64,000 nucleotides of DNA, taken from NCBI GenBank assembly GCA_964600575.1, contig CAZRJH010000005.1, positions 8,040-72,039 on the forward strand. The letters run 5' to 3'. Position 1 is the stretch's first letter, and the number at the start of each line of letters is the position of its first letter. Below are positions 1 through 64,000 of this stretch, piece after piece. The notes beneath the pieces are model-generated. The model had not been told where the DNA came from. It made no database searches and was given only the letters and a program-made list of their open reading frames with translations. Origin of the DNA: an uncultured Gammaproteobacteria bacterium (GTDB taxonomy: Bacteria > Patescibacteriota > Microgenomatia > UBA8517). The translations under genes and the position numbers were made by a program.

Positions 1-843
1 ACACTTCTTAAAGATGCAGGTTACCAACCATTCGTCTTAACAAAAAAAACTTATGTAGGCGGTGGAGTTTTTGACGGTGTCTGGAAATTTGACGGAGAGA
101 ACTTTGAGATTTTAGAAGAAAAAGTAAAAATGGATTTGGTCTACGATAGAAGTGCAGGCGTCAGCTTCCCGCCAAAAGATGACGGATGCATTTGGGTCAA
201 CAGAATCGATTTTAAAACCCTTTGTTGGGATAAGTGGGCTGGTTACGGAGAAATCGGGGAATATATGCCGCAAACCGTTTTGGTGGAGTCAGAAAACGAC
301 ATCGCAAAAGCCTGCGAAGAAATAAAAACAGATTGGATAGTTTTAAAACCGTTTAACGGATTAAAAGGTCTAGGTGTCTTTATAGGACCAAAAGACGAAG
401 CTGTAAAATTTCGCTTCCCCGAGAAATATAAAAAATATATCGCTCAGGAGTTTGTCGATACTTCCAAGGGAATAGTCGGAGTTACTCCCGAAAAACACGA
501 TTTGCGGGTTGCCGTTGTTAACGGGGAGGTTGTCTGGTGCCACGTAAGAGTTCCCGCAGAAGGGACTTTTCTTGCAAACGCGGCACAGGGGGGGAATTTG
601 ACGGAGGTAAATTACAATGCAGTTCCTTCGGAAATCAAAAGGGTTGTAGAAAAAGTATCCAAGATGTTTTACGAAAAATATGACAATCCGATATTCAGTT
701 TGGATTTTGGAATGAATTTTGACGGCAGGCCGTTAATATTCGAGATCAATGATCAGATAGGTTTTCCTAAGTGGGAAATGGAAAACAGAGATGTATTTTT
801 AAATGGTTTGGTTGCTAATTTCTCACATAAATTAGAAGAGTGA
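1..843 (+). CDS. RimK/GshB-family ATP-grasp ligase (5-prime partial; the frame is open from base 1)
   Basis: The frame of ORF 130..843 has no stop back to position 1, so the real start lies before the window. ATP-grasp motifs are present (DKW...L, LKPFNGLKGLGV, QEFV, FEINDQIGFP). Confidence 0.6.
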   Translation, partial: TLLKDAGYQPFVLTKKTYVGGGVFDGVWKFDGENFEILEEKVKMDLVYDRSAGVSFPPKDDGCIWVNRIDFKTLCWDKWAGYGEIGEYMPQTVLVESENDIAKACEEIKTDWIVLKPFNGLKGLGVFIGPKDEAVKFRFPEKYKKYIAQEFVDTSKGIVGVTPEKHDLRVAVVNGEVVWCHVRVPAEGTFLANAAQGGNLTEVNYNAVPSEIKRVVEKVSKMFYEKYDNPIFSLDFGMNFDGRPLIFEINDQIGFPKWEMENRDVFLNGLVANFSHKLEE

Positions 844-867
844 TACAATCGCTTTGCAAAAATAAAA

Positions 868-1434
868 ATGGAAAAAATAATCGATAGAACACCGGAAAGA
901 AATTTGGAAACTTTTAACAAATGGCTTAAGAACTTATCGGTGGAGGGAAAGGTGGAAGAGATAGATGCGGCCATCGTCCGTAATGTTTTAGAAATGGCCG
1001 GGGCAAATTTTGAGATAGGGGAGGTAGAACATAAATCGCTTGGTAAATATTCCAATAAAGGTAAAAGAGAGGGGTTGGACGCGGTTTGGGGAAAAGATAA
1101 AGTTGATACTTTTAAAACCTGGATAATCGGCGAATACATTCCTTACATCGAAAAATTTGCAGGGAGGGAACTCCATACACTTTATGATAGGGCCACCGAC
1201 ACTTACGACGATATTAAGCATTCGGGAATGATGCAGTTTTTTGGAGAGTTAACGGCTTTTGCCGCGGGTCAAATATCTTTTGAAAAATATCAGAGAATCA
1301 CCGAAAACCGATATAAAAAAGGAAAGACTTGGCAGTACGGAAATCGTGAAGAAATATATGAACCAAGCAAAAATGCAGCCTTTCCGGTAGACTTTCCCGT
1401 GAAGGCTATAGATAGGTTAAATGCCTCATTTTAG
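868..1434 (+). CDS. hypothetical protein
   Basis: 188-aa ORF with no recognisable motif; compact spacing after the upstream gene. Confidence 0.4.
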   Translation: MEKIIDRTPERNLETFNKWLKNLSVEGKVEEIDAAIVRNVLEMAGANFEIGEVEHKSLGKYSNKGKREGLDAVWGKDKVDTFKTWIIGEYIPYIEKFAGRELHTLYDRATDTYDDIKHSGMMQFFGELTAFAAGQISFEKYQRITENRYKKGKTWQYGNREEIYEPSKNAAFPVDFPVKAIDRLNASF

Positions 1435-1544
1435 GGTTATTTTATTACTTCTGAACACATACTTAGAACTGCATTGTGTGAAAATGTCGATGCTTTCACG
1501 GACCGAACAAAATACGAATAATATTTTGAATAGCAAATTTACCC

Positions 1545-1573
1545 CACAAAAAATCCCACCTATTCGGTGGGAT
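1545..1573 (-). terminator. rho-independent terminator after rplL
   Basis: Inverted repeat tcccacc/ggtggga with a 6-nt loop. An A-run on the plus strand gives a T-run on minus, directly downstream of the rplL stop. Confidence 0.5.
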
Positions 1574-1598
1574 AATTTGTTGTCAGCTCAAGTTTTTA

Positions 1599-2003
1599 TT
1601 ACTTAAGCTCGACAGTTGCTCCGGCGGCTTTAAGCTTTTCGCTAGCTGCCTTTGCGTCTTCCGCTTTTGCATCTTTCAAGATCTCTGCGGGAACCGCTTC
1701 GGTCATTCCTTTAGCATCCATAAGAGTCAAGTTTTGGTTGATCTCACGGAGTGCTTTAATAACGCCGATTTTGTTTGCACCAGCGCTCGTCATAACGACT
1801 GTTTGGTTTCCACCTTCTTCTGCTGCGGGTGCTGCTGCTGCTCCTGCTGCTGCGGGTGCTGCTGCTGCGGCTACGGGCATTGCCGTAACACCGAGTTTGT
1901 CTTGTAAAGCATTAACGAGTTCAGAAAGCTCGAGAACTGTGAGTCCGGAAACTTCCTCAACTAATTTTTCTACTTTTGCGGATAATTTAACTTCGTCTGC
2001 CAT
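1599..2003 (-). CDS. rplL: 50S ribosomal protein L7/L12
   Basis: Ala-rich hinge (AAAAPAAAGAAAAPAAEE) and C-terminal domain GVIKALREI...EKLKAAGATVELK. Confidence 0.95.
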   Translation of the reverse strand: MADEVKLSAKVEKLVEEVSGLTVLELSELVNALQDKLGVTAMPVAAAAAPAAAGAAAAPAAEEGGNQTVVMTSAGANKIGVIKALREINQNLTLMDAKGMTEAVPAEILKDAKAEDAKAASEKLKAAGATVELK

Positions 2004-2019
2004 AATTAATTCACCTCCT

Positions 2020-2541
2020 TTATTGTTTTTTGCTGGCCTGATCTAATATGTAAACCAGCTTCTGCATGTTTGCATTCAATGTTCCTACTATTCCATACTG
2101 GGGTGCAATAAGGGCTCCAAGAACCTGTGCCAAAAGGGCATCGCGGCCGGGGAGTGTAGAAAGTTTTGTAAGATTTTCTTCGTTTTGGAACATGCCTTCG
2201 ACAACTCCGACTTTAAATTTGGGTTTGTCGTTTTCCTTAGAAAATTTACCAAGAACTTGGATAGGAGCAACTGCGTCTGCGTCAGCAATAACCAAGGCTG
2301 TTTGACCTGAAAGAACTGTGTCGGTTAAAACTTGTTCGTCGATTTTAGCAGCTTCTGCGGCACGCTTGAGTAGGGTATTTTTGACAACTACCATCCTGCC
2401 GCCAACTTCGGAAAGTTTGGCTTTAAGATCTTGTTGGGCTTTAACAGAGAGGCCTGAATAATTTACGAGGACCAAAGATTTAGCATCTTTAAGCTCCTTT
2501 GTTAGGTCTTCTACAAATGTTACTTTTTCTGCTTTTTTCAT
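2020..2541 (-). CDS. rplJ: 50S ribosomal protein L10
   Basis: N-terminal KAEKV..V..L...L..A.SLVLVNYSGLSV and MVVVKNTLLKRA; positioned upstream of rplL. Confidence 0.95.
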   Translation of the reverse strand: MKKAEKVTFVEDLTKELKDAKSLVLVNYSGLSVKAQQDLKAKLSEVGGRMVVVKNTLLKRAAEAAKIDEQVLTDTVLSGQTALVIADADAVAPIQVLGKFSKENDKPKFKVGVVEGMFQNEENLTKLSTLPGRDALLAQVLGALIAPQYGIVGTLNANMQKLVYILDQASKKQ

Positions 2542-2701
2542 AATAATCAGATTGTTATATAAATCCAGCGGAGTTAAAAAGAAGTCTTTTTGCCTCCAGC
2601 GTGACTTACAATGCGAAGCAGTGCCAAGCTCTGCTTATAGTTATGCGCGCTTTCTTAGGACAAAGGAAGTATAGCAGGGTATATGGGCGTAGGCAAGGGG
2701 A
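2542..2701 (-). promoter_or_regulatory. candidate L10 leader (long structured 5-prime UTR of rplJ)
   Basis: 160-nt non-coding gap upstream of rplJ containing the hairpin aagcag...ctgctt. L10(L12)4 autoregulatory leaders occupy this position in bacteria. Confidence 0.3.
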
Positions 2702-3130
2702 TTAACCGTCGGTTCTAGCCCGTTTAATAGTCTTAACATAGTCAATATCTCTTTGGTCAGTCATATCCAGGCCCTGCGAGACTGCTTGATCATAATCTGC
2801 TCTGTTCAAACCAGTGTAATCCAGCCCTTTAGGTTGGGCGTCCATTTGGCCAATCTGCACAGTCGCCCTACCTACTTTTCGACGATAGTCCTCGACTGTT
2901 ACTTTTCCACGGCGTGGGGCATTACTTTCGGACAATTGCTTGTCGGTCAGTTTTGTGCCTGTATGCTCTCTTAAACCATCCGTTTTTACGGTAACGGGGT
3001 GCCAATTTGCCCAAGCTTCATTTGAGTTAATTTCTCCGATTTCGTTGTCCACCTGATTTTGTTCGGTTATTCCGCCTGTGTCGAGCGGGTTGGGGTTTGC
3101 ATCTTGAATTTTTTGATTATCGTCCATCAT
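2702..3130 (-). CDS. hypothetical protein inserted between rplA and rplJ
   Basis: 142-aa ORF; its start overlaps the stop of the upstream ORF (ATGA coupling). No motif recognised. Confidence 0.5.
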   Translation of the reverse strand: MMDDNQKIQDANPNPLDTGGITEQNQVDNEIGEINSNEAWANWHPVTVKTDGLREHTGTKLTDKQLSESNAPRRGKVTVEDYRRKVGRATVQIGQMDAQPKGLDYTGLNRADYDQAVSQGLDMTDQRDIDYVKTIKRARTDG

Positions 3131-3756
3131 TCCTTAAAAGGTTTTGTTTCAATAATCGGCAGGGCTTTGTAGGTACCTCTCTCCATGGCCAAACTGGGCA
3201 CAAGTTCAACATACACATTTTCGAACTTGGATGAAGGAAGCGCTACCTGATCACGATTAAAAACGCTTTCCGCTTGTGGAGTTTCTTCTGGCGAAATTGT
3301 TTTGTAATACATCGGTCCGTGTGGACCCTCGACTTTTAAAAGCGATGTTCCATTCATTCCATCTACTAGTGCAGGATAAAATGAAGGACTCATTGTTCTT
3401 GGATCTTTGCCTTGGACTGTGTGAACCAGATCGACTACTCTTATTGCGTGTTTGGAGGGGTCTCCAACCATGTTCATTCTGGTAACTTGGAAGATTCTTC
3501 TCTCGCCTTTAAAGTGCTCGTTGTCTTCGGGTTGGGGTATGGACTCTGACTGGGGTTCCTCAACAACCTGTTTGGATTGACTTTCTTTTAGCGCTTCTGC
3601 AGCTTTTCTTTCATCTTCTATTTGTTCACCTCTAGTTTTTTCGTTAGGAATAAATGGTTTGTGATTGGCAATTGTTTCGTTCCAAAACTCTTCCTCCATT
3701 TTTGTTCCGGTTTGTTCAACTATCTGATCATGAAATGATGCACCTTCTTCGGCCAT
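3127..3756 (-). CDS. hypothetical protein inserted between rplA and rplJ
   Basis: 209-aa ORF, acidic/Lys-rich N-terminus, translationally coupled to 2702..3130. Confidence 0.5.
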   Translation of the reverse strand: MAEEGASFHDQIVEQTGTKMEEEFWNETIANHKPFIPNEKTRGEQIEDERKAAEALKESQSKQVVEEPQSESIPQPEDNEHFKGERRIFQVTRMNMVGDPSKHAIRVVDLVHTVQGKDPRTMSPSFYPALVDGMNGTSLLKVEGPHGPMYYKTISPEETPQAESVFNRDQVALPSSKFENVYVELVPSLAMERGTYKALPIIETKPFKE

Positions 3757-3801
3757 AATAAATCCATAGTAGGGAATTTCGTGAAAATTGTCAAAAGGGG
3801 G

Positions 3802-4578
3802 TTAGTTTATAGCCAATTTAACACTGGGGGACATTGTAGACTTAAGGTAGCCGCGAACGATGCTTCTCGCGCCTCCTAGAGCCTTTAGAATGGCTTCTAC
3901 ATTCTCTTTTATCTCTGTATCGGCTTGGCTATTTTTGCCGACTACAGTATGAACCAGGGGGGCTTCCTTTTCTGTCTTTATGGTTACCGCAGATGCCGAA
4001 AATCCTTTGGCTTTTTTAGGGTCGGCAACTAATGTTCCGTTTTTGGGGTTAGGCATTAAGCCTTTGGGTCCTAAAACTCTTGCAAAAGGAACAAGTTTAG
4101 GCATCATGTCAGGTGTGGCGACAAGTACATCAAAGTCGATTTTGCCTGCTTTAATTCTTTCGATTGTTTCGTCTGTCGCGATTTCTACTCTTTTTTCTTT
4201 TCCTGCGGTGTGGGGTAGGTTAACCTGTACACTTACGCCGACTTTTTTAACAACCAAGTGTAATTCCATTGTGCCGTCGAATTTGGAATAGGAGGTCTCT
4301 TTTACCAAAGAAATTGCTTTATCTAAGGGGTAGAGTTTGCCTGCTTCTATTTTGGCTTTAACTCCATGGTATTTTTGTGATCTAACCTTTTCTTTACCGG
4401 GTTTTTTGGATTCTTGAACTTCGGCAGACTCGGTAACAGGTGTTTCGGTTGTTTCTGTATCCACCATTTTCACGCGTGCGCCGCCTTTGAGTCCGCTAAT
4501 GTGGACTTTGTTTTCGTCTGCTTTTGTTGCCTGTTTGTGTTTGTCGTCGTTTTTTGACATATTAGTCGGTTTTGACAC
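3802..4578 (-). CDS. rplA: 50S ribosomal protein L1 (with about 55-aa Lys/Glu-rich N-terminal extension; start uncertain)
   Basis: Core matches L1 (LVATPDMMPKLVPFARVLGPKGLMPNPKNGT). The ORF overlaps the rplK 3-prime end. Confidence 0.9.
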   Translation of the reverse strand: MSKPTNMSKNDDKHKQATKADENKVHISGLKGGARVKMVDTETTETPVTESAEVQESKKPGKEKVRSQKYHGVKAKIEAGKLYPLDKAISLVKETSYSKFDGTMELHLVVKKVGVSVQVNLPHTAGKEKRVEIATDETIERIKAGKIDFDVLVATPDMMPKLVPFARVLGPKGLMPNPKNGTLVADPKKAKGFSASAVTIKTEKEAPLVHTVVGKNSQADTEIKENVEAILKALGGARSIVRGYLKSTMSPSVKLAIN

Positions 4579-4984
4579 CCATGCTTCTGGCTGTTCCTTC
4601 TACTATTTTCATTGCTGCTTCTACATTTTTTGTGTTCAAGTCGTCCATCTTATCTTCTGCAATAGCTTTAACTTGGTCTTTTGTAAGTTTTCCGGCTGTT
4701 TCTCTGGGGGTTTTACCTGAACCCTTTTCTATGCCTAAAGTCTTTTTGATCATGTCTGCGACAGGGGCTTTTTTGATTACAAAATCAAAACTTCTGTCTT
4801 CGTAGATTGTAATAACGGCGGGAACAACTTGTCCGCGCATATCTTTGGTTTTGTCGTTATATGCCTTAACAAACTCCATGATGGCTACACCATGCTGACC
4901 AAGAGCTGTTCCAACCGGAGGGGCGGGAGTTGCCTCTGCAGCCTTAAGGTTGATTTTTACGACTACTTTGATTTTTTTTGCCAT
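4562..4984 (-). CDS. rplK: 50S ribosomal protein L11
   Basis: Internal Met gives MAKKIKVVVKINLKAAEATPAPPVGTALGQHGV, the L11 signature. The ORF-track start at 5089 is an over-extension. Confidence 0.9.
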   Translation of the reverse strand: MAKKIKVVVKINLKAAEATPAPPVGTALGQHGVAIMEFVKAYNDKTKDMRGQVVPAVITIYEDRSFDFVIKKAPVADMIKKTLGIEKGSGKTPRETAGKLTKDQVKAIAEDKMDDLNTKNVEAAMKIVEGTARSMGVKTD

Positions 4985-5156
4985 ATTTATAAAAAGTTGG
5001 TACGCAAAAAGGGAAACTAACTGAAGTTTCGACCTTTCGACCAGCTCAAGGCTAGCTTTGCGTCTGCCACAAATTAATGTGGTATGCAAACTATATCACG
5101 CATGAGCAGAAATATCAAATGCTTAAGTTTAAAAAAACCGAGGGTTGAAGCCGAAA

Positions 5157-6416
5157 TTACCAAGGGGTAACCGTTAATACAAAGCTCTTTGAAGTTACTC
5201 CACCAGCCTGATCTCTGGCGGTTACCTTTATTTTAAATATTCCAAATCTGCGGGGGGCAATTCCCGAATATGTACAGTTATAAGTTTTTCTTTGTGCCGA
5301 AACATTTGTTGTGCAAGTCACATTGTTCAACCACGAAGGTAGTCCTGTTGTGTTGATTGCCACTGTATCGTTTATGTTTACGTCGTATACAGATATATTC
5401 ATGGAATATCTTCTGCCTCCGTGAGCAATTGGAAGGCTTCTTGTGGTTATAACGGGTGCAACATTAGCCACTGGTGATGGTGTCGGGCTAGGAGTTGCCG
5501 ATGCACTAGGAGTAGGCGTAGATGTAGCTATAGGCGTAGGTGTCGGGGACATACTCGGTGTTGGTGTAGGTGTTCCGTAGTTACCCAAGACATTTGCTAC
5601 TGCATAGTAGTTGTCAAAAAAACCTGTGGTAGCAGGATATGCGCCGGAGTTTTCTACAACAAGCCTGGGGAATGTTCCGTCACCGTTAAGGGGTGAATAT
5701 AGCATATCAAGAATGTTTACAAATGTGCTTGAGGTTCCGTCGTAGAGGTATACAAGAAATTCGTTGCCCGTTCTTTGTAGCTTAACCCTCTGAGGAGAAT
5801 TGAGCTGTATAGGTCTGGATACAATTTTTGTGGAATTGGCGGGTGTGTTGTCAGGGCTGGTCCAGACTTCTATAAATTCGGATGAACCGACTTTTGAACG
5901 TCTAACGGATATTGACCCAGCCGGGGAAAACTTAAGCTCTTGCCATCCGCTTTCTGTACTTATGCCAAGAAGATCAACTTCAACCGAGAAATCACCCGTT
6001 ATCTGGGGGATTTGGTAATTAATAAGTGCCTGAACAACAATATCGTTTCCGCCGACTCCGTCTGCGCCCACAGGAACATCTGATCTCAATCTTTGGTTAT
6101 CAATACTTGCCATAGATCCCATGGTTCCGGACCAATTCCACTTGGAAGGATCCAATTGGTTAAACGGTTCATAAATGGTGACTTGTGTAATAGGCCTTGG
6201 TGTAGGCGTGGGTGTAGATGTCCAAACGGGCGTAGGTGTAGGGCTTGGTGTAAAAGGCGGCGTTACAGGAATGGTGGGTGTAGGTGTAACAGGGGAAGTG
6301 ACAGGCGAGGTTATAGGGAATGCTCCATAAGCACGTGAGGCCGTAAGAGTGAATAATGGTAATATTATTGTGGAAAACAAAACGGCATAGACGCCCGCTT
6401 TTGAATTTAATCTCAT
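5157..6416 (-). CDS. secreted surface protein with Pro/Thr-rich linkers and C-terminal Ig-like domain
   Basis: N-terminal signal peptide, TPTPTP linkers at both ends, C-terminal beta-rich module. Confidence 0.6.
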   Translation of the reverse strand: MRLNSKAGVYAVLFSTIILPLFTLTASRAYGAFPITSPVTSPVTPTPTIPVTPPFTPSPTPTPVWTSTPTPTPRPITQVTIYEPFNQLDPSKWNWSGTMGSMASIDNQRLRSDVPVGADGVGGNDIVVQALINYQIPQITGDFSVEVDLLGISTESGWQELKFSPAGSISVRRSKVGSSEFIEVWTSPDNTPANSTKIVSRPIQLNSPQRVKLQRTGNEFLVYLYDGTSSTFVNILDMLYSPLNGDGTFPRLVVENSGAYPATTGFFDNYYAVANVLGNYGTPTPTPSMSPTPTPIATSTPTPSASATPSPTPSPVANVAPVITTRSLPIAHGGRRYSMNISVYDVNINDTVAINTTGLPSWLNNVTCTTNVSAQRKTYNCTYSGIAPRRFGIFKIKVTARDQAGGVTSKSFVLTVTPW

Positions 6417-6417
6417 A

Positions 6418-7575
6418 ATGCGGAATTATAGGAGTTTTATTCTATTAAGTCAAATATTGTTTGCGTGCGTGATTTTAGTGTTCGGGAACTGGGCGGTTGT
6501 TACTTATGAGATACCAAAGGTTATTGTTTTTCAATGGGTCGTTCGTATTCTTGCCTTGATTTTGGCCTACTCATTTTTTAGAAAACCGCGTAAATGGAGA
6601 GTTGACCCTTTGCTTGCAAAAATGATTCTGACTTTTGTCGCGGTTGTGTTTGTAAGTGCTTTTTTTGGAGTCAATATTGCCAAAAGTTTTATTGGTAATT
6701 TTTACAGAGGCGACGGAATAGTAACTTTCTTGAGCTTGGTCGGCTTTTCTTTTATAGTTAGTTACTTTTGGAAAGAAGAATTTAATATCTACTTTGCCGA
6801 GGTCCTGTTTTGGGTCTCAACGCTTTTGGCGGGATTTTCATTGTTTTCTCCTTTTGTACCGCAACTTTCAAATATAAGTGCGGCAGGTTTCGGTAATTCC
6901 GTATTTTTAGCCGGATTTTTAGTCACAGCTTTACCTTTCTCTTTTTATTATGTGCGGGAAAATATCAAAAGGAGATTTATCTTTGGATTTATTGTTCAGG
7001 TAATTTCCTTGTTCTTTTTAAATGCAACCGCCTCTGTAATAGTACTTTTTGTATTCGTATTTTTGATACTAATGCGCTATGCAAAATCAAAAAGAAAAAA
7101 TCTTTTTGGCGCACTACTATTGCTATCGGGTTTGGCCATCGGACTTTTGTGGCTAAGAGATTACAGTATTCAGAGTTCAACTTCGTTAATAGCCGAAGGC
7201 AGGGCCAGAATATTTATAAACGGTTTACAGGGTTTTGCCCAAAGCTCGCTTTTGGGATACGGGTGGGCCAACTTTGACGCAGCCTTTCAAAAAGGAACAT
7301 GGCCTATGCGTTTAAATAACGATGTTTATGTAGACAAAGCGCATTCGGAGTTTCTGGAGGTCCTGGTTGCTACCGGTGCGATAGGTTTTTTGGCGTACCT
7401 TGCCTTTATTTACAACCTATATCGCAAACTTAAAACGGGTCTCAAGACCGATTGGGGCCATACTTTGTTTGCAGTATTTGTTATATATCTTCTACACTCT
7501 CAAACAAATGTAACCTCGATTACGGAGCAAATACTCTTCTGGTTTGTGGTCGGGGTTTCGCTACGAGAAATTTAG
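6418..7575 (+). CDS. O-antigen ligase/polymerase-like (Wzy_C family) membrane protein
   Basis: Multi-TM protein; motif DKAHSEFLEVLVATGAIGFLAYLAF matches the O-antigen ligase family. Confidence 0.6.
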   Translation: MRNYRSFILLSQILFACVILVFGNWAVVTYEIPKVIVFQWVVRILALILAYSFFRKPRKWRVDPLLAKMILTFVAVVFVSAFFGVNIAKSFIGNFYRGDGIVTFLSLVGFSFIVSYFWKEEFNIYFAEVLFWVSTLLAGFSLFSPFVPQLSNISAAGFGNSVFLAGFLVTALPFSFYYVRENIKRRFIFGFIVQVISLFFLNATASVIVLFVFVFLILMRYAKSKRKNLFGALLLLSGLAIGLLWLRDYSIQSSTSLIAEGRARIFINGLQGFAQSSLLGYGWANFDAAFQKGTWPMRLNNDVYVDKAHSEFLEVLVATGAIGFLAYLAFIYNLYRKLKTGLKTDWGHTLFAVFVIYLLHSQTNVTSITEQILFWFVVGVSLREI

Positions 7576-7605
7576 GCTTTTTTCTACGCTTAGAGTCAGA
7601 AGTGG

Positions 7606-8250
7606 TTACACTTTTGCTATCTGAAGAAAATCTAACTCAACCGGAGTTTCGCGGCCGAAGATGGAAACCAAAACTTTAACCTTACCTTTTTCTTCGTCCA
7701 TTTCGTGGATTGTTCCCAAAAAGTCAGAGAAAGGACCGTCTGTGATCTTGATTGCTTCTCCAACGGAGAATTTTGTTTTGAATCTGGGAGCTGGGGAGCT
7801 GACGAATTTTTGAATGTTGGCAACTTCGGTTTCGGACAATGGTGTGGGCTTGTTTCCTGCACCGACGAAGCCTGTGATTCCTGCTGTTGTGCGTACGGCA
7901 AGCCATGTGGGATCGTCCAAAATCATTTTAACCAAAAGATAACCCGGGAAGATTTTTTCTTTAACTGTGGCTTTTTTGCCTCCGCGGATAATCACTCTGT
8001 CCTGGGTGGGAACCAACATCTCGAATACCTTGCCTTGAAGATTCATAGTTTCTATTCTTTGTCTAAGGGTCTCCATAACTCTAATTTCGTGCCCGGATGA
8101 GGTGTGGACTACATACCACTTAGCATTTGGATCGGTTGTTTCGGATACGACAATATGACCGGGGATTTTCTTTTTCCCGGTTCCTCTTTCGTTAACTTCG
8201 ATTATGTCAGTTTTTTCGACTGGCGTGTCTGTTTTTTGTGAGTCGTCCAT
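7606..8250 (-). CDS. nusG: transcription termination/antitermination factor NusG (N-terminally extended)
   Basis: KWYVVHT...GHE, KOW motif, C-terminal ...KVLVSIFGRETPVELDF... Confidence 0.9.
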   Translation of the reverse strand: MDDSQKTDTPVEKTDIIEVNERGTGKKKIPGHIVVSETTDPNAKWYVVHTSSGHEIRVMETLRQRIETMNLQGKVFEMLVPTQDRVIIRGGKKATVKEKIFPGYLLVKMILDDPTWLAVRTTAGITGFVGAGNKPTPLSETEVANIQKFVSSPAPRFKTKFSVGEAIKITDGPFSDFLGTIHEMDEEKGKVKVLVSIFGRETPVELDFLQIAKV

Positions 8251-8474
8251 TATCTTGCAACTACTAAGGATAAGAGTCTGGTGAAGCCGTAGTCAAGACC
8301 TCCAACATAAAGTCCGAGTACCGCCGATACCAGTAATACTATCAAAGTAAGTTTGATTACGTCATTCCTACTTGGCCAAGTAACTTTTGTAAGTTCAGTT
8401 CTAACTTCGTTAATAAAAGAAGTTACTTGTTTCATCTCGAAGAGAATTGTATCAAATAAACTATGAGCGTACAA
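8250..8474 (-). CDS. secE: preprotein translocase subunit SecE
   Basis: Single TM with a SecE-like C-terminus (VTWPSRNDVIKLTLIVLLVSAVLG); its stop overlaps the nusG start. Confidence 0.75.
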   Translation of the reverse strand: MYAHSLFDTILFEMKQVTSFINEVRTELTKVTWPSRNDVIKLTLIVLLVSAVLGLYVGGLDYGFTRLLSLVVAR

Positions 8475-8500
8475 GAGCGGGAGTTTTAAGATGTTAGAAT

Positions 8501-9193
8501 TTGTTGATGAAAAATAGATTACCAGATTTTGAATATGAAACCAGGTTGTGGCAAAAGGGTTTAAAAATAATAGGTGGGGTAGACGAAGTCGGGAGAGGGG
8601 CGTTTGCGGGCCCTGTTGTTTGCGGGTGTGTGGTTTACGATTGCGAACGGGTTTTAAGAGACTGTGGGTTTCAAAGCGGGGTGTTAATAAACGACTCCAA
8701 AATGCTGAACCATAGGCAGCGATCTGCCGCTTCTAAATGGATAAAAGAAAATTCATTAAGTTGGGGCATCGGTATATCAAGTGTGTCCGAGATAAATAAC
8801 TACGGCATAGTAGGTGCTACAAATAGAGCATTTAGGCGGGCTATTATCCAAACATCAAAAAACATTGGCATCGTCTTTGATCACCTTTTGACCGACGCTT
8901 TTTTGATTCCCAACACAAAATATATTCCAAAGTCCAAACAAACGCCGATTATAAAAGGGGATAGTCTATCTGTAACCATTGCTTCCGCCTCCATCGTAGC
9001 CAAAGTTGAACGAGACCTGATTATGACCGAACTAGGGAATGCACCTGAATTTTCAGTATATTTTTGGCACAAAAACAAAGGTTACGGAACAAAGTCCCAT
9101 AGGCAAGCTATTAAAACACACGGAAAGTCCCTTCTACACAGAAAAAAGTTTGTGGATACCTGGGAGCTAAAGTCACAAAAAAGCAGAGCTTAA
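8501..9193 (+). CDS. rnhB: ribonuclease HII
   Basis: GVDEVGRGAFAGPVV and DSKML motifs. Confidence 0.85.
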   Translation: MLMKNRLPDFEYETRLWQKGLKIIGGVDEVGRGAFAGPVVCGCVVYDCERVLRDCGFQSGVLINDSKMLNHRQRSAASKWIKENSLSWGIGISSVSEINNYGIVGATNRAFRRAIIQTSKNIGIVFDHLLTDAFLIPNTKYIPKSKQTPIIKGDSLSVTIASASIVAKVERDLIMTELGNAPEFSVYFWHKNKGYGTKSHRQAIKTHGKSLLHRKKFVDTWELKSQKSRA

Positions 9194-9393
9194 TAATTTC
9201 GCTTTTTCTCCAGTTCTATCTGGTGTGCGATTCTGTATTTTTGCTCTTTTCTTTTTTCGGACGGTTTTTTGTAGTGTTCGCGGTCTCTAAATTCCTGCAA
9301 AACACCTTCCATAATAGTCTTTTTTCGGAATCTGGCGATGAGTTTGTCGTCGCTTTCTCCTTTTTTCTTTTTAATTATGAACATAAATTTCAC
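9190..9393 (-). CDS. rpsU: 30S ribosomal protein S21 (true start probably the second Met, MFIIKKKK)
   Basis: ...LIARFRKKTIMEGVLQEFRDREHYKKPSEKRK... aligns to S21. Confidence 0.8.
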   Translation of the reverse strand: MKFMFIIKKKKGESDDKLIARFRKKTIMEGVLQEFRDREHYKKPSEKRKEQKYRIAHQIELEKKRNY

Positions 9394-9527
9394 AAATATC
9401 TGTTCCCTTAATTCGAGGGAACATATTCGTATATTTTCGCCTCCTTCCTCTGAAGAACCAATTAAAGCCCTTCTAAATACTAACTGCTAATTGTACCACC
9501 CAAAAATATTTAGTCCAAGACCAGATT

Positions 9528-10559
9528 TTAACCAAAAGGCACTTGGGGAGGGGCTCCGTCGGGCGGAGTCATGGGCGGAGGTGGCATGGGTGGCGCACCC
9601 GGGGGCGGTAAATTTTTGCCTTTGTGGGCCCTAAGATATTTGGCTATTGCAGCTATAATCGCAGCCAAAAGTGCCAAAAGAATTCCCCAAGCGGCAATCT
9701 TTTTAAGATCTATCTTTTTACCGGCAACCTGACTCTCCTCAGGTGCAGCTGTGGGCAAATTCAAAGGAGCGGGTGTGTATTTTTTGAGCACAATAAGTTG
9801 CGGTGTCGGTTTTACAACAGCAGAAGGCCTTGGGGTAGAAGACCTTGCCAGGACCCTAGGAGTGGGAGTTGGATTTGTACAACCGCAGGTGTTGTCACTC
9901 GGACAATCGGGGTTTCGGCAATATCCGCCGTCACAGTAAAGTCCCGCATTGCAGTTGTAATGGCTTCCGCATGTTCCGTTGCAGGCATTTGTCGGCCCTC
10001 CTGAATTGTTGTTATTGTTATTTCCACCATTGTTACCACCGTTATTGTTGTTTTCACCGCTATAGTTAATTCCCAAGGTGTTCAAAGAGGAACAGGAAAG
10101 GATATTGTTACCCGTCGAATTTAATATTTCCGTGTCGTTTCCCGAACCGTCACAATTAAAAGTTATTTGCCCGGAACCCGAAGTTTTTTGTGGGGTAAAT
10201 ACCAATGTTGCAAAAGTTCCCGTTCCGCTTTTGGTTTGATAAGCGGCGGAGAAGAAGCCGTGTAGTTCTACATTTGACCCGCTAGGTGCGTATGAAAAGT
10301 CCGAAAAGAAGTTTCCGTTTGTGGCCGATTTTAAAGTCATATCCGCAACAGGGAACTTTACAATTGCGTCTGCACCAAAGGCCTGGGTGCCGTCGGTATC
10401 AATCATTACGTTCACAACAAAATCGGAGTTGTAGGAACTTGTTGCGGCACTCGGTTCAAAATAAAGTCTGGCGGCGGCTTCTGCTTTGGCGGGGAGGACT
10501 GCAGCAAACACCAATAAAATAGCCGACAATAAAAATGATTTGGACAGTTTAATTTTCAT
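9528..10559 (-). CDS. membrane-anchored surface protein with an N-terminal cohesin-like beta-sandwich, Asn/Gly run, Cys-rich module, PT linker, C-terminal TM and Pro-rich tail
   Basis: Signal peptide and a domain FVVNVMIDTDGTQAFGADAIVKFP...GSGQITF whose pattern resembles cohesin. C-terminal TM IAAWGILLALLAAIIAAIA is followed by PPPGAPPMPPPPMTPP. Confidence 0.5.
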   Translation of the reverse strand: MKIKLSKSFLLSAILLVFAAVLPAKAEAAARLYFEPSAATSSYNSDFVVNVMIDTDGTQAFGADAIVKFPVADMTLKSATNGNFFSDFSYAPSGSNVELHGFFSAAYQTKSGTGTFATLVFTPQKTSGSGQITFNCDGSGNDTEILNSTGNNILSCSSLNTLGINYSGENNNNGGNNGGNNNNNNSGGPTNACNGTCGSHYNCNAGLYCDGGYCRNPDCPSDNTCGCTNPTPTPRVLARSSTPRPSAVVKPTPQLIVLKKYTPAPLNLPTAAPEESQVAGKKIDLKKIAAWGILLALLAAIIAAIAKYLRAHKGKNLPPPGAPPMPPPPMTPPDGAPPQVPFG

Positions 10560-12804
10560 CGTACTTCGTCTGCAAAGTTTGCCTCATTAAAAAGGCATCT
10601 TTAACATTAACATAACCGTCGTAGTTAAGATCCGCAGTCATTAAGTCCAAGTCTGTAAGAGCCGCATACGACTTACTCATTAATTGTGTTACTTTTGCAA
10701 AGTCCGCAGCATCCGCTCTGCCGTCTTGTATGTATAAATCACCCGGTTCAAGAGCAACTCCGGTAAAGTCCAATACAAATGCGGCCGGGTTTTGGGCGGG
10801 GGCGGGGACATTAATATTACCGTTACCTGTGCATTCACCTGTTTGCCCGGTTGCCTGACAGAACTTTCTGGCTAAGTGTTTTTCACCTTTTACATAAACT
10901 GCATATCCTTGTCCGCCGGCACTTGGGGGGAGGTAGTCGGGGGAAACAATGGCTTCGTAGACACCGCCGCCAATATGGTGGAATTCGATAGGCCCTGTTG
11001 TAAGGTCCGCAACGGGGACGCTTACAAATCTTATGTTTGCTTTTGCTCCTTCTGCATCTCCGCCACTAACTCCTGCAAACTTAATTCTTATATCAAATTG
11101 TTGAGACAGCTGCGCTTGGGTTAACTCGTATACAAAATTTGTACCGCTTGTGTTTTGAGGTACGTTTGGTGTGGTTGCTGTTATGTTAATAGAATGGTTG
11201 CCAAGGGCATAGCTGCTTGTTGGGGAAGTTACATCTATATAACTTGTGTAAGTTGCACCGGGAGCAACATTAAAGCTTGTTTGTCCAAAATTGATGTTCC
11301 ATCCGTTTGCTGTTGAATTACCGTTGGGCCATTGAACATTTCCTACTTGTAGATTTACAGTTGGTGTTCCGCAGTTAACATCATCGTTATTTTTAACAGA
11401 GAGGAAATATCTCACTGTTGTTCCTGGGTTTCCTTTTTGATTTGCAGGGGTAACGGTTAGAGCCAAAGGTCTTGAAGTGCAAGCCGTAGGGGGAGGTGTT
11501 CCGCAGACAGATGATCCGTTGGTTTTTACACAAATTCCTGATTGATCAGGGTGCGGTTGTCCGGACATTTGGCAAACCAAACCTGTCTGGCACTGTATTC
11601 CCGCAATTCCGCCACACATTCCGCATTCGGCACCAGTGGGTGGCGCAGAAGGAGTCGGGCTGGGAGATGCCGTAGGGGGAGGTGTTCCACCGCAAGGGCC
11701 TATGTAACCCATATATCCAAAGTTGGCAACATCTCCAAAAATAACGGGTGATGTAGAAAACGGACAATAAACATTGTTAGCGGGATTAAGTTGAGGGTCT
11801 TGGGAAATATTATGATTTAAACCCGTCTGATTGGAATATCCGTAGTAATTAAAGTCGTTACCAAAGACATCGTTGTATGTAAAAGTGGAGAAGGTGAGTC
11901 CGTTTTGTCCTTTTATTCCCGGTCCGTTATTGTCGGAAACTATATTGTATGAAAATTCATTGTTATTTGATTGGGTATAGCCCAACTCTATTCCTGATTG
12001 ATTATCTGTAAAAGTGTTTCTGGAGATTTGTAAGTCGTGGCTATCGTTTATTCTTAAACCGTATTCTCGGTTTCTATAAACTAAGTTGGCAACAACCTGT
12101 ACGGGGCCCGAGTTTTGAATAGCGATTGCATTGGCCGTGTCGTGAATTCTGTTGTTCATAACATTTATATCCGTTGATGTGGAAATCTCCAATCCTCCTG
12201 CAGAGCTTTGAATTTCGGTGTTATAAACACTTATATCGTGGGAACCCTGGATATCTACGGTGTGAGAGGTTTGTGAGTTGACACTCATATAACCCAGAGA
12301 AAAGTTGCTGCTGTTGAGAATGCTTATCATTCCATTGCTGGACCCGCCTTGAACCGTTAACCATTGAATAGATCCCGATGAGTTTTCAACTAAAAATCCC
12401 CATCCTCCCGGGGTAAAGTTAAGTACGGCAGCACCGTTGCCTGCAGAAGGGCTCCCTGTGATTGTTAAATTTGTTTTACCCGAAACATTAACTGTGGAAG
12501 GAACCGTGTATGAACCGGGGTTGATTTGGATAGTGTAACCCGAACCTGTTACCTGATTAACGGCATTTTGGATATCGTGGCAAGTTCCGTTTACATCCGT
12601 AACGGGGGTAACTGTAATTACTTTGTTTTGAGCAATACAAACTCCCGGTTCATTGCTTGATGCCCGCTTAAGCGGATTAAAGTTTAGGTTGATTATTGCC
12701 CATATAAATAAAGGTAAAGCCACAACCAAAGCGATGATGATACTTAAACTAAAGAGTTTTTTAGAAGATTTAGGCAACAACTTATAACGGGATAAAAGGT
12801 CCAT
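10549..12804 (-). CDS. large exported right-handed beta-helix protein with CBM1-like Cys module, CARDB-like region and C-terminal dockerin-like repeats
   Basis: N-terminal signal-anchor; repeated N..I..N.....I.......N motifs typical of pectate-lyase-fold beta-helices; CGMCGGIAGIQCQTGLVCQ...C resembles the CBM1 pattern; C-terminal DLNYDGYVNVKDAFLM matches the dockerin D.N.DG.VN..D..L consensus, preceded by a degenerate repeat DGRADAADFAKV. Overlaps the downstream gene by 11 nt. Confidence 0.55.
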   Translation of the reverse strand: MDLLSRYKLLPKSSKKLFSLSIIIALVVALPLFIWAIINLNFNPLKRASSNEPGVCIAQNKVITVTPVTDVNGTCHDIQNAVNQVTGSGYTIQINPGSYTVPSTVNVSGKTNLTITGSPSAGNGAAVLNFTPGGWGFLVENSSGSIQWLTVQGGSSNGMISILNSSNFSLGYMSVNSQTSHTVDIQGSHDISVYNTEIQSSAGGLEISTSTDINVMNNRIHDTANAIAIQNSGPVQVVANLVYRNREYGLRINDSHDLQISRNTFTDNQSGIELGYTQSNNNEFSYNIVSDNNGPGIKGQNGLTFSTFTYNDVFGNDFNYYGYSNQTGLNHNISQDPQLNPANNVYCPFSTSPVIFGDVANFGYMGYIGPCGGTPPPTASPSPTPSAPPTGAECGMCGGIAGIQCQTGLVCQMSGQPHPDQSGICVKTNGSSVCGTPPPTACTSRPLALTVTPANQKGNPGTTVRYFLSVKNNDDVNCGTPTVNLQVGNVQWPNGNSTANGWNINFGQTSFNVAPGATYTSYIDVTSPTSSYALGNHSINITATTPNVPQNTSGTNFVYELTQAQLSQQFDIRIKFAGVSGGDAEGAKANIRFVSVPVADLTTGPIEFHHIGGGVYEAIVSPDYLPPSAGGQGYAVYVKGEKHLARKFCQATGQTGECTGNGNINVPAPAQNPAAFVLDFTGVALEPGDLYIQDGRADAADFAKVTQLMSKSYAALTDLDLMTADLNYDGYVNVKDAFLMRQTLQTKYDEN

Positions 12805-12836
12805 CTCAAAATCATATTAGTTCTACTAAAAATTGT

Positions 12837-13907
12837 TTGCAAGTGGGGATATATACTTTGTATATGTTTAATTTCTTCTTAATTTTTTGGCTGGCTTTAC
12901 TCCCTCTTGTTAACTTTGATGGACACTTTGAAGAACCCAAAATTTTGATTTTCTTAATAGGAAACTTTTTACTTTTTATAAATTGGATAATTAAAGGCGG
13001 AACTCAAAAGTTATTTCTAAAAAAGTCCGACTATTTATATTTGATTTGGATTTTAGTTTTGGGAATTTCGAGCTTTGTTTCCGGGGATTTCGCCGCCGGT
13101 ATAACCGGCGGGGGCTATAGGCACCAGGGAATACTTTTTTTCTTTTCGCTTTGGATAATTGGGAAGACTGTTGAATCACTACCTTCTAACAAAAAGGATT
13201 TGTTGGGCAGGTTTATCTCGTATGTTGTTCTTTGCGAAGTCTTAATTGTTTTTGCTCAAATTGTTTCGGGGAAGGTCTATTTTGGCAGGCCTCTGGGAAC
13301 AATGGGAGATCCAAATGCGGTTGCCGGCGTTCTTTCGATTGGAATTTATTTCGTAGGTGAGTATTTACCTTCTATTTTTTCGCTTGGGGTCTTTGCGGCA
13401 ATAATTTTAACCTGGTCCAAATCCGGTATTTTGTCGGTGGTCACCTATTCGGCGGGATTGTTGCAAAAAAAATTTGGCAAAGCCCTTATTCTTGTTGCAA
13501 TTTCCTCGGCTGCTATTTGGGCTATGTTCTCATATGCAACCTCGGATAACACTTCATTCTTTGAAGATCGTAGGGTTATCTGGGATATTGCAATACAAGC
13601 AATTTCCCAAAAACCTCTTCTTGGTTGGGGCGTGGGGCAAACAGAGCAAATCTACATCAGTAGCTTTTATAAAAAGGGTATACCTTTAGAATCTTTGGAT
13701 ATAGATAGTGCCCACAACTTGTTATTGGATATTGTGCTGGCGTCCGGCATCATTGGGGCAGCTATTTTTGCATACTATATATACAGTCTCTTTTATGAAC
13801 TTAGTTTTGCTAAAAAAGTAGGTATTTGTTGTTTTTTGGTTTATTCGATGTTTCAACCATTAATGGTCTCACATTGGTTATTGGCAACAATTTTAATTTT
13901 CATTTGA
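12837..13907 (+). CDS. O-antigen ligase/polymerase-like (Wzy_C) membrane protein, second paralog
   Basis: Multi-TM protein; motif SAHNLLLDIVLASGIIGAAIFAYYI. Confidence 0.55.
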   Translation: MQVGIYTLYMFNFFLIFWLALLPLVNFDGHFEEPKILIFLIGNFLLFINWIIKGGTQKLFLKKSDYLYLIWILVLGISSFVSGDFAAGITGGGYRHQGILFFFSLWIIGKTVESLPSNKKDLLGRFISYVVLCEVLIVFAQIVSGKVYFGRPLGTMGDPNAVAGVLSIGIYFVGEYLPSIFSLGVFAAIILTWSKSGILSVVTYSAGLLQKKFGKALILVAISSAAIWAMFSYATSDNTSFFEDRRVIWDIAIQAISQKPLLGWGVGQTEQIYISSFYKKGIPLESLDIDSAHNLLLDIVLASGIIGAAIFAYYIYSLFYELSFAKKVGICCFLVYSMFQPLMVSHWLLATILIFI

Positions 13908-13941
13908 AAAATAACGGGTAAGTTGTGTTAATATATTTCCG

Positions 13942-14946
13942 ATGGCCAAGAAAGCTTTAATTACAGGAATTACAGGGCAAGACGGCAGTTACCTGGCCGA
14001 ACTTCTTTTGGAGAAAGACTACGAAGTTTCGGGCATTGTCCGCAAAACCTCGCACGAAGAATATGCCAACATCGGTCATATTCAGGACGATCTAAAGCTC
14101 TTCCAGGGTGATTTGCTCGACCCGGTGTCTCTTAGAGAAATAATTCAAAAAGTAGAACCCGACGAGGTTTACAACTTGGCATCACAATCCCATCCTTCGG
14201 AGAGTTTTAAGCAGCCCATTCATACTGCAGAGATTACAGGAATCGGCGCCCACAGGGTTTTGGATGCAACCTTAGATGTTAATCCCAGAACAAAGTTTTA
14301 CCAAGCAAGTAGTAGCGAGATGTTTGGTTGGGTAAGGGAAATTCCCCAGACAGAAGACACGCCTTTTAATCCCGCAAACCCTTACGCGGCCGCAAAACTT
14401 TACGCATACGCAATGACTCGTATTTACCGTGAGAGCTACAATATGTATGCAACAAACGGAATTTTGTTTAATCATGAATCTCCCAGAAGACATTTAGGTT
14501 TTGTTACTCAAAAAGTTACCTACGCGGCCGCCTGCGCCAAGTTAGAAGTTAAAAACTCAGTTCATCTTAACGAAGAAGGCGAACCGATTGTAAAAGACAG
14601 AAAAGTTTCGTTGGGGAATCTTGAGGCAAAAAGAGATTGGGGTTTTGCAAAAGATTATGTAGAAGCAATGTATTTAATGATGCAGGCAGATAAACCCGAC
14701 GATTTTGTTGTGGCAACAGGGGAGACTCATTCGATCAAAGAACTTTGCGAAGAAGCATTCACTTATGTAAATCTGGACTGGAACGACTATGTAATTATAG
14801 ACAAACGCTTCGTAAGGCCCACAGAAACGGGTCCGTTGGTGGGTAGTCCTAAAAAAGCTAAGGATATACTAGGCTGGGAGCCAAAAACTTCATTCAAGGA
14901 TTTGGTGCATCAAATGGTAGATGCACATGTGGCGAGGCTAAAATAA
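13942..14946 (+). CDS. gmd: GDP-mannose 4,6-dehydratase
   Basis: ALITGITGQDGSYLAELLLEKDYEVSGIVRKTS and an SDR catalytic YxxxK are present. Confidence 0.9.
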   Translation: MAKKALITGITGQDGSYLAELLLEKDYEVSGIVRKTSHEEYANIGHIQDDLKLFQGDLLDPVSLREIIQKVEPDEVYNLASQSHPSESFKQPIHTAEITGIGAHRVLDATLDVNPRTKFYQASSSEMFGWVREIPQTEDTPFNPANPYAAAKLYAYAMTRIYRESYNMYATNGILFNHESPRRHLGFVTQKVTYAAACAKLEVKNSVHLNEEGEPIVKDRKVSLGNLEAKRDWGFAKDYVEAMYLMMQADKPDDFVVATGETHSIKELCEEAFTYVNLDWNDYVIIDKRFVRPTETGPLVGSPKKAKDILGWEPKTSFKDLVHQMVDAHVARLK

Positions 14947-14966
14947 GCTGATTTCTCCTAAAAATG

Positions 14967-15010
14967 TTTCCGGAAGGCAAAACTTGTTGTTTTTGCTTGC
15001 CTTCCGGAAA
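14967..15010. terminator. bidirectional rho-independent terminator between gmd and the convergent small gene
   Basis: Perfect 14-bp stem tttccggaaggcaa / ttgccttccggaaa with T-rich flanks. Confidence 0.55.
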
Positions 15011-15082
15011 TTAGGGATTACTTTTTACCTGTTTTTGGTGTGGTACGCTGCCCCTGTTTGATCTTCTTTTTCTTGGACATTT

Positions 15083-15379
15083 TTACTCCACAAAATCAGC
15101 GTACTGATCTTCCGATTCCGAAGGAACAGCCTCTTCATCGGGTACCTGTAACCAGGAAAGTTGTCCGGTCGGAATTGCCTCGTGTTGCTTGCGCTCAGCC
15201 GGGTGAACCACGTCGTGCAGGCGGGTATGGTTCATCCAGGTATGAGGGTGACATCTGCGACAGGTGGGATTATCACCGGAATGTTTGGGTTCGCAGATAC
15301 AATTCGGGTGGCACTTCGGACATTTCTTATTTTTGCCCGAACCGACAGGGCGACATACACATTTGACTGAATCGGCCAT
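15083..15379 (-). CDS. Cys/His-rich small protein (four CxC/CxxC pairs) with acidic C-terminus
   Basis: 98 aa beginning MADSVKCVCRP..CPKCHPNCICEP..CRRCHPH. An AGGAG Shine-Dalgarno sits upstream, and local GC is higher than the flanking DNA. Confidence 0.45.
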   Translation of the reverse strand: MADSVKCVCRPVGSGKNKKCPKCHPNCICEPKHSGDNPTCRRCHPHTWMNHTRLHDVVHPAERKQHEAIPTGQLSWLQVPDEEAVPSESEDQYADFVE

Positions 15380-15503
15380 ATAACTCTCCTGAAAAAAAGT
15401 AATAGTTGTTCTCTGTAAGGTGCAAGAGAAATCAAGCCTATTATACGCATAATTTGGTAACGGTCAACTTGACCTTCCTGGAGTTATCGTGCAATTATGA
15501 ATT

Positions 15504-16748
15504 ATGGTAGGGAAGCGTTTTTTTGAGACAGTAAAAGACCCGCTTTGGTTAAAGGTTTTTTCTTTTTCGTTAGTACTATTCTTCCTTTTTCTAGGGGATG
15601 CCATCCTTTCTTTTTGGGTTCCCAATCTTTTGGAAGATGCTATGGGCAGCTCCTTTGTAATGGGACTGGTCATGAGCTTTTCTTCGGTGGTGGGGCTTGT
15701 AATGGATTTAATTTTTCCTCAGTTGATTCAAAACGTGACGGTAAAAAGACTTGTGGTTTTTTCTGCAGGTACCAGCATACTTTTTTCCGTATCGCTTTTA
15801 ACAGCGCTTGAAATGCCGGTTATCTGGATATTTCTTTTGGCAATGGCAATTTGGGGGATTTATTATGAGTTCTTTGGATTTGCCGAACAGCAGTTTATTG
15901 CAGATACGCTACCTCTAAAAATGCGTTCGAGCGGTTGGGCTTTTTATGGGGTATTCAAGAATCTGGCTTATTTTTTGGGCCCTTTAATAGCTGCCTGGTT
16001 GGTAATCAAGGGCGAGTGGGCTCCTGCGGCGAGTGCAATATTCTTTGTAACGATAGGGACGGCTTTCCTTTTTATTTTCAAAAAGAGCCACGATCGAAAG
16101 TTTAATGTTGAATTTAAGAAGGTAAATGTATTTGCGGAGATGGGTCACTGGAAGGTCCTGTTTGAACATGTTTGGCCGATGATTCTTCTTAGCCTTGTTT
16201 TAGGCCTAATTGACGCTACTTTTTGGACAACAGGAACCGTTTTAACGGAAAAGCTGGCAAGAGAAAATTTTGCGGGGAGTTTTTTCCTTTCTTTGTATCA
16301 GTTGCCCCCGATGTTTATGGGTCTGGTTATGAGTAGGATGGCAATTTCCGAAGGCAAAAAGAAGCTTGCAATCAAATTCCTTTTGGTTTCGGGAGTTCTT
16401 TTGGTATTAATGGGTTTTACATCGAATGTTTATTTGATACTTGGTGCAGTCTTTGCTTCCAGTGTGGCCTTGGCGGTTTCTTATCCTTTGGTTAACGCCG
16501 TTTATTCGGACATTGTGGCAAGAATGGGTAGGGAACGCAGACATTTAATAGGGTTAAACAACTCCTCAATAAGCGTTGCTTATATAATCGGCCCTGTTTT
16601 GGCGGGATTTATAACAACTCTGGTGGGGGATGAAAAAACATTTTCGGTAATAGGGGCCCTGGCTGTAGTAGTTGGGGCGATACTTTTGGTTGTTACACCT
16701 AAAAAGATCAAACTTCCGGAGAATGTGATTGAGACTTGGGATAGGTAA
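15504..16748 (+). CDS. MFS transporter
   Basis: About 12 predicted TM helices with MFS-like topology and loop motifs. Confidence 0.75.
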   Translation: MVGKRFFETVKDPLWLKVFSFSLVLFFLFLGDAILSFWVPNLLEDAMGSSFVMGLVMSFSSVVGLVMDLIFPQLIQNVTVKRLVVFSAGTSILFSVSLLTALEMPVIWIFLLAMAIWGIYYEFFGFAEQQFIADTLPLKMRSSGWAFYGVFKNLAYFLGPLIAAWLVIKGEWAPAASAIFFVTIGTAFLFIFKKSHDRKFNVEFKKVNVFAEMGHWKVLFEHVWPMILLSLVLGLIDATFWTTGTVLTEKLARENFAGSFFLSLYQLPPMFMGLVMSRMAISEGKKKLAIKFLLVSGVLLVLMGFTSNVYLILGAVFASSVALAVSYPLVNAVYSDIVARMGRERRHLIGLNNSSISVAYIIGPVLAGFITTLVGDEKTFSVIGALAVVVGAILLVVTPKKIKLPENVIETWDR

Positions 16749-16818
16749 TTAAGCCGGGCACACTCCTTTGTAAATTCAAAAAAAAGGAGCGTACCCGTCT
16801 TTCTGATTCCAACCGGAA

Positions 16819-17322
16819 TCAATTATTGCGATAATTTCCGCCGGGGAAACCGCCGCCGCCAAGCATCTGGCTGATGACTAAGATTGCCGCAAGACTCGCG
16901 AGTGCGTGTCTGCCGCTACCTTGAATCAAAGCAATTTCTGACTTGGCCTCAAGGTAATCCTCGATATAAATATCTTTGGACTCCAAAAGCGCGGTGTTGA
17001 TATCGCCATTGGCTTCTACCTCGGTAACCAGTTGTGTCCACAAGTTGATAACTTGAGGAATCTCACTCTTGGTTGCCTCGACCAACGCTTCGATGCCATA
17101 GAATTTGGCGATGATGTCTTCTGCCTGAATTCCTTGATCGTAGCCTCGCAAACGAGTGGTCATTGCCATGTCTTTCTGCATACCGTTTTTGAAGGCAAGC
17201 GGTCGCTGGCAGGCTGGTCGGCAATTGCACGGCCGCCAAAGGTATCTCTCGCCGTTATAGGTGAACATTTCGCCTTGCGGGGGGAGCGCGAAGAGGTCAC
17301 CGTCCCAATCTAAAAGAGCCAT
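16819..17322 (-). CDS. hypothetical Cys-motif protein, paralog A (CxCxxxC-RP core, MTTRxRG, Gly-rich tail)
   Basis: 167 aa; clearly paralogous to 17478..17954 (shared W.DGD..ALP...Y.G..Y.W..C.C....RP..F, MTTR[LI]RG, EVE.NG, Gly-rich C-terminus). GC-rich codon usage and a strong GGAGG Shine-Dalgarno. Confidence 0.55.
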   Translation of the reverse strand: MALLDWDGDLFALPPQGEMFTYNGERYLWRPCNCRPACQRPLAFKNGMQKDMAMTTRLRGYDQGIQAEDIIAKFYGIEALVEATKSEIPQVINLWTQLVTEVEANGDINTALLESKDIYIEDYLEAKSEIALIQGSGRHALASLAAILVISQMLGGGGFPGGNYRNN

Positions 17323-17420
17323 ATCTACCTCCAGACATAATACGAATAGACAATACTGAGCGTGCAGTATAGCAAATTATATTAAATAAGTCAAATTATA
17401 GGATATATCTTAAATTGTGA

Positions 17421-17465
17421 AGAAAAATAGAGGCGTGCTCTTTCGAGATCTAAATGAAAGAGCAC
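17421..17465 (-). terminator. rho-independent terminator after paralog B
   Basis: 10-bp stem gtgctctttc/gaaagagcac followed on the minus strand by a T-run. Confidence 0.45.
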
Positions 17466-17477
17466 ACCTGCTTGGGT

Positions 17478-17954
17478 CTAGTTCAAAAGCGGGTCGCCGC
17501 CAAAAAGACCGTCTCCGCCTAAGCCGGAAAGCGGGATGATTATCATCGACCGCCGCATCTCGGCAAGCATCTCTTCCAGGTCGACCTTGGCTTCTTTGTA
17601 TTCCGCGACGGTAATGTCTCTGGAAGTCAGTTGCGCTTCGTTGAGTGTCCCGTTGGGTTCAACTTCTGCAACCAGGTCTTCCCAGGTGTTCAAAGGGTTT
17701 TCGCCGGATTCGATGCGATTGACGAATTCGTCCATACCGATGAACTTGACGATGACATTTTCGAACGGCGCACCTTGGTTAAGGCCGCGGATACGGGTTG
17801 TCATTGGCTGATCGTAGTCGCCCGCGAGGGTGAATACCGCGGGACGCCCGCATTCGCAGGGGCAGTCGATCCAGCGATAAGTATTGCCGCCATATTCGAA
17901 CGGCAAGTCCTTTGTGGGAAGAGCCGATGAATCGCCATTCCATTTTTGAGTCAT
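17478..17954 (-). CDS. hypothetical Cys-motif protein, paralog B
   Basis: 158 aa, same family as 16819..17322 (CPCECGRP). GC-rich, own GGAGG Shine-Dalgarno and terminator. Confidence 0.55.
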   Translation of the reverse strand: MTQKWNGDSSALPTKDLPFEYGGNTYRWIDCPCECGRPAVFTLAGDYDQPMTTRIRGLNQGAPFENVIVKFIGMDEFVNRIESGENPLNTWEDLVAEVEPNGTLNEAQLTSRDITVAEYKEAKVDLEEMLAEMRRSMIIIPLSGLGGDGLFGGDPLLN

Positions 17955-18084
17955 GTTTACCTCCGTAAACGGTTAAGATTGGGAATAAAGTGCGAAAGTC
18001 AATTTTATATTAACAGGCACAAAATGTCAAATTATAGGGTTAAATTGAATAAATTGGGTAATAAATAATGGATGTGTAATTAGA

Positions 18085-18140
18085 GGAAAAAGAGGAAAAA
18101 TGTAGCTTAGCAGGCAACTGTGTTCAAAAGTTGCCTGCTA
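18085..18140 (-). terminator. rho-independent terminator after the Ala/Lys-rich gene
   Basis: 12-bp stem tagcaggcaact/agttgcctgcta with a 9-nt loop; T-rich on minus downstream. Confidence 0.45.
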
Positions 18141-18172
18141 AGGCTGTGCTGTGGATCAGCAAGGAATGCTGT

Positions 18173-18538
18173 TTAGGCTTCGGGTTGTTCGGGTTTCTGA
18201 GTCTTGGGTTTGCGGGTGCGCTTCACGGAAGGATCGCGAGTAGGTACACTCGTAATGCCTGCCTTTTTGGCGGCTTCCTTGACCAGATTCAGGTTGACCT
18301 TGGCATCCCGTGCCCCAGCGAAAGCGTCGAGCGCACCCTTGAGGGCGGCCGCGAATTCGGCGTTGGCATCCTTGTTCTTGCGGTCGGCGTGGTAGAGGGC
18401 AAGGCGTGAAATCTCAGCGTAAGTGGGAAGACCCGCTTCGCGAAGAGCCGCGTCCAATACGACAACGTTGACCTTCTTGGCACCGGATTTCTCACGGAGA
18501 GTACCGATCCAGGCAGTGAAAGAAACAAAAGGATTCAT
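18173..18538 (-). CDS. hypothetical Ala/Lys-rich protein with basic C-terminal tail
   Basis: 121 aa ending KRTRKPKTQKPEQPEA; GC-rich (GCC/CTG codons); AAGGAG Shine-Dalgarno. Confidence 0.5.
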   Translation of the reverse strand: MNPFVSFTAWIGTLREKSGAKKVNVVVLDAALREAGLPTYAEISRLALYHADRKNKDANAEFAAALKGALDAFAGARDAKVNLNLVKEAAKKAGITSVPTRDPSVKRTRKPKTQKPEQPEA

Positions 18539-18785
18539 GTTGGCTCCTTGTCGAACTTTCTTGATTGAATAATTAAGTGCAAACTAACTACTGTCTTGCT
18601 TATTCAGCAATAGGGACATACTAACATATCCTGTAGTATTTGTCAAGTGTGACAACACTTTTTTGCACAGAATGGCGAAAATATAAAACAAATCTTAAGT
18701 TATGTCAAAAAATAGCCTCAAAATCGAAGATTTTTGTTGTGATACAATCTTTTTTGCTTGCACTTTGTTAGCTAAGGAGTAGCCA

Positions 18786-19163
18786 ATGGCCAAGAAAAAG
18801 AAGAAGGACCCAGGTCTTCCTAAGGGCCCCAAATGCGTCATATTTTTCAGAGGGGAGCTTATCAAAGGAATACGGGCTAAAGACGGATCTGTCTATTGCG
18901 AGGACGGCCACCGCTATCTTGCGGATGAAACGGGCCGGTACCACTATGCAGATGGAACCAAATCGCCGGACCTTATTTATACCATGGCTGATTTTGGCAG
19001 AATTGAATATCGCCCAGACGGCGTATACAGATGTCAGGAATCTGACGGTGTTCTGCGCATGGTTCGAATTCAAGCACTGCCTCGTTCGGTTGTTTCTTTG
19101 AGTCTGGACAATATTCATCGTTACGGGCGCTATCCTGCAAGTAGGACAAAAGTATCAAAATAG
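18786..19163 (+). CDS. hypothetical protein (Lys-rich N-terminus)
   Basis: 125 aa, AAGGAG Shine-Dalgarno 8 nt upstream, followed by a terminator. Confidence 0.5.
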   Translation: MAKKKKKDPGLPKGPKCVIFFRGELIKGIRAKDGSVYCEDGHRYLADETGRYHYADGTKSPDLIYTMADFGRIEYRPDGVYRCQESDGVLRMVRIQALPRSVVSLSLDNIHRYGRYPASRTKVSK

Positions 19164-19173
19164 TAAGCAAGTA

Positions 19174-19217
19174 TCCCGGAGGGAAACAAATAGCCCAGTT
19201 TTCCTCCGGATTTTTTT
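19174..19217 (+). terminator. rho-independent terminator
   Basis: ccggagg...cctccgg hairpin followed by a 7-T run. Confidence 0.5.
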
Positions 19218-19227
19218 GGAATGGAGG

Positions 19228-19647
19228 TTATTGTTCCAACCCCAGTATCCGGGCAATGTCTGTTGTAGAAGAGATCTCTATTTTTGGAATTTCAACCAAG
19301 GTTGCGTTTACCTTCTTGGCATGGGCCTCTTTTTTGGATTTAACTAAATCTCCTTGTGTTATGGCAACAATGTGGGGAGAAACATCCAAAACCAGTTTTT
19401 CGTAGTCGGTATCGGTCATAGAATCTCCCAAAACTACTACCTCATCCACAAAACTTAAAGATTCCAGAATTTCTTTTCTTTGGTTTTGGTTGTGGAACGG
19501 CCTACCTTCACCTTTAAGTTTTTTGATGTTTTTGTCGGATTCTATAGCCACAACCAAGTAGTCTCCCAACGCCTTTGAACTTTTAAGAAAGTGAATGTGA
19601 CCAAAGTGTAAAATATCAAAACACCCGCCGACAAGAATTTTCTTCAT
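19228..19647 (-). CDS. cytidylyltransferase-like nucleotidyltransferase (CTP_transf_like; RfaE-II / glycerol-3-P cytidylyltransferase family)
   Basis: N-terminal GGCFDILHFGHIHFL (the HxGH motif of the family). Confidence 0.7.
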   Translation of the reverse strand: MKKILVGGCFDILHFGHIHFLKSSKALGDYLVVAIESDKNIKKLKGEGRPFHNQNQRKEILESLSFVDEVVVLGDSMTDTDYEKLVLDVSPHIVAITQGDLVKSKKEAHAKKVNATLVEIPKIEISSTTDIARILGLEQ

Positions 19648-19710
19648 GATCCAAGTATATCAGTAGTTTTTGGCAATTTTTCCGTTTATGTATTAAAATC
19701 CCAAGTCTGT

Positions 19711-20823
19711 ATGTCCGCCGAACTAAAGCAAGAACAAGTAGAGACAAAAGAAAAGCTTCATCCAAATAATGTTCTCAACCGTGCCATGGACTATTACCTT
19801 TTGAATGCAATCGAAAAAGGAATGCTAAGGGAGAAAGGGGATCCTAAGATAGTAATGGGAGTAATAGAACACTTTGCCAGGACATCTGACTTTAACAGTA
19901 GAGACGGCGGGCTTCCTCCAAAAGAGGATTTTGAAGAAGATAAAAATACGATTTTAGAACTCGGTAAAGCCGCTTTTACAGCCTACTCAACAGGGAAAAG
20001 TGTAAGAGAGGTTGCCAGAGGAAAATTTGATCCTAGGCTTTTGGCATATGCTCCGCAAGCACTTTTGTTTTACTCTTATCTTCCTTTGCTTTCGAATCTA
20101 AAAGAAGTTGCACTTGGAGAAATGGAGTATGGTTTTGGCAAAAAACTAAATAGACTCCAACCTCATAATGCCTTAGCTGCTGGAGAAATGATGAAGGCGG
20201 CATCAATCAGAGTTGCAGGGGCACTTGTAGAAAAATATAAAGGTAAAGATACTTCTAATCTTTCGATATTTGAGCTTGGGTGTGGAAACGCCAGTTTTTC
20301 TGCGGAAGTTATTGAAGCGTTTTCCAATGCGGGACTTATTCCTCCCGTGATACTTGCCACAGATCTTGACCCGGCAACTCAAGTTGCGGCACAAAAACTA
20401 TTTAGAGAAAAAGGAATTTCGGAAAAACTTAATGTTATGAAGGTTGATATGGGTAATCTGGTAGAGGTTGCTAAAGCGGCTAATAAACTAGGAGACAGAG
20501 AAGCCTTGGTGCATATAGGTTTTATTCTCCACGAGAGTAGAGAATTGGCCGAAAGAACTTTATCTGCGCTAACCCAAGTGTTTAAAAACAAGAAAGTAAC
20601 TTTTGCTTTCTCCGAATACTTTTTGCAGGACGATCCTTCTAACGAAGTTCCTGCCTGGTTTCAGACCCTTCATCATATGACTCAGGAGCTTTTTGATCGA
20701 GACGGATTTTTTGAGTTCAATAAAAGCTTTGGCCTTAAACTTGTGCAGGAAATTCCCCACAACTTAAGAAAAGATACCGGGGAAGTAATAAACTCCACAA
20801 CTCTCTGGACTGTTGCCAGTTGA
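19711..20823 (+). CDS. putative SAM-dependent methyltransferase-like protein
   Basis: Motif-I-like IFELGCGNASFSAEV; the rest is unassigned. Confidence 0.45.
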   Translation: MSAELKQEQVETKEKLHPNNVLNRAMDYYLLNAIEKGMLREKGDPKIVMGVIEHFARTSDFNSRDGGLPPKEDFEEDKNTILELGKAAFTAYSTGKSVREVARGKFDPRLLAYAPQALLFYSYLPLLSNLKEVALGEMEYGFGKKLNRLQPHNALAAGEMMKAASIRVAGALVEKYKGKDTSNLSIFELGCGNASFSAEVIEAFSNAGLIPPVILATDLDPATQVAAQKLFREKGISEKLNVMKVDMGNLVEVAKAANKLGDREALVHIGFILHESRELAERTLSALTQVFKNKKVTFAFSEYFLQDDPSNEVPAWFQTLHHMTQELFDRDGFFEFNKSFGLKLVQEIPHNLRKDTGEVINSTTLWTVAS

Positions 20824-20855
20824 TTTTCACACGCAACCCTCGTTAATATGGGTAT

Positions 20856-22001
20856 ATGCTGCCCGCAAAAGAAAAACCCGAAGAAGTAAAAGAAGCTAAA
20901 GTAACTGTAGACTCTAAAAAAGAAACAAAAGAACCCAAGGATATAAAAGAGGTTAAAGAGGTTAAAAAAGCCGAACCAAAAAGCAAGGTTAAACTTGCCA
21001 TAGATTACTCCGCTCTTAAAAAGTTTAGACTTGTTGTTGTTGCTTACTCCAGTATTCAGCGTGAACATTTTGCTACAAAAGATGCATACGAAGCAGAGAT
21101 AGAGGTTGAACAAAGAGCTATCGAGGTTTCGGAAGAGATACGAAAGTTGGGGGTTCCCGTGCGCACACTTCCCGGTGATCAATATTTTTACACCAACTTG
21201 TTAGTTGATAAACCCGATCTTGTGGTTAACTTGGTGGATACTATAAAAGGAAGAGATGTTCTTCAGACATCTGTTCCTGCTGCACTTGAGTTGGCAAACA
21301 TTCCATACACAGGTGCAGGAATGGAAGGTTTGGTTGTGGGTAATAACAGGAACTTAACCAAAAGACTTTTAATGGCATACGATGTTCCCACACCTCCTTT
21401 TCAGTTCATAAGACGCGGCGGAACAAATATAGACGAAGATTTGGGTGTTCCTTTGATAGTTAAACTAAACGAAGGCGGGGGAAGCGTGGGAATAAACAAC
21501 AATGCAGTAAAAGAAAGCGGTAGGGCCGCAAAACTTAGAGCTAACAGTTTAATCTCCACATATAAAGTCCCTATTATCGTAGAAAAATTTGTAGACGGAC
21601 CGGAAGTTACGGCGGTCGTCTTTGATGACGGCGTTAAGCGTCATGTGTTTATGGCACAAAAGAAGTTTGGTTTTAAACCCGACGGTAAACATGAGTTTAC
21701 TAGTATAGAATCCTACAGAAATTGGAAGTCTTATCGGTATGTTCCGGTTGACGAAAACAATAAATATGAAATTACAAAGCTTGCGGTCCGCGCTTTTGGC
21801 GGATTACAACATAAAGATTATGCAAAGTTCGATATTAGAATAGACGGTGACACGGGAATTCCATATTTTACTGACAGTAATCCTAATACAGCTTTTGGCC
21901 CTGACAAAGGTTTACCGATGACGGAAGTTTTGGGAATGAACGGCGTAGATTTTTCTGATGTTCTGGCTAGTCTTCTTTCTAAGTACGCCAAAGACCTCTA
22001 A
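20856..22001 (+). CDS. ATP-grasp enzyme, D-alanine--D-alanine ligase-like, with Lys/Glu-rich N-terminal extension
   Basis: LIVKLNEGGGSVGI, EVTAVVFDDG and KFDIRIDGDTGIPYFTDSNPNTAFGP resemble the Ddl family C-terminal half. Confidence 0.6.
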   Translation: MLPAKEKPEEVKEAKVTVDSKKETKEPKDIKEVKEVKKAEPKSKVKLAIDYSALKKFRLVVVAYSSIQREHFATKDAYEAEIEVEQRAIEVSEEIRKLGVPVRTLPGDQYFYTNLLVDKPDLVVNLVDTIKGRDVLQTSVPAALELANIPYTGAGMEGLVVGNNRNLTKRLLMAYDVPTPPFQFIRRGGTNIDEDLGVPLIVKLNEGGGSVGINNNAVKESGRAAKLRANSLISTYKVPIIVEKFVDGPEVTAVVFDDGVKRHVFMAQKKFGFKPDGKHEFTSIESYRNWKSYRYVPVDENNKYEITKLAVRAFGGLQHKDYAKFDIRIDGDTGIPYFTDSNPNTAFGPDKGLPMTEVLGMNGVDFSDVLASLLSKYAKDL

Positions 22002-22049
22002 AAACCGCAAAAAGCGGCAATTGGACAAAGATAGCTTCACTTCGTATAA

Positions 22050-22751
22050 TTGCCTTGCCTGCCGTCAGGCAGGGAACCCAATATGGTATTAGAGAAAAAC
22101 CCGAAAACCAGGCATTTAGTTAAAAAGCTTCTCGAGGCTGAGGATCACATCAAAGGAAAACCGTTCCCATCTATGCTTAGGGTGCGTCAGGTTACCAAAT
22201 CCACCTGCGGCCCGGCTACTCTGGAGATGCTTTTTTCTTTCGTGGGGGGAAAGGTTAGCCAGAAAAACTTGATCAAACTTGGCGGTTTAGCCCGAAAAAT
22301 AGACCTATACGGCCTTAACATTAATGACATGGCCAAAGCGGCAAACGCCTTTGGTAAGAAAAAGTATACCTTCTGGAGAAAACAAAGCTCCACACTTAGC
22401 GACTTGGATAAGGTTGTTAACAAATTCCATTTTCCGGTTGGGGTTGAGTGGCAGGGCGTATTTTACGAAAACGAGGACGAGGATTCCGGGCATTACGGAG
22501 TTGTTACAAAGGTAGACAAAAAGACGGACTCAATGAGAATAGCCGACCCGTTTTTTAACGGTTATTTTAACTTCAAAGGGACGGACAGAAAGTTTAAACT
22601 AACCGAGTTCAAAAAGAGGTGGTGGGATGTTAACGAGATAAAAGTGGCAGGGTCTAAAAAAACAAGAACAATAAAAGATGTGAGAGTCATGTTTATTATT
22701 ACTCCAAAAGGGGATGTCTGGCCCGAGAAGCTAGGGATGGTTAAGATATAA
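22050..22751 (+). CDS. peptidase C39-like domain protein (standalone)
   Basis: Putative catalytic Cys in KSTCGPATLEML and His in SGHYGVV, in C39-like spacing. Confidence 0.5.
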   Translation: MPCLPSGREPNMVLEKNPKTRHLVKKLLEAEDHIKGKPFPSMLRVRQVTKSTCGPATLEMLFSFVGGKVSQKNLIKLGGLARKIDLYGLNINDMAKAANAFGKKKYTFWRKQSSTLSDLDKVVNKFHFPVGVEWQGVFYENEDEDSGHYGVVTKVDKKTDSMRIADPFFNGYFNFKGTDRKFKLTEFKKRWWDVNEIKVAGSKKTRTIKDVRVMFIITPKGDVWPEKLGMVKI

Positions 22752-22816
22752 AAAATCTGGGCGCAGAAGTTTTTTGATTCCACGCCCAGCATGCACTATT
22801 TGTTGTCGACATTACT

Positions 22817-23341
22817 TCATCTCTCGATTACCGTTGCGGTTATTTGTGAATTTTGACAATCATCCTTGTCGAATGTTGCGTCTATTCTGACAATAACCGA
22901 ATCATAAGTTTGGGTTATGCTTTGTTTTTCGGCTGTTCCGCCAAAAGGAACTCTGCTCACTTCGACAACATTGCCTCGCACTACATATACAAGATTAGCG
23001 AGCCAAAAAGACTCGGCGTCATAACTGCAAAGATCAGGATGTGCTAAGGCAACGCCCCAACCGTAATCGGGTGTTGTAAAAGTGTTTGTGTTTAAAAGAA
23101 GAGATCTGTCGCCGTTGTTGTGTGCGTCAAGTTTGAAACTTGCCTCGTCTTGCTGCCAACCTAAAAAACTTAGCTTAAGTGCTTCGTCTAAGTTCTTAGG
23201 AACTTGTGGAAGTATTTTGGTTTGCAGTGTGTTTAACGCTTTAGCATCCGCCACAGGGTAGGGAAAGATAAGCATTGCAAACACGGTTGCGGCAAGAAAG
23301 ACGGTTCGAATGTATTGCATTAAAGATGCAACCTTTTTCAT
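22817..23341 (-). CDS. hypothetical secreted protein
   Basis: N-terminal signal peptide (AMLIFPYPVADA). Confidence 0.45.
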   Translation of the reverse strand: MKKVASLMQYIRTVFLAATVFAMLIFPYPVADAKALNTLQTKILPQVPKNLDEALKLSFLGWQQDEASFKLDAHNNGDRSLLLNTNTFTTPDYGWGVALAHPDLCSYDAESFWLANLVYVVRGNVVEVSRVPFGGTAEKQSITQTYDSVIVRIDATFDKDDCQNSQITATVIER

Positions 23342-23429
23342 ATGCGTCTCCTTTAGAGTAGGCCACTCTTTTAAATATATTTAAAACGTACAAATAGTCA
23401 GACAGAAAGTATATGAAAAATTTGGATAT

Positions 23430-24476
23430 CTAATCAAGACCTATTTGAAATTTAACTTTATCTTGGAGGTATTTTGGGGTAGGATAAACCCTTTGTTTAA
23501 ATGCAAATATTCGCTCGTCGTTTTTCATAAAACCTTTATTTTTTAGAATCGATACCTGATCAGAAATTCTTGCCTTAGCAATCGTATTATCTACACCGTC
23601 TGTAGATTCACGTCCCCATTCCTGAAGATATCCGGCCACACTATGGTGATCCGGCACATTATATTCGGTAACGACCGCTCTTTGGCTTATTGTGTCGGTG
23701 ATATGTAAGCCTCCGAAGCCGGAAATTTCCTGTAGAAAATATCCCAGCTGCTTTGTTGGAATATCTTTTCTTGTTGTGCGCACCGAACGTAAGTTGGTGT
23801 TGTATGCTCTTGCTAATCCAACCGAATTTCTTTCGCACGAAACAAACGCATTAACAGATGAATTTGGAGCTTCGGTAACACCTTCCAAGGCAAGTGTGGT
23901 GTTTTGAATAAGAGTCATGAATTGAGTACCGGACCATACCATATCGTCGATTACTGTTGCCGATATATCTTTGCTGTTTAGTTTATTCTCTTCCATTGTT
24001 CGTCTAATGCTTTCTTTTATTCCGCCTTTGTTTCCTGTGGCGTCTACCATATATGCCGAACCTTTTCCCGCAACATCTTCTATTAAGCCGAATAGAGCCT
24101 GTGACATCATCCACTGACTTTTGTGATATTTTTCGGTTCCATGAACGGGGATTAAAACCTTTTTGCCTTTTTTAATTTCTTCTAGGCTGTGTTTTAGAGC
24201 CATTTTTAGACAGTCTAGGTGATCCTGTTCGGAGACTAGTCCAAACTGTTGTTTGTATTCGTCGACCAAAACTGCTGGATCAAGGTTGTACATTTTTCGC
24301 TTTTCCGAAAATGCCTCCATAATAATTTTTAGTCCGTCCAGATACTTTTGATTTATTTCTCCCTCTGGCATGGGTTCCAACGGTTTATTTTCGGGAATGT
24401 TTTTGAGTGTTTCTAAAGCCAGGTCTATTTTTTTGTTTCCCGCTTCTTCCATAAAAACTTTTGAAGATTCTGCCAT
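23430..24476 (-). CDS. hypothetical protein with phosphoribosyltransferase-like motif
   Basis: ATVIDDMVWSGTQ resembles the type I PRTase PRPP-binding motif. Confidence 0.35.
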   Translation of the reverse strand: MAESSKVFMEEAGNKKIDLALETLKNIPENKPLEPMPEGEINQKYLDGLKIIMEAFSEKRKMYNLDPAVLVDEYKQQFGLVSEQDHLDCLKMALKHSLEEIKKGKKVLIPVHGTEKYHKSQWMMSQALFGLIEDVAGKGSAYMVDATGNKGGIKESIRRTMEENKLNSKDISATVIDDMVWSGTQFMTLIQNTTLALEGVTEAPNSSVNAFVSCERNSVGLARAYNTNLRSVRTTRKDIPTKQLGYFLQEISGFGGLHITDTISQRAVVTEYNVPDHHSVAGYLQEWGRESTDGVDNTIAKARISDQVSILKNKGFMKNDERIFAFKQRVYPTPKYLQDKVKFQIGLD

Positions 24477-24542
24477 AACGAACAGTATAGCATCGGCTGA
24501 ATTTTGTTTGACAACCTATAGCTATAGGTGTAGCATACCCGC

Positions 24543-25082
24543 ATGGAAAGAGATATTTGGTTAAAAGAATACATGGCCCGAATCGAGGCCAACTATAACG
24601 ATAGTAAAGAGTTTGGCCGCAGGTGGGCGGACAGAATAGAATCAGCTTCTAACTTACTTGCCAAAAAAATACCTCAGGCTGCAGGAACAATTAAATCCGG
24701 TGACTTTGAATCTCATTTAGCAAAGATAACGGGCACAACCGGGAAAATATCAGAAATGCTGGGGGTAGTTGTTATGGGTGAGGGTTTAAAACGAGAAATT
24801 TACAGTGTTCATTATTCCGAGGAAGATTATTCGTTTGCTCATATCAAAAAAGGTTTTACTGTCAGGTACTGTATTAGTCCCGGAGAGTATAAAAGCGTCC
24901 TAAACCTTGCCGGAAAGCCGCATATTTGGCAAGAAATGGGAGAAAAAACAGGAAAGGCCCTGGAAGTAATTGGTGTGTTTTTAGATAGCCAATTGCCAAG
25001 GCTTACAGAAGACTCACATAGTGCCGACTTCAACAAAATTATGGCACAATTAGAAGAACAAGTTGGCAATCTTCCATACTAA
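24543..25082 (+). CDS. hypothetical protein
   Basis: 179-aa ORF, no motif recognised. Confidence 0.4.
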   Translation: MERDIWLKEYMARIEANYNDSKEFGRRWADRIESASNLLAKKIPQAAGTIKSGDFESHLAKITGTTGKISEMLGVVVMGEGLKREIYSVHYSEEDYSFAHIKKGFTVRYCISPGEYKSVLNLAGKPHIWQEMGEKTGKALEVIGVFLDSQLPRLTEDSHSADFNKIMAQLEEQVGNLPY

Positions 25083-25092
25083 TTTTTTTTCG

Positions 25093-25386
25093 TTATATTT
25101 CTTTTTTGATTGCTCGGTAGATTGTTAATGTGGCGTAGGGGATCACCAGAAAAAATAAATACTCTTCTAAAGGCAAAACTCCAATCCTTATTCCCAAGAG
25201 ATTATCCATATTAAAATACCAATGTCCCCGTATTACTGCAAAACTGTCCCACAAAACACCTATTACAAAGAAAACCAAAGGAATAATAAGTCTCTCTTTT
25301 CTGGACTTATATAGATGAATTCTGTACTTAATTTCTAGCCCCAGAGAAAAAATAAAAAGAAGAATTAGTATTATTAAATATTCCAT
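25093..25386 (-). CDS. small membrane protein
   Basis: 97 aa with 3 predicted TM helices. Confidence 0.35.
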   Translation of the reverse strand: MEYLIILILLFIFSLGLEIKYRIHLYKSRKERLIIPLVFFVIGVLWDSFAVIRGHWYFNMDNLLGIRIGVLPLEEYLFFLVIPYATLTIYRAIKKEI

Positions 25387-25428
25387 TGATTCATTTTAGC
25401 AAAAAAAATTCTGGTATATTTAATATTC

Positions 25429-26076
25429 ATGACAAAACCTGTTTCTGTAAGAAGAGTAGTATGGACATCGTTTTTTGTTGACCTTCTGGACATAATTTTA
25501 AACATAACCGTAGCAGTTTTAACGGGTAGTATTGTTATGGTTGCCGAACTTTTACAAGCTATCGCAGATTTAACATCCTCCTTATTTTTGATAGTGGGTA
25601 TCAATAGGTCTAAAAAAGAAGTATTTATGTGGACCATGCTTTCTGCACTAATGATGCTATTTGTCGGCGCCAGTATGTCGTTTTACTTTGGCTACCAAAG
25701 ATATATAAACCCCGAGGCAATTGACAATATTGTTATTGCTTTTATAGCACTGATAATAGCCGCCGTTTCTAACGGTTATGCCTTTTTTATAAGCGTAAGA
25801 AGAATACAAGGTTCCAAAAAAAATAAAAATATTTTTGAGTCGTTTGAAAAGTCGAAACTAATAATGACCAAAAATACATTTGTCTTGGACCTTATGGGCA
25901 TGAGTTCTGCATTAACAGGGCTTACTGCTTTGGCTTTGTATTTACTTACTGGTAATTATAAATTTGACGGACTTGGAGCTATGGGAATAGGTGTAATCTT
26001 GGGAATACTTTCTTTAAGATTAATTTTTGATTTAATAGTAAAAAACAACAGGGGGGAGCTGGAGTCGGAAACTTAA
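25429..26076 (+). CDS. cation-diffusion-facilitator-like membrane protein (TM domain only)
   Basis: N-terminal TM1-TM2 pattern resembles CDF (SIVMVAELLQAIADLTSS) but the metal-binding His/Asp residues are replaced; no cytoplasmic domain. Confidence 0.45.
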   Translation: MTKPVSVRRVVWTSFFVDLLDIILNITVAVLTGSIVMVAELLQAIADLTSSLFLIVGINRSKKEVFMWTMLSALMMLFVGASMSFYFGYQRYINPEAIDNIVIAFIALIIAAVSNGYAFFISVRRIQGSKKNKNIFESFEKSKLIMTKNTFVLDLMGMSSALTGLTALALYLLTGNYKFDGLGAMGIGVILGILSLRLIFDLIVKNNRGELESET

Positions 26077-26312
26077 ACACTACCCAAATGTTCATCTCCG
26101 TCGGCTTCTAGCAGGTTGGCGGATACCTTTAGTTGGGAGGCCGCATCCTCCGCAATAGTGCGTGCTTCCGCAAAATTTCCTCCGTTCTTTTTGAATGCTT
26201 TTAGCCTTGAATCTGTATTGTCGTGGCTTTTATTGTGCCATTCATCAATGCGAGTAGAACCAGAGGCATGGTGGGACCGAACATATTTGGAGATATCGCC
26301 TTCGTTATCCAA
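26073..26312 (-). CDS. hypothetical small protein
   Basis: 79-aa ORF, His/Asp-rich. Confidence 0.3.
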   Translation of the reverse strand: MDNEGDISKYVRSHHASGSTRIDEWHNKSHDNTDSRLKAFKKNGGNFAEARTIAEDAASQLKVSANLLEADGDEHLGSV

Positions 26313-26353
26313 CTTGGGTGATTATACCAAAGAATAGGAATGGCGGTCAAAAT

Positions 26354-26572
26354 TTAACCCTCAAAATTTAATTCGGAAGCAAGTTTTCTAAGGTCAAGTT
26401 TTGTAACAGGAAAGGTTGATTCCAACAATTGTTTGTAATCATCCAATGTCATGCGTCCTTCGAGATACTCAACGGTTGCAGCTCTTTCTTTTTCTTGAGC
26501 TTTGGTTATTTCTTCCAAGGTAGGGGGGGTGTTTAAGGCAAAAATTTCTTGTAAGTTTTCTCTGAGTGACAT
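26354..26572 (-). CDS. hypothetical small protein
   Basis: 72-aa ORF. Confidence 0.3.
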   Translation of the reverse strand: MSLRENLQEIFALNTPPTLEEITKAQEKERAATVEYLEGRMTLDDYKQLLESTFPVTKLDLRKLASELNFEG

Positions 26573-26640
26573 GTTCGTTAATAATACTTCATATTTTTAA
26601 TAGTCACAATTTTTAAACTTAAAACAAGCTTTGTGGCACT

Positions 26641-29358
26641 ATGTCTTGGCTGGTGGTAAAATTAGCCACGATGACGGAAAGCGAAAGAAAGGTCCAAATG
26701 TCCTCGGCAGACCTTAAAAGGGAGTATCCCCACGTGATCTACGAACAGGTTTCCGACTCCACAGCCTATGAAGTTTTTGTGTCCGCCTCATACAACGCAA
26801 TGGCCGCTGCCGGTTACCAGATTGCAGTCGAGGTGGAAAGCAACGAAAGACAAGGAACTAGTACCTATACAATAAGAACCAAAGAGTCAGATAGACACGA
26901 GCAGGCTTTGCAAGGAACACTCTTTTTAGGTTTAACCGAGGCCACTAAAGCTGTCTTGCTAAATGGAAATAGTTATGACAATTTAGAAGTCGAAGCGGCT
27001 GGGGTTTCCGATAAGCTCTTGCACGATTTGGTTGACGACGAGGAAATGTTTAAAGCGTTTAGGGAGTATTACACGGGACTGCGGTGGAGTACAGATCAGG
27101 AGAAACTTGTCCGCGCGGTTTTTAGATACTCTACCGAGTATAACGAAAAAGATATAAAAGACAATTTAAACGGCGGCTTTTTGGGTAGTTTGGTTTTTGA
27201 TTTGGGACTCGATTCCAAGATACCCTACGAACAAAGAAAGAACTGGTACACAGCCGACCCCGAACAAATTTTGGCTCGGCACAAAGAAATAGACTACAAA
27301 CGACTTAAGGACGCGACTTTTGCAGAATCAGAGGAAGGAAAAAGATTAAAAGCCGCCTATGCAAGAGCAGTGGGGCAGGTCACAGGTGATGCTTATTACA
27401 GGGGCGAAAGAACCATAACAGGTAAAGGAGAGGTGCTGCCAAGGCCACAAATACCGCTTTTAAAAGTTCCAATAGTTGAAGCTCTAATGATAGATGAGGT
27501 TAGTTTGGATAGGCCAAAGGCCAAGTACAATATGGGTCCAAGTGATGTTGTCGGTCTTTTGGCATATTCAAGTAGCGAAAGGGCTCATACAGCACTGGTT
27601 AAAAGTATCAACACCAGGGTTCCCAAGGATGCAAGGCATGTGTTTGATGGACCAAGTGAGTTTCAACATAAGCTGGGAAACATTTGGGACATAATTAGAG
27701 CTTACACTGAATATAAATCTTACCCCGACAAAAGAAAACTCCTTGCGGCAGATCTTACGGCGATTCTTGATGCCTACTCAAATCAGGGTGAAATTGCAGA
27801 AAGCGTTCGCGAAGGGCATTTTGAATATGTAAGAGTACACGGACAAAAATATTTTGGAGAAGGAGTGCATACTGTTAAAGAAACCGTTATCGATTTGTTG
27901 CAAGTTGCCATCGCATCGTCCGACAGCTCCCTTACCGCCAAGGCCCAGGAAGTCATGCGAAGTTATATTGGGGGCGCCGGCGGTTTAGTGGTAGACAGAG
28001 ATCCTTTGGTGCTTTCCAGGGGCGAGCTGGTATTGATTGTTTTGGATTCAATAAAAAACTTTGACCCAACGGGCAACCCGACACTTTTAAAAAATATAGC
28101 TATTGAACTCCTGGGCGGAAAAGGCAAAAGCGTTGCTGACTTGGCAGCTCTTCATATGACGGCAGTTGGGCTTAGGCAAAAACCAAATGTTTCCTTGGCA
28201 CTTAAAGAGATGCGCAGACACAGTTTTCAAATAGACGGAAAATCAAAAGAGGCAGACGTTGCTAGGGAAAAGTTCAACCAACTTACAAAACGGTCGGATA
28301 ATATTTTCGATGATATTCGTACCCAAAAGAACAAAATTCTAATCGGTTTGATAGATGATTTAATGGGCGACGGCGAGGACCCTGATAGATTAATCGAGGG
28401 ACTTATTAACAGAGTCGAAATGCGAAGTCGTGAGATTTCGGAATTGCCATCGGAATATTATGAACTAATAAGAATAGCAAAATTGCTTGGGCCGGGAGAG
28501 CCTAGAGTGAATGTAATTGCCTGGCACATGCAGAAACAGTTTGAATACATGAGCAAAGAGTCGGCGCATCTTTTGGTTCCTGTTGTTATAGATTTATACG
28601 AGGTTATTTTAGGAGAACCCGGAAATGTAATTTTCCCTAACGACTCAACTTCGCACGGCCTTTCTGCGGTGAGCGGACTGGTAAGAAGGCAGGGTAGAGA
28701 GATCTTTAAATCGGCTTCCCCCGAAGATCTACAGGTTATTCAAAACTATGTTTTAGAAATTGCCGCTCACGCTCAAAGGATCACAAACGGAGAGCTTTTA
28801 CCCCAAGATCTCGGAGAAGAAGTAGATAAGGTTGAATATAAGAAGTGGCAGCAGGAAAAGATGCAACAAATTAAATATTCACTCCAGCAACTTCAGCAAG
28901 TTGGGGAATACTACAAGGAGTTTTTGCATATAGAAGCCGTAAAAGTAAGGCCCGATGTTTATTATCCTTGGATGCTTAAACAATTGGTGCCTTTTTACAG
29001 AGCAATGCAGTTTGAAGTTTCGGAAGGAAATCGGCCAAATCATGCAGTCAGAACTCTGCATCAAACACTGGCGGATTATATAAAGAACCGCTTGGTAATT
29101 AAGGAACAGTATCCCGAAAACTTTGATGTTATAAAAGACGGCAATCTGGATACTTTCCTTTACGAGATGTATAAACAAATGGTTGTACCCTACGAAATAA
29201 AAAACAACGGAGCTGTTTGGAAAGAGGGACTAACATTTATGCACTATGCAATTTCTGGCATGCCCGAGTCTGTGGTAAAAGAAATAGAGAAAAAATATCC
29301 AAACTCCGACTTTGCTAAGTTTGTAAGAAAAGAGCACGATAGACTTCAGGATAACTAG
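26641..29358 (+). CDS. large orphan protein (905 aa), function unknown
   Basis: Uninterrupted 2.7-kb ORF; no TM, signal peptide or known catalytic motif recognised. Confidence 0.55.
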   Translation: MSWLVVKLATMTESERKVQMSSADLKREYPHVIYEQVSDSTAYEVFVSASYNAMAAAGYQIAVEVESNERQGTSTYTIRTKESDRHEQALQGTLFLGLTEATKAVLLNGNSYDNLEVEAAGVSDKLLHDLVDDEEMFKAFREYYTGLRWSTDQEKLVRAVFRYSTEYNEKDIKDNLNGGFLGSLVFDLGLDSKIPYEQRKNWYTADPEQILARHKEIDYKRLKDATFAESEEGKRLKAAYARAVGQVTGDAYYRGERTITGKGEVLPRPQIPLLKVPIVEALMIDEVSLDRPKAKYNMGPSDVVGLLAYSSSERAHTALVKSINTRVPKDARHVFDGPSEFQHKLGNIWDIIRAYTEYKSYPDKRKLLAADLTAILDAYSNQGEIAESVREGHFEYVRVHGQKYFGEGVHTVKETVIDLLQVAIASSDSSLTAKAQEVMRSYIGGAGGLVVDRDPLVLSRGELVLIVLDSIKNFDPTGNPTLLKNIAIELLGGKGKSVADLAALHMTAVGLRQKPNVSLALKEMRRHSFQIDGKSKEADVAREKFNQLTKRSDNIFDDIRTQKNKILIGLIDDLMGDGEDPDRLIEGLINRVEMRSREISELPSEYYELIRIAKLLGPGEPRVNVIAWHMQKQFEYMSKESAHLLVPVVIDLYEVILGEPGNVIFPNDSTSHGLSAVSGLVRRQGREIFKSASPEDLQVIQNYVLEIAAHAQRITNGELLPQDLGEEVDKVEYKKWQQEKMQQIKYSLQQLQQVGEYYKEFLHIEAVKVRPDVYYPWMLKQLVPFYRAMQFEVSEGNRPNHAVRTLHQTLADYIKNRLVIKEQYPENFDVIKDGNLDTFLYEMYKQMVVPYEIKNNGAVWKEGLTFMHYAISGMPESVVKEIEKKYPNSDFAKFVRKEHDRLQDN

Positions 29359-29384
29359 ATTACATATTTCGTATACAATTAATT

Positions 29385-29963
29385 ATGAAGGTTGGCATAA
29401 CTCTTACATCTTCAATGGATGTTGGCCAGGAATATATACAATTGACCGAAGAAGTTGCTTCGGTGTTTGCAAAAAAAGGCTATGGAATTGTTTATGGTGG
29501 AACTTCGTATGGAATGATGAAAAGACTTGCCGAGGTTTATAAAGAAAACGGAGGAATAGACCTTACTGGAGTTATGGCGGAAGATTTAATTGCGGCCACA
29601 AAAAATTACGAGAAATTTGGTAAATTGGACCAAGAGTTTACGGTTAAAACAATGGAGGACCGAAAGCGAAAAATAATAACACTCTCAGATGCTTATTTAA
29701 TACTTCCCGGTGGGTGGGGAACTTTTGAAGAAATCGCATCGATTGTGGGAGGGGTGGCAAATAAACTCTATTCTAAACCGATAGCTTTTTATAACTACAA
29801 AAACTATTACAATTCTTTGTTCCGTTTTCTGGAAGAAATGTACAAATTGAAATTTTCGAGAGTAAGGCCGGACCAAACTTATTTTTCTTCCGACAATCTT
29901 AACGAAATAATTTACTTTTTTGAGAACTACTCATCCAAAGACCTTCCTGATAAGTTTGTTTGA
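29385..29963 (+). CDS. LOG-family protein (TIGR00730; cytokinin riboside 5-prime-monophosphate phosphoribohydrolase-like)
   Basis: GYGIVYGGTSYGMM and PGGWGTFEE motifs. Confidence 0.75.
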   Translation: MKVGITLTSSMDVGQEYIQLTEEVASVFAKKGYGIVYGGTSYGMMKRLAEVYKENGGIDLTGVMAEDLIAATKNYEKFGKLDQEFTVKTMEDRKRKIITLSDAYLILPGGWGTFEEIASIVGGVANKLYSKPIAFYNYKNYYNSLFRFLEEMYKLKFSRVRPDQTYFSSDNLNEIIYFFENYSSKDLPDKFV

Positions 29964-30001
29964 TTCAGATTTTTTCGTACTGTTTTGTTTGGTGATAAAA
30001 T

Positions 30002-30652
30002 TTGCTGATGGCAAAGAAATCGTATCTTTATTCGCTTTTGTTTGTTGGTCTTTTTGCTTTAACTCTGGTTTTTACATATTGGTTTATGAAGTCGCCCCAG
30101 TTTGTAATAGCCGACAACTGGGTTAAACAAAATGTTTTAACATATGTGGTTTTTCTCTTTATTGTTAAGACCTTAGGGATTCTTTGGCCGCCTATCCCGG
30201 CAGGTTTATTTACTTTACTTTCGATTCCATTTTTAGGCTGGTTTGGTGCGTATATGGTTGACTTGACGGGAAGTGTAGTCGGAGGCTCTGTTGCTTACTA
30301 CTTGGGTAGAAAATACGGAATACCATTTTTGAAACATATTTTTGACGAGAAAATGATTACAAAGATTAAAGATGTAAAAATTAAAAAAGGTAAAGAAATA
30401 GAAGCCGTGTTTGTGTATAGAGTTTTACTTGGAACGGTAATTTTAGAAGCTGTATATTACGGAGCAGGACTTTTGAAAGTTGAGTTTGGTAAATTTCTAG
30501 TTGGAGCTATTTTATCCCACATTGCGGTTGGAGTCCCTATGTTTATTTTAGCTCAAAATATTTTTGGAGGTAATAATATTGTTGTAACAATTATCTTGGT
30601 TGTCGGGGGAGCCTTTTTTGTTTATAAAACGAAAGATAGGTACTTTGAATAG
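30002..30652 (+). CDS. DedA/TVP38-TMEM64-family membrane protein
   Basis: Multi-TM protein with a Gly-rich re-entrant motif (LTGSVVGGSVAYYLGRKYG). Confidence 0.5.
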   Translation: MLMAKKSYLYSLLFVGLFALTLVFTYWFMKSPQFVIADNWVKQNVLTYVVFLFIVKTLGILWPPIPAGLFTLLSIPFLGWFGAYMVDLTGSVVGGSVAYYLGRKYGIPFLKHIFDEKMITKIKDVKIKKGKEIEAVFVYRVLLGTVILEAVYYGAGLLKVEFGKFLVGAILSHIAVGVPMFILAQNIFGGNNIVVTIILVVGGAFFVYKTKDRYFE

Positions 30653-30655
30653 GTT

Positions 30656-31237
30656 TTAAATTCCCATCAAAATCCTGATTTCAATTGAAAAGTTGACTAA
30701 GTCTTCATCGTCAATTATTGATATAAGACTTTCGAACACCTTCTCTTTGGTCCAGGCCTGTTTGTAAGATCTAACACTTAACAACGAGTCTGTATGGTCT
30801 GCAAGTGCAAGGAGTTGTTGTAATTCTTTTATTTCTCTGTTTTCGTTCTCTCTGTCTAGTAGGCGAGGGTGGCGTCTTTTTTGGAATTCGTGATGACCTA
30901 CTACGATCTGTGCGATTTGTGGGTCATTCTTTGCAATCAGTTCGTAACCGACCCTAACATGCTTGTCCATTTCGGCGAGCTCTGTTTCGGTTAATTCAGA
31001 CTCCTTTTCTAAAATATCTTTTGGCACGGTTGCTTTGCCTATATCATGCAAAAGACCGGCTTTGGTTATGTTGTCAACAGTTTTTGAATCAAGTCCTTTA
31101 TGTTTTGCAAGTTCATAAGCAATCCGAGCTACTCTCAAGGAATGTTCGTAATATATAGGAGTTACAGATTCAAGAACTGTCAATTGTTCAGAAAGCCATA
31201 TGTTTTTTCGGTAATAATCTGGCAGGTTTTCGACCAT
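30656..31237 (-). CDS. HD-domain phosphohydrolase
   Basis: H...LLHDIGK ... VVGHHE motifs. Confidence 0.7.
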   Translation of the reverse strand: MVENLPDYYRKNIWLSEQLTVLESVTPIYYEHSLRVARIAYELAKHKGLDSKTVDNITKAGLLHDIGKATVPKDILEKESELTETELAEMDKHVRVGYELIAKNDPQIAQIVVGHHEFQKRRHPRLLDRENENREIKELQQLLALADHTDSLLSVRSYKQAWTKEKVFESLISIIDDEDLVNFSIEIRILMGI

Positions 31238-31316
31238 GCCGAATCATACAACTTGTTGTATAGGATGTAAATTTTTGCGATCCAGATGTTGTGGTGTTAG
31301 TAGAAAACGTGAGAAA

Positions 31317-31859
31317 CTATTTGTTTAGAATTTCAAGATATTCACCCTTTTCTATCCAGCCAGGTATTTGAGACTCTTTTGCATTAGCCTGATATTGTGG
31401 TAGTTTCTTGATATAGGAATAGAGTGTCGCAAGTGGATCGCCGTGTCCACAAACAATTATGTTTCCTTTAACTTGTTTAGATATTTCATCCCACCAGTTA
31501 CCAACTCTTTCTCTGATGTCTTCTAGACTCTCGCCACCTAAATCACCGTAATGGCTAAAAAAATGGAATCCAGAGCCATGCCAATTTTCTCCCCAGTATC
31601 CTTGATATGCCGAGTGAGTCTCGAGCAATCTCTTATCGTATATTATGGGGATTTTTTTATTGGCTATTATCTCAGCAGTTTCTTTACATCGTTGAACTGC
31701 GCTCGAGTAAATAGTTTTTATATTTTTGTCAGAAAAAAATTTTTGTAGTTTTTGTGCCTGTTCTTTACCCAAATCGGAAAGGGGGAGTGGTAGTCTTCCG
31801 GGCAATATGTTTCTAGGGTTCTCATAATCGCCGTGACGCACCAGATATATGCTATTCAT
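31317..31859 (-). CDS. histidine phosphatase family protein (phosphoglycerate mutase-like)
   Basis: N-terminal LVRHGD (RHG motif). Confidence 0.7.
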   Translation of the reverse strand: MNSIYLVRHGDYENPRNILPGRLPLPLSDLGKEQAQKLQKFFSDKNIKTIYSSAVQRCKETAEIIANKKIPIIYDKRLLETHSAYQGYWGENWHGSGFHFFSHYGDLGGESLEDIRERVGNWWDEISKQVKGNIIVCGHGDPLATLYSYIKKLPQYQANAKESQIPGWIEKGEYLEILNK

Positions 31860-31959
31860 GGTTAAGATTATACTTTATTGTTTGGTGATAGTCCTCAAAC
31901 TGCTTATATCAAAAGTGCTTATTGCTTGCTGTAACAAATTTGTGTAGTTTTATTAGGTT

Positions 31960-32439
31960 ATGGATGACACAATGAAATTGGACAATTCCGATCAGGAAAT
32001 TATAGATATCGTTACTGTAGATGGGGAACAAATTCCGGATGCAGTAAAAACGCAGCTTTCTGTTGAGTCACTTATAAAAACACTTATAACCCGAATAGCC
32101 AGGCTCAAAGAAGACTTAAAACCTGTAAACGAAATGCTTACCGATCTTCTTGAGAATAACGAGCAATATCAAATTGCCGCCAAGGAAGCCAAAGAAGCTT
32201 CAAAGAAAAAACTAGTAGCCAAAAAGGAAGTTCTTTTTACGCCCGAAGGTAAGATGGCGCAGACTAAAGTCAACGATCTTAAGAGCGAGTTAAAAGATGC
32301 GCAGGAGTCTTTATCTTCTTATTTGGCGGACTACCAGAGGCTTACAGGGTCTGCCGAGATTGAAGGTGAAGATGGAGAACTTAGGCAAATTGTCTATGTT
32401 GCCAAATTGGTGAGAAAGACCAACCTCGAGAATAGGTAA
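31960..32439 (+). CDS. hypothetical protein
   Basis: 159 aa, coiled-coil-like Lys/Glu-rich. Confidence 0.4.
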   Translation: MDDTMKLDNSDQEIIDIVTVDGEQIPDAVKTQLSVESLIKTLITRIARLKEDLKPVNEMLTDLLENNEQYQIAAKEAKEASKKKLVAKKEVLFTPEGKMAQTKVNDLKSELKDAQESLSSYLADYQRLTGSAEIEGEDGELRQIVYVAKLVRKTNLENR

Positions 32440-32505
32440 ATACCACTATTATCCAAAATCGAAAAGGTTAAGTTAAGGCCAAGGCGAAGGGTATTTAAAT
32501 CACTC

Positions 32506-33711
32506 TTAATTTTTTAAATTTATATTTACCAATTTAATCATATCCTTAATATGATTTGCGTTGTCCAGATTTATTTTTTCGTAAAAAATTTTTTTGGAAA
32601 AAAATCTGTCTCTTGATCTTGTTTCACTTTGATAACTTGCAAAGTGTCTTTGATAACTGTGGAATGCATGCCTAACTATTAATAAAAAAGTTCCGTGATC
32701 AAGCCCAACTTCTTTCAGCATCGACTGGTTCGCAATTTGCACCGTACTGTTTCCTAGATTGATTTGTATCCCCTTTATAACAGTTTCAAGTTTTCGGGTT
32801 GCATTGTCGCGGGCGTCGTTTGCAACTGTTTGAAGTGTTATTGCTGTTGTAGGAATGCCGGACTCTTTGCCTAGTTGTGAATTTACCATATATACAAGGT
32901 GTTTGGAGACTTCATACTCAAGTTTTGTGGGATCGAGCGGTTCTCTCATTTGGGTGTGGTGAGTGACTAGCTCATATTCTTCGGGTTTGCCTTTATAGTA
33001 CTCTAGAATTTTTTTTCCGCGTTCAACAAGTTGCCTGCCCAAGTCTTCAAAATCGGGCGGATTACCCTTCGTGTTAACGCTGTCCACTAAGGCCAAACTC
33101 ATTTCCTTATGATTTGGACCAAATTGCAATGACAGGAGTTCAAAAATTGCATCATTGTCCTCGTTGAGGGAGCCGTCCGGATTAAACAAAAAACTTTCGA
33201 TGTCGCGGGTGTAGTTGTATATCATTGCTCCCAGTTCGGCATAATTCACAATAGGATATCTAAATCTTTTATTGACCTCTTTGCCCAGTGGTGTTTTGTC
33301 CCATTTGGATTTTGTATTTGTTTTATGTTGTTTTGCAAACTCTTCCGTAACACGGTCAGCAAGGCCCGCCCAATAGGAGAATTCTTGGGCTCCTATTTCC
33401 GCGGCTGCAGAAGAAAGTACGCGATCAATAAGTATGGATCCGTGTGTAGCGGCATTGATCGAAGCAAAACTGACACGTTTATCGAGATACTTAAGCCCAT
33501 CAACATTGCCCATGCTTAGTTCTTGTGCAGCGTGGAAATATTCTTCTTGGGTAACAGGTAAAATTTTGGTTGAAATTTGAACTCTGGCTTTAACTTTACT
33601 TTCTATGAACTGCTTTTTTTCTTTGCCGTCCATTTCCCATAAAAACATATTTTCTCCATGTCCAACTTGTCGTTCCGCATCCATCTCAATTTTTGCTTTA
33701 TCGTATACCAA
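32506..33711 (-). CDS. hypothetical protein
   Basis: 401-aa ORF, no motif recognised. Confidence 0.45.
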   Translation of the reverse strand: MVYDKAKIEMDAERQVGHGENMFLWEMDGKEKKQFIESKVKARVQISTKILPVTQEEYFHAAQELSMGNVDGLKYLDKRVSFASINAATHGSILIDRVLSSAAAEIGAQEFSYWAGLADRVTEEFAKQHKTNTKSKWDKTPLGKEVNKRFRYPIVNYAELGAMIYNYTRDIESFLFNPDGSLNEDNDAIFELLSLQFGPNHKEMSLALVDSVNTKGNPPDFEDLGRQLVERGKKILEYYKGKPEEYELVTHHTQMREPLDPTKLEYEVSKHLVYMVNSQLGKESGIPTTAITLQTVANDARDNATRKLETVIKGIQINLGNSTVQIANQSMLKEVGLDHGTFLLIVRHAFHSYQRHFASYQSETRSRDRFFSKKIFYEKINLDNANHIKDMIKLVNINLKN

Positions 33712-33758
33712 CGAAAAGGCGGGATTGCTACCAACAAAGTATGAATAAAAAGCACCTC

Positions 33759-34133
33759 TTACAAACGAATCAAACGGCCTAAGCTGTGGTTCGCGTTGAA
33801 AATAGTTTCGTAAAATTCAGTCAGATCTTCCTTGAATGATTTATCAAGAAAAACGGGGAGAGGCGTTTTCAATTTGTTTCTCTCCTCTTCTTCAATCGCG
33901 GCTTTTCTTTCTTTGTTTACATAGCCCGAACCCGGGGTAAGCTCCAATACATCCTCTTTCATCTGGTTAGCTAATGCAGTAAGTGCGTTTACAGTATATT
34001 TGGGGCCAAAAACGGCGGCAACACGTCCTGATTTTACCTCTTGCTCCATCTCTAAAGTTATATGGTGGATGTCTTGCGAAAAGGTTTCCTTTGTTGCCCC
34101 TGTGGTTTGTTGTGTGTTTTTAAACTCTGTCAT
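33759..34133 (-). CDS. hypothetical protein
   Basis: 124-aa ORF. Confidence 0.4.
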   Translation of the reverse strand: MTEFKNTQQTTGATKETFSQDIHHITLEMEQEVKSGRVAAVFGPKYTVNALTALANQMKEDVLELTPGSGYVNKERKAAIEEEERNKLKTPLPVFLDKSFKEDLTEFYETIFNANHSLGRLIRL

Positions 34134-34142
34134 TGTAGATGT

Positions 34143-34162
34143 CTGCAGGCCAAGAGGGAATC
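34143..34162. repeat. 20-bp exact direct repeat of the tRNA-Trp 3-prime end (att-like)
   Basis: tgcaggccaagagggaatcg occurs at 34143..34162 and again at 34188..34207; the second copy is the 3-prime end of the tRNA. Confidence 0.6.
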
Positions 34163-34189
34163 GTCAAACTATGTTTCTATTCCTGTTTT

Positions 34190-34260
34190 GCAGGCCAAGA
34201 GGGAATCGAACCCCCAATAGCGGTTTTGGAGACCGCTGTTATACCATTTAACTATTGGCC
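34190..34260 (-). tRNA. tRNA-Trp (anticodon CCA)
   Basis: Cloverleaf: acceptor AGGCCAA/TTGGCCT, D-arm GTTAAATGGTATAAC, anticodon loop CTCCAAA, T-arm GGGGTTCGATTCCCTC. Confidence 0.85.
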
Positions 34261-34335
34261 TTTGAATTAAGACCGCAAAACACGGCCCTCCTTGCCTTGT
34301 AGTATATCAATTTTGACCCACTTGGAGTATCCCGT

Positions 34336-35004
34336 TTAGGCTTCCGCCTTGTGTTTTGGGTTTCTGGTAAAGCAAACTCTTATGTTTGTTTCACCCAGAT
34401 CGGCCGAGTTGGCCCTAAATCTATCCATTACTGGATTGTCTTCGTCTAATCTAAATCCGTTTTCGGCCATCCAAACATTTATTGCCCGTTTTGCTTGCCT
34501 TTGATACGTTGCGGCTTCTTGGGTTCTTTTGTCCAAAACAATAACAATACTTTGGGGCTTTTCGGAGCTAAGAAATTTTCTTAGATCATCGTTAAATATT
34601 TTATCATCGACTATGTCTTTTTGGTTTGGTGCGACAACCGATATTACATCGGGGAAAAAGGTGGGTACTTCGTCGGCGGGTGAAGAAAAAAGATCAAGCT
34701 CCGCGTCCGTACTTACTGTTTTTATACCTCTATGGACCATTCCCGATTCTCCTTCGGATTTCATTGCGGGGTCACAGCCTACCCAAAGATCTAGAGCGTT
34801 AAGTTTCCACGAAAGTCTTGGTTCTTTACCGCAGCCTATATCAAATATTGTGAATTGAGCTTTGTGGAGAGATTCATCGAACTTTTCTTTTTTAGGATTA
34901 AGGTTGGCGGCAAGATATGTTCCAAGCTTGTGTTCTGATCCTTGCACAATAACCAGAGGCATTTTTCTTACTTTTACTTCGGGTGCGTTGTCGATTCCTG
35001 ACAT
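34336..35004 (-). CDS. hypothetical protein
   Basis: 222-aa ORF; contains FDIGCGKEP (weak methyltransferase-like glycine motif). Confidence 0.45.
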   Translation of the reverse strand: MSGIDNAPEVKVRKMPLVIVQGSEHKLGTYLAANLNPKKEKFDESLHKAQFTIFDIGCGKEPRLSWKLNALDLWVGCDPAMKSEGESGMVHRGIKTVSTDAELDLFSSPADEVPTFFPDVISVVAPNQKDIVDDKIFNDDLRKFLSSEKPQSIVIVLDKRTQEAATYQRQAKRAINVWMAENGFRLDEDNPVMDRFRANSADLGETNIRVCFTRNPKHKAEA

Positions 35005-35036
35005 TTCTCAAAAAAGATTATACAGGAATTATTATT

Positions 35037-35684
35037 ATGCAAAAGTTGTATCATATGGCTATGGCAGAAGAGAATTTAACAGCAGGATCAAAAGAAGGTA
35101 GAACCGAGGCTTTAAACAAAATTGTAGAAAAGTTTAGGTATCAACCAATTTCTGCGGATGAGGCCAGATCTCAAGGGATAGATTCCGGATCGTTGCATAG
35201 CAGAATGGTTTCAATAAGAAACGATGAAGTTGTGGGGGATTATTTCGTAATGCGCAAATCCGCAGTGGAAAGCGGCAAAACCGGACCAAACGGTTATTTT
35301 CCCGAAGGTAGTCTTAAAGCCCCGGAAATCTTGGACAACAACCAACTGGATGCAGGTGTTCTTGCTTATCTCAAAACCAGGGAAGCACATTTAACTCTAA
35401 AAGCCAGGGAACTCGCACATAAAGGCAGAATGGGAAATGTAGAAGAGCACGAAGCAATGAGAGTGGGTATAGCCATTAGGGTTTTAACAGGGGAAAATAC
35501 GGATTCCGATCACACTCGTTTTTTGGCGGAGCAAATGGACAAAATGAAGCAGGAAGCAATGGATTCTTATTGGTTGGATCCTAGAATGAAAGAGGAAAAA
35601 AGAGTTTTGGGGGAATATTACGACAAGATTAAACAGAATGTTACAACTAGATTTGCTCCAAAAAGAAGTTTATTTGAGCTTTGA
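35037..35684 (+). CDS. hypothetical protein (internal Met chosen as start to avoid overlap with the divergent gene)
   Basis: ORF 34983..35684; no motif recognised. Confidence 0.4.
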   Translation: MQKLYHMAMAEENLTAGSKEGRTEALNKIVEKFRYQPISADEARSQGIDSGSLHSRMVSIRNDEVVGDYFVMRKSAVESGKTGPNGYFPEGSLKAPEILDNNQLDAGVLAYLKTREAHLTLKARELAHKGRMGNVEEHEAMRVGIAIRVLTGENTDSDHTRFLAEQMDKMKQEAMDSYWLDPRMKEEKRVLGEYYDKIKQNVTTRFAPKRSLFEL

Positions 35685-35855
35685 AGATTCTTTGTGAGGT
35701 TGGGACTTTCTGCAGACTTTGCAATATTTGGCAATTTGGAGCTTGCCTTTGCCTTTTGTGTCCATATTAACTTTATTCCTCTCTGTAATGTAGTTTTGGC
35801 TTTTACAGACAGTGCAAATCAATGCTACAAGTTCGCGGGCTCCTCTTTTTGCCAT
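35670..35855 (-). CDS. rpmG: 50S ribosomal protein L33
   Basis: MAKRGARELVALICTVCKSQNYITERNK...KYCKVCRKSQPHKE: two CxxC pairs and the L33 pattern. Confidence 0.85.
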   Translation of the reverse strand: MAKRGARELVALICTVCKSQNYITERNKVNMDTKGKGKLQIAKYCKVCRKSQPHKESSKLK

Positions 35856-35921
35856 ATGAGGCTATTTTACACGATTGGTGGAGGTTTGGGAAGATGAAGT
35901 CGTAAATGTCGAACTTAATCT

Positions 35922-35993
35922 GAGCCTGAGGTGGGGATTGAACCCACGACCCCGTCATTACCAATGACGTGCTCTACCACTGAGCTACCCAGG
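35922..35993 (-). tRNA. tRNA-Thr (anticodon GGU)
   Basis: GCCTGGGTAGCTCAGTGGTAGAGCACGTCATTGGTAATGACG...GGTTCAATCC; anticodon loop TTGGTAA. Confidence 0.85.
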
Positions 35994-36039
35994 CGGGACG
36001 CATAATTATACCAAACCAAAAGTTGGTATACTGGTACAA

Positions 36040-36987
36040 ATGAAAGTTTGGCAGGTTACACTTTTGATACTCTCGGCAAGTCTCCTTTTTATGATTCTTT
36101 ACAAAATCAGTCCCGAAACGGGTGCAAATTTGCCCGTTCGGACCCAAAACCCTGTTCAGAATTTTATTACGACAGTAACAGAAAACTCCTCCAAAAAACC
36201 TATAAAAATACTTTTGACTGGCGATATCATGGTGGGTAGAAGCGTTATGACCAAAAGTTTGGCGGCAGATAACCCCGGGTATCCGTTTGAACAAGTATCT
36301 CAAAGACTCAAGTCCGCCGACTTAGTTTTTGCCAATTTAGAAACCCCTGTCATAGAAAATTGTCCTAAACACGACTCTGGGTTTAAATTTTGTGCCGACC
36401 CCAAAATGCTTAAAGGTTTATTAGATTCAGGGATAGATGTTGTTAATTTGGCCAATAACCACACGCTTAATTGGGGAGAGGCCGGCATAACAGAAACAGA
36501 AAAACATTTGGACGAGGCAGGTATTGCATATACGGGCCGTAACAATCTGATTGCCAAAGAAGTTAACGGGACTAAATTTGGATTCTTGGGATTTGATTAT
36601 GTTGCTACACATCCCAAACAAAGAGATTTGGATCTTATTACGGAATCAAAACAAAAAGTAGATATTTTAATAGTGGCTATCCATTGGGGAGTGGAATATA
36701 CAGATAAACCCAACACTTTCCAAAAAACGGTTGCAAAAAGTATATTGGAAGCCGGCGCAGATGTAATTTCTGGAACCCATCCACATTGGGTCCAACCCCA
36801 AGAAACAGTGGACGGCAAGCCTGTTTTTTATTCTTTGGGCAACTTTGTTTTTGATCAAATGTGGAGCGAGGGCACAAAAACAGGTGCGGTTGCGGAGCTT
36901 ACTTATCAAAACAAAGTCATAACGGGGGACAAAATCTACAAGATTTATATGGAAGAATTTGCCCAGCCTAAATTTTTGGAGAATTAA
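36040..36987 (+). CDS. CapA/PGA_cap family metallophosphatase-like protein (poly-gamma-glutamate capsule biosynthesis-type)
   Basis: N-terminal signal/TM; motifs LLTGDIMVGR, NLANNH, VAIHWGVEY, GTHPHWVQP, SLGNFVFDQ. Confidence 0.8.
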   Translation: MKVWQVTLLILSASLLFMILYKISPETGANLPVRTQNPVQNFITTVTENSSKKPIKILLTGDIMVGRSVMTKSLAADNPGYPFEQVSQRLKSADLVFANLETPVIENCPKHDSGFKFCADPKMLKGLLDSGIDVVNLANNHTLNWGEAGITETEKHLDEAGIAYTGRNNLIAKEVNGTKFGFLGFDYVATHPKQRDLDLITESKQKVDILIVAIHWGVEYTDKPNTFQKTVAKSILEAGADVISGTHPHWVQPQETVDGKPVFYSLGNFVFDQMWSEGTKTGAVAELTYQNKVITGDKIYKIYMEEFAQPKFLEN

Positions 36988-37337
36988 ACTTCGATCGGTT
37001 GTCTAAAAGGAGAAATTGTTGTTATTCCTTCCTGATACAAGACTTGGCCGTGACCTTTTATAACAAGTGCCATTAGTTTTCCGTCGGGAGAAGTTTCTAC
37101 TCCTTGGACAACTCCGTTTATAGCCTGGCTTTCGTTATCGGATTTAAAAGATACAGACATATGCAAAAGCAGGTTGGGATCTTCTTTTATTCTGCCTTGG
37201 GTAAACAGCTGGCCTTCCAAGCTGTGTAAAAGTTGGAATTCCGCGTCAAGGCTTTCGGTGTGGCTAAAACCGGACAATTGAGAAGAAATCCCAATATATT
37301 CTGCAGCTATTTCTTTTATGGGTCTTTCGGTTGTCAT
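36984..37337 (-). CDS. hypothetical protein
   Basis: 117-aa ORF. Confidence 0.4.
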   Translation of the reverse strand: MTTERPIKEIAAEYIGISSQLSGFSHTESLDAEFQLLHSLEGQLFTQGRIKEDPNLLLHMSVSFKSDNESQAINGVVQGVETSPDGKLMALVIKGHGQVLYQEGITTISPFRQPIEV

Positions 37338-37382
37338 GTTTGGGATTATATTACTCGTTTCCCAATAAAACCACCCTTAAAT

Positions 37383-38381
37383 TCAGTAGACAAAAGAAGC
37401 ATCTCCAAAGCTAAAAAATCTATATTTTTCGTCGACTGCTGTTTTGTAAACTTTATTAAGTGTCTCCATCCCTGTAAACGCACCAACCAAAGCTAAGAGA
37501 GTGGATTTTGGCAAGTGAAAGTTGGTAATTAGGGCGTCGATAAATTTAAATTTGTAACCCGGGTAGATATAAATATTTGTCTCTCCCGATTTTTTAGGGA
37601 AAGATTCCAATACCCGTACCGTAGTTGTTCCTACTGCAATTATTCTTTTGCCTTGTTTTTTGGCAAGATTGAGCCTATCAAAAGTGCCGTCGTCCACCTC
37701 GTATTTTTCTGAGTGTATTTTGTGCTTGGTTATATCGGTTTCTTTTACAGGGGCAAAAGTTCCAAGCCCTACATGCAAAGTTACATATTCAACTTGAACA
37801 CCCTTGGATTTTATTTTTTCCAGAAGCTCTTTTGTAAAATGCAAACCTGCTGTTGGTGCTGCAACCGAGCCTTTGAATTTTGCATAAACTGTTTGATACT
37901 TCTTTCTAATTTCTGACTCCTTTTCTGAACTTTTAATATACGGGGGGAGGGGTGTAACCCCTTTTGCGTCCATTGTTGCAAAGATGTTGTTTCTAGTTTC
38001 GTGCGTTTTTAATATTGCAGTTTGGTCCTCGTGCCCCGTGCATTCAAATTCTAAGTTTTCGAATTTTATCTTTTGGCCTACTTTTACACCGGGCTTTGTG
38101 AGAACTTTCCAGACTCCCGTTTCTGTTTCTTCCAAAAGTAGCACTTCAATCTTTCCGCCTGTATCTTTTACACCAAAAAATCTGGCGGGGAAGACTTTGG
38201 TTTGGTTTAAGACTAAAACATCGTTGGGAGTTAGGTAATCAACAATTTTGCGGAAAATTTTATGTTCTATTTCTCCCGTATTTTTGTTTACAACCATAAG
38301 GCGACTTCTGTCACGGGGGTTTGCAGGGGAGTTGGCTACAAGTTCCTTGGGAAGTTGATAATCGAAAAGGGAGATATCCAT
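37383..38381 (-). CDS. queA: S-adenosylmethionine:tRNA ribosyltransferase-isomerase
   Basis: MDISLFDYQLPKELVANSPANPRDRSRLMV...GTTTVRVLES. The ORF-track N-terminal extension to 38537 overlaps tRNA-Tyr and is rejected. Confidence 0.9.
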   Translation of the reverse strand: MDISLFDYQLPKELVANSPANPRDRSRLMVVNKNTGEIEHKIFRKIVDYLTPNDVLVLNQTKVFPARFFGVKDTGGKIEVLLLEETETGVWKVLTKPGVKVGQKIKFENLEFECTGHEDQTAILKTHETRNNIFATMDAKGVTPLPPYIKSSEKESEIRKKYQTVYAKFKGSVAAPTAGLHFTKELLEKIKSKGVQVEYVTLHVGLGTFAPVKETDITKHKIHSEKYEVDDGTFDRLNLAKKQGKRIIAVGTTTVRVLESFPKKSGETNIYIYPGYKFKFIDALITNFHLPKSTLLALVGAFTGMETLNKVYKTAVDEKYRFFSFGDASFVY

Positions 38382-38458
38382 ACTATTGTGTGCCTGGGAC
38401 AGGTCTAAAGATCCCCGCAGGGGAATTCGTATGCGTATGCATCGAAGACTGTTCCGTG

Positions 38459-38543
38459 TGCTGAGGACAGGATTCGAACCTATGTAGCCCTTTCGGACGC
38501 GAGATTTACAGTCTCGTGCGTTTGACCGCTCCGCCACCTCAGC
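38459..38543 (-). tRNA. tRNA-Tyr (anticodon GUA, long variable arm)
   Basis: GCTGAGG...CGAGACTGTAAATCTCG...GGTTCGAATCC...CCTCAGC, 85 nt. Confidence 0.8.
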
Positions 38544-38569
38544 GCGACGATATTTTATAGGAAATTATG

Positions 38570-38641
38570 AGCCGACGAAAGGATTCGGACCTTCGACCCC
38601 CTGTTTACAAAACAGGTGCTCTACCACTGAGCTACATCGGC
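38570..38641 (-). tRNA. tRNA-Thr (anticodon UGU)
   Basis: GCCGATGTAGCTCAGTGGTAGAGCACCTGTTTTGTAAACAGG...; anticodon loop TTTGTAA. Confidence 0.85.
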
Positions 38642-38651
38642 TAATCAACTT

Positions 38652-38697
38652 CAAATCTGCCAGTGGCAAGCCTGTGCCACCACTGAGCTGCATTGGC
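38652..38697 (-). pseudogene. truncated tRNA-like fragment (5-prime half resembling the adjacent tRNA-Thr)
   Basis: GCCAATGCAGCTCAGTGGTGGCACAGG... matches an acceptor/D-arm but has no anticodon or T arm. Confidence 0.35.
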
Positions 38698-38947
38698 AAA
38701 TGCAAACTACTTATATATTATAACCTATTTTGAAGCTAAGTAGTTGGTTTTTTAGCAAAAAAAGACCCCGCACTCCAAAGTTCGGTGACTTCCTGGAAGA
38801 TCCAGGTGGGTGAGCTGTCACCTTCGTCTCCTAGAGTGAACTCCGCTCTCCCAAATTAAAAAAATAGTCAGAAAGTTACGACCGAACCCCTTTGTACAGG
38901 GTCAATAATAATCTAACACATTGGTGCAAATTAGCAAATATGACGAA

Positions 38948-39607
38948 CTATATCATTGAAGCAGAAGGAACCAACAAATGGATAACTAAATTAATAACCG
39001 GGTCGATAACAATTCCCACAACAGATTGACCGCCAAATATTGGGAATATCATCATAAGTAAAAGCATGGTCCCAAACCTGTCCAAAAACAAATCGAAAGT
39101 TTGCGCGTCTTTTTCTTCCATAAGTCCTGCTATAACTTTACCGCCGTCCAGTGGGTGAATCGGTATAAGGTTAAAAATAGCCAAAGAAACATTAAGAACA
39201 ATAACGGGGTAAAACAGCAAAAACACCATGTCCCCGCCAGTTATACCGATTATTAACGAAAGAATGGCTGCCAGTGCCAAATTAACTGCAGGGCCCGCTA
39301 GGGCAATAAGGGCAACGTCTTTACGATGATTTTTAAGGTTGTAGGGGTCGATTGGTACAGGTTTTGCCCATCCGAAAGGGATTATATAGGGATTTCCCAT
39401 TGCTCTAAGAAATGTTAAGAAAAGTAGAAGTGTTGTGCCCACCGGGTCGTAGTGTGCAAGGGGGTTAAGGGTTAGCCTGCCGTTTGCCCGTGCTGTAGGA
39501 TCCCCAAGTCTGTCTGCCATCCAGGCATGGGCCGCTTCGTGAATTGTTATTGTTATTGCGAATGCCAGTATCCAAATTATAATCATGGTTGATAGAACGA
39601 GCCTCAA
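38948..39607 (-). CDS. peptidase M50 family site-2-protease-like (SpoIVFB-type, no PDZ)
   Basis: HEAAHAWMA (HExxH in a TM helix) and NLIPIHPLDGGKV (LDG motif). Confidence 0.8.
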   Translation of the reverse strand: MRLVLSTMIIIWILAFAITITIHEAAHAWMADRLGDPTARANGRLTLNPLAHYDPVGTTLLLFLTFLRAMGNPYIIPFGWAKPVPIDPYNLKNHRKDVALIALAGPAVNLALAAILSLIIGITGGDMVFLLFYPVIVLNVSLAIFNLIPIHPLDGGKVIAGLMEEKDAQTFDLFLDRFGTMLLLMMIFPIFGGQSVVGIVIDPVINLVIHLLVPSASMI

Positions 39608-39625
39608 CTAGTATAATACACCGAT

Positions 39626-39877
39626 ATGGCATACATGTGCGACAATTGTGGTAAAACAACCGTTTACGGTCGAACAAGCACCCACGGTAGAGGTGTTGCA
39701 GGCCGAAGATGGAAGAAAAGAGCCCAATCTACAATTAGAACCTTTAGGCCCAATCTCCAAAAAATGTCCTTAGTTTTAGACGGCAAAAAGGCTCAGTTCA
39801 AACTTTGCACCAGTTGTATCAAGAGATTCAAAAAAGATGGGCTTATAAAGTCCCATTCTGCAATAAACCCCGTCTAA
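39626..39877 (+). CDS. rpmB: 50S ribosomal protein L28
   Basis: MAYMCDNCGKTTVYGRTSTHG...RTFRPNLQK...CTSC: the L28 pattern C..CGK...SH...R.F.PNLQ. Confidence 0.8.
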   Translation: MAYMCDNCGKTTVYGRTSTHGRGVAGRRWKKRAQSTIRTFRPNLQKMSLVLDGKKAQFKLCTSCIKRFKKDGLIKSHSAINPV

Positions 39878-39882
39878 CTCCT

Positions 39883-40419
39883 ATGATGTCCGTAGAATCC
39901 TTACCAGATTACGGAGAGATTTTTCTTAAACAATATGCTGTTATGGCCGAAAGCGGCATTCGTGTTAGCTGGGCGGTAAGAAGCGGTGAAATTTACCCCA
40001 TGCAGATTGATTTATCGGATTTTTCTGGGAACGATTTGGATGTAATGAACTTGGCTGTAGAAAGCATGGCTAAATATGTTCTAATGCCTGCAATCGATGA
40101 CGACTTTGTTACAGACCCGGAAAGACACAACTGGATAGACGCTCAAAGCGAAAGTCTGGAAGATGCTTATACAAACAACAGATTAAGAAGAAACAAAATT
40201 AGTACCGTTAAAGGGACGATGGAGCTTGCCATACGAATTCTTAAAGGAAAGTCGGATTATCGAGCAGCTGCTGTCGAAGAAATTCACAAACAAATTTCCG
40301 GTCTTTTAGCCGAAGAAAGTATAGATAAAACCAGCTTGGAGTTTGCCGCTAAAGTTACGGAGGCTTCTTTGGATTTTCTTAAACTTTTTTCAGCTGAAGA
40401 AAGTTTTGTAAGCGCTTAA
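39883..40419 (+). CDS. hypothetical protein
   Basis: ORF 39805..40419 trimmed to an internal Met after the rpmB stop. Confidence 0.4.
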   Translation: MMSVESLPDYGEIFLKQYAVMAESGIRVSWAVRSGEIYPMQIDLSDFSGNDLDVMNLAVESMAKYVLMPAIDDDFVTDPERHNWIDAQSESLEDAYTNNRLRRNKISTVKGTMELAIRILKGKSDYRAAAVEEIHKQISGLLAEESIDKTSLEFAAKVTEASLDFLKLFSAEESFVSA

Positions 40420-41349
40420 GAACTGGTTTCCGCCTACGACTGTTTTTCCTTCTATTTGAACTTCGTCCAAAACAAGCTCTGCATATCCCTCCTTGTTTTC
40501 TACATGCGATTTTAGGATTTTGAGCCTTTTGTCGTTGGGTAGAGTGGTCCAGACATTTGGCCACGGGTCCATTGCACGTACAAAGTTATTTATATTTGTG
40601 GGTGTTGCCTCCATTGAAAAGTCTTTTATGAATGCAATGTCTATTTTTTCTTGAGGCACTTCACCTTTTACTGCGGACTTAATGATATCGAATTTTACAA
40701 ATGCGTCATCCCTTTTGATTGTTCGCGTAAAAGTGGCCTGGTCTTCGTCTTGTGGTTTTAAGTGAATCTTGGTTTGAATGTATGGCTTAAGGAGTTCGAT
40801 TAGCACATCTTCACTTCTTTCAAAGAGTCTTTTTCTGAGTGTTCCAAAAGTATCATCGGGTAATATTTCTTCCTCGAATTGGGTAATTATTGGCCCGTGG
40901 TCTAGCTTTGCGTCCATTTTCATTATTGTTCCTCCTGTCGCCTTACCGTCGACAATTATTGCGCTTTGGACGGGGGAAGCCCCTCTAAATTTGGGTAAAA
41001 GTGAAGGATGTATATTAAGCATTCCCTGGGGAAAATAAGAAAGTATCTCATCCGGTAAAAACTCGCTGTAGGCGGCCAAAATTCCGATATCCGCAGTAAT
41101 TTGAGATTCCAAAAAGTCTTTGGAGGAATAAAATGTGGCGATATTTCTTTCGTGTGCCCATTTATCTATCGGGGAATATTCCAAGTATTGTTTTCTGCCT
41201 ACGGGCTTTGGGGATTGGGTAACAACCGCAACAATGGGTGACTCTCCGGGCCCGGACACATATTCCTTGTGAAGTCTCTCAAGAATCGGTAGAACATAAT
41301 CAGGTGTACCAAAAAATACAATTTTCAAGTGAGCTCTACCTCCTCCCAT
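40390..41349 (-). CDS. fmt: methionyl-tRNA formyltransferase
   Basis: KIVFFGTPDY..., NIHPSLLPKFRGASPVQ, C-terminal domain; immediately downstream of def. Confidence 0.9.
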   Translation of the reverse strand: MGGGRAHLKIVFFGTPDYVLPILERLHKEYVSGPGESPIVAVVTQSPKPVGRKQYLEYSPIDKWAHERNIATFYSSKDFLESQITADIGILAAYSEFLPDEILSYFPQGMLNIHPSLLPKFRGASPVQSAIIVDGKATGGTIMKMDAKLDHGPIITQFEEEILPDDTFGTLRKRLFERSEDVLIELLKPYIQTKIHLKPQDEDQATFTRTIKRDDAFVKFDIIKSAVKGEVPQEKIDIAFIKDFSMEATPTNINNFVRAMDPWPNVWTTLPNDKRLKILKSHVENKEGYAELVLDEVQIEGKTVVGGNQFLSAYKTFFS

Positions 41350-41909
41350 TCGTCGCCGTCTACTTTGTAAAGCGGTTTACCGGCTTGTAGCAATCTGTCT
41401 ATAAACAAAATTCCTTCCAAGTGGTCTATCTCGTGGAGAATTATTTGAGCGTTAAAGCCTATAAACTCTTCTTTAACCTCCTTGCCGTCCTCGTTTAGGT
41501 AGGTTAACGCCACTTTGTCTGCCCGTTTGAGAGGTCCGTAGTAAAAGGGAAGAGAAAGGCATCCTTCTAAAATTTCTTTTTTACTTTTTTTCTTAGGTTC
41601 TTCTTTAATGCCGCTTATTTCGCTTACTTCGGGATTAATTACAACTCTTTTAAAGTCTTTGTAGTCGGCTATAAAAATACGCACATTTTGGCCTATCTGG
41701 GGTGCAGCAAGGCCCACCCCTTCGGGATCTTTTTGGGTTGCCAGGGTATCTTTTAAGTCTTGAATAATCGCCAAAGTTTTTTTGTCCAATTTAGGAACAT
41801 TCTTTGATTTTGTGCGTAGAATCGGGTCTCCCGATTGTAAAATTTTTCTAATCATTTGAATAAAATCACGGCCGTCAAGGCTTTGAAACCTCAACCGTGA
41901 TAGCTTCAA
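41325..41909 (-). CDS. def: peptide deformylase
   Basis: GVGLAAPQIG, EGCLSLP and HEIDHL motifs. Confidence 0.9.
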   Translation of the reverse strand: MKLSRLRFQSLDGRDFIQMIRKILQSGDPILRTKSKNVPKLDKKTLAIIQDLKDTLATQKDPEGVGLAAPQIGQNVRIFIADYKDFKRVVINPEVSEISGIKEEPKKKSKKEILEGCLSLPFYYGPLKRADKVALTYLNEDGKEVKEEFIGFNAQIILHEIDHLEGILFIDRLLQAGKPLYKVDGDEWEEVELT

Positions 41910-41932
41910 TTATACCAGAAGTAGGTTTATTA

Positions 41933-43927
41933 TTACTTAATACTTTCTAATGTTTGTTTTGCCAGTTCGTCTTTTGGATCAATTTTTGTCAAAATATATT
42001 CAAGCTGCTCTTTGGCTTCGGCGTTTCTTTTAAGGTCGATTAGATAAATTGCATAAGCAAGTCTGGCTTCTTTGTAGTTTGCTTTAAGCTCGATTGCTTT
42101 TTTAAATGTCTCCTCACCCTTATTTGGATTTCCAATTTGAATGTAATAGAGTGCCAGGTTGTAGTGAAGTTTGGCATCTGTTGGGGCGGAATTAATAGAA
42201 TCAACTAAAACTTGTCCTGCAGGAACTATATATTGGGAGTTGATGGTGGAAAGCATAACAAAAATGCCAAACCTTGTTCGTTTGATATTCATATTGCTAG
42301 GAGATAACTCGGAAGCCATTTGGGACTCGCTTACAGCAAAATTTGCAAGTTGGGCGGCGGCGGTTGCTTCGCCTGCTTGGTTGTAGGCGCGCGCAAGTGC
42401 GGTATAGGAGCTTGCCAGTTCTATGTGGTACAAAGCTTGATTTGGGTTAAGGGAAGTGGCTTTTTTGGCATTTTCTAGGGCCATGTCGCTTCTTTTGTTG
42501 CCGTTATATATTTTTGCTTTTGAATAATAAAGATCTGCTTTCCAATAATTGTAAACGGCGAAGATCATATAAATTGCGGCAACGGAGATCGAAGTAAAAA
42601 GAATTTTTTGGAAGGCATTGGAGTTGTTTTCCTTTTTCGCGGGATTTGCGTCGGCCAGTGCGAATGCCGGAAAAAGGAAGAATAGCAAATCGGTGGGTAC
42701 TACCGAAAAACCAAAAAAGTTTGTAATTAAAAGACTAAAGTATCCGGCGATTAGTCCAAAGTTATAGAGGTCGTTTTTGTATAAAACAACTATGGTAATA
42801 ACTATTAAATAAATATATGCCCCAAGCCCCAAGGAACCCGAATTTGCGGCAAAGTTAAGGTATTGATTATGGGCTTTGTTATAAACAAAATCCCATTCGG
42901 AAACAAGGTTCTGAGCAGGCGGGCGGTACTTGTAAAAAGAATAGGCAAAAGTTTCTACTCCCGTTCCAAAAAGGGGATAATTCTTCCACACATCCATTGC
43001 CCCGGTCCAAACTATCTTTCTTATGGTCCCGGATTCCGTTCCGCCTACCTCCAAAGCAGGACCAACAGGGAGCTTATTTTCCTGGGTAATTTTTTTATTC
43101 AATAAAGAATAAATATTCGGAGTCCATTGTGTTCCTGATATTAAACAAATAGCAACAACTAGGCAGCCAAAAATAACCGCAGGCTTAAAAATATGTTTAA
43201 CTTCAGAAGACTTTTTCCAGATAACTAAAATTGCAAAAATTAGTGCGGAAATTCCAAATCCCAAAAAACCGGAACGTGACTTAGTGAAAATTAAAACCCA
43301 AAACAAAAGTAAGGAAAATGAAAGGTATATCCAAAATGTATGTTTTTTAATGTTTTCTTTTAAACCAAGTGCTAAGGAAACCGGAATTAATGCAACCAGC
43401 CAAGATGCCAACCAGTTTGGTTGTCCTAGTGTCGAAAAAACGCGGGATTTAACATCCTGTACCCAAAGTTCGCTGTCGATTCCAAAGTGTTCCAAAACCC
43501 CGTAAATCGAAACTAAAAATGCAGAAACAAAAGTTGTTTTTAAAAGAGAAAAAGATTCCTCTTTGGTTATGTTGGTTACAAATGCCCAATATAAGACCGA
43601 ATAACAAAGTGTGGTTAGTAAGCCGCCGTTGAATCTTGAGTAATAACCAAACCACGAAGTAGAAGGGTCAATAGAAATTAAAGTGGAAATAAACTGAGAC
43701 AAAACAAAAATAACGAGTGGTGTATCAAGTTTGGTTTTTACAAATATAAACCTCTTTTCGGAAACTATTCTCAGTAACCAAAATGCAGAGACAAGAACGG
43801 TAGATGCATACAAAAGCACTGTTTTATTGAATTCAAAAACCTCAGAAGTGTAAGGCCAGAGAACTAGAGGAATAAAAAAGAAAGCAAACCCGAAGATAAA
43901 GAAAATTATTTTTCTAAAATTAATCAC
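41933..43927 (-). CDS. O-antigen ligase-like (Wzy_C) membrane protein fused to C-terminal TPR repeats, third paralog
   Basis: About 12 TM helices, NKAHNQYLNFAANSGSLGLGAYIYL motif, and a C-terminal TPR-like module of about 230 aa. Confidence 0.6.
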   Translation of the reverse strand: MINFRKIIFFIFGFAFFFIPLVLWPYTSEVFEFNKTVLLYASTVLVSAFWLLRIVSEKRFIFVKTKLDTPLVIFVLSQFISTLISIDPSTSWFGYYSRFNGGLLTTLCYSVLYWAFVTNITKEESFSLLKTTFVSAFLVSIYGVLEHFGIDSELWVQDVKSRVFSTLGQPNWLASWLVALIPVSLALGLKENIKKHTFWIYLSFSLLLFWVLIFTKSRSGFLGFGISALIFAILVIWKKSSEVKHIFKPAVIFGCLVVAICLISGTQWTPNIYSLLNKKITQENKLPVGPALEVGGTESGTIRKIVWTGAMDVWKNYPLFGTGVETFAYSFYKYRPPAQNLVSEWDFVYNKAHNQYLNFAANSGSLGLGAYIYLIVITIVVLYKNDLYNFGLIAGYFSLLITNFFGFSVVPTDLLFFLFPAFALADANPAKKENNSNAFQKILFTSISVAAIYMIFAVYNYWKADLYYSKAKIYNGNKRSDMALENAKKATSLNPNQALYHIELASSYTALARAYNQAGEATAAAQLANFAVSESQMASELSPSNMNIKRTRFGIFVMLSTINSQYIVPAGQVLVDSINSAPTDAKLHYNLALYYIQIGNPNKGEETFKKAIELKANYKEARLAYAIYLIDLKRNAEAKEQLEYILTKIDPKDELAKQTLESIK

Positions 43928-44057
43928 AAAAGTTATTTTACAATACTTTTTTTAAAGTCCGGAGACTCTTTGCAATCAACGGTCAAATCGGTATACTGCG
44001 TTGCGACTTAAAATGAAATTTTTTAAATTTAAAAACCCCGTTAACCATCTTCTGGGT

Positions 44058-45077
44058 ATGTTCTCGCATGATGTGGGAATAGACCTTGGAACGGCAAATA
44101 CTCTGGTTTATGTAAAAGATAAAGGAATAGTAATAAGAGAGCCTTCTGCTGTGGCACGCCACAAAAAAACTAAAGAAGTTTTAGCAATCGGTACTTCCGC
44201 CAAAAAAATGTACGGTAGAGCACCCGCAACAATCGAGGCAATTAGACCTTTAAGAGACGGTGTTATAGCCGACTTTGATGCAACTGCGGCAATGCTTAAA
44301 TACTACATTAAAAAGGTTCACGAATCTGGTGGAATTATCCCCAAAATACCGCGCCCCAGGGTTATTGTGGGTATCCCTTCAGGTGTAACCGAGGTGGAAA
44401 GACGAGCTGTTGCAGATGCCGCAGTTGATGCAGGGGCAAGGGAAGCACATTTAATAGAAGAACCGATGGCGGCGGCAATTGGAGCAGGGCTTCCTATAGA
44501 AGGGGCGGAGGGTGTTTTTATAGTAGACATAGGCGGCGGGACAAGCGAAATAGCTGTAATTTCTTTAGGAGGAATTGTTTTAGGAAGAAGTGTAAGAGTT
44601 GCGGGGGATGAAATGGATGACGCGATTATCAATTATGTTCGTCTAAAGTATTCGCTTCTTTTAGGACAACCCACAGCCGAGGCGGTAAAAATAGGAATAG
44701 GTTCTGCCTCTGCCGTTAAAGATAAATTTACAGTTGTTAGAGGGCGTGATTTGGAAACGGGCTTACCAAAATCTATTAAATTAACATCAGGGGAAGTCCA
44801 AGAAGCTCTTTCTCCGATCATTCAGGAAATTGTTATGAATATAGTTGATACTTTAGAAGAAACCCCACCCGAGCTTACCAGCGATATCATGGAAAAAGGC
44901 ATTACTCTTGCTGGAGGCGGTTCTTTGATAAGCGGAATAGACAAAATTATTGCAGAAGCTACAAAAATGCCTGTTTGGGTGGCGGACGACCCTTTGACTT
45001 GTGTGGTAAGGGGTTGTGGAATTTGTTTGCAGGATAACGGTTTACTAAAAAGAATCAGAGTTACAAAAGGTTTATAA
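44058..45077 (+). CDS. mreB: rod shape-determining protein MreB
   Basis: MFSHDVGIDLGTANTLVYV... actin-fold motifs. The ORF-track start at 44001 is probably an over-extension. Confidence 0.9.
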   Translation: MFSHDVGIDLGTANTLVYVKDKGIVIREPSAVARHKKTKEVLAIGTSAKKMYGRAPATIEAIRPLRDGVIADFDATAAMLKYYIKKVHESGGIIPKIPRPRVIVGIPSGVTEVERRAVADAAVDAGAREAHLIEEPMAAAIGAGLPIEGAEGVFIVDIGGGTSEIAVISLGGIVLGRSVRVAGDEMDDAIINYVRLKYSLLLGQPTAEAVKIGIGSASAVKDKFTVVRGRDLETGLPKSIKLTSGEVQEALSPIIQEIVMNIVDTLEETPPELTSDIMEKGITLAGGGSLISGIDKIIAEATKMPVWVADDPLTCVVRGCGICLQDNGLLKRIRVTKGL

Positions 45078-45081
45078 CTGC

Positions 45082-46773
45082 TTGCTCTCTTGTACAATAA
45101 GTTATATGTATTCGCTTTCATCTTCCGGCAGCGGCTCGTGGCTCTCCTGGTTTCTTAAAGGGTTACTCATTTTGTCTTTTTTGATTCTTACAACAAAACT
45201 TTTTGAGATACAGATAATAAAGGGTTCTTATTATCAGTCTTTAGCTAAGGAAAACAGAATAAGACATATCGCAATCCCGGCACCCCGGGGAACTATTTAT
45301 TCAAGAGACGGAGAAGTGTTGGCAGGCAATATTGCGGTTAAAAAGAAAATCAAATTTGATCCCACAAAAGGTTATAGTTTGGACAGTGACATTGCAGGGG
45401 CTCAAGGTGATGAGGTTGTAATTGATTATAAACGAACTTATCCTTTAGCCGAAAAATTTGCCCATGCATCTGGTTATATTGGTAAAGTAGACGAAAAAGA
45501 AGTGGGAACAATCAACCCCGGTTGCCCGGAAAAGGGAATACGTTTTTCAACAAGTTTTGTCGGTAAAAATGGAATAGAATTTCAATATGAATGTTTGCTG
45601 ACAGGAATAGACGGGGAAGAGTTGGTAGAGGTTGATACAAAAGGTAAAAAAATAAGGTCGCTAGGCAGAAAAGAACCCGTAAGCGGTACAAACATTCATC
45701 TTTCGATAGACTCAAATCTTCAAACGGAAGTTGCAAATAGTATGGAAGGCAAAAAAGGAGCGGTTATCGTCTCGGACACAAAGGGAAGTGTATTGGCTTA
45801 TTATTCGGGTCCGTCTTTTGATCCAAATCTTCTTATTCCTCAGGATAAAAATATCGACACCCAAACTGGAGAAGCAAACCAAGAAAAGTTAACATCGCTT
45901 TTTAAAGATCCCGACCTACCCTTTTTTAATAGAGTCATCGGTGGCACTTTTCATCCGGGCTCTGTTTATAAACCGTTGGTTGCCTTGGCTGCGTTACAGG
46001 AAAATGCCATAGATAAAGATTTTACATATGATGACCCCGGGGTTATAACCGTGAACGAATTTTCCTATAACAACTGGTACTTCACGGAATACGGAAGAAA
46101 AGAAGGCACAATAAATCTTGCAAGAGCAATTGCCAGGTCGACCGATACTTTCTTTTACAAAATGGGAGAAAAAACAGGGCCTAACGCAATCGCAGACTGG
46201 TCCAAAAAATTCGGACTAGATAAGATTACGGGCATCGATTTACCGGGAGAAGTTTCGGGTCTAATTCCAACACCCGAATGGAAAAAGAAGACAAAAAAGG
46301 AAAATTGGTTTTTGGGGAACACTTACCATATGTCTATCGGTCAAGGTGATGTTAGCTCTACTCCTATCGAGATCAATACTTACATTTCGGCAATTTCGGC
46401 GGACGGTCGTATCTGCACTCCTAAAATACTTCAGGGTGAAAGTGCATGTAAAACAGTCGAAGTTAAAAAAGAAAATTTGGATTTTGTTAAAGAAGGAATG
46501 CGCCAGGCTTGCGAACAGGGCGGAACCGCTTATACTTTTTTTGACTTTGCCGCCACCCACGGAGGAAACGAAGTGGGCTGTAAAACGGGTACTGCGGAGG
46601 TTGGAGTTACAGGCGAACCTCACGCTTGGTTTACCCTTTTTGCACCTTTAAACACGCCGCAGATAGTTGTTACAGTGTTAGTTGAGAAGGGCGGACAGGG
46701 TTCACAAGTTGCGGGCCCAATTGCCAGAAAAATAGTTGACTACTACTTTGCGGGCTCCAAAACTTCTCCCTAG
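45082..46773 (+). CDS. mrdA: penicillin-binding protein 2 (elongation-specific transpeptidase)
   Basis: N-terminal TM, SxxK at GSVYKP, SxN and KTG (CKTGTA) motifs; follows mreB. Confidence 0.85.
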   Translation: MLSCTISYMYSLSSSGSGSWLSWFLKGLLILSFLILTTKLFEIQIIKGSYYQSLAKENRIRHIAIPAPRGTIYSRDGEVLAGNIAVKKKIKFDPTKGYSLDSDIAGAQGDEVVIDYKRTYPLAEKFAHASGYIGKVDEKEVGTINPGCPEKGIRFSTSFVGKNGIEFQYECLLTGIDGEELVEVDTKGKKIRSLGRKEPVSGTNIHLSIDSNLQTEVANSMEGKKGAVIVSDTKGSVLAYYSGPSFDPNLLIPQDKNIDTQTGEANQEKLTSLFKDPDLPFFNRVIGGTFHPGSVYKPLVALAALQENAIDKDFTYDDPGVITVNEFSYNNWYFTEYGRKEGTINLARAIARSTDTFFYKMGEKTGPNAIADWSKKFGLDKITGIDLPGEVSGLIPTPEWKKKTKKENWFLGNTYHMSIGQGDVSSTPIEINTYISAISADGRICTPKILQGESACKTVEVKKENLDFVKEGMRQACEQGGTAYTFFDFAATHGGNEVGCKTGTAEVGVTGEPHAWFTLFAPLNTPQIVVTVLVEKGGQGSQVAGPIARKIVDYYFAGSKTSP

Positions 46774-46779
46774 TTAAAA

Positions 46780-47859
46780 ATGACGGAAAAAGAGTATTTG
46801 GTTTGTTTGTCTGCATTTTCTTATTTTGGTCCTAAAAGGGTCAAACTTCTTATTGGTTATTTTGGTAGTGCAAAAAAAGTTTGGCAAGCACGCATATCCG
46901 ACCTTAGTGGAGTCGGTTTGAAGTCGAAAGCGACCGAGTTTGATAAATTTAGGAACAATTTTGATGTAGACCGATATTTCAAAAAACTAAAAAAATTTGA
47001 AGTAAAAATTTTAACCCTTTCCGACAATGAATACCCCAAGAATTTAAAAGAAACCGAAGATGCACCACATGTGCTTTATGTCAGGGGAGAAATCACCCCC
47101 ACAGACAGTTCCGCAGTCGCAATCGTGGGGACGCGTATGATGACAAGTTATGGCCGCGAGGTTACAGAAAAGGTTGCAAGTGAATTCGCGGAATTCGGAG
47201 TTACGATTGTATCGGGTTTGGCGCTTGGTGTTGATGCGGCCGCCCAAAAAGCCGCCCTTAAAGCCGGCGGGCGTACTATTGCAGTTTTGGCAAGCGGCCT
47301 TGATATCATTAGCCCCTATTCCAATAAGTTTTTAGGAGAGGAAATATTAAAAGGTAATGGGGCAATTGTTTCGGAGCAACCTTTGGGACATTTACCTTTT
47401 AAACAAGATTTTGCCGTAAGAAACAGGCTGATATCGGGTTTGTCTAAGGCAGTTGTTGTTGTCGAAGGTAGAATGAAAAGCGGAACTTTTTACACTGTTA
47501 ACGCTGCAAACGAACAAGGCAGGCCTGTATTTGCAGTTCCCGGACCCGTCACATCTCCCGCATCGGAAGGGCCAAACTTTTTGATCCAAAACGGGGCAAA
47601 AATGGTTGTTTCTGCAAGGGATGTAATGGAGGAGTTGGACATACAGATAAAAGTCGATTCAACGGAGGTTTCCAGGCTAATGCCGGAAGATAAAAAAGAA
47701 GAAAAAATATATAAAATTTTGGAAACGGAACCCCTGCACCTTGACGAACTTGCTAGAATATTGGGTTTACCGACAGCCGAAGTGTCTGCTAGACTTACAA
47801 TCATGGAAATTAAGGGAACGGTTAAAAGTTTAGGTAAAGGAGTATACAAAAAAATTTAA
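46780..47859 (+). CDS. dprA: DNA processing protein DprA
   Basis: AIVGTR...GLALGVDAAAQKAAL...AVLASGLD Rossmann-like DprA core. Confidence 0.85.
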   Translation: MTEKEYLVCLSAFSYFGPKRVKLLIGYFGSAKKVWQARISDLSGVGLKSKATEFDKFRNNFDVDRYFKKLKKFEVKILTLSDNEYPKNLKETEDAPHVLYVRGEITPTDSSAVAIVGTRMMTSYGREVTEKVASEFAEFGVTIVSGLALGVDAAAQKAALKAGGRTIAVLASGLDIISPYSNKFLGEEILKGNGAIVSEQPLGHLPFKQDFAVRNRLISGLSKAVVVVEGRMKSGTFYTVNAANEQGRPVFAVPGPVTSPASEGPNFLIQNGAKMVVSARDVMEELDIQIKVDSTEVSRLMPEDKKEEKIYKILETEPLHLDELARILGLPTAEVSARLTIMEIKGTVKSLGKGVYKKI

Positions 47860-47861
47860 AA

Positions 47862-49796
47862 ATGGATCTTATTATTGTCGAGTCACCAACAAAAGCCAAA
47901 ACGCTTTCTAAATTTTTAGGAGACGGCTACCAAGTGGAAGCCACAATGGGTCATGTTAAAGACTTACCCAAAAGCAAGCTTGGTGTGGATATCGAGCATG
48001 ATTTTGAGCCTGACTATGTAGCCGTTCCAAAAAGAGCCGACACAATTAAACTTTTAAAAGCCAAAAGCGCCAAAGCAACTACTACTTATATAGCGTCCGA
48101 TCCTGACCGCGAAGGAGAGGCTATTGCTTCTCATGTTAGAGATGTCCTTTCTTCCAAAAACAAAATAGAAAGAATAACTTTCCACGAAATTACTAAAGAT
48201 GCGGTAGAAGAAGCACTGAAAAATCCAAGAAAGATAGACCAAAATCTTGTTGATGCCCAAACGGCAAGAAGAGTTTTGGACAGACTTGTGGGGTACAAGC
48301 TTTCCCCTTTGCTTTGGAAAAAGGTTAGACGCGGGCTTTCGGCGGGCCGTGTTCAGTCCGTAGCCGTACGTTTGATAGTAGAAAAAGAACGGGAAATAGA
48401 AAAGTTTAAGGCCGTCGAATACTGGGAAGTTTCGGTTGATGTTAAAAGAAAAAAAGACAAAGAAGAAGAGTTCAAAGTTTGGCTTATAAAAATCGGTGAT
48501 CAAAAAGCGGTAGTTGGGTCAAAAGCCGAAGCCGATAAAGTTTTGGCCGAACTGGAAAAAGAAAACTACTCCGTATCAGAAGTTAAAAAGAGAGAAGTTG
48601 TTAAAAAACCATACCCGCCGTTTACAACTTCTACAGTGACACAGGCCGCTGCAAGAGTGTTTGGTTGGTCATCCAAAAAAACAATGTCTATTGCTCAAAG
48701 ACTTTACGAAGAAGGCTTGATTACTTACCACAGAACCGATTCCCTCTCGCTTTCCAAAGCTGCGGTTGATGCTTGTAGAAGTTTGATTAAATCGGAATTC
48801 GGCGATAAATATTTGCCAGAGTCTCCGAGATTCTACAAAACACAATCAAAAGTTGCCCAGGAGGCCCACGAAGCAATCCGGCCAACCAATGTTTCCAATA
48901 GAGGGGAAAATGCGGGGGAGGCAGACTTTGTAAAACTTTACGAACTTGTCTGGAGAAGATTTGTTTCTTCGCAAATGAATTCCAGTGTTTACGACGAAAC
49001 TACTATAGATGTTGCGGCAGGGGTTTATACACTAAGAGCATCGGGACAAATTTTGAAGTTTGACGGGTGGCGAAAAGTTAGCCCGCCCAAAAAAGACGGC
49101 GAAGAAGTAATTCCTTTGCCTGATGTTTCGGTGGGCGAGGATTTGGCTAAATTAAAAGTTAACGGTGAGCAGAAGTTCACGGAACCCCCGGCAAGATTCA
49201 ACGAGGCTTCCCTTATTAAAACTTTGGAAAAATTAGGAATTGGTAGACCGTCTACCTATGCGCCTACTATTTCTACAATAATTGTCAGAAACTATGTGGA
49301 GAAAAACGACAGCAAGCAGTTTACTCCCACAACAATCGGAATAGCCGTTAATGATTTTTTGGTGGAAAACTTCCCCAATGTTTTTGATTACGAATTTACG
49401 GCGGGTATGGAAGGAAAGTTGGACGAGATTGCAAACGGAAAACTGGTTTGGGTAAAAGAAATTTCATCTTTTTGGAAACCTTTTGATAAAAAAATAGTTG
49501 ATGTAGAAAAAAATTCCAAACGAGTAAAGATCGAAGTAGAAAAATTAAATAAAGAATGCCCGGATTGTAAAGAAGGTGAGTTGGTAGTTAGAACGGGAAG
49601 ATTTGGTAAATTTATTTCATGCTCGCGTTTCCCGGATTGCAAACACACCGAAAAATATTTGGATAAAGCTGGAATGCTTTGTCCGGACTGCGGCAAGGGA
49701 GATGTTATTGTCAAAAAGACAGGCAAGGGAAGACATTTCTTTGGCTGTTCCCGTTACCCCGACTGTAAGTGGGCCTCCTGGCGTAAACCCCAATAA
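47862..49796 (+). CDS. topA: DNA topoisomerase I (short form, 644 aa, with C-terminal Zn ribbons)
   Basis: Toprim IIVESPTKAK, catalytic-Tyr region, C-terminal C4 ribbons (CPDCKEGE...C..C; CPDCGKGD...C..C). Confidence 0.9.
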   Translation: MDLIIVESPTKAKTLSKFLGDGYQVEATMGHVKDLPKSKLGVDIEHDFEPDYVAVPKRADTIKLLKAKSAKATTTYIASDPDREGEAIASHVRDVLSSKNKIERITFHEITKDAVEEALKNPRKIDQNLVDAQTARRVLDRLVGYKLSPLLWKKVRRGLSAGRVQSVAVRLIVEKEREIEKFKAVEYWEVSVDVKRKKDKEEEFKVWLIKIGDQKAVVGSKAEADKVLAELEKENYSVSEVKKREVVKKPYPPFTTSTVTQAAARVFGWSSKKTMSIAQRLYEEGLITYHRTDSLSLSKAAVDACRSLIKSEFGDKYLPESPRFYKTQSKVAQEAHEAIRPTNVSNRGENAGEADFVKLYELVWRRFVSSQMNSSVYDETTIDVAAGVYTLRASGQILKFDGWRKVSPPKKDGEEVIPLPDVSVGEDLAKLKVNGEQKFTEPPARFNEASLIKTLEKLGIGRPSTYAPTISTIIVRNYVEKNDSKQFTPTTIGIAVNDFLVENFPNVFDYEFTAGMEGKLDEIANGKLVWVKEISSFWKPFDKKIVDVEKNSKRVKIEVEKLNKECPDCKEGELVVRTGRFGKFISCSRFPDCKHTEKYLDKAGMLCPDCGKGDVIVKKTGKGRHFFGCSRYPDCKWASWRKPQ

Positions 49797-49811
49797 TGAC
49801 TATATAATGGT

Positions 49812-50807
49812 TTGATGAGAGTCAATTATTTAGTACTTTTCCCCAAAAAACAAAAAATTGAGGCGGGTGGCGAAAAAAACGAACGATTAATAAAACGGGC
49901 CCCTTATTTTTTAGATCTTGATATTGATATTCAAAAACTCACTCATCACAGCTTTAAAGTTTTGGATACAGAGGTAAAACAGGAAGTTTATTTATACGAC
50001 GACCTGGTTTTTGTTCTTCAGTTTGAATATGAAATAGGCCCCTCTCTTACCGAAGAAGTTTTTGAGCTCAAGAACAAATTGAACCTGGAGTTTAAGGACA
50101 TTGCTATATCCAACTTTGGGGCAGACCCCAATCTTGTCGAGGAATATACAATTCTATTGGAAGATAAGCCGGGAAAGATTAAAGAGTTTTTGGAGAAAAA
50201 CGAGTTCTCTTTAGCGAGATTTATTAGGTCGTTGGAGAAAAAAGTAAATAAAGCCGACGCGGAGGATATTTTGGTTTCGCAAGTAAGTTACTCCAAAGAA
50301 GATGTTGCAATTGTCGATTGGGAAGGGGCGATTCTTGCGGACCCGGAAGGAGACTTTGATTCACAAATTGAACTTCTTAAAATAGGTAACTATCAATTGG
50401 TACGGTATAGGATACTGGATCAAAAAATAGAAAAGAGCCTAGAAGATATAAGGCATGCGGTTAACGGCAAAGGCAAGAAAGTTTTGGGCAATGTTTTTGT
50501 CAGAAGCGCCATAGAAAATAAACTTTCGCTTCTTTTGGATTTTGACAAAGTAGATCAGTCAATTCTTTTGGTAGGTGATTGGTACTCGTCTAACTTGTAC
50601 AGGGCTATTATGCAGGAGTTTTATATCGATGATTGGCGTGATCTTATCAAAAACAAACTGGAAAATTTGGAAGCAATTGACGCAACAGCAAGAGAACATA
50701 TAGTTTTTGATTGGAATCGAATTTTGGATATTGTCCAGTTGGTGGGTTGGCTTGTCCTCTTGGTGGGTTACATCTATTTATACTTCAAGGACGCGGGTCT
50801 TTTTTAA
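49812..50807 (+). CDS. hypothetical protein with C-terminal TM helix
   Basis: 331-aa ORF; single C-terminal hydrophobic helix. Confidence 0.4.
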   Translation: MMRVNYLVLFPKKQKIEAGGEKNERLIKRAPYFLDLDIDIQKLTHHSFKVLDTEVKQEVYLYDDLVFVLQFEYEIGPSLTEEVFELKNKLNLEFKDIAISNFGADPNLVEEYTILLEDKPGKIKEFLEKNEFSLARFIRSLEKKVNKADAEDILVSQVSYSKEDVAIVDWEGAILADPEGDFDSQIELLKIGNYQLVRYRILDQKIEKSLEDIRHAVNGKGKKVLGNVFVRSAIENKLSLLLDFDKVDQSILLVGDWYSSNLYRAIMQEFYIDDWRDLIKNKLENLEAIDATAREHIVFDWNRILDIVQLVGWLVLLVGYIYLYFKDAGLF

Positions 50808-50852
50808 TGGTTATTGACAGGTAAGAAGGCCTGTTGATAAAAGTTATTTATT

Positions 50853-51809
50853 ATGTCCAAAGAAAACCAGATCGAGCTGTCGCGTGCAGAAACAAAAAGA
50901 GTGGTTAACCCCGGAGCAGAAAAGTGGTTAGGCCAACCAATTGAAGTTTTAGACAAAGGATATGTTTATTTAGTCGACTATATGGGTGACGATGCCGCGA
51001 TAGAACAGGCAGCAAGAACATCTTATGGCTACGGTACCAGGAGTGTTAATCAGACGGAAGGTCTTATTAGATATTTAAGACGCCATAGGCACTCTACCCC
51101 TTTTGAAATGGCGGAGATGAAATTTCATGTAAAAATGCCGATATCCGTTGCTAGGCAATGGGTGCGCCATAGAACCGCAAACATAAACGAATACTCCGCT
51201 AGATATTCGATCATTCCCGATGAATTTTATGTGCCTTCCGAGAATTCAATTGCTGTTCAATCAAAGGATAATCGCCAGGGAAGAGGAGAGTCTGTCGATT
51301 CCGAATATGCTGCGGAAGTTAAAGCAATATGGGAGAAAAACGGATATTCAAGTTATCAGGATTATATGTTTTTAATTAATGACGACGGGGAGGGTAACCC
51401 CATAGATCCCAACCGTCCCCAGGTTGCAAGGGAGCTTGCCAGAAATGTTTTACCCGTTGATTACTATACTCAGTGGTATTGGAAAACCGACCTTCACAAC
51501 TTGTTTCGCTTTTTGTCATTAAGGATGGATACCCACGCTCAATGGGAAATAAGGCAATATGCCGACTCAATGGCAAAAATAGTTTTGGATTCATACCCGC
51601 TATCTTATAAAGCATTTGAAGACTATGAACTTTTTTCGGTTAACTTTTCCAAGCCCGAACAAAATGTGCTTACAGAACTTTTGAAAACCAGTGGAATCAC
51701 TTTCTCATCGGAAGACGCCGAACAGATAGCGGCCAGTTTGGGGCTTAAGAACAAAAGAGAAAAATCGGAAATGTTGGATAAGTTTAGGAATTTAGGATTG
51801 ATTAAATAA
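50853..51809 (+). CDS. thyX: flavin-dependent thymidylate synthase ThyX
   Basis: ThyX signature RHRHSTPFEMAEMKF...S.RY (RHRX7S). Confidence 0.9.
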   Translation: MSKENQIELSRAETKRVVNPGAEKWLGQPIEVLDKGYVYLVDYMGDDAAIEQAARTSYGYGTRSVNQTEGLIRYLRRHRHSTPFEMAEMKFHVKMPISVARQWVRHRTANINEYSARYSIIPDEFYVPSENSIAVQSKDNRQGRGESVDSEYAAEVKAIWEKNGYSSYQDYMFLINDDGEGNPIDPNRPQVARELARNVLPVDYYTQWYWKTDLHNLFRFLSLRMDTHAQWEIRQYADSMAKIVLDSYPLSYKAFEDYELFSVNFSKPEQNVLTELLKTSGITFSSEDAEQIAASLGLKNKREKSEMLDKFRNLGLIK

Positions 51810-51810
51810 A

Positions 51811-52416
51811 ATGCCCGAACGTTACGCCGAAAAAAGAAGAGTTTTGCAACCCGAACTGATTGTCTATTGCGGCCCTATGTTTAGCGGCAAAAGTGACGAG
51901 CTAATACGTGAACTCAAAAGAGCTCCTCATGCAAAATACAATGTTATAGCTTTTAAGCCCGTTGTTGATAACAGAAGGGGTAGCGATACTATTAATTCTC
52001 AAAACGGAAGCGACTATCCTGCTATTTCCGTAGAAAACCCCGAAGACATCTTGGCAATGGTAGGGCCTGATATAGACATTGTAGGAATAGACGAAACGCA
52101 ATTTTTTGACAACAGAATCGTAAGTGTTGTTTTTAATCTTTTGGCGCGCGGTAAAAAGGTAATAGTTGCGGGGCTTGATAAAGATTTTAGAGGTGAACCG
52201 TTTGGCCCCATGGCGTTTTTTAAACAGGAGGCCGACCACACAGAATCCTTTCATGCATATTGTGCCGTTTGCGGGGAATCCGCATCTTTTACACAACGCC
52301 TTGTAAACGGTAAACCGGCAAAATATGACGATCCCGTAGTTGTTGTAGGGGCAGACGAAATGTATCAGGCCCGTTGCCGCACACATCACGAGGTTCCCGG
52401 AAAACCAAAAAAGTAA
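51811..52416 (+). CDS. tdk: thymidine kinase
   Basis: P-loop GPMFSGKSDELI and C-terminal Zn site CxxC...CxxC. Confidence 0.9.
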   Translation: MPERYAEKRRVLQPELIVYCGPMFSGKSDELIRELKRAPHAKYNVIAFKPVVDNRRGSDTINSQNGSDYPAISVENPEDILAMVGPDIDIVGIDETQFFDNRIVSVVFNLLARGKKVIVAGLDKDFRGEPFGPMAFFKQEADHTESFHAYCAVCGESASFTQRLVNGKPAKYDDPVVVVGADEMYQARCRTHHEVPGKPKK

Positions 52417-53072
52417 TGTCCAAAGAACTCAAAGAGTTTTTAGCAAATGAATCCTTTGTAATAGGAACGCTTGGAGCAATCGGAAGCGGCAAGTCTACTT
52501 TTTCCAAAGCACTGGCTGATAATCTGGAAGTTGCTCGTATAGAAGAAAACTTTCCTCTAAATCCTTTCTTGGCAGATTTTTACAAAGACCAAGTCGATTA
52601 TAGTTTTAAATCTCAACTATGGTTTCTAAAAAGCACTGTTGACCAGATGATGAATACTCCCGAATTCCATACAGGAAGCGCCGTAATACTGGACCCCGCT
52701 AACGAAATGAATTTTATATTCGCACAAACCCACAAGGATATGGGGTGGATGGACGAACGCGAGTTTGAAGTGTACTCCGAACTTTACAAAATCCTTTCCG
52801 AAAAAAGCGGAGTCAAAAAACCAGATCTTTATATTGCTATGAGTGCGGGTGCCGATCTTTTGATGAGTAGGATTGTGACAAGAGGAAGAGGATTCGAAGT
52901 GGGGATGCTTAGGAACAATCCTAAATATTTGGTAAAACTAAACGAGAACATCGCCCGTTTTGCGGCAGGTAAAAAGAATGTTTTATTTATAGATTCCGAA
53001 CACAATTATCAGAACCCCGACTCTTTACAGAGGGTTATGTTTACAATCGGAGAAAAAATAAAAAGTTTTTAA
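52416..53072 (+). CDS. deoxynucleoside kinase (dAK/dCK/dGK family)
   Basis: P-loop GAIGSGKST, ERS-like and LID regions; TAATG overlap with tdk. Confidence 0.75.
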   Translation: MSKELKEFLANESFVIGTLGAIGSGKSTFSKALADNLEVARIEENFPLNPFLADFYKDQVDYSFKSQLWFLKSTVDQMMNTPEFHTGSAVILDPANEMNFIFAQTHKDMGWMDEREFEVYSELYKILSEKSGVKKPDLYIAMSAGADLLMSRIVTRGRGFEVGMLRNNPKYLVKLNENIARFAAGKKNVLFIDSEHNYQNPDSLQRVMFTIGEKIKSF

Positions 53073-53113
53073 TTTCAACGGTTGTAAGTTTTATTTTTTT
53101 CATTTAATCTCTC

Positions 53114-53773
53114 TTGAAGATGGAAAGAGATAGAGGTAGATTTGTGGTATTCGAAGGTGTCGGAGGATGTGGAAAAGGAACTCAAATAGAAATAGCTAGG
53201 AATCTTCTTATAAAAAACGGCATAAATACAATATCTACTCGTGAACCCGGAGGAGTCGGCCCCAGCGAAGAAATAAGAAAACTTATTTTTGATCTTAAAG
53301 GTCAGGGCTTGATTGGAGCAGAAGGGCAGATGGTCATGTTTTTTACGGCACGCAAATTTTGGGTGGATCAGTTGGTAGCACCGAATATTGATTTGGGAGT
53401 TAATGTTTTGGGTGATAGAAGCTATGTTTCTACCGGTGCTTATCAGGGTTATGCCGAAGGCGGGGATATGAATAGAATTTTGAGAATTGCTGACTTTATA
53501 ATGGGAGACTACAAACCCGATGCTGTGGTATTGCTGGATATATCACCGACTACTTCTAAAACCAGACGCGGATCCGATACAAACGGAGATCCTTTTGACA
53601 GAGAAAACTTTGAATATTTAGAAAGACTTGTTGCGGGATATCGTGAGATGTCCAAAACTTCATGGGGAAATCTTAACTGGTTTATCGTAAACGGTGAACC
53701 AAACGCGGAGATTGTTTCGGATTCGATTGCTAAGACACTAGAAGACATCTTTGAAACAAAACTATCCAAATAG
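53114..53773 (+). CDS. tmk: thymidylate kinase
   Basis: FVVFEGVGGCGKGTQ P-loop, DRY-like motif. Confidence 0.9.
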   Translation: MKMERDRGRFVVFEGVGGCGKGTQIEIARNLLIKNGINTISTREPGGVGPSEEIRKLIFDLKGQGLIGAEGQMVMFFTARKFWVDQLVAPNIDLGVNVLGDRSYVSTGAYQGYAEGGDMNRILRIADFIMGDYKPDAVVLLDISPTTSKTRRGSDTNGDPFDRENFEYLERLVAGYREMSKTSWGNLNWFIVNGEPNAEIVSDSIAKTLEDIFETKLSK

Positions 53774-53794
53774 TGGTGTATAATTTAGCTTCAA

Positions 53795-55018
53795 ATGGAT
53801 AATGTTTTTGATTTAATTCAAAAAGAAGAGCTGCGGCAGGAAGAAACAGTCACTTTGATTCCTTCCGAAAATTATGTCTCTAAGGCGGTTAGACAAGCTC
53901 TTTCTTCTAAACTTGTGAATAAATATTCGGAAGGTTATTCGGGTAGAAGATATTACCAGGGAAACGGGGTAATCGATGAAGTGGAAAGCTTGGCAATAGA
54001 GAGGGCAAAGAAACTCTTTGGAACACCGCATGCTAATGTGCAACCGTATTCAGGGTCGCCGGCAAATTCAGCAGTCTACTTTGGTCTACTAAAACAGGGA
54101 GACACTCTAATGGGTTTAACACTTTCTTCGGGCGGGCATCTTACACACGGACACCCCAACATAACTCTTTCGGGAAAATATTTTAACTCCGTCCAATACG
54201 GTGTGGATAAAGACGGATACATCGATTACAAGGGTTTAGAAAAAGAGGCCCGAGAACTTAAACCTGCAATGATAGTTGCGGGGATAACGGCTTATTCCAG
54301 GGTGCTCGATTTTGAAAAGTTCGCGTACATTGCAGACTCTGTTGGTGCAATTTTACTTGCAGATATTTCTCATATTGCAGGACTTGTGGTTACAGGGGAG
54401 CATGTTTCGCCCGTTGAATATGCTCATGTAGTTACAACAACCACACACAAAACTTTACGCGGCCCAAGGGGAGCAATGATCATGGTAACCGATAAGGGGT
54501 TGGCAAAAGATCCCGACATGGCCAAAAAAATTGATAGAGCGGTTTTTCCGGGGCTTCAGGGCGGACCTCATGATAATCAAACAGCAGCAATTGCAGTTGC
54601 TCTGGAAGAAGCATCAAAGCCTGATTTTAAAAAATACGTCAAAGCCGTAAAAGAAAATGCTGACACCTTGGCCAAAGAGCTTTTATCCTACGGGTTCGAT
54701 GTGGTAACAGGGGGAACCGATAATCATCTTTTGCTATTGGACCTGCGGCCAAAAAATATTTTAGGAAAAGACGCCGCAATTAAGTTGGAAGATGCGGGCA
54801 TTGTTACAAATTACAACACAATTCCAAATGATCCAAACCCTCCCGCGAATCCGTCGGGATTAAGAATCGGTACTCCCGCGTTAACAACCAGAGGTATGGG
54901 TATTTCTGAAGTTAAACAAATAGCGGCTTGGATAAATAAGATTCTAAGCGGGCAAGCAGAAGCCTTGGAGGTTAAAAAAGAGGTCGAGTCGCTTTGCAAA
55001 CAGTTCCCAACCCCATGA
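53795..55018 (+). CDS. glyA: serine hydroxymethyltransferase
   Basis: VTTTTHKTLRGPRG PLP-lysine motif. Confidence 0.95.
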   Translation: MDNVFDLIQKEELRQEETVTLIPSENYVSKAVRQALSSKLVNKYSEGYSGRRYYQGNGVIDEVESLAIERAKKLFGTPHANVQPYSGSPANSAVYFGLLKQGDTLMGLTLSSGGHLTHGHPNITLSGKYFNSVQYGVDKDGYIDYKGLEKEARELKPAMIVAGITAYSRVLDFEKFAYIADSVGAILLADISHIAGLVVTGEHVSPVEYAHVVTTTTHKTLRGPRGAMIMVTDKGLAKDPDMAKKIDRAVFPGLQGGPHDNQTAAIAVALEEASKPDFKKYVKAVKENADTLAKELLSYGFDVVTGGTDNHLLLLDLRPKNILGKDAAIKLEDAGIVTNYNTIPNDPNPPANPSGLRIGTPALTTRGMGISEVKQIAAWINKILSGQAEALEVKKEVESLCKQFPTP

Positions 55019-55815
55019 TAATTTTTGACGGAAAATCATTTGCCGAGAAAAAAAGAGAAAGTTTAAAACCAAGAATAGAGGAGCTAAAACAAAAAGGAAT
55101 TAAACCAAAACTTGTTTCTGTTTTGGTGGGTGATAACCAAGGCAGTGTCTTTTATACAAATCTCAAGAAAAAAACAGCCGAAAGTCTGGGTATTATTTTT
55201 GAAATTGTTAACTTTGACGAGAATTCTAAAGTCGATTCAATTAAAAACAAAATTACGGAGCTAGGGGCCAATGATTCGGTTTACGGGATTATGGTGCAAA
55301 TGCCTTTGCCACAAAATTTGAAGGGTAATCAGGAAGAAATAATAAGCCTAATTTCTCCCAATAAAGATGTAGACGGACTTTTGCCAGACGGCCCTTTTTT
55401 GCATCCTACAGCCGCTGCAATTATTGCTGCCATAAACGAGAGCGGGAAAGATAAAAATTCGATAGTTGCGGTTATCGGGGCGACGGGAATGGTGGGCAGG
55501 TCGTTAACTAAAGAACTTAAAAAGCAAAACTACTCGGTAATAGAATGCAACAGCAAAACCCATGATTTGGGTGAAGAAACAAGAAAAGCGGACATAGTTG
55601 TTTCCGTAACGGGTAGGCAAGGAATTCTCAAAAAAGAAATGCTTAAAACGGGAGCGGCAGTTATTGATGTGGGTTATCCAAACCCCGATGCAAACATAAA
55701 TGTAAGGGAGGTTGCTTCTTTTATTACCCCGGTTCCCGGCGGGATAGGGCCTGTTACACTCGGGTCGTTAATGGAGAACTTGGTTTTGGCTTGCGAAAAT
55801 AGTTTAAGTCGTTAA
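55015..55815 (+). CDS. folD: bifunctional methylenetetrahydrofolate dehydrogenase/cyclohydrolase
   Basis: MIIFDGKSFAEKK..., GxSxxxGxP-like NAD(P) site; ATGA overlap with the glyA stop. Confidence 0.9.
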   Translation: MIIFDGKSFAEKKRESLKPRIEELKQKGIKPKLVSVLVGDNQGSVFYTNLKKKTAESLGIIFEIVNFDENSKVDSIKNKITELGANDSVYGIMVQMPLPQNLKGNQEEIISLISPNKDVDGLLPDGPFLHPTAAAIIAAINESGKDKNSIVAVIGATGMVGRSLTKELKKQNYSVIECNSKTHDLGEETRKADIVVSVTGRQGILKKEMLKTGAAVIDVGYPNPDANINVREVASFITPVPGGIGPVTLGSLMENLVLACENSLSR

Positions 55816-55816
55816 C

Positions 55817-56338
55817 TTATTTAAAAATATCGGGTCTTTCGTCTAGAAATTTTTGAAACGGGTTCAGACTTTTATCTTTTCCTCCTGTAACTCTGCTCCA
55901 ATAAACTCCTGTAGACATTGCAAGCCAGATTGTGCTTCTTGCCGTTTTAATTTCGTCCAGATTTTTTGGAGTCTTTAGGCTACCCAGCTCAACCAAAGTT
56001 ATCGTCACATCATCACAAACCTTGGCAGCTTCCTGCATATTTCCTATTTGGTGCCCTAGTGCGGCAATCATTTCTATTAACCCGACTTGGTCCTCGGGAG
56101 TCATTCCCGGATGGAATATTTTTTTAAATCCCGCCTGGGTCCAGATGGGGTATATCCCTAAGTGAAAAAAATTGTCTCCAAAAAAATCTTCCAATTTGTG
56201 AATTTCTTTTTGAGATTCACCTATTAAGACATTAAAATTCAAAGGGTCAATCCTGGTCATTGGGTCCAAAAGTGCCTTAAGAAGGGGGCTTTTGTCCAAA
56301 ATAGCCTGCCTTTCTTTGTCGTTTAATTCATTTTCCAT
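55817..56338 (-). CDS. hypothetical protein
   Basis: 173-aa ORF, convergent with folD. Confidence 0.4.
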   Translation of the reverse strand: MENELNDKERQAILDKSPLLKALLDPMTRIDPLNFNVLIGESQKEIHKLEDFFGDNFFHLGIYPIWTQAGFKKIFHPGMTPEDQVGLIEMIAALGHQIGNMQEAAKVCDDVTITLVELGSLKTPKNLDEIKTARSTIWLAMSTGVYWSRVTGGKDKSLNPFQKFLDERPDIFK

Positions 56339-56390
56339 AGCCTATAATACACCAACTTTAAAATTAACTCAAATTTGGCCTGGTTCGCAA

Positions 56391-56419
56391 TTGCAAAGAG
56401 ATTTTTTACCTGTTAGAAT
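56391..56419 (+). promoter_or_regulatory. candidate sigma70-type promoter of the rpsB-tsf-frr operon
   Basis: TTGCAA, 17-nt spacer, TG-extended TAGAAT; about 45 nt upstream of a structured leader preceding rpsB. Confidence 0.4.
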
Positions 56420-56463
56420 ATCGACTACACACACCGGTCAGGTTTCCTGGAGTCTTCCGACTG

Positions 56464-57189
56464 GTGGCGGTACAAGGAAACCAAAATATATATCAAATGG
56501 CAAAAGTATCTCTAGATGACTTATTGAATGCGGGAGCGCATTTTGGACATCAGTCCAAAAGATGGAATCCCAAAATGGAAGATTTTCTCTACGGCGAAGA
56601 TTCCGGAGTCCATGTTTTTGATCTTACAAAAACCAAACCCATGTTGGAAGAGGCTTTGGAGTTCCTTACAAAAACAGTATCCGAAGGCAAAACCGTCCTT
56701 TTCTTGGGCACAAAAAAGCAGATTAAAGAGAAAGTAAAAGAAGTAGCGGAGGCTGTCGGTATGCCATATGTTAACGAACGCTGGCTAGGCGGAACCTTCT
56801 CCAATTTTGAGCAGATGAAGAGATCTCTCAAGAAGATGGAAGAGATGAAGGAAAATATGGCCACAGGCGGTTACAACAAGCACACCAAAAAAGAAAGACT
56901 TCTTATAGAACGCGAAATCGCCAGACTAGAAAGATTCTTTGGCGGAGTTAAGAATATTTCCGGAATTCCCGATGCACTATTTGTAATCGACACAAAGCGC
57001 GAACACGGTGCAGTTCGTGAAGCAAATAACAGAAAAGTACCCGTAGTCGGAATCGTAGACAGCAACGCCGATCCCGATATGGTTGATTATGTTATTCCTA
57101 TGAACGATGATGCAAGTAAAGCCTTAGAATATATATTAGAACTTGTTAAAGAGGCTATTTTGGAAGGTTCCAAAAAATCAAACAAATAA
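56464..57189 (+). CDS. rpsB: 30S ribosomal protein S2
   Basis: VSLDDLLNAGAHFGHQSKRWNPKM. Confidence 0.95.
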   Translation: MAVQGNQNIYQMAKVSLDDLLNAGAHFGHQSKRWNPKMEDFLYGEDSGVHVFDLTKTKPMLEEALEFLTKTVSEGKTVLFLGTKKQIKEKVKEVAEAVGMPYVNERWLGGTFSNFEQMKRSLKKMEEMKENMATGGYNKHTKKERLLIEREIARLERFFGGVKNISGIPDALFVIDTKREHGAVREANNRKVPVVGIVDSNADPDMVDYVIPMNDDASKALEYILELVKEAILEGSKKSNK

Positions 57190-57200
57190 AAGAAGACATA

Positions 57201-57653
57201 ATGGCAGGGATTGATATTAACTTACTAAAGAAACTCAGAGAAGAAAGCGGAGCACCTATTATTCGTGTTAAAAAAGTTTTGGAGGAGTTTAAAGGAGACG
57301 AAAAGAAGGCCTTGGAAGTCCTTAAAAAAGAAGGATTCGAGAAAGCCGAAAAAAGGACAGAAAGAGTTACGGGGCAGGGTAAAATCTTCACATACACTCA
57401 CCACACAGGCAAAATTGTAAGCTTGGTAGAACTCCTTTGCGAAACAGACTTTGTTGCTAAAAATGAGCTATTCGAGGAACTGGGTAAAAATGTAGCAATT
57501 CAGGTTGCTTCTATGGGTGATGTCAATTTGTTGGAACAGGATTTTATAAAAGATCCTTCCCAAAAAGTTTCCGACTTGGTTAAATCTGTTATTGCCAAAA
57601 CAGGAGAAAATGTTCGCATCGGCAGAGTTTATCGTGTAGAATTGGGTAAATAA
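57201..57653 (+). CDS. tsf: elongation factor Ts (short form)
   Basis: LLKKLREESGAPIIRVKKVL UBA-like N-terminus and dimerisation core. Confidence 0.85.
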   Translation: MAGIDINLLKKLREESGAPIIRVKKVLEEFKGDEKKALEVLKKEGFEKAEKRTERVTGQGKIFTYTHHTGKIVSLVELLCETDFVAKNELFEELGKNVAIQVASMGDVNLLEQDFIKDPSQKVSDLVKSVIAKTGENVRIGRVYRVELGK

Positions 57654-57656
57654 TTC

Positions 57657-58211
57657 ATGGACGAAGCTTCAGTAAAAAACAAAATGCAGTCTTCAGTTGA
57701 TTCTTTGGCCTCCGATATTGCCGGAATCCGCACGGGCCGCGCAACCCCCGCCCTTGTAGAAAATATAATTTGTCCCGCTTACGGCGGAACTCAAAGATTA
57801 AGAGTCATGGAAGTAGCCTCTATTACTTGTCCCGATCCAACCTCAATTGTAATTAGCCCTTGGGACAAATCCATTATCGGGGACATAAGAAAAGGCATAT
57901 TAGAAGCAAATGTGGGAATGAACCCTTCTATAGACGGAGCGATAATCAGGATTATTATGCCTCCTTTAACAACGGAAGATAGGGAAAAATATGTAAAACT
58001 TTTGTCCGCCAAGTTAGAGGTCGGCAGAGTAGCGGTTAGACAAGTTAGGGCAGATATTATGCATGACATAAAAGAAAAGTCGGAGAAAAAAGAAATTACA
58101 GAAGACGATAAGTTTGCCCAGGAAAAAAGAGTTCAGGAAATTACGGATGAATTTATCGGCAAAATAGATGAAATGGGTGAGAAAAAGAAGACAGAGCTTC
58201 TCCAAATTTAA
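57657..58211 (+). CDS. frr: ribosome recycling factor
   Basis: RRF pattern, including IRIIMPPLTTEDR. Confidence 0.9.
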   Translation: MDEASVKNKMQSSVDSLASDIAGIRTGRATPALVENIICPAYGGTQRLRVMEVASITCPDPTSIVISPWDKSIIGDIRKGILEANVGMNPSIDGAIIRIIMPPLTTEDREKYVKLLSAKLEVGRVAVRQVRADIMHDIKEKSEKKEITEDDKFAQEKRVQEITDEFIGKIDEMGEKKKTELLQI

Positions 58212-58256
58212 TACTTCTTGATATTCCTCTAACAAATGGTGTAGTGTTATTGTTGT

Positions 58257-59696
58257 ATGACAAGCTCCGACAGAGAACTAAGGACAATTTCTGGTCTAAG
58301 AGAAGATGGTTTTGGCGGCATGAATAGGATGCCCGACCCCGAAAAAGATGACGAAAAGCTTCAAAACGGTGAGACTCCTTATGCCAGAGGCAAAGATTGG
58401 AAGCTTCAATATGAAGGTAAAAAGGGAGCAGTCGAAGTTCTTAACGAAATTGACGATGTTTTTGACAACCCCGGTAGCGTTGACCCACTATACATAATAG
58501 AACTAGATGAATTCTTAAAGGAGAGGTTTGGAGAAGGTATCAGTTACGAAAACGGTATGGATGTTCCGGGCATAGACAGAGAAGAGCTTAAGTCTATGTA
58601 TGCGGAATGGCGAATGAAAGACGACGAATCAGACAGAGACGATAGTCGAGAAGAGAAAACAGATAAGTCGAAGCGAACCGAAAGACACTTTAAACCTGGT
58701 GGGGTTCCTATCGATTTATCAACCCAAGCGGCTCAGCATGATACGGCTGTTTCTTTGGCATTTGAGGACTTAGATCCTGTTTGGGGAGATGAAAAGACAG
58801 TTGCACACTATATATTTGGCGAAAAAGGTAAACCCGATGTTATCGCCTTCACCAATTCTGAACTTGTAGGAACTCGCAAAGGGGGTGCCGTAGCAATTGA
58901 AGTTTCAAAGTTTAATGAGGTTTTGGAGGCTTCTGATATTAAAATGCGTTTGAGAAGGCCAAAGCACGGAGATCCGACAAATGTGCAAAAAGTTTTATCC
59001 AATCTTAGGCTTGGCAAGAAAGGTTCCAGATACGGCGGTGAAAAGACTAGAATTATCTACCCTGAAAAACCCAAGGAAGACAAGAAAAAACCAGAAGCTA
59101 CTAAAACAAAAGTTGAAGCACTACAGCCTATGGAAGGCAAATTTAACATTTACATAAACGGTAAAGAATTAGATAGACTTACCAAAGATGTCCATGGCCC
59201 CGGAGCAGACGAAGCTCAGAAAAATAGAGATAGTGTTAATGATTTTGCTTATTATCTAAGTAGTGAGCAAGAAAATGTGGAGTCATTAATGTTTCTAACC
59301 GATTCTGTAGACGGCAGTGAACCCACCAAGATTAAGGCAGTAGTTCTTCAGGTTCTGGATATTCCAAAAGGTGGAACAAGGGAAGATGCCGAGAGAAAGT
59401 CGATTGTTATTCCAATTCATATATTCAACAGAGTCTTTAATAGCACCGAGCCTTATCATAAGTTTAATAAGCAAGAAAACGAAGTCGTTGGTGTGAAGTT
59501 CAGGACAAAACTTGGCAGTGGAGGTGGTTGGGAAGGTTTCATTCATCCCAAAACAAACGATGAAAACTTACAAAAGGTTATCGACAAAATGAGGTTTGAA
59601 GGAAAATCGCTTAGCTCAGATATCAAAGTTAGTATAGGACCTAGAAAAGAATACTCTCCTCAGGTTGCCGAGACTCCTGTGGCCGAGGCAGCTTAA
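58257..59696 (+). CDS. hypothetical acidic protein (479 aa)
   Basis: Long ORF between frr and rseP, Asp/Glu/Lys-rich; no motif recognised. Confidence 0.5.
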   Translation: MTSSDRELRTISGLREDGFGGMNRMPDPEKDDEKLQNGETPYARGKDWKLQYEGKKGAVEVLNEIDDVFDNPGSVDPLYIIELDEFLKERFGEGISYENGMDVPGIDREELKSMYAEWRMKDDESDRDDSREEKTDKSKRTERHFKPGGVPIDLSTQAAQHDTAVSLAFEDLDPVWGDEKTVAHYIFGEKGKPDVIAFTNSELVGTRKGGAVAIEVSKFNEVLEASDIKMRLRRPKHGDPTNVQKVLSNLRLGKKGSRYGGEKTRIIYPEKPKEDKKKPEATKTKVEALQPMEGKFNIYINGKELDRLTKDVHGPGADEAQKNRDSVNDFAYYLSSEQENVESLMFLTDSVDGSEPTKIKAVVLQVLDIPKGGTREDAERKSIVIPIHIFNRVFNSTEPYHKFNKQENEVVGVKFRTKLGSGGGWEGFIHPKTNDENLQKVIDKMRFEGKSLSSDIKVSIGPRKEYSPQVAETPVAEAA

Positions 59697-59735
59697 CTGG
59701 TTCCAAATTGCTAACAATCTCTATATACTTTTAGT

Positions 59736-60836
59736 ATGCTTGTTTCGATTTTAATATTTATTCTAGTTCTCTCCATTTTGGTATTGGTTCACGAACTGGG
59801 GCATTACATAATGGCAAAACGGGCAGGTGTTTGGGTGGAGGAGTTTGGTTTTGGCCTTCCCCCCAGAATTTTTGGTAAAAAAATAGGTGAAACAATATTT
59901 TCTCTAAATGCGTTGCCCTTCGGCGGTTTTGTAAAACTTCACGGTGAAAGTACAGAGGATGGGGTAAGCGATCCCAAGCGCGCATTTTTAAATAAATCCA
60001 AAAGGCAAAGAATAGGAATAGTAATCGCGGGAGTTGTTATGAACTTTTTGTTGGCAATTTTTGCTTTTATGATTGTTTATTCGTTTTCGGGTATTCCCAG
60101 AGACACAGGGCATCTTAAAGTTATGGATATAGCGGCCGATTCTCCCGCACAAAAAGCAGGGATTGTTGTAGGGGATGAGATTACTAAAGTGGGAAAAGAT
60201 AGCATTTCAACATCCGACGGTTTTATATCAAAAGTAGGCTTGGTCAAAGGTAGAAACACACCTTTCGAAATAAAAAGAGGAGATAGTGTAATTAAAGTTC
60301 AAATGACTCCGAGAGAAACTCCTCCTCAAGGACAAGGCCCATTAGGTGTTACCGTCTCTACTGTAGAAATATATTTCCCGCCCGTTTGGCAAAGGCCGTT
60401 TTACGGGATTTATTACGGTTTTAAAGAAGCTATTTTTTGGGGTAAAACGATCGGTCTTGGGCTTTGGGATCTGGCTACAAACATATTCAATGGTAAAGCC
60501 GGTGAACAAGTTGCAGGGCCCGTCGGGATATTTGCCGTAACGACCGAAGCGGCAAAGAGCGGGGTTCTAACACTTATAAACTTTGTCGGAATACTTTCTG
60601 TTAACCTTGCGGTTTTGAATATTCTTCCTTTTCCGGCCTTGGACGGGGGAAGACTTTTGTTTATAGGAATAGAGGCCTTAATAGGTAAAAAAGTTTTGCC
60701 CAAAGTTGAATCTGCAATCCACACAGCTGGAATGATCCTACTTTTACTTTTGTTTTTAGCTATAACAATTGGCGATGTTAAAAAGCTTATCATGGCGGGC
60801 GGGGTGGAAGGGTTTATAAAAACCATGATTAAGTAA
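59736..60836 (+). CDS. rseP: RIP metalloprotease RseP (M50 with PDZ)
   Basis: HELGHYIMAK in TM1, PDZ-like middle region, C-terminal LDGG motif. Confidence 0.85.
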   Translation: MLVSILIFILVLSILVLVHELGHYIMAKRAGVWVEEFGFGLPPRIFGKKIGETIFSLNALPFGGFVKLHGESTEDGVSDPKRAFLNKSKRQRIGIVIAGVVMNFLLAIFAFMIVYSFSGIPRDTGHLKVMDIAADSPAQKAGIVVGDEITKVGKDSISTSDGFISKVGLVKGRNTPFEIKRGDSVIKVQMTPRETPPQGQGPLGVTVSTVEIYFPPVWQRPFYGIYYGFKEAIFWGKTIGLGLWDLATNIFNGKAGEQVAGPVGIFAVTTEAAKSGVLTLINFVGILSVNLAVLNILPFPALDGGRLLFIGIEALIGKKVLPKVESAIHTAGMILLLLLFLAITIGDVKKLIMAGGVEGFIKTMIK

Positions 60837-60849
60837 TTTGACAGAAAAC

Positions 60850-61031
60850 ATAGCATTGATATAATGAGCTTTGCAGGCAAAGAAGGAGCCCCACTCCGGA
60901 GCCTTAGGACAACCTTTTTGATAGGCCCAAAGCAACAAAGGCCAAAAAGAGTATAAATTAAGGTGGTACCACGGTTCGGCTAGCTCACCGCAAGCTTCAC
61001 CCGTCCTTAGAAGGAGCGGGTTTTTTGTTTT
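60850..61031 (+). promoter_or_regulatory. T-box riboswitch leader with intrinsic terminator upstream of proS
   Basis: Conserved T-box sequence AAATTAAGGTGGTACCACGG at about 60955..60974. Overlapping terminator hairpin cccgtcctt/aaggagcggg followed by TTTTTTGTTTT, directly before the proS start. Confidence 0.6.
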
Positions 61032-61041
61032 AAAAAACTAT

Positions 61042-62271
61042 ATGAAATTTTCTGAAACATTTGTAAAAACTCTTAAAGAAGCGCCAAAAGACGCCGAAAC
61101 AGTTAATCACAAACTTCTTGTGAGGGGTGCTTATGTAAGACAACTTATGGCGGGTGTTTATACATACCTTCCGTTGGGTTTAAGGGTTCTTAACAAAATC
61201 TCTCAGATTGTACGCGAAGAAATGAACAGTGTGGGCGGACGCGAAGTTCTAATGCCTTTAATGCACCCGGCCGCAAATTGGAAACAAACTGGGGGTTGGG
61301 ACAATATAGATGTTTTGTTTAAAGTTAAAAGCAGAACTAAAAAAGATTACGCTTTAGCGCAAAGTCACGAAGAGGTTGTTACTCCGTTGGCCAGGGAGTT
61401 TGTTCATACCCACAAAGATCTTCCTTTGGCAATTTATCATATTCAGTGGAAGTTTAGAGACGAGCTAAGGAGTAAATCCGGAATCCTAAGAGGACGAGAG
61501 TTTTTAATGAAAGACCTTTACAGCTGGCACCTAAATCAGGCCGATTTCGAAGATTATTATAAAAGAGTTAAGGAGGCTTACTTGCGTGTTTTCAAAAGAT
61601 TGGGTTTAACTGCTAAAGTAACGGAAGCTTCCGGGGGTGCCTTTTCGGAGAAGATTTCTTACGAGTTTGAAGTCCTAACAAATGCAGGTGAGGCAAATAT
61701 TCTTTACTGTAGTGAATGTGATTACTGTGTGAATGTTGACGATATAGATAAATACTCGGAGGGGGATTCCTGTCCGGGATGCGCTAAATCTAATCTCAAA
61801 TCAGCAAAAGCTGCCGAAGTCGGAAATGTTTTTGATTTAGGACAAAAATACACAAAAGCCTTTAACTTTTTAGTGACAAACGAAAAAGGAGAGAATGTTT
61901 ATCCGATAATGGGTTGCTACGGAATCGGAATAAGTAGAACAATGGGAGTTTTAGTAGAAGAGTTTAATGACGAAAAAGGAATTGTTTGGCCAAAATCTAT
62001 TGCTCCTTACGATGTTTATTTAATAGATCTTCCCGGTGCAAAAGAACCGGCAAAACTTTACGATTCATTACAAAAGGCAGGGGCAGATGTGTTGTGGGAC
62101 GATAGAGACATTACGGCGGGTGCCAAATTCGGAGACGCAGATCTTTTGGGAATCCCTGTACGACTTGTTGTCTCGGGCAAAACAGGGGATATGGTTGAGT
62201 GGAAAGATAGAACTTCTGACAAAACCGAATTAATTAGTATAGAAGAGGTTGTTAATCGCCTGAGCAAATAA
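61042..62271 (+). CDS. proS: prolyl-tRNA synthetase (short bacterial-type without INS editing domain, with a Cys4 insertion)
   Basis: Class II motifs (FRDE...RGREF, GCYGIGISR); Cys cluster CSECDYC...CPGC. Confidence 0.9.
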   Translation: MKFSETFVKTLKEAPKDAETVNHKLLVRGAYVRQLMAGVYTYLPLGLRVLNKISQIVREEMNSVGGREVLMPLMHPAANWKQTGGWDNIDVLFKVKSRTKKDYALAQSHEEVVTPLAREFVHTHKDLPLAIYHIQWKFRDELRSKSGILRGREFLMKDLYSWHLNQADFEDYYKRVKEAYLRVFKRLGLTAKVTEASGGAFSEKISYEFEVLTNAGEANILYCSECDYCVNVDDIDKYSEGDSCPGCAKSNLKSAKAAEVGNVFDLGQKYTKAFNFLVTNEKGENVYPIMGCYGIGISRTMGVLVEEFNDEKGIVWPKSIAPYDVYLIDLPGAKEPAKLYDSLQKAGADVLWDDRDITAGAKFGDADLLGIPVRLVVSGKTGDMVEWKDRTSDKTELISIEEVVNRLSK

Positions 62272-62307
62272 AATACCCGATAGTATTAAATAAATTCACA
62301 AAATAGG

Positions 62308-64000
62308 CTATTTCACGGTTACAGATTTTGCCAAATTTCTTGGTTTGTCGGGATCCAATTTTTTAAGCATAGTAAGATAATAGGCAACGAGTTGACCCGC
62401 AATTATATTGGGAATTACGGTTGCTTCTTGGCAATCTTCAATCTTTATAAACTCATCAAAGACTTTGTTGTTTTGATCAGAAATGCCTATTAAATATCCG
62501 CCGCGGGCTTTTATTTCGTGGGCGGCATTTAACATATCAGGTTTTGTTTCGTCGTTTGGGATAAGCAATACTACAGGGATTCCATTTTCTATTAGCGCTA
62601 AAGCTCCGTGTTTAAGTTCGCCGCCTGCAAAAGCCTCTGCATGAACATAACTTATCTCTTTTATTTTAAGTGCAATTTCTAGTGCGGCGGGATAATTTAT
62701 CCCTCTCCCGATAATATAAATATCTTTTGATTTTAGTAACTTTTTGGCCGCTTGTTTTGGACTATCCGAAAGTATCAGTTTGCGTGCGCTATCTGCAGCT
62801 TTAAGCAAATTACTTTTTGAATGTTTAAGCTTTGAAAGTTTAAGTAGATGCGCAATCATTCCGGTTAAGGCTTTTGTAGAGGCAACTGCTTTTTCCCTCC
62901 CGGCACCGATAAGTATATTTTTATCCGAAAGTCTAAAAAGTGAAGTTTGTGGAACATTTATTAAAGCATTAATTTTTGTCTTTTTGTTTTTACAAATTTT
63001 TACAACTTCCAAAAGATCCATTGTTTCCCCTGATTGTGAAATCGCAAGGATGTTCGTGTTTTGATCGACTAAGTTTGTTTGATAGACAAACTCACTTGCA
63101 GAAACTGCTTCGGTATTGACCCCTGCTTTTGCAAAGAAGTATTTTCCGACGGTAGCAGCAAAGAATGCTGAGCCGCAGCCGACCAAATAATTTTTATTAA
63201 CTCCAAAGTCGACTTTGGTGGTAGGCATATTTGCAATATCTGCAAGCATTTTTGGTTGTTCGTTAATTTCCTTTAGCATAAAGTTGGAAAATCCGGCCAT
63301 TCCTTCTACTCCTTCGTCTTTTGCAATATTTACAATCTTGGGTTTAATTATTTTTCCGTTTTTGGTATTCACTATTTTTATTTCTTGGTTTGTTATTACT
63401 GCCGCTTCGTTATCTTCGAGAAAATAAACCTTATTTGTATGTTCTGCCAGTGCCAGAGAATCACTTGCAAGAAAATTTTCGTTTTTTCCAAAACCGACAA
63501 CGAGGGGGGACCCGACTTTAGCTGCGATTATTTTATCGGCTTCGTGGTTTACGGCAACAACCGCATTCATCCCGTTAACTTGGGAGAAAAGTTTAAAGAA
63601 TCCCTGTTCAAAACCCAGATCGTCTGAATATTCTTCCAAAAGATGAGACATTACCTCTGTATCGGTCTCAGACAAAAATTCATGCCCCTGTTTGATAAGA
63701 GTTTCTTTGTAGGGGGAAAAATTTTCGAATATACCGTTATGGATTAGTGCTAATTTAGAATTACAGTCGGGGTGGGGGTGGGCATTGGCATCGGTTACGC
63801 CTCCGTGTGTTGCCCAACGCGTATGAGCAATGGCTATATTGGATTTTGTTTTAGGAGTTTTTGCATTACCTATCTTGCCTGTTTTTTTGGAAATTGTTAG
63901 AAAGTCTTTATTCGCAAAAGCATAACCCCAGCTATCGTAGCCGCGGTATTCAAGGTCTTTTATTCCGTTGAAAACAATTTCGGGCGCGTTTGAGCTCCTG
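62308..64000 (-). CDS. glmS: glutamine--fructose-6-phosphate aminotransferase (3-prime majority; N-terminus lies beyond the window end)
   Basis: Frame stays open from 63675 to position 64000 with no stop, translating ...LEYRGYDSWGYAF...HTRWATHG...NAHPH...HNGIFEN...SETDTEV (GATase-II domain). Two SIS domains follow. The ORF-track start at 63675 is a TTG inside the gene. Confidence 0.9.
   Translation of the reverse strand, partial: RSSNAPEIVFNGIKDLEYRGYDSWGYAFANKDFLTISKKTGKIGNAKTPKTKSNIAIAHTRWATHGGVTDANAHPHPDCNSKLALIHNGIFENFSPYKETLIKQGHEFLSETDTEVMSHLLEEYSDDLGFEQGFFKLFSQVNGMNAVVAVNHEADKIIAAKVGSPLVVGFGKNENFLASDSLALAEHTNKVYFLEDNEAAVITNQEIKIVNTKNGKIIKPKIVNIAKDEGVEGMAGFSNFMLKEINEQPKMLADIANMPTTKVDFGVNKNYLVGCGSAFFAATVGKYFFAKAGVNTEAVSASEFVYQTNLVDQNTNILAISQSGETMDLLEVVKICKNKKTKINALINVPQTSLFRLSDKNILIGAGREKAVASTKALTGMIAHLLKLSKLKHSKSNLLKAADSARKLILSDSPKQAAKKLLKSKDIYIIGRGINYPAALEIALKIKEISYVHAEAFAGGELKHGALALIENGIPVVLLIPNDETKPDMLNAAHEIKARGGYLIGISDQNNKVFDEFIKIEDCQEATVIPNIIAGQLVAYYLTMLKKLDPDKPRNLAKSVTVK

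What the first reader, a model, noticed from the sequence alone, without database searches (positions are those of the whole stretch)
2702..3756. Two unknown, translationally coupled genes inserted inside the rplKA-rplJL cluster
In almost all bacteria rplA is followed directly by the L10 leader and rplJ. Here 1.05 kb encoding two coupled ORFs (209 and 142 aa; ATGA overlap) sits between rplA and the rplJ leader on the same strand. These genes are therefore embedded in one of the most highly transcribed operons. They are hydrophilic and acidic, with no recognisable domain.
Basis: partly seen in the sequence, partly recalled or inferred. Interest (0 to 1): 0.55.

Follow-up and report, generated by a model that had tools for sequence, protein, structure and literature searches.

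The report
Fast-evolving orphan gene pair before rplJ
Two real, fast-evolving genes for small acidic proteins of no known family sit, with their own promoter, between the ribosomal protein genes L1 and L10 of a Woesebacteria (CPR) bacterium, at a site where related genomes carry all sorts of accessory genes; their function remains unknown, so this is a modest curiosity.

Summary
On the minus strand, ORF1 (3756-3127, 209 aa) and ORF2 (3130-2702, 142 aa) overlap by ATGA and lie between rplA and rplJ. Both are acidic (pI 5.0) and match nothing in Pfam, NCBIfam, PHROGs, PADLOC or the PDB. They are genuine genes. Codon usage is host-like, and in the sister clade dN/dS is 0.06-0.09, the same as rplA.

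The family is tiny: a few Woesebacteria contigs out of about 15 billion proteins. ORF2 is 70% identical to its sister-clade copy, and an 81-aa homologue sits before rplJ in a lineage with only 63% L10 identity. ORF1 is about 23% identical to its positional counterpart, while L1, L10 and L11 are 88-91%.

The pair has its own conserved sigma-70-type promoter 9 nt before the ORF1 ATG. rplJ keeps a separate promoter and a divergent, covarying L10 leader. No terminator lies between these units.

In other Woesebacteria the rplA-rplJ gap ranges from 82 bp to 5 kb and holds HicAB, AbiE, MNT/HepT and an IS1595 transposase.

Best reading: a vertically inherited, clade-specific protein pair, possibly linked to the ribosomal stalk. 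That functional link is weak. Interest is modest.

The parts
5090..5118 (-). Promoter-like site upstream of rplK (TTGATA-17-TATAGT, TG-extended); start of the rplKA unit
4562..4984 (-). rplK (L11), 140 aa
   Evidence: 91% identical to L001/L004
3802..4560 (-). rplA (L1), 252 aa counted from the ATG that relatives use; N-terminal extension
3766..3794 (-). Sigma-70-type promoter of the ORF1-ORF2 unit: TTGACA-17 nt-TACTAT, 9 nt before the ATG, no Shine-Dalgarno (leaderless or near-leaderless mRNA, inferred)
   Evidence: conserved in WIN, L001, L002, L004 and L024, although L024 has a different upstream gene
3127..3756 (-). ORF1, 209 aa, pI 5.05. Predicted N-terminal helices (8-30, 42-59), an acidic linker and a beta-rich C-terminal half. 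Hyperdivergent between sister lineages
3127..3130 (-). ATGA stop/start overlap (translational coupling, inferred from the sequence); conserved in relatives
2702..3130 (-). ORF2, 142 aa, pI 5.0. Residues 1-98 predicted disordered; C-terminal two-helix hairpin (110-141, pLDDT 81-87). Conserved core AP..V..IGQ...Q.DID[YF]VKT.K
2668..2696 (-). rplJ promoter (TTGCCT-17-TATACT, TG-extended), directly after the ORF2 stop
2591..2661 (-). Core of the L10 leader RNA (GUCCUAAGAAAG - covarying helix with a variable hairpin - GUAAGUC...GGAGG), a divergent RF00557 type
   Evidence: not found by Rfam in the window
2020..2541 (-). rplJ (L10), 173 aa
1599..2003 (-). rplL (L7/L12), 134 aa
1553..1573 (-). Intrinsic-terminator-like hairpin plus U-run after rplL; the only such site between rplA and the end of rplL

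Best explanation
ORF1 and ORF2 are genuine cytoplasmic protein genes restricted to one small clade of Candidatus Woesebacteria (Microgenomates, CPR/Patescibacteria). They form a small unit of their own in the spacer between the rplKA and rplJL transcription units.

Shown:
- Both evolve as proteins under purifying selection.
- A sigma-70-type promoter ends 9 nt before the ORF1 ATG and is conserved independently of what lies upstream.
- ORF2 overlaps the ORF1 stop by ATGA.
- No terminator-like site separates rplA, the pair and rplJ.
- rplJ keeps its own promoter and an L10(L12)n-type leader directly after the ORF2 stop.
- The ORF2 family stays attached to the 5' side of the rplJ promoter in a lineage with only 63% L10 identity, where ORF1 is absent, and in a contig where rplA is not the upstream gene.

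Inferred:
- The mRNA is leaderless or nearly so, ORF2 is made by termination-reinitiation, and transcripts run on into rplJL.
- ORF1 and ORF2 act together. ORF1 is predicted to have a helical N-terminus and a beta-rich C-terminal half. ORF2 is predicted to be a disordered acidic chain ending in a two-helix hairpin. The N-terminal 25 aa of ORF2 track the ORF1 allele type.
- The pair is a vertically inherited accessory factor co-expressed with the L10/L12 stalk proteins and probably connected to them or to translation. It is not mobile cargo.

The descriptive part is about 0.9 likely. The stalk/translation link is a weak inference, about 0.3-0.4.
For: Coding status:
- Codon scores of 0.369 and 0.239 bits/codon lie within the host range.
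- dN/dS for ORF1' is 0.086, 0.058 and 0.070, and for ORF2 0.089, against 0.086 for rplA in the same genome pairs.

Conserved arrangement:
- L001, L002, L004/L025, L024, L026 and L030 carry the pair; L027-L029 carry ORF2 before rplJ with a truncated upstream ORF at the contig edge.

ORF2 family:
- An exhaustive HMMER search of 1.84 billion representative proteins finds only P0003, P0004 and P0006, plus one spurious repeat protein.
- P0006 is 33% identical to ORF2 (pairwise E 8e-12). It lies 25 nt after rplA and 84 nt before rplJ, in a lineage whose L10 is 63% identical.

Promoter:
-. Similar -10 boxes 6-9 nt before the ATG are seen in L023, L007, L008 and L014.

Flanking elements:
- No terminator-like site in 3802-2541.
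- rplJ promoter and leader.

Not mobile:
- Host-like GC and GC3.
- No flanking repeats.
- No phage or viral relatives.
- No defence-family match.

Structure:
-.
Against: - There is no experimental or homology-based link to the ribosome.
- Both proteins are acidic and evolve fast, unlike typical ribosomal proteins.
- The family is absent from most Woesebacteria examined. L011, L016 and L018 have 82-176 bp between rplA and rplJ.
- The same gap hosts obviously unrelated cargo in relatives, so position alone is weak evidence of function.
- ORF1 is about 23% identical between lineages whose L1 and L10 are 88-90% identical. That is unexpected for a housekeeping partner of conserved proteins.
- Structure models are of low confidence (pLDDT 44.6 and 55.7).
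- ORF1 was searched only with the word-indexed tool, not with the exhaustive HMMER scan.
Confidence: 0.4

Rival explanations
1. The pair consists of clade-specific cytoplasmic proteins whose function has nothing to do with translation. Their position is incidental: the rplA-rplJ spacer in Woesebacteria is simply a permissive, well-expressed site where new genes persist.
For: The gap ranges from 82 bp to 5 kb and contains unrelated genes in relatives. The nusG-rplK adjacency is also broken by unrelated genes in this clade. The pair has its own promoter. No similarity to any translation factor was found.
Against: The ORF2 family has stayed immediately 5' of the rplJ promoter across lineages with 63% L10 identity, and independently of rplA and ORF1. 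The pair is on the same strand and is not insulated by a terminator.
Confidence: 0.3
2. The pair is a novel conflict-type two-gene cassette (toxin-antitoxin, toxin-immunity or anti-phage) that landed in an integration hot spot. The hyperdivergence of ORF1 reflects diversifying selection or allele swapping.
For: - The same gap holds HicA/HicB (L015), AbiEii (L010, L019), MNT/HepT (L017) and an IS1595 transposase (L012).
- The pair has a 4-nt overlap and its own promoter.
- Distribution is patchy.
- Divergence is mosaic. ORF1 differs between WIN and the sister clade, and the ORF2 middle and C-terminus differ in L024.
- A 700-bp tract is 100% identical between L025 and L026, inside flanks of 84-96% identity.
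Against: - No match in PADLOC, Pfam, NCBIfam or PHROGs.
- Both products are acidic, and no DNA-binding or toxin-like fold is predicted.
- Codon usage is host-like and there are no repeats or mobile-element signs.
- Inheritance looks vertical at one site. In L023 the ORF2 homologue stands alone, which is not expected of an addiction pair.
- The known TA cargo in relatives is mostly on the opposite strand.
Confidence: 0.2
3. The act of translating the ORFs is what matters, not their products. Translation would keep ribosomes on the long read-through transcript between rplA and rplJ, blocking Rho-dependent polarity or decay, by analogy with the B. subtilis rplJL leader peptide.
For: In many Woesebacteria a same-strand hydrophilic ORF of unrelated sequence (72-201 aa) fills the gap and ends just before the rplJ promoter. 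In B. subtilis, translation of a leader peptide raises rplJL expression about two-fold by countering Rho (PMC4538822).
Against: dN/dS of 0.06-0.09 shows that the amino-acid sequences of ORF1' and ORF2 are constrained. rplJ has its own promoter downstream of the ORFs, so rplJL expression need not depend on read-through. The B. subtilis peptide lies inside the leader, downstream of the terminator, which is a different location.
Confidence: 0.08
4. The ORFs are not genes but chance open frames in a long leader or spacer.
For: No homologues outside a tiny clade; low-confidence structure models.
Against: - Frame-specific, host-like codon usage.
- Strong purifying selection.
- Length, start context and ATGA overlap are conserved in relatives.
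- A 209-codon open frame at 42% GC is very unlikely by chance.
Confidence: 0.02

Closest known systems
E. coli-type rplKA / rplJL organisation (two adjacent transcription units, PL11 and PL10, with partial read-through; established knowledge)
   Same: rplK-rplA is followed by a separate promoter and an L10(L12)n-binding leader before rplJ-rplL. No terminator lies between the units.
   Different: A 1.05-kb, self-promoted two-gene unit lies between the rplA stop and the L10 promoter. rpoBC does not follow rplL; convergent ATP-grasp genes do.
L10 leader, Rfam RF00557 (applies to the flanking RNA element, not to the ORFs)
   Same: It has the motif CC.AAGA.AG - helix - CCGAGG directly upstream of rplJ and a covarying helix. 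Many relatives add a terminator hairpin, as in the B. subtilis attenuator (PMC4538822).
   Different: It scores below the gathering threshold (25.4 vs 44 bits in L008) and is not detected at all in the window. The window version has only a weak A/U hairpin where relatives have a GC-rich terminator.
B. subtilis rplJL leader peptide (Yakhnin et al. 2015, PMC4538822)
   Same: It is a translated ORF upstream of rplJ on the same strand that could influence rplJL expression in cis.
   Different: The B. subtilis ORF is short and lies inside the leader, after the terminator; a divergent, shorter peptide from another species could partly replace it. Here the ORFs are 209 and 142 aa, lie upstream of the rplJ promoter, and are constrained at protein level.
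Type II/IV toxin-antitoxin pairs found in the same gap of relatives (HicAB, AbiE, MNT/HepT)
   Same: Two small genes with a 4-nt overlap and their own promoter, patchily distributed, at the same genomic hot spot.
   Different: There is no family match and both proteins are acidic. No DNA-binding or nuclease fold is predicted. The pair is on the same strand as the ribosomal protein genes, looks vertically inherited, and the ORF2 homologue occurs alone in L023.
CarD / TRCF RNA-polymerase-interacting domain
   Same: ORF1 residues 120-175 align weakly with Thermus CarD residues 27-82 (VE.PH, PEE.P). The predicted C-terminal half of ORF1 is beta-rich.
   Different: The E-value is 1.4-1.6 (12 bits), which is not significant. 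Pfam reports no PF02559 hit even at E 10, and the sister-clade ORF1' profile does not hit CarD. This is treated as an unsupported lead.

Membership tests
Type II toxin-antitoxin module | Sequence or profile match of either partner to a known toxin or antitoxin family | tested here: not met
   No Pfam, NCBIfam, PHROG or PADLOC hit for ORF1, ORF2, ORF1', P0004 or P0006
Type II toxin-antitoxin module | Two small adjacent or overlapping genes with their own promoter | tested here: met
   ATGA overlap; conserved promoter
Type II toxin-antitoxin module | Antitoxin with a DNA-binding domain, and a folded toxin | tested here: inconclusive
   AF2 models are of low confidence. ORF2 shows only a C-terminal two-helix hairpin, and there are no Foldseek matches
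Type II toxin-antitoxin module | One product is toxic and the other neutralises it | not testable with these tools
   Requires expression experiments
Ribosomal or ribosome-associated protein | Conserved across the lineage that shares the ribosome | tested here: not met
   The ORF2 family occurs in only a few closely related lineages plus L023. It is absent from, or unrecognisable in, L005-L020, and L011, L016 and L018 have an almost empty gap
Ribosomal or ribosome-associated protein | Encoded in and co-transcribed with a ribosomal protein operon | tested here: inconclusive
   Same strand, no terminator, directly 5' of the rplJ promoter. Co-transcription was not measured
Ribosomal or ribosome-associated protein | Physical presence on ribosomes | not testable with these tools
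   Needs ribosome purification and mass spectrometry, or cryo-EM
rplJL leader peptide / regulatory uORF | Lies within the rplJL leader transcript, downstream of its promoter | tested here: not met
   ORF2 stops at 2702, upstream of the rplJ promoter at 2696-2668
rplJL leader peptide / regulatory uORF | Peptide sequence weakly constrained or unconstrained | tested here: not met
   dN/dS is 0.06-0.09
L10 leader RF00557 (element at 2661-2591) | Covariance-model score at or above the gathering threshold | tested here: not met
   No hit in the window. Relative L008 scores 25.4 bits against a threshold of 44. None at gathering in 11 relatives
L10 leader RF00557 (element at 2661-2591) | Conserved motif with a covarying helix directly upstream of rplJ | tested here: met
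   In 19 Woesebacteria sequences, 4 of the 5 helix pairs show compensatory changes. The motif aligns to the RF00557 consensus
CarD_TRCF RNAP-interacting domain | Significant profile match to PF02559 or to CarD structures | tested here: not met
   PDB sequence hit at E 1.4 only; Pfam gives nothing at E up to 10; ORF1' does not hit CarD

The most novel reading that the evidence does not exclude
The ORF2 family may be a previously unrecognised, very fast-evolving acidic protein of the Woesebacteria translation apparatus. For example, it could be a partner or regulator of the L10/L12 stalk, with its C-terminal two-helix hairpin docking on L10 or L12. Under this reading, the unrelated-looking small leaderless ORFs that precede the rplJ promoter in many other Woesebacteria are its orthologues diverged beyond recognition, and ORF1 is a clade-specific, hypervariable partner. 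This would be a lineage-specific ribosome accessory protein in CPR bacteria, whose ribosomes are already known to be unusual.
Probability: 0.12. Interest if true: 0.65.

Novelty: new variant of a known kind. Interest (0 to 1): 0.35.

Why it matters
If the pair, or the ORF2 family alone, proved to be stalk- or ribosome-associated, it would add a lineage-specific component to the already unusual ribosomes of CPR bacteria. It would also give a concrete, co-expressed candidate to look for in CPR ribosome preparations.

Even without a function, the locus is a compact natural example of three things. First, a universally conserved gene cluster (rplKAJL) has become a hot spot for accessory genes. Second, adjacent genes show very unequal rates of change: ORF1 is 23% identical between lineages, ORF2 70% and ribosomal proteins about 90%, all under purifying selection, with evidence of recent recombination. 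Third, it shows leaderless-type promoters placed directly on start codons in Woesebacteria.

As it stands this is one more orphan gene pair in a phylum full of orphans, so the practical importance is limited.

Tried and rejected
1. Family assignment. Pfam, NCBIfam, PHROGs and PADLOC gave nothing for ORF1, ORF2, ORF1', P0004 or P0006.

2. Sequence search of the PDB. Only noise came back: CarD at E 1.4 for ORF1, a xylanase at E 1.7 for ORF2, and L24e at E 0.39 for ORF1'. The CarD lead was rejected because neither ORF1' nor Pfam supports it.

3. AlphaFold2 and Foldseek. The models are of low confidence (pLDDT 44.6 and 55.7) and no match reaches E <= 0.001.

4. Wider homologue searches. The word-indexed search, run three times, and the exhaustive HMMER scan for ORF2 found only P0003, P0004, P0006 and P0007. 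P0005, a 615-aa repeat protein, is a spurious hit driven by its repeats.

5. JGI metagenome scans with ORF2 patterns and with the conserved promoter sequence gave nothing.

6. Phage or viral origin. IMG/VR and INPHARED gave no hits.

7. Mobile-element signatures. There are no flanking direct or inverted repeats.

8. Paralogues in the window. None were found.

9. Homology of ORF1 with ORF1'. Shuffling gives z = 1.2-1.8, which is not significant. hhalign gives E 0.002 at the identical register 130-153. The best hit of L024 ORF1' in the whole six-frame window falls on ORF1 residues 20-32, in register. I take this as probable but unproven homology.

10. Homology of ORF2 with the small pre-rplJ ORFs of other Woesebacteria. 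It is not significant. hmmsearch gives E >= 0.35. These ORFs rank 4th and 5th of 1017 at E 3.5-5. There is a faint chain P0006-L006-L010 at E 0.02-0.03 in a set of 13 sequences.

11. Literature search. Searches listed no paper on genes inserted between rplA and rplJ in Patescibacteria.
Full report
**Observation.** All genes below are on the minus strand. The window reads nusG (8250-7606), a Wzy_C-like gene on the opposite strand, then a 419-aa Pro/Thr-rich ORF. These are followed by rplK (4984-4562), rplA (4560-3802), ORF1 (3756-3127, 209 aa) and ORF2 (3130-2702, 142 aa). After a 160-nt spacer come rplJ (2541-2020), rplL (2003-1599) and a terminator-like hairpin at 1573-1553. The ORF1 stop and the ORF2 start overlap as ATGA. 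Both products are acidic and hydrophilic: pI 5.05 and 5.01, GRAVY -0.77 and -1.10. Neither matches anything in Pfam, NCBIfam, PHROGs or PADLOC.

**Are they genes?** Yes.
- A codon model trained on 43 long ORFs of the window scores ORF1 at 0.369 and ORF2 at 0.239 bits per codon. Host genes average 0.298 +/- 0.065, and every other frame of either ORF scores at or below -0.33. GC and GC3 are host-like.
- Relatives give direct evidence of selection. Between L001, L004 and L024, the positional counterpart of ORF1 (called ORF1' here) has dN/dS of 0.086, 0.058 and 0.070. ORF2 has 0.089. rplA in the same genome pair has 0.086.

**Who has them?** By its ribosomal proteins, the organism is a Candidatus Woesebacteria (Microgenomates, CPR); the best named hit is GW2011_GWB1_39_10, with L10 74% identical.
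- The pair is extremely rare. The word-indexed search of 5.8 billion protein clusters returns only ORF1 itself.
- For ORF2 that search returns one relative, P0003, at 70% identity.
- An exhaustive HMMER scan of 1.84 billion representatives adds only P0004 (97 aa), P0006 (81 aa) and one spurious repeat protein.
- All true relatives sit at the same place. L001, L002, L004/L025, L026 and L030 have rplA, a 206-aa ORF, a 139-aa ORF and then rplJ where the contig reaches that far; L027-L029 carry the 139-aa ORF before rplJ with a truncated upstream ORF at the contig edge.
- L024 has the 206-aa ORF and a 97-aa ORF2 before rplJ, but its upstream gene is not rplA.
- In L023, whose L10 is only 63% identical, the 81-aa homologue of the C-terminal half of ORF2 stands alone. 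It lies 25 nt after rplA and 84 nt before rplJ.
- No relatives turn up in JGI metagenomes, IMG/VR or GenBank phages.

**Unequal divergence.** Against the sister clade, L11, L1 and L10 are 91%, 88% and 90% identical and ORF2 is 70%. ORF1 is only about 23% identical in a global alignment.
- At DNA level, identity falls from about 80% to about 40% exactly at codon 4 of ORF1. It recovers near codon 40 of ORF2.
- Shuffling tests do not make the ORF1/ORF1' similarity significant (z = 1.2-1.8).
- Only short, same-register matches remain. One is MEE.FW.E....H at residues 20-32, which is also the best six-frame hit of L024 ORF1' anywhere in the window. The other is residues 130-153, by hhalign at E 0.002.
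- ORF1 and ORF1' also share length, start context and the ATGA junction. I therefore regard them as probable, very diverged homologues.
- Scaled to rplA or ORF2, ORF1 is roughly 3-8 times more diverged on the branch separating the window from its sister clade than its own within-clade rate predicts. This suggests either an episodic burst or replacement by a divergent allele.
- Recombination does act here. L025 and L026 share a 700-bp tract of 100% identity, covering the 3' half of ORF1' and all of ORF2, inside flanks of 84-96% identity.
- ORF2 is itself modular. P0004 keeps the N-terminal 25 residues, diverges in the middle and lacks the C-terminal 45 residues. P0006 has only the C-terminal half.

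**Regulatory anatomy.** A sigma-70-type promoter (TTGACA, 17 nt, TACTAT) ends 9 nt before the ORF1 ATG, and there is no Shine-Dalgarno sequence.
- This promoter is almost invariant in the window, L001, L002, L004 and L024. In L024, conservation begins exactly at the -35 region, because the upstream gene there is different. The pair therefore has its own promoter and probably a leaderless or near-leaderless mRNA. That last point is inferred.
- Directly after the ORF2 stop lies a second promoter (2696-2668), followed by a conserved RNA motif at 2661-2591: GUCCUAAGAAAG, a helix enclosing a variable hairpin, GUAAGUC, then GGAGG.
- Across 19 Woesebacteria sequences, 4 of the 5 helix pairs show compensatory changes.
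- Rfam finds nothing in the window or at gathering threshold in 11 relatives. The L008 version does align to the L10 leader RF00557 at 25.4 bits (gathering 44), through the same motif and a terminator.
- This is therefore a divergent L10(L12)n leader, of the attenuator type described for B. subtilis in many relatives (PMC4538822).
- No terminator-like site lies between rplA and rplJ. Read-through from rplKA, and from the ORF1 promoter into rplJL, is plausible but not shown.

**Context in the lineage.** In 16 other Woesebacteria loci where both genes were found, the rplA-rplJ distance ranges from 82 bp to 5 kb. In a 17th, L017, no rplA lies within 6 kb upstream of rplJ.
- The cargo includes HicA/HicB (L015), AbiEii nucleotidyltransferase toxins (L010, L019), an MNT/HepT pair upstream of rplJ in L017 and an IS1595 transposase plus an HD-domain protein (L012). 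It also includes an AAA/DUF4143 ATPase and winged-helix proteins (L019, L020).
- The spacer is thus a hot spot for accessory genes. The general rule that rplA abuts the L10 leader fails in this class.
- Many loci also carry a same-strand hydrophilic ORF of 72-201 aa that ends just before the rplJ promoter. It often starts MAE, MSE or MAD, with a -10 box 6-9 nt upstream of the ATG.
- These ORFs are not demonstrably related to ORF2 or to each other, although faint signals exist.

**Structure.** AlphaFold2 gives low-confidence models.
- ORF1 (pLDDT 44.6) is predicted to have two N-terminal helices, an acidic linker and a beta-rich C-terminal half.
- ORF2 (pLDDT 55.7) is predicted to be disordered up to residue 98 or so. 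It ends in a two-helix hairpin at 110-141 with pLDDT 81-87.
- Foldseek against the PDB finds nothing meaningful.
- A weak sequence resemblance of ORF1 residues 120-175 to the CarD RNA-polymerase-interacting domain (E 1.4) is not supported by ORF1' or by Pfam.

**Interpretation.** What is shown:
- a real, translationally coupled gene pair with its own promoter;
- purifying selection on both genes;
- restriction to a small clade;
- a fixed position on the 5' side of the rplJ promoter.

I infer that the two products act together and that the unit is vertically inherited rather than mobile. The grounds are host-like codon usage, no flanking repeats, no viral or defence-family homology, and a stable location even where rplA or ORF1 is missing. 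Its co-expression with L10/L12, and its persistent linkage to rplJ, make a stalk- or translation-related accessory role the best single guess. Confidence in that functional link is low.

The main rivals are:
- an unrelated cytoplasmic function, with the position incidental;
- a novel TA- or conflict-type cassette, favoured by the hot spot, the mosaic divergence and the recombination tract, but lacking any family, charge or fold signature;
- a purely cis-acting role of translation, which is contradicted by dN/dS.

**Novelty and score.** The proteins form an undescribed family, and the evolutionary pattern at the locus is unusual. However, orphan genes are very common in CPR genomes, the site is demonstrably permissive, and no mechanism can be demonstrated. 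I rate this a new variant of a known kind of situation (accessory genes lodged in a conserved ribosomal gene cluster), with interest 0.35.

Noticed in passing
window 2591-2661 (-), with promoter 2668-2696; L008 5862-5994: A divergent L10 (rplJ) leader RNA that Rfam does not detect in the window. A 5-bp helix covaries across 19 Woesebacteria sequences, and the motif aligns to RF00557 below threshold in L008. Relatives come in two forms: one with a GC-rich terminator after the core (attenuator-like), and a short one ending directly in GAGGAAU-ATG.
   Followed up: partly
loci L005-L020, between rplA and rplJ: In Woesebacteria the rplA-rplJ spacer is an accessory-gene hot spot ranging from 82 bp to 5 kb. 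It holds HicAB (L015), AbiEii (L010, L019), an IS1595 transposase plus an HD-domain protein (L012), an AAA/DUF4143 ATPase and Trans_reg_C proteins (L019, L020). L017, where no rplA was found within 6 kb, has MNT/HepT upstream of rplJ.
   Followed up: yes
L005 5645-5869, L006 5557-5805, L007 5636-5863, L008 5621-5839, L009 5618-5863, L010 5628-5912, L013 5608-5871, L014 5271-5876, L023 96-341: A small hydrophilic same-strand ORF ends just before the rplJ promoter in many Woesebacteria. It often starts MAE, MSE or MAD, with a -10 box 6-9 nt before the ATG (leaderless style). The sequences are mutually unrelated or only faintly related.
   Followed up: partly
L025 3728-4428 vs L026 3728-4428; L025/L026 about 1260-2040: A 700-bp tract of 100% identity (the 3' half of ORF1' plus ORF2) lies inside flanks of 84-96% identity. 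A block of only 60-79% identity lies in the neighbouring 410-aa Pro/Thr-rich gene. Both point to recent recombination among strains at this locus.
   Followed up: partly
window 130-843 (+), 868-1434 (+); L025 5744-8420: Several RimK-like ATP-grasp genes converge on rplL, and this arrangement is conserved across Woesebacteria (52-87% identity). rpoBC does not follow rplL. A 188-aa unknown ORF between rplL and the ATP-grasp genes is clade-specific.
   Followed up: partly
window 5157-7575: The nusG-rplK adjacency is also interrupted in this clade. The intervening genes are a Wzy_C (O-antigen ligase-like) membrane protein on the plus strand (6418-7575) and a 419-aa Pro/Thr-rich ORF with a hydrophobic N-terminus (6416-5157, minus strand) that has no family match.
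   Followed up: partly
window 3802-4560 (-): L1 carries an N-terminal extension of roughly 35-40 residues relative to the TIGR01169 register. It starts MSKNDDKHKQATKADENKVHI and is conserved in the sister clade. The whole protein scores below the equivalog cutoff (133.6 vs 216.3 bits).
   Followed up: no
L004, L006, L012, L016 (GTDB records CAZRGC01, CAZBTH01, CAZTGB01, CAZOVJ01): MAG records titled 'uncultured Gammaproteobacteria bacterium' carry ribosomal proteins 58-90% identical to this Woesebacteria window. The record titles look mislabelled.
   Followed up: no
window 34190-38641 (-): Four tRNA genes (Trp-CCA, Thr-GGT, Tyr-GTA, Thr-TGT). tRNA-Trp lies about 26 kb from nusG rather than next to secE-nusG as in many bacteria.
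   Followed up: no
L005 4703-5533 (-) and L007 4250-5176 (-), each with a 65-67-aa downstream partner: An unannotated, homologous pair of opposite-strand genes (276/308 aa plus a small acidic ORF) recurs in the rplA-rplJ gap of two relatives. It has no Pfam match and may be another uncharacterised two-gene cassette.
   Followed up: no

Follow-up and report, generated by a model that had tools for sequence, protein, structure and literature searches.

What are the small, GC-rich genes that stand in tandem in this stretch of DNA from a candidate-phyla-radiation-like bacterium, how did they come by their composition, and what could be the role of the proteins that they encode? A large part of bacterial diversity belongs to the Patescibacteria, and for about half of their genes no function has been assigned. 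The window, i.e. the whole 64-kb stretch that was analysed, has a mean GC content of ∼0.41, as against 0.51, 0.54, 0.57 and 0.48 for four open reading frames (ORFs), genes A, B, C and D (Table 1). The first-pass annotation had described these ORFs as a GC-rich stretch with two tandem paralogs, and had taken it for a horizontally acquired cassette. All four ORFs are present as described, and the motifs it had listed are common to A and B; over 137 residues, these two have 40% identity (E 2e-31). Gene E, found in addition to A–D, is another small GC-rich cassette, the fifth.

Table 1. Coordinates of the genes, predicted promoters and predicted hairpins of the array in the window.
Feature	Position	Strand	Length	Description
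Gene A	16819-17322	-	167 aa	ORF; AlphaFold2 pLDDT 89 full length
Gene B	17478-17954	-	158 aa	ORF; paralog of A
Gene C	18173-18538	-	121 aa	ORF; codon-biased like A and B
Gene D	18786-19163	+	125 aa	ORF; divergent from C
Gene E	15083-15379	-	98 aa	ORF; far side of MFS gene
Promoter of A	17366..17402	-		CCTATAAT abutting TTGACT, 17 nt, TATACT (with TG)
Promoter of B	18002..18038	-		CCTATAAT abutting TTGACA, 17 nt, TAAAAT
Two promoter-like sites upstream of C	18618..18708	-		TTGACA-17-TAGTAT with TG; TTGACA-17-TATATT
3' hairpin of A	16755..16797	-		15-bp stem, loop UUUUUUUUGAAUUUAC; -25.2 kcal/mol, z -5.9
3' hairpin of B	17429..17472	-		T-run after; -23.9 kcal/mol, z -6.5; repeat I20
3' hairpin of C	18104..18145	-		Loop includes UUUUGAAC, T-run after; -23.7 kcal/mol, z -5.4; repeat I14
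Hairpin between convergent D and nucleotidyltransferase genes	19176..19209	+		-20.4 kcal/mol, z -4.2
3' hairpin after E and trailing 20-aa ORF	14967..15010	-		-22.6 kcal/mol, z -6.1; repeat I9

In protein A, an N-terminal domain with three cysteine residues (C32, C34 and C38) is followed by a helical domain, a hydrophobic helix and a disordered tail, GGGGFPGGNYRNN, whose last residue is Asn (...NYRNN). The tail of B, GLGGDGLFGGDPLLN, also ends in Asn (...PLLN). The C protein is Ala/Lys-rich and basic (pI 10), with a tail of Lys, Arg and Pro; the D protein, encoded by a moderately GC-rich gene, is basic with a Lys-rich N-terminus; and the E protein is Cys/His-rich with an acidic tail.

These genes carry expression signals of their own. 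Every start is preceded by a GGAGG or AAGGAG ribosome-binding site, and the sigma-70-like promoter sites upstream of A, B and C match the consensus at 10–11 of 12 positions. The 13-mer CCTATAATTTGAC has exactly two copies in the window, one ahead of A and one ahead of B, and a CCYATAAT-N0-3-TTGACT arrangement is found upstream of most array genes in four related loci (L003, L005, L006 and L012). The upstream region of C is nearly identical to that of the C homolog in L012. The 3' hairpins have predicted stabilities of -20 to -25 kcal/mol (z -4.2 to -6.5), and the only three hairpins of at least 13 bp in the 64 kb all flank these small genes. That every gene has a strong Shine-Dalgarno sequence and its own terminator, as the first-pass annotation had claimed, agrees with these sites. 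The hairpin of A sits between the convergent A and MFS genes, and its stem and loop resemble GGTGTACTCCTTC / TTTTGAA hairpins in other arrays; that of E is common to the convergent GDP-mannose dehydratase (GMD) gene. Rfam searches of the window gave only the tRNA genes at gathering thresholds and, at a relaxed E-value, a single chance miRNA-like match on the hairpin of C. Judged from these signals, the array is a row of tandem self-contained expression cassettes, each with a consensus promoter, a GGAGG site, an ORF and a stable 3' hairpin. The 3' hairpins are conserved. An integron-type cassette array, which would have an IntI integrase and promoterless cassettes that end in attC sites, was rejected: there is no integrase ORF in 14.9–25 kb, and every cassette has its own promoter.

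The codon usage of these genes is as distinct as their GC content. GC3 is 0.57, 0.64, 0.61 and 0.45 in A to D and 0.52 in E, compared with a mean of 0.39 (sd 0.06). In third-position C, A, B and C are the top three of the 74 ORFs in the window (0.36–0.41 vs 0.21, sd 0.054), with 0.36 in A and the window maximum of 0.41 in B. When the GC and codon profile that the first-pass annotation had proposed to check for uniformity was computed, A–C were thus aberrant. Of the codons it had named as favoured, GGC (0.55 in array genes vs 0.21) and GCC (0.40 vs 0.28) are so, but the rise of CTG is modest, from 0.07 to 0.14. The chief shift is to C-ending codons, namely TTC (0.87 vs 0.20), ATC (0.64 vs 0.18) and CGC (0.42 vs 0.10), while AGA, AGG, ATA, CTA and GGA are nearly missing from array genes and C has no rare codon at all. 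The shift partly parallels that of ribosomal, NusG and Tsf genes (r 0.39, P 0.002). Translational selection alone was rejected as the source of the bias: A-ending codons that the array avoids persist in host translation genes, which retain AGA and ACA. GC-biased gene conversion was rejected as well, since the rise is mainly in third-position C (+0.19) and little in third-position G (+0.04).

Comparison with related loci bears on the age of the array. The first-pass annotation had asked which neighbours the homologs have in other genomes. In at least seven metagenomic loci, an array of one to six paralogs has the same nucleotidyltransferase gene on one side and the same MFS gene on the other. 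The gene order nucleotidyltransferase, D, C (where present), array, MFS, E and GMD is found in L012, L003, L005 and L006, and the array has the same position in the more distant L020 and L019, where the MFS protein is just 45–48% identical. dS between these genomes is at least 1, i.e. saturated. Homologs of C occur at the same position in L012 (46% identity, GC3 0.71) and L006 (48%); D is 70% identical to its counterpart in L012 and 35% to that in L003; and E, between the MFS and GMD genes, is 67% identical in L012 and ∼36% in L005 and L006. Across the related loci, all 20 of 20 array genes have a GC3 of 0.51–0.70, compared with 0.26–0.45 in 19 flank genes. The array occupies one fixed chromosomal site across long-diverged genomes. 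Since relatives carry the array, GC-rich codon usage included, at this very locus, it is old and no recent foreign insert. Moreover, since the bias persists in array genes despite saturated dS, it is maintained and no leftover of a donor. On these comparisons, the GC-richness of the array is a C-ending codon bias with avoidance of rare codons, maintained without a recent donor.

The horizontally acquired cassette of the first-pass annotation would be a recent insert from a higher-GC donor that has not been ameliorated. The aberrant GC and codon usage, with more G-ending and fewer A-ending codons than even in the translation genes of the host, would fit such an origin, as would the autonomous cassettes and the presence of the family at a second genomic location. 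What does not fit is that seven loci, between which dS is saturated and the MFS proteins are as little as 45% identical, have one insertion site in common, and that the bias is found in every array. No integrase or transposase was found among the ORFs in 14.9–25 kb, in line with what had been noted before, and the array has neither a flanking tRNA gene (the nearest is 15 kb off) nor flanking direct repeats. tblastn against phage and plasmid collections gave no match, and the viral contigs scanned for related loci gave none; the JGI metagenomes held one 1-kb contig with the family and the GTDB genomes three loci. We therefore regard a recent foreign cassette as very improbable, the comparative loci having largely refuted it. 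That the array is a GC-rich 'island' within a low-GC genome, yet no recent foreign DNA, calls for caution in composition-based calls of horizontal transfer.

What, then, are proteins A and B? Word-indexed homolog searches returned almost nothing, and the family surfaced only by exhaustive HMMER search, which gave 50 representatives; A and B were scored against the family profile (A, E 8e-46). The first-pass annotation had recognised no known family, and neither did we: four HMM libraries (Pfam-A, NCBIfam, PHROGs and PADLOC) gave no match at curated thresholds, PDB sequences gave no match, and solved structures no significant structural match. A and B belong to a rare protein family, one that is probably restricted to a single lineage (Patescibacteria, Microgenomates/Woesebacteria-like). 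Its N-terminal 64-residue beta domain with three near-invariant Cys is conserved, with 41% pairwise identity over residues 4–64, and is followed by a fast-diverging helical domain, the remainder having 17–18%. C32, C34 and C38 are the only Cys conserved at ≥90%, and this cluster is probably a metal site. AlphaFold2 modelled residues 1–118 of A with a pLDDT of 95.7, and this confident model without a structural relative suggests a probable new fold.

The Gly-rich C-terminal tails that the first-pass annotation had pointed out are disordered (pLDDT 58–63). A tail of this kind, ended by Asn, is present in ∼40% of members, A and B included; about half of the family has no tail at all, members of the same array among them. 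The terminal Asn is found in 20 of the 50 representatives (P 9e-14) and is the sole invariant residue of the tail, with GG motifs upstream. An earlier speculation was that the tails are targeting or cargo peptides, with the remark that no shell gene is present; no HK97-fold encapsulin gene was found among the neighbours scanned in the window and related loci, and a recognition or processing signal is the better-founded role for a tail with an invariant terminal Asn. The family proteins are mostly acidic (median pI 4.8) and have no signal peptide. A transmembrane anchor was rejected, the C-terminal hydrophobic stretch being too short or too amphipathic in most members. dN of family genes is 0.18–0.64, compared with 0.035–0.05 for the ATPase, GMD and ATP-grasp genes; as dS is saturated and omega is ∼0.2–0.3, positive selection cannot be demonstrated.

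A possible clue to function came from other genomic copies of the family. In four loci (L011, L013, L014 and L018), a VirD4/TraG-like ATPase gene lies 0.1–3 kb downstream of family genes, and the ATPase protein matches DUF87, TrwB_AAD_bind and TraG-D_C above Pfam cut-offs. These ATPases have 73–95% mutual identity, and since the four loci are fairly close relatives, they may be one or two independent observations. One of them, L014, lies at one terminus of a complete Ca. Woesebacteria chromosome. In L010, L016 and L018, family genes are followed by a homologous protein of 80 aa whose N-terminus is hydrophobic. No coupling ATPase was found in the 64-kb window or adjoining its array.

We tentatively favour the possibility that the family are polymorphic substrates or adaptors of the VirD4/TraG-like ATPase. 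The family proteins would work with the coupling ATPase that adjoins these other copies: docking on the conserved machinery would fall to the conserved N-domain, the variable helical domain would act as a payload or specificity module, and the tail that ends in Asn would be recognised as a C-terminal signal. On this reading, the array could provide polymorphic substrates or adaptors, strongly expressed, for dealings with host or competitor cells. In being small, acidic and cytoplasmic, the family proteins presumably resemble type IV substrates and adaptors (e.g. IcmS/IcmW); we also take the unstructured tail, which has a hydrophobic residue within a few positions of its end, and the ATPase adjoining in four loci to be likenesses to type IV substrates. 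No structural similarity of the family to known type IV adaptors or effectors was found. Known type IV signals are loosely defined, and the codon bias only partly follows host translation genes; both count against this reading. The single invariant terminal residue in the tail points more to enzymatic chemistry than to a type IV signal.

In Patescibacteria, gene clusters for type IV secretion often lie close to dnaA and have no relaxase, and their co-option for other functions has been suggested; most VirD4-like genes do not adjoin virB4, that of Ca. S. epibionticum is not essential for epibiotic growth, and the function of the relaxase-less genes is still open (PMC12102498). The family is a concrete candidate for this question: its members are small, confidently modelled, probably strongly expressed and fast-evolving, and they offer the three-Cys site and the invariant C-terminal Asn as testable handles. 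Tandem, highly variable arrays of VirB2-like pilins have been described in Patescibacteria (PMC12102498). Like them, the family genes are tandem, small, divergent paralogs in Microgenomatia with a genetic tie to type IV components, and are chromosomal, not on a plasmid. Unlike them, the family is an acidic alpha+beta, three-Cys domain without a signal peptide or pilin-like transmembrane hairpin, and neither its sequence nor its fold showed similarity to VirB2.

The tail could instead be a substrate of enzymes encoded nearby. In the window and in L012, the flanking genes encode a C39-like peptidase (stand-alone, 233 aa, without an ABC domain), a diverged Ddl-like ATP-grasp protein, a methyltransferase-like 370-aa protein, an RfaE-II/TagD-like nucleotidyltransferase and an MFS protein, and subsets of these genes flank the array in L003, L005 and L020. 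Tailed members such as A and B might be precursors or carriers in a microcin-C-like, RiPP-like or Pup/LysW-like pathway, which we consider unlikely. In such a pathway, the C39-like Cys peptidase would cut the tail after Gly-Gly, and/or the ATP-grasp enzyme would activate the Asn carboxylate (acyl-phosphate to succinimide), and the SAM-methyltransferase-like protein, nucleotidyltransferase and MFS exporter would complete it. An invariant terminal Asn is also a feature of microcin C precursors (PMC6495379), the GG motifs stand ahead of the tails, and a strong promoter with a hairpin directly after a small gene is typical of a precursor gene. In a more specific version, which we hold to be improbable, the Asn tail would be a chemical handle: once the ATP-grasp enzyme had activated the carboxylate, a succinimide would form by cyclisation of the Asn side chain, as it does in microcin C biosynthesis, and the protein, or the tail released by the C39 peptidase, would be joined to a nucleotide, small molecule or protein. 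If true, ultrasmall bacteria would have a pathway for C-terminal tagging or for peptide conjugates that was not known before, in which the tandem paralogs serve as alternative tags or precursors. The likeness to MccA, Pup and LysW is a flexible tail whose last residue is invariant (in MccA, too, it is Asn), and MccA-type systems share the nearby MFS exporter, ATP-dependent ligase-type enzyme and methyltransferase-like gene, and multiple precursor-like genes with a strong promoter and hairpin. However, the family proteins are 130–170 aa long and have as their conserved part a folded domain of 118 residues, not a leader peptide, whereas MccA has 7–56 aa; a ThiF-like MccB is absent among the neighbours scanned at 9.5–25 kb; and half of the family is tailless. 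The Asn-tailed member P0024 adjoins a VirD4-like ATPase on a 3.7-kb contig without these enzymes, and family genes occur on other contigs without any tailoring or C39 enzymes. Double-glycine RiPP precursors differ in that no C39-peptidase ABC exporter travels with the family genes, and NCBIfam gave no match to NHLP or Nif11 leaders. The flanks also fit ordinary envelope-glycan genes (GMD, Wzy), and the synteny may simply be inherited. Our literature search on C-terminal Asn with ATP-grasp enzymes, or on abundant hypothetical proteins in these bacteria, found no directly relevant paper.

Nor need the proteins have anything to do with secretion. The family could be an abundant intracellular structural, regulatory or conflict protein (immunity, anti-defence or adaptor) that diversifies with its partners and owes its codon bias to very high expression. 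The lack of a signal peptide and the acidic pI would suit such a protein, as would the tandem, fast-evolving paralogs, expression signals as strong as any in the window and a C-ending preference in the same direction as that of translation genes. We nevertheless find it a doubtful account: the family has no PADLOC or PHROG match, its Death-like matches score lower than every accepted threshold, the array adjoins no toxin or defence gene that we could find, and the terminal Asn and the repeated placement by the coupling ATPase are left unexplained.

We would also like to point out a faint likeness to BubE (DUF6527, PF20137), the serine protease encoded in the ubiquitination-like Bub operons of bacteria. 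The terminal extension of BubE is hydrophobic, and the protein has a C4 zinc finger (CxCxC together with a distal Cys) and a catalytic dyad of Ser and His (PMC11601596). BubE is an 8-strand beta sandwich, whereas the family is alpha+beta; no fourth Cys, Ser or His is conserved among the invariant or near-invariant family columns, and no E1, E2 or Ubl neighbours were found in the window or related loci. The likeness lies in the CxCxC-type cluster on a beta hairpin, at which at least six family members give sub-threshold Pfam matches, with PF20137 scores of 12.5–17.9 bits against a gathering threshold of 23.6, over 15–25 residues and 15–27 of 63 profile positions.

The tandem paralogs A and B represent a new protein family, for which no relative is known, with a probable new fold. 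Word-indexed searches returned only the query protein itself, and when 1.84 billion representatives were searched exhaustively with a profile (membership at E 1e-3 or less), 50 proteins of 78-239 aa emerged. None of these 50 reached Pfam thresholds, and A and B had no match in NCBIfam, PHROGs, PADLOC or PDB sequences, in agreement with the first-pass annotation, which had recognised no family but had described the two as paralogs with common motifs; they are indeed 40% identical (E 2e-31) and the motifs are present in both. AlphaFold2 with the family alignment gave a pLDDT of 89 for the full protein, and a pLDDT of 95.7 and a pTM of 0.86 for residues 1-118. The predicted fold comprises a three-stranded sheet (residues 20-45) bearing C32, C34 and C38, five short helices, a long helix (120-154) and a low-confidence tail. 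Pairwise identity is 41% in the three-Cys N-domain versus 17-18% in other parts. At least six members match DUF6527/BubE weakly at CxCxC, scoring 12-18 bits where the cut-off is 23.6. In ubiquitination-like operons, BubE acts as a serine protease with a Zn finger (PMC11601596); its fourth Cys, Ser-His dyad, beta-sandwich fold and operon partners are all missing in the family, and the match was not accepted. In the related locus L020, one diverged member (159 aa, E 2e-16) no longer has any of the three conserved Cys, yet remains within its array, with a GC3 (GC share at third codon positions) of 0.61.

Features of the window and of related loci
Feature	Location	Coordinates	Strand	Length	Remarks
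A	window	16819-17322	-	167 aa	ORF
B	window	17478-17954	-	158 aa	ORF
C	window	18173-18538	-	121 aa	ORF
D	window	18786-19163	+	125 aa	ORF; starts MAKKKKK..., Lys-rich
E	window	15083-15379	-	98 aa	Cys/His-rich, acidic tail, GC3 0.52
Promoter of E	window	15467-15440
E with the 20-aa ORF	window	15018-15379	-
Inverted repeat	window	15062-15081, 18785-18804		20 nt	95% complementary
Hairpins with stem consensus	window	16755-16797, 18104-18145
RimK-like ATP-grasp	window	130-843
Wzy-like gene	window	12837-13907	+		O-antigen-ligase family
Ddl-like ATP-grasp	window	20856-22001	+		diverged
ORF	window	26641-29358	+	905 aa	no Pfam match
Three-gene insertion	L003	5197-8321
Cys-less family member	L020	1384-1863

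Judged from the sequences compared, A and B are part of an old, fixed array of autonomous cassettes built around this family and its conserved three-Cys N-domain. GGAGG or AAGGAG lies upstream of every one of A-D, so the Shine-Dalgarno sites first reported for all four genes hold. Promoter-like sites precede A, B and C (10-11 of 12 consensus positions matched), and all four genes have a 3' hairpin (-20 to -25 kcal/mol, z -4.2 to -6.5). Only three hairpins of at least 13 bp occur in 64 kb, every one flanking these small genes. A fifth gene in the same style, E, absent from the first-pass annotation, lies beyond the MFS transporter gene with its own promoter and hairpin, and is kept between the MFS and GDP-mannose dehydratase (GMD) genes in L012, L005 and L006. 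A 20-aa Lys-rich ORF, MSKKKKIKQGQRTTPKTGKK, begins 2 nt after E. The inverted repeat falls on the starts of two Lys-rich ORFs (MSKKKK... and that of D), and may be a mere reflection of Lys codons.

In the different genomes, most array genes are preceded by CCYATAAT directly abutting a TTGACT -35 box, with the -10 box ~17 nt further on. Within the window, the 13-mer CCTATAATTTGAC has just two exact occurrences, one upstream of A and one upstream of B; with two mismatches allowed its count is not above chance, and it is its placement, not its count, that carries the information. For the 3' hairpins of L003, L005, L006 and L016 and that of A, the common stem consensus is (A/G)GGTGTACTCCTTC ... 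GAAGGAGTACACC, and the common loop motif is TTTTGAA(G/A)AC. This stem with a TTTTGAA loop also appears at a second site in the window, 18104-18145, and downstream of family genes in L012. Many of the shared-consensus hairpins have no T-run, and they may serve in mRNA stabilisation instead of, or besides, transcription termination. Their conservation exceeds that of the coding sequences; function, conversion between cassettes and duplication of whole units are candidate causes.

The island stands out in composition, as the first reading had it: A-D have a GC content of 0.48-0.57 versus ~0.41 for the window, and a GC3 of 0.57, 0.64, 0.61 and 0.45, respectively, versus 0.39 +/- 0.06. A, B and C take ranks 1-3 of the 74 window ORFs for C at third positions (C3; 0.36-0.41 versus 0.21 +/- 0.054), and AGA, AGG, ATA, CTA, GGA, TTA and ACA are nearly missing from them (0-4% versus 10-15%). 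The shift is chiefly toward C-ending codons (TTC 0.87, ATC 0.64, GTC 0.50, GGC 0.55, CGC 0.42). Translation genes of the window shift likewise to C over T (TTC 0.44, ATC 0.34, CGC 0.23; r 0.39, P 0.002) but, unlike array genes, retain the A-ending AGA and ACA. Our reading is that the bias combines expression-tied selection with an additional unexplained compositional component. GC-biased conversion is an unlikely cause, since C3 rises by 0.19 and G3 by just 0.04.

The array order is nucleotidyltransferase, D, (C), 1-6 family paralogs, MFS, E, GMD, Wzy and beta-helix in L012, L003 (with which L004 and L007 coincide), L005 and L006. It recurs in L020 and L019, which are more distant, with an MFS identity of just 45-48%. 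Between the window and L012, identity is 95% for GMD, 93% for the ATP-grasp protein, 89% for the C39-like peptidase, 80% for MFS, 76% for the 370-aa methyltransferase-like protein, 73% for the nucleotidyltransferase, 70% for D, 67% for E, 46% for C and 43% for the best match of A or B. Between array-bearing genomes dS is saturated (1 or more), and dN is 0.18-0.64 for family genes versus 0.035-0.05 for ATPase, GMD and ATP-grasp genes. By these estimates the family genes evolve fast; positive selection on them is not demonstrated, because omega is ~0.2-0.3. Each of 20 array genes from seven loci has a GC3 of 0.51-0.70 (mean C3 0.37), a range without overlap with that of 19 conserved flank genes (0.26-0.45, mean C3 0.18). 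Against the horizontal acquisition first proposed for the island, these data speak decisively as far as a recent event is concerned; the comparison indicates an array that is old, fixed at the same site in seven loci and maintained in its bias, and recent transfer is very improbable. L003 carries, between the methyltransferase-like and nucleotidyltransferase genes, an insertion absent in the window (Rce1-like CPBP protease, MoxR-type AAA ATPase and a 357-aa protein; GC3 0.51-0.55).

The Gly-rich tails noticed in A and B proved a real feature of the family: 20 of 50 representatives end in Asn, versus 4.9% Asn among all residues (P 9e-14). Otherwise the tails, placed after a hydrophobic helix, are hypervariable and rich in Gly, Ser, Pro and Asn. 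Sub-types are ...LN (B and family proteins P0003-P0005) and [F/W/Y]-x-x-N (the MPK.NP group); A ends in NYRNN. Members without a tail terminate in the hydrophobic helix, and both kinds coexist in one array.

A second setting is seen in L011, L013, L014 and L018, with a family gene placed 0.1-3 kb upstream of a gene for a VirD4/TraG-like ATPase that has DUF87, TrwB_AAD_bind and TraG-D_C matches all exceeding Pfam cut-offs; L014 spans the final 18 kb of a chromosome sequenced to completion. These ATPases are 73-95% mutually identical, and the adjoining family genes just 36-74%. In L010, L016 and L018 the family gene is followed by one for an 80-aa protein, homologous among these loci and hydrophobic at its N-terminus. 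Patescibacterial type IV secretion genes are often near dnaA and have no relaxases, and in Microgenomatia highly variable VirB2-like genes stand in tandem arrays (PMC12102498).

Since the ATPase is the sole recurrent non-housekeeping neighbour of the family, we rank first, tentatively, the reading that family members could be its polymorphic substrates or adaptors, in which the conserved N-domain would bind a conserved partner. A pattern in which only the terminal residue is invariant typically fits enzymatic processing better than a secretion signal, and therefore Asn processing through the neighbouring ATP-grasp, C39-like, methyltransferase-like, nucleotidyltransferase and MFS proteins stays alive as a second, rather unlikely, explanation. 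Ranked after it, and also doubtful, is that the family could be an abundant or conflict protein that is not secreted.

The window is chromosomal, bearing genes for L10, L1, L11, NusG, S2, MreB, a PBP and topoisomerase I, and tRNA genes. Neighbours of the array encode GMD, Wzy-like proteins, a beta-helix protein, the MFS transporter, an RfaE-II/TagD-like nucleotidyltransferase, the methyltransferase-like protein, the Ddl-like ATP-grasp protein and a stand-alone C39-like peptidase. The closest named genome with family members is Ca. Woesebacteria CP066686, and judged from this genome the organism of the window most likely belongs to Patescibacteria (Microgenomates). The ATPases of CP066686 and L013 (CAZBTH010000015.1) share 95% identity; L012 (CAZRGC010000002.1) has the gene order of the window, with flank proteins 73-95% identical. 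The 'uncultured Gammaproteobacteria' labels of the L012 and L013 MAGs are probably wrong. A second, RimK-like ATP-grasp gene and a 905-aa ORF also lie in the window. The Ddl-like protein has a ~90-aa Lys/Glu-rich N-terminal extension, is far under D-Ala-D-Ala ligase cut-offs (91 bits versus 243), and is 87-93% identical across genomes despite saturated dS. The Wzy-like protein is 45% identical to its L012 counterpart versus 95% for the adjoining GMD, which marks it, by identity, as a second fast-diverging gene inside a conserved frame.

What the first reader, a model, noticed from the sequence alone, without database searches (positions are those of the whole stretch)
34143..34207. Duplicated 3-prime end of tRNA-Trp (att-like scar)
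A 20-bp segment tgcaggccaagagggaatcg, covering the last 18 nt of tRNA-Trp plus 2 nt, is repeated exactly 25 bp downstream of the tRNA. Duplication of a tRNA 3-prime end is the footprint left by tRNA-targeting integrases. The spacing is too short for a resident element, which suggests a scar of past integration/excision or a tandem attachment site. The flanking genes are all orphans.
Basis: seen in the sequence. Interest (0 to 1): 0.55.

Follow-up and report, generated by a model that had tools for sequence, protein, structure and literature searches.

The report
Insertion scar beside tRNA-Trp gene
A 20-base copy of the tail of a tRNA gene sits 25 bases behind that gene; it marks a spot where DNA was once inserted, similar small insertions recur next to tRNA genes in related uncultured bacteria, and no working mobile element is present here.

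Summary
TGCAGGCCAAGAGGGAATCG occurs exactly twice (34144-34163 and 34189-34208). The second copy is the 3' end of tRNA-Trp on the minus strand, running from T-loop C56 to 2 nt past the discriminator. The arrangement is neither chance nor a single-assembly artefact.

Comparative data support an insertion origin. A sister species with an identical tRNA-Trp has three alleles: an empty site, the same repeat bracketing an unrelated 55-57-nt insert, and an 855-bp one-gene insert followed by a decayed copy. In that species tRNA-Thr(TGT), tRNA-Tyr and tRNA-Thr(GGT) also carry 45-64-nt inserts bracketed by their own C56-to-end block. In 304 tRNA loci such copies occur downstream in 13 and upstream in none.

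Two other candidate-phyla-radiation (CPR)-like contigs have a large serine recombinase abutting tRNA-Trp and reading antisense through it. This is the layout of the Dehalococcoides ssrA islands, which have 20-bp repeats and insert in mid T-loop.

The window has no recombinase, no element and no significant third copy. The best reading is a gene-less att-type relic or mini-insert. A target-site-duplication mechanism is not excluded. The two "orphan" ORFs downstream are one frameshifted gene. Interest is moderate.

The parts
34190..34261 (-). tRNA-Trp (anticodon CCA), intact; CCA is not encoded
   Evidence: ARAGORN; Rfam RF00005, 67.9 bits. Sequence is identical to the tRNA-Trp of the sister species in L163/L173.
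34189..34208 (-). Proximal direct repeat (copy A). This is the working 3' end of the tRNA, from T-loop C56 through discriminator G73, plus CA.
34164..34188 (-). 25-nt insert between the repeats (AAACAGGAATAGAAACATAGTTTGA). It is unique in the window. It contains AACAGGAATAG (34177-34187), a weak partial inverted match to the T-stem/T-loop part of the repeat.
   Evidence: Unique at up to 3 mismatches. The inverted match is not significant on its own (p=0.32). The 3' 20 nt resemble the tRNA-Tyr insert of the sister species only weakly (p=0.037, uncorrected).
34144..34163 (-). Distal direct repeat (copy B). This is a displaced, non-functional copy of the tRNA 3' end and ends 10 nt before the ATG of the next gene.
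   Evidence: The same 20-mer forms the distal copy in the sister-species allele V3 (L163, L178, L179).
32506..34133 (-). Lineage-specific segment directly after copy B. It holds one gene of about 530 aa, of unknown function, split by a frameshift into 124-aa and 401-aa ORFs. The gene lacks the promoter it has in relatives.
   Evidence: Homologs are 483-549 aa. Their N-terminus aligns with the 124-aa ORF. tblastn shows a frame change between residues ~84 and ~113. In relatives the gene lies elsewhere with a TAGAAT box 6-7 nt before the ATG. The segment is absent between tRNA-Trp and the conserved 159/160-aa anchor gene in the sister species.
32476..32494 (-). Candidate third, decayed copy (ATACCCTTCGCCTTGGCCT) at the far edge of the lineage-specific segment. 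This is tentative.
   Evidence: It lies in the 66-nt gap between the 401-aa ORF and the conserved anchor gene. Its score is in the top 0.6-1.2% of all 66-nt windows but is not significant window-wide.

Best explanation
The two 20-mers are the direct repeats left by site-specific insertion of DNA into the T-loop-to-3'-end segment of tRNA-Trp. Copy A completes the working tRNA. Copy B is a displaced copy of the same segment, of the attR type. Only 25 bp of inserted DNA lie between them, so the locus is a gene-less relic or miniature non-autonomous insert, not a resident element.

The likely machinery is inferred, not shown. It is a recombinase supplied in trans or long lost, of the kind seen in related genomes: a large serine recombinase whose gene abuts tRNA-Trp and reads antisense through it, as in the Dehalococcoides ssrA islands.

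The segment after copy B holds the frameshifted 530-aa gene and may end in a decayed third copy. It may be an older insertion pushed outward by the newest event.

Shown: the repeat and its geometry, recurrence at other tRNAs, empty versus occupied alleles in a sister species, and a recombinase next to tRNA-Trp in two related loci. Inferred: that the window's own pair arose the same way, and which enzyme did it.
For: (1) The repeat is exact and non-random and is reproduced in three assemblies.

(2) The sister species has an identical tRNA-Trp, with flanking genes ~69% identical at the nucleotide level. It has three alleles right after the tRNA:
- Empty: L174, L175, L177.
- tRNA + 55-57-nt insert + the same 20-mer + the empty-site flank: L179, with L163 and L178 carrying the same insert. 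Flanks are 98.8-99.6% identical to the empty allele.
- tRNA + 855-bp insert carrying one gene + a decayed copy that scores in the top 0.4% of windows: L173.

(3) The same block, C56 to one base past the discriminator (19 nt), brackets 45-64-nt inserts behind tRNA-Thr(TGT), tRNA-Tyr and tRNA-Thr(GGT) in that species. The tRNA-Thr(GGT) site is empty in L173. The same pattern occurs behind tRNA-Thr(GGT) in L143.

(4) In a survey of 304 distinct tRNA loci, 13 had a copy within 200 nt downstream (score >=20) and none had one upstream.

(5) L147 and L141 carry a large serine recombinase (Resolvase + Recombinase + Zn_ribbon_recom) directly 3' of tRNA-Trp on the opposite strand. Its ORF runs through the whole tRNA.

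(6) The published analogue shows 20-bp repeats of the ssrA 3' end, insertion in mid T-loop, tandem islands, many islands without an integration module, and an integrase gene overlapping the repeat (PMC3146451). Displaced tRNA fragments as island end-markers are general knowledge (PMC4383910 abstract; PMC9897764).

(7) Gene content between tRNA-Trp and bS21-RNase HII-secE varies: 24.8 kb here versus 3.2 kb in L160.
Against: - No recombinase, phage or plasmid gene was found in the 64-kb window.
- No empty-site allele of this species was available.
- No significant third copy was found.
- The 20-mer, both inserts and the tRNA core gave no hits in viral contigs.
- A 25-bp remnant requires either near-total deletion of an element or a mini-insert with no published precedent.
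- The tRNA-Trp and tRNA-Tyr inserts of the sister species are homologous to each other (p<=0.0005), yet each is flanked by its own tRNA's end. That is simpler under a target-site-duplication model than under an element-borne att core.
- The window's own 25-nt insert shows only weak similarity to the other inserts.
Confidence: 0.55

Rival explanations
1. Target-site duplication. A transposase- or Cas1/casposase-like integrase makes staggered cuts before C56 and about one base after the discriminator of a tRNA gene and inserts a short unit. Gap repair then duplicates the 19-20 bp. Under this model the inserts are miniature non-autonomous elements or excision footprints.
For: The duplicated block has the same coordinates (C56 to N73+1) at four different tRNA species, and in each case both copies match the local tRNA. 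The inserts behind tRNA-Trp and tRNA-Tyr in one genome are homologous (p<=0.0005), which suggests the duplicated part comes from the target. The tRNA-Trp empty and occupied alleles differ by a clean insertion plus a 19-nt duplication. Casposons give 14-35-bp TSDs, include tRNA-Leu gene targets and form tandem arrays (PMC4779613).
Against: The inserts have no terminal inverted repeats. No Cas1, DDE or other transposase was found in the window (Pfam). No extra copies of any insert occur elsewhere in 1.2 Mb of fetched DNA. A 19-bp stagger tied to tRNA structure has no described enzyme. The only recombinase actually found beside tRNA-Trp is a serine integrase.
Confidence: 0.2
2. Local replication or repair error at a structured tRNA gene, such as template switching or fold-back synthesis. 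No mobile element is involved. The 3' end is copied again after a short stretch of filler.
For: Three inserts of the sister species contain an imperfect inverted copy of their own tRNA 56-74 block (p=0.001-0.03; Fisher p=6e-5 over all six inserts; cognate match is best in three). One insert contains a direct 15-nt copy of its own tRNA. Patchworks like this are typical of template switching at hairpins.
Against: The tRNA-Trp and tRNA-Tyr inserts share sequence that does not derive from either tRNA. The 57-nt tRNA-Trp insert is 100% identical in strains whose flanks are ~91% identical. The inverted copies are much more diverged than the exact direct copy, so the insert arrived pre-formed. The 855-bp one-gene insert at the same site cannot be filler.
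Confidence: 0.1
3. Functional cis element. Copy B, with or without the spacer, would be kept by selection. Possible roles are a tRNA minihelix-like RNA processing signal or decoy in the tRNA-mRNA co-transcript, or part of a promoter or leader for the downstream gene.
For: Copy B is 20/20 identical in two species whose other non-coding DNA no longer aligns. Copy B sits 10 nt before a start codon here. In L143 and L175 it sits just before the rpmG promoter. The 5' part of the spacer can pair with B.
Against: Fold energies are not better than shuffles (z from +0.7 to -1.7). No promoter or terminator consensus was found. Spacer length and sequence are not conserved between species. Alleles without the copy exist in healthy populations. 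More distant relatives lack it (L160, L166). The downstream gene here is frameshifted.
Confidence: 0.08
4. Chance repeat or assembly artefact.
For: None beyond the shortness of the repeat.
Against: None of 100 shuffles gave two matches. The arrangement is identical in three assemblies. The same geometry is found in many other loci. The repeat (20 nt) is shorter than usual assembly k-mers, and the 25-nt spacer leaves no room for a collapsed element.
Confidence: 0.01

Closest known systems
Dehalococcoides ssrA-specific genomic islands (ssrA-GIs) with the large serine recombinase DsiB (McMurdie et al. 2011, PMC3146451)
   Same: [quoted passage not shown] In both, repeats accumulate downstream in a variable region, and many repeat-bounded units lack any integration genes. 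In related CPR-like loci (L147, L141) a large serine recombinase lies next to the tRNA on the opposite strand with its reading frame overlapping the tRNA, as dsiB overlaps ssrA.
   Different: The target here is tRNA-Trp, and other tRNAs in the sister species, rather than tmRNA. The repeats bracket only 25 bp. No recombinase is present in the window. Relatedness of the CPR recombinase to DsiB was not tested.
Classical tDNA islands and prophages of tyrosine integrases (Williams 2002 sublocation classes, from my own knowledge; Islander database, PMC4383910)
   Same: In both, a regenerated tRNA plus a displaced 3' fragment mark the ends of inserted DNA. In both, the identity block runs from a loop to the 3' end of the gene (abstract).
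   Different: There is no island, no tyrosine integrase, and a gene-less 25-bp interval.
Cis-mobilizable elements (CIMEs) and accretion at att sites of ICESt1/ICESt3-type elements (cited within PMC3146451; otherwise from my own knowledge)
   Same: Both are att-flanked DNA without recombination or transfer genes. Tandem arrays form by repeated use of the tRNA-proximal site.
   Different: CIMEs are kilobases long and carry genes. Units of 25-64 bp have not been described to my knowledge.
Casposons (Cas1-solo transposons) inserted in tRNA genes (PMC4779613)
   Same: Both show long duplications (14-35 bp for casposons) that include the 3' part of a tRNA gene, repeated use of one site, and remnants.
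   Different: Casposons have terminal inverted repeats and encode Cas1 and PolB. Neither feature is present here.
E. coli tyrT locus, where a 178-bp unit beginning with the last ~19 bp of tRNA-Tyr is repeated about 3 times downstream (Egan & Landy 1978; Rossi et al. 1981; from my own knowledge, not checked here)
   Same: The tRNA 3' end is repeated downstream of the gene. The same type was seen in L084 and L093, as a tRNA-Tyr + 190-bp tandem unit.
   Different: At tyrT the whole unit, tRNA end plus trailer, is tandemly repeated. Here only the 20-mer is repeated, and the sequences after A and after B are unrelated.
Folded single-strand attachment sites, such as integron attC and the CTX-phi attP hairpin used by XerCD (from my own knowledge)
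   Same: In both, an imperfect inverted copy of the target site lies next to a direct copy. This was seen in three inserts of the sister species.
   Different: Those systems target attI or dif rather than tRNA genes. The window's own insert shows no significant inverted copy. No IntI was found, and no Xer-type recombinase was examined.

Membership tests
t(m)RNA-gene islands of large serine recombinases (Dehalococcoides ssrA-GI type) | Direct repeat equal to the 3' end of the target RNA gene, starting in the T-loop, about 20 bp long | tested here: met
   The 20-mer runs from C56 to 2 nt past the discriminator. Compare PMC3146451.
t(m)RNA-gene islands of large serine recombinases (Dehalococcoides ssrA-GI type) | Serine recombinase gene adjacent to attL, antisense, overlapping the repeat | tested here: not met
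   None found in the window (Pfam; tblastn). It is present only in other CPR-like loci, L147 and L141.
t(m)RNA-gene islands of large serine recombinases (Dehalococcoides ssrA-GI type) | An island with cargo genes between the repeats | tested here: not met
   Only 25 bp lie between A and B. The 1.65-kb segment after B, with its possible decayed third copy, is only a candidate.
t(m)RNA-gene islands of large serine recombinases (Dehalococcoides ssrA-GI type) | Occupied versus empty sites among related strains | tested here: inconclusive
   Shown for the sister species at tRNA-Trp and tRNA-Thr(GGT). No second strain of the window's own species was available; L121 and L122 carry the same allele.
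Tyrosine-integrase tDNA islands or prophages | Tyrosine integrase (Phage_integrase domain) at one end of the inserted DNA | tested here: not met
   No such Pfam hit among the 60 window ORFs scanned in 6 Pfam calls.
Tyrosine-integrase tDNA islands or prophages | A second copy of the att core at the far end of a kb-scale element | tested here: not met
   No further copy at up to 3 mismatches. The Smith-Waterman scan found nothing above shuffle level.
Casposon or other TSD-generating transposon | Terminal inverted repeats inside the duplication | tested here: not met
   TIR test p=0.24-1.0 for all six inserts.
Casposon or other TSD-generating transposon | Cas1, PolB or a transposase encoded by the element or genome | tested here: not met
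   None in the window (Pfam calls as above). The rest of the genome was not available.
Casposon or other TSD-generating transposon | Duplication derived from the target rather than carried by the element | tested here: inconclusive
   Homologous inserts are flanked by different tRNA ends, which favours target origin. An element family with swapped cores is not excluded.
Tandem repeat of tRNA end plus trailer (E. coli tyrT type) | The sequence after copy A is repeated after copy B | tested here: not met
   Spacer versus post-B flank gives p=0.41 for the window and p=0.99 for L143.
Structured RNA element (terminator, processing signal) | A fold more stable than shuffled sequence, or a match to an Rfam family | tested here: not met
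   z-scores +0.73, +0.41 and -1.03 for the window constructs. Only tRNAs were found by Rfam. No terminator was found.

The most novel reading that the evidence does not exclude
The window's 25-bp insert would be the smallest member of an undescribed class of miniature, gene-less insertion units in CPR-like (Patescibacteria-like) bacteria. These units home to the T-loop-to-3'-end block of tRNA genes (C56 to N73+1). They are bracketed by a 19-20-bp copy of that block. They often carry an imperfect inverted copy of it, giving hairpin potential. They are still being gained or lost among strains whose flanks are ~99% identical. They would be moved in trans by a recombinase whose own gene spans the attachment site, or by an unknown staggered-cut integrase.
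Probability: 0.3. Interest if true: 0.7.

Novelty: new variant of a known kind. Interest (0 to 1): 0.45.

Why it matters
Displaced tRNA 3' fragments are the standard markers of integrated islands, so a scar of this kind is expected biology. The unusual part is the comparative picture. In this lineage the same 19-20-bp tRNA block is duplicated around inserts of only 25-64 bp, at four different tRNAs, with presence/absence polymorphism and no recombinase nearby.

If these units are mobile rather than decayed islands, they would be an integrase-world counterpart of MITEs. They would also offer a way into how streamlined, little-studied genomes acquire and lose DNA next to tRNA genes.

Practically, the result flags tRNA-Trp-secE and the neighbouring tRNA cluster as a variable hot spot. 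It also corrects the annotation of two "orphan" ORFs to one frameshifted gene.

Tried and rejected
- **Genome-contig scan with the 18-mer.** It returned only single-copy tRNA ends of unrelated phyla, none close to this tRNA. The scan was wasted.
- **Viral-contig scans.** I searched the 20-mer, both spacers, a shared spacer motif and the tRNA core. All gave 0 hits.
- **Third copy near secE (8.5 kb), bS21 or the GC-rich stretch.** None was found.
- **Tandem duplication of a longer unit.** Rejected, because the spacer and the post-B flank are unrelated.
- **Insert as a decayed second tRNA gene.** Only the L175 insert resembles its tRNA (p=0.002). The others do not.
- **RNA structure, promoter or terminator.** Nothing significant.
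- **Retroviral-type primer-binding site on the + strand.** Rejected by inspection. The copy lacks one C of CCA, so it derives from the gene and not the mature tRNA.
- **Terminal inverted repeats.** None.
- **Extra copies of any insert in 1.2 Mb of fetched DNA.** None.
- **Antisense translation of the inserts, looking for a recombinase C-terminus.** It gave only a 6-residue resemblance (A-I/V-H-N-F-F in two inserts), too short to use.
- **Viral relatives of the CPR serine recombinase.** One contig (L180) was found, but it is truncated before the gene's 3' end and is uninformative.
- **124-aa ORF searched alone.** It found no homolog. Its homology appeared only through the 401-aa ORF.

Full report
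**1. The observation**

The 20-mer TGCAGGCCAAGAGGGAATCG occurs at 34144-34163 and 34189-34208 and nowhere else in the window, even with 3 mismatches. None of 100 dinucleotide-preserving shuffles gave two matches.

tRNA-Trp(CCA) lies on the minus strand at 34190-34261 (ARAGORN) or 34191-34261 (Rfam, 67.9 bits). In tRNA orientation the locus reads: tRNA...GGGGGTT|CGATTCCCTCTTGGCCTGCA|AAACAGGAATAGAAACATAGTTTGA|CGATTCCCTCTTGGCCTGCA|GACATCTACA|ATG.

The repeated block starts at C56 in the T-loop. It covers the 3' strands of the T and acceptor stems and the discriminator, and it ends 2 nt later.

Two Logan assemblies of other sequencing runs (L121, L122) have the identical sequence. It is therefore not an artefact of one assembly.

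**2. Surroundings in the window**

On the tRNA's strand the gene order is:
- Peptidase M50, tRNA-Thr(TGT), tRNA-Tyr, QueA, a 117-aa ORF;
- PGA_cap on the opposite strand, tRNA-Thr(GGT), L33;
- a 233-aa ORF on the opposite strand, then a 222-aa ORF (the protein I call "Y"), then tRNA-Trp and the repeat;
- ORFs of 124 aa and 401 aa;
- about 23 kb of mixed genes, then bS21, RNase HII on the opposite strand, secE, nusG, L11, L1, L10 and L12.

No integrase, recombinase, transposase, Cas1 or phage gene was found in six Pfam scans of 60 ORFs spanning about 1.6-63.7 kb of the window. No promoter-like or terminator-like site touches the repeat. The organism looks like a member of the candidate phyla radiation (CPR, Patescibacteria). 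This is inferred from gene content and from the loci that share its tRNA; it was not formally tested.

**3. The "orphans"**

The 124-aa ORF alone has no homolog among 5.8 billion protein clusters. The 401-aa ORF has homologs of 483-549 aa, and their first 84 residues align with the 124-aa ORF (48% identity). tblastn shows a change of frame between residues ~84 and ~113.

The two ORFs are therefore one frameshifted gene. All three assemblies share the frameshift. In relatives this gene sits in other contexts with a TAGAAT box 6-7 nt before its ATG. Here copy B takes the place of that promoter.

The 222-aa ORF upstream of the tRNA has six homologs at 42-55% identity. These gave access to related genomes.

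**4. The sister species**

L163, L173-L179 carry a Y protein 55% identical to the window's. Their coding DNA is ~69% identical and non-coding DNA no longer aligns, yet the tRNA-Trp is 100% identical. Three alleles follow that tRNA.

- **V1** (L174, L175, L177): tRNA...CCTGC|AGAATGCC..., with no duplicate.
- **V3** (L163, L178, L179): tRNA...CCTGC + a 57-nt insert + CGATTCCCTCTTGGCCTGC + AGAATGCC... In L179 this is V1 plus a clean insertion with a 19-nt duplication. Flanks are 99.6% (upstream) and 98.8% (downstream) identical to V1. L178 has the identical insert although its flanks are only ~91-95% identical, and a different sequence follows copy B. This explains why contig L163 stops exactly at the end of copy B.
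- **V2** (L173): tRNA + an 855-bp insert carrying one polysaccharide-deacetylase gene on the opposite strand + a decayed copy (GTTCGAAGTTCGCTTACTAATGCCTGC, top 0.4% of windows), then the V1-type flank.

In a more distant relative, one contig (L161) ends exactly at the tRNA-Trp 3' end while its sister contigs continue. The 3' end of tRNA-Trp is thus a site where DNA comes and goes.

**5. The same geometry at other tRNAs**

In L173, tRNA-Thr(TGT) is followed by a 45-nt insert and CGAATCCTTTCGTCGACTC (1 mismatch). tRNA-Tyr is followed by a 64-nt insert and an exact CGAATCCTGTCCTCAGCAC. In L175 and L176, tRNA-Thr(GGT) is followed by a 64-nt insert and an exact CAATTCCCACCCTAGGCTC, whereas L173 has the empty site.

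In an unrelated CPR-like contig (L143), tRNA-Thr(GGT) is followed by a 50-nt insert and an exact copy just before the rpmG promoter. L145 has an array of three further, progressively decayed copies behind tRNA-Trp, and L135 has one decayed copy.

In every case the block starts at C56 (T54 in L145) and ends one or two bases after the discriminator.

I surveyed 304 distinct tRNA loci in all fetched DNA. A copy of the last 22 nt within 200 nt scored >=20 downstream in 13 loci and upstream in none. No copy lay more than 300 nt away, within the ~4.6 kb available on average. None of the 120 loci that share the 18-mer in other phyla has a second copy.

**6. What the inserts look like**

- They have no terminal inverted repeats.
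- The sequence after copy A is unrelated to that after copy B, so this is not a tandem duplication of a longer unit.
- The tRNA-Trp (V3) and tRNA-Tyr inserts of the sister species are clearly homologous to each other (score 35 versus 13.9 in shuffles, p<=0.0005), although they are bracketed by different tRNA ends.
- Three sister-species inserts carry, near their 5' part, an imperfect inverted copy of their own 56-74 block (p=0.03, 0.001, 0.008). L143 also matches (p=0.04), but not specifically to its own tRNA. Over all six inserts Fisher p=6e-5.
- One insert holds a direct 15-nt copy of its own tRNA.
- The window's 25/26-nt insert is the shortest and shows only weak, individually non-significant resemblances.
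- RNA folds of insert plus copy B are no better than shuffles.

**7. A candidate machinery in relatives**

I examined 50 ORFs lying within 5 kb downstream of tRNA-Trp in the CPR-like loci. Two are large serine recombinases (Resolvase, Recombinase and Zn_ribbon_recom domains).

In L147 and L141 this gene lies directly 3' of tRNA-Trp on the opposite strand. Its reading frame continues antisense through the entire tRNA and stops upstream of it.

This is the arrangement described for the Dehalococcoides ssrA islands. There the serine integrase DsiB lies next to attL with its 3' end overlapping ssrA. [quoted passage not shown] Islands stand in tandem, and 15 islands lack an integration module and were proposed to be cis-mobilizable (PMC3146451).

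The far ends of the L147 and L141 elements are not in the fetched DNA. No relative of this recombinase is in the window or the sister-species loci. The one viral relative found (L180) is truncated.

**8. Interpretation**

The best-supported reading is that the window's pair of 20-mers brackets an insertion made by site-specific recombination into the T-loop-to-3'-end block of tRNA-Trp. Copy A completes the tRNA, and copy B is the displaced copy.

The flank after copy B (AGACATC...) begins like the flank of the empty allele in the sister species (AGAATGC...). This fits B plus flank being the older arrangement.

The next 1.65 kb holds the frameshifted gene, which has lost its promoter. This segment is specific to the window's lineage. 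The sister species has other genes between tRNA-Trp and the conserved 159/160-aa anchor gene. The gap at its far edge contains ATACCCTTCGCCTTGGCCT (32476-32494), which scores in the top 0.6-1.2% of windows. This may be an older, decayed repeat, which would make the locus a small tandem array, but the evidence is weak.

Two routes could give a 25-bp interval: repeated deletion of an island, or mini-units that are inserted as such. In the deletion route the tRNA on one side and the neighbouring gene on the other set the limits, and residence time is long at small sizes. The clean 76-bp V1/V3 difference between nearly identical strains, and the recurring 45-64-nt size with shared motifs, argue for mini-units in the sister species.

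**9. What remains open**

Homologous inserts are flanked by different tRNA ends, so the duplicated block may come from the target. That would mean a staggered cut about 19 bp apart, followed by fill-in, rather than an attP-borne core. Casposons show that long duplications including tRNA-gene ends exist (14-35 bp, PMC4779613). However, the inserts have no terminal inverted repeats and no Cas1 is present.

A purely mutational origin by template switching would explain the inverted copies. It would not explain the shared non-tRNA sequence, the identical insert in diverged strains, or the 855-bp gene insert.

A functional role for copy B is suggested only by its perfect conservation across two species. 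It is contradicted by alleles that lack it and by the absence of conserved structure.

**10. Verdict**

- The window's own instance is an ordinary relic with nothing active in it.
- The wider pattern found while checking it is the more interesting result: gene-less mini-inserts with a fixed C56-to-end duplication at several tRNAs, polymorphic among strains. It deserves a systematic scan.

Noticed in passing
window 32506-34133 (-): The 124-aa and 401-aa 'orphan' ORFs are one gene of about 530 aa, conserved in related CPR-like genomes. It is split by a frameshift near 33780-33800 (a T-run region) in all three assemblies. In relatives the gene has a TAGAAT box 6-7 nt before the ATG, which suggests a leaderless mRNA.
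   Followed up: yes
window 8250-34190: tRNA-Trp and secE-nusG-rplKAJL are usually adjacent in bacteria (my own knowledge). Here they are 25.7 kb apart on the same strand. Relative L160 has 4.3 kb between them. bS21 (about 9196-9357, -), RNase HII (8501-9193, +) and secE (8250-8435, -) form the conserved far boundary. Part of the interval (Ddl, peptidase C39 and three ORFs) is syntenic with the sister species.
   Followed up: partly
L173 6483-6830; L175 5-160; L176 252-410: In the sister species, tRNA-Thr(TGT), tRNA-Tyr and tRNA-Thr(GGT) each carry a 45-64-nt insert followed by a copy of their own last 19 nt. The tRNA-Thr(GGT) site is empty in L173 and occupied in L175 and L176.
   Followed up: yes
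L147 (Ga0210057_1000836) and L141 (Ga0209211_10097066), directly 3' of tRNA-Trp: A large serine recombinase gene lies on the opposite strand, and its open reading frame runs antisense through the whole tRNA-Trp gene. This suggests the attachment site lies inside the recombinase gene, as for DsiB at ssrA or SSV-type integrases.
   Followed up: partly
L145 (Ga0180437_10000271) 6455-6716: tRNA-Trp is followed by three further partial copies of its 3' end (6546-6567, 6660-6681, 6700-6716), each preceded by a GGCAGAC/GGCGGGC motif. No genes lie between them. Convergent tRNA-Tyr and tRNA-Thr follow.
   Followed up: partly
L143 (ERZ869936 NODE-3714), tRNA-Thr(GGT) at 1098-1171 (-): An exact 20-nt copy of the tRNA 3' end lies 49 nt downstream, immediately before the rpmG promoter. 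The insert shares the 8-mer ACTCGATA, at the same offset, with the sister-species tRNA-Trp insert.
   Followed up: partly
L173 11107-11961: An 855-bp insertion lies right after tRNA-Trp. It carries a single polysaccharide-deacetylase gene on the opposite strand and is bounded distally by a decayed copy of the tRNA 3' end. It looks like a one-gene cassette without a recombinase.
   Followed up: partly
L084 and L093 (proteobacterial loci), downstream of tRNA-Tyr: A unit of about 190 bp that begins with the last 18 nt of tRNA-Tyr (including CCA) is repeated in tandem. This resembles the E. coli tyrT 178-bp repeats and is a different kind of 3'-end duplication from the one studied here.
   Followed up: no
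L161 (Ga0366832_1001192, 105 kb): The contig ends exactly at the last base of tRNA-Trp, while contigs of the same population (L160, L162) continue. This suggests strain variation starts at that base.
   Followed up: no
L174 vs L173: Upstream of tRNA-Trp the two strains are 100% identical over 1684 nt. Downstream they are 94.7% identical. The tRNA therefore marks a recombination boundary in the population.
   Followed up: no
window 37383-38537 (-): The mechanical QueA ORF (384 aa) overlaps tRNA-Tyr. The real start is most likely the ATG at 38381 (MDISLFDYQL...), which gives 332 aa.
   Followed up: no
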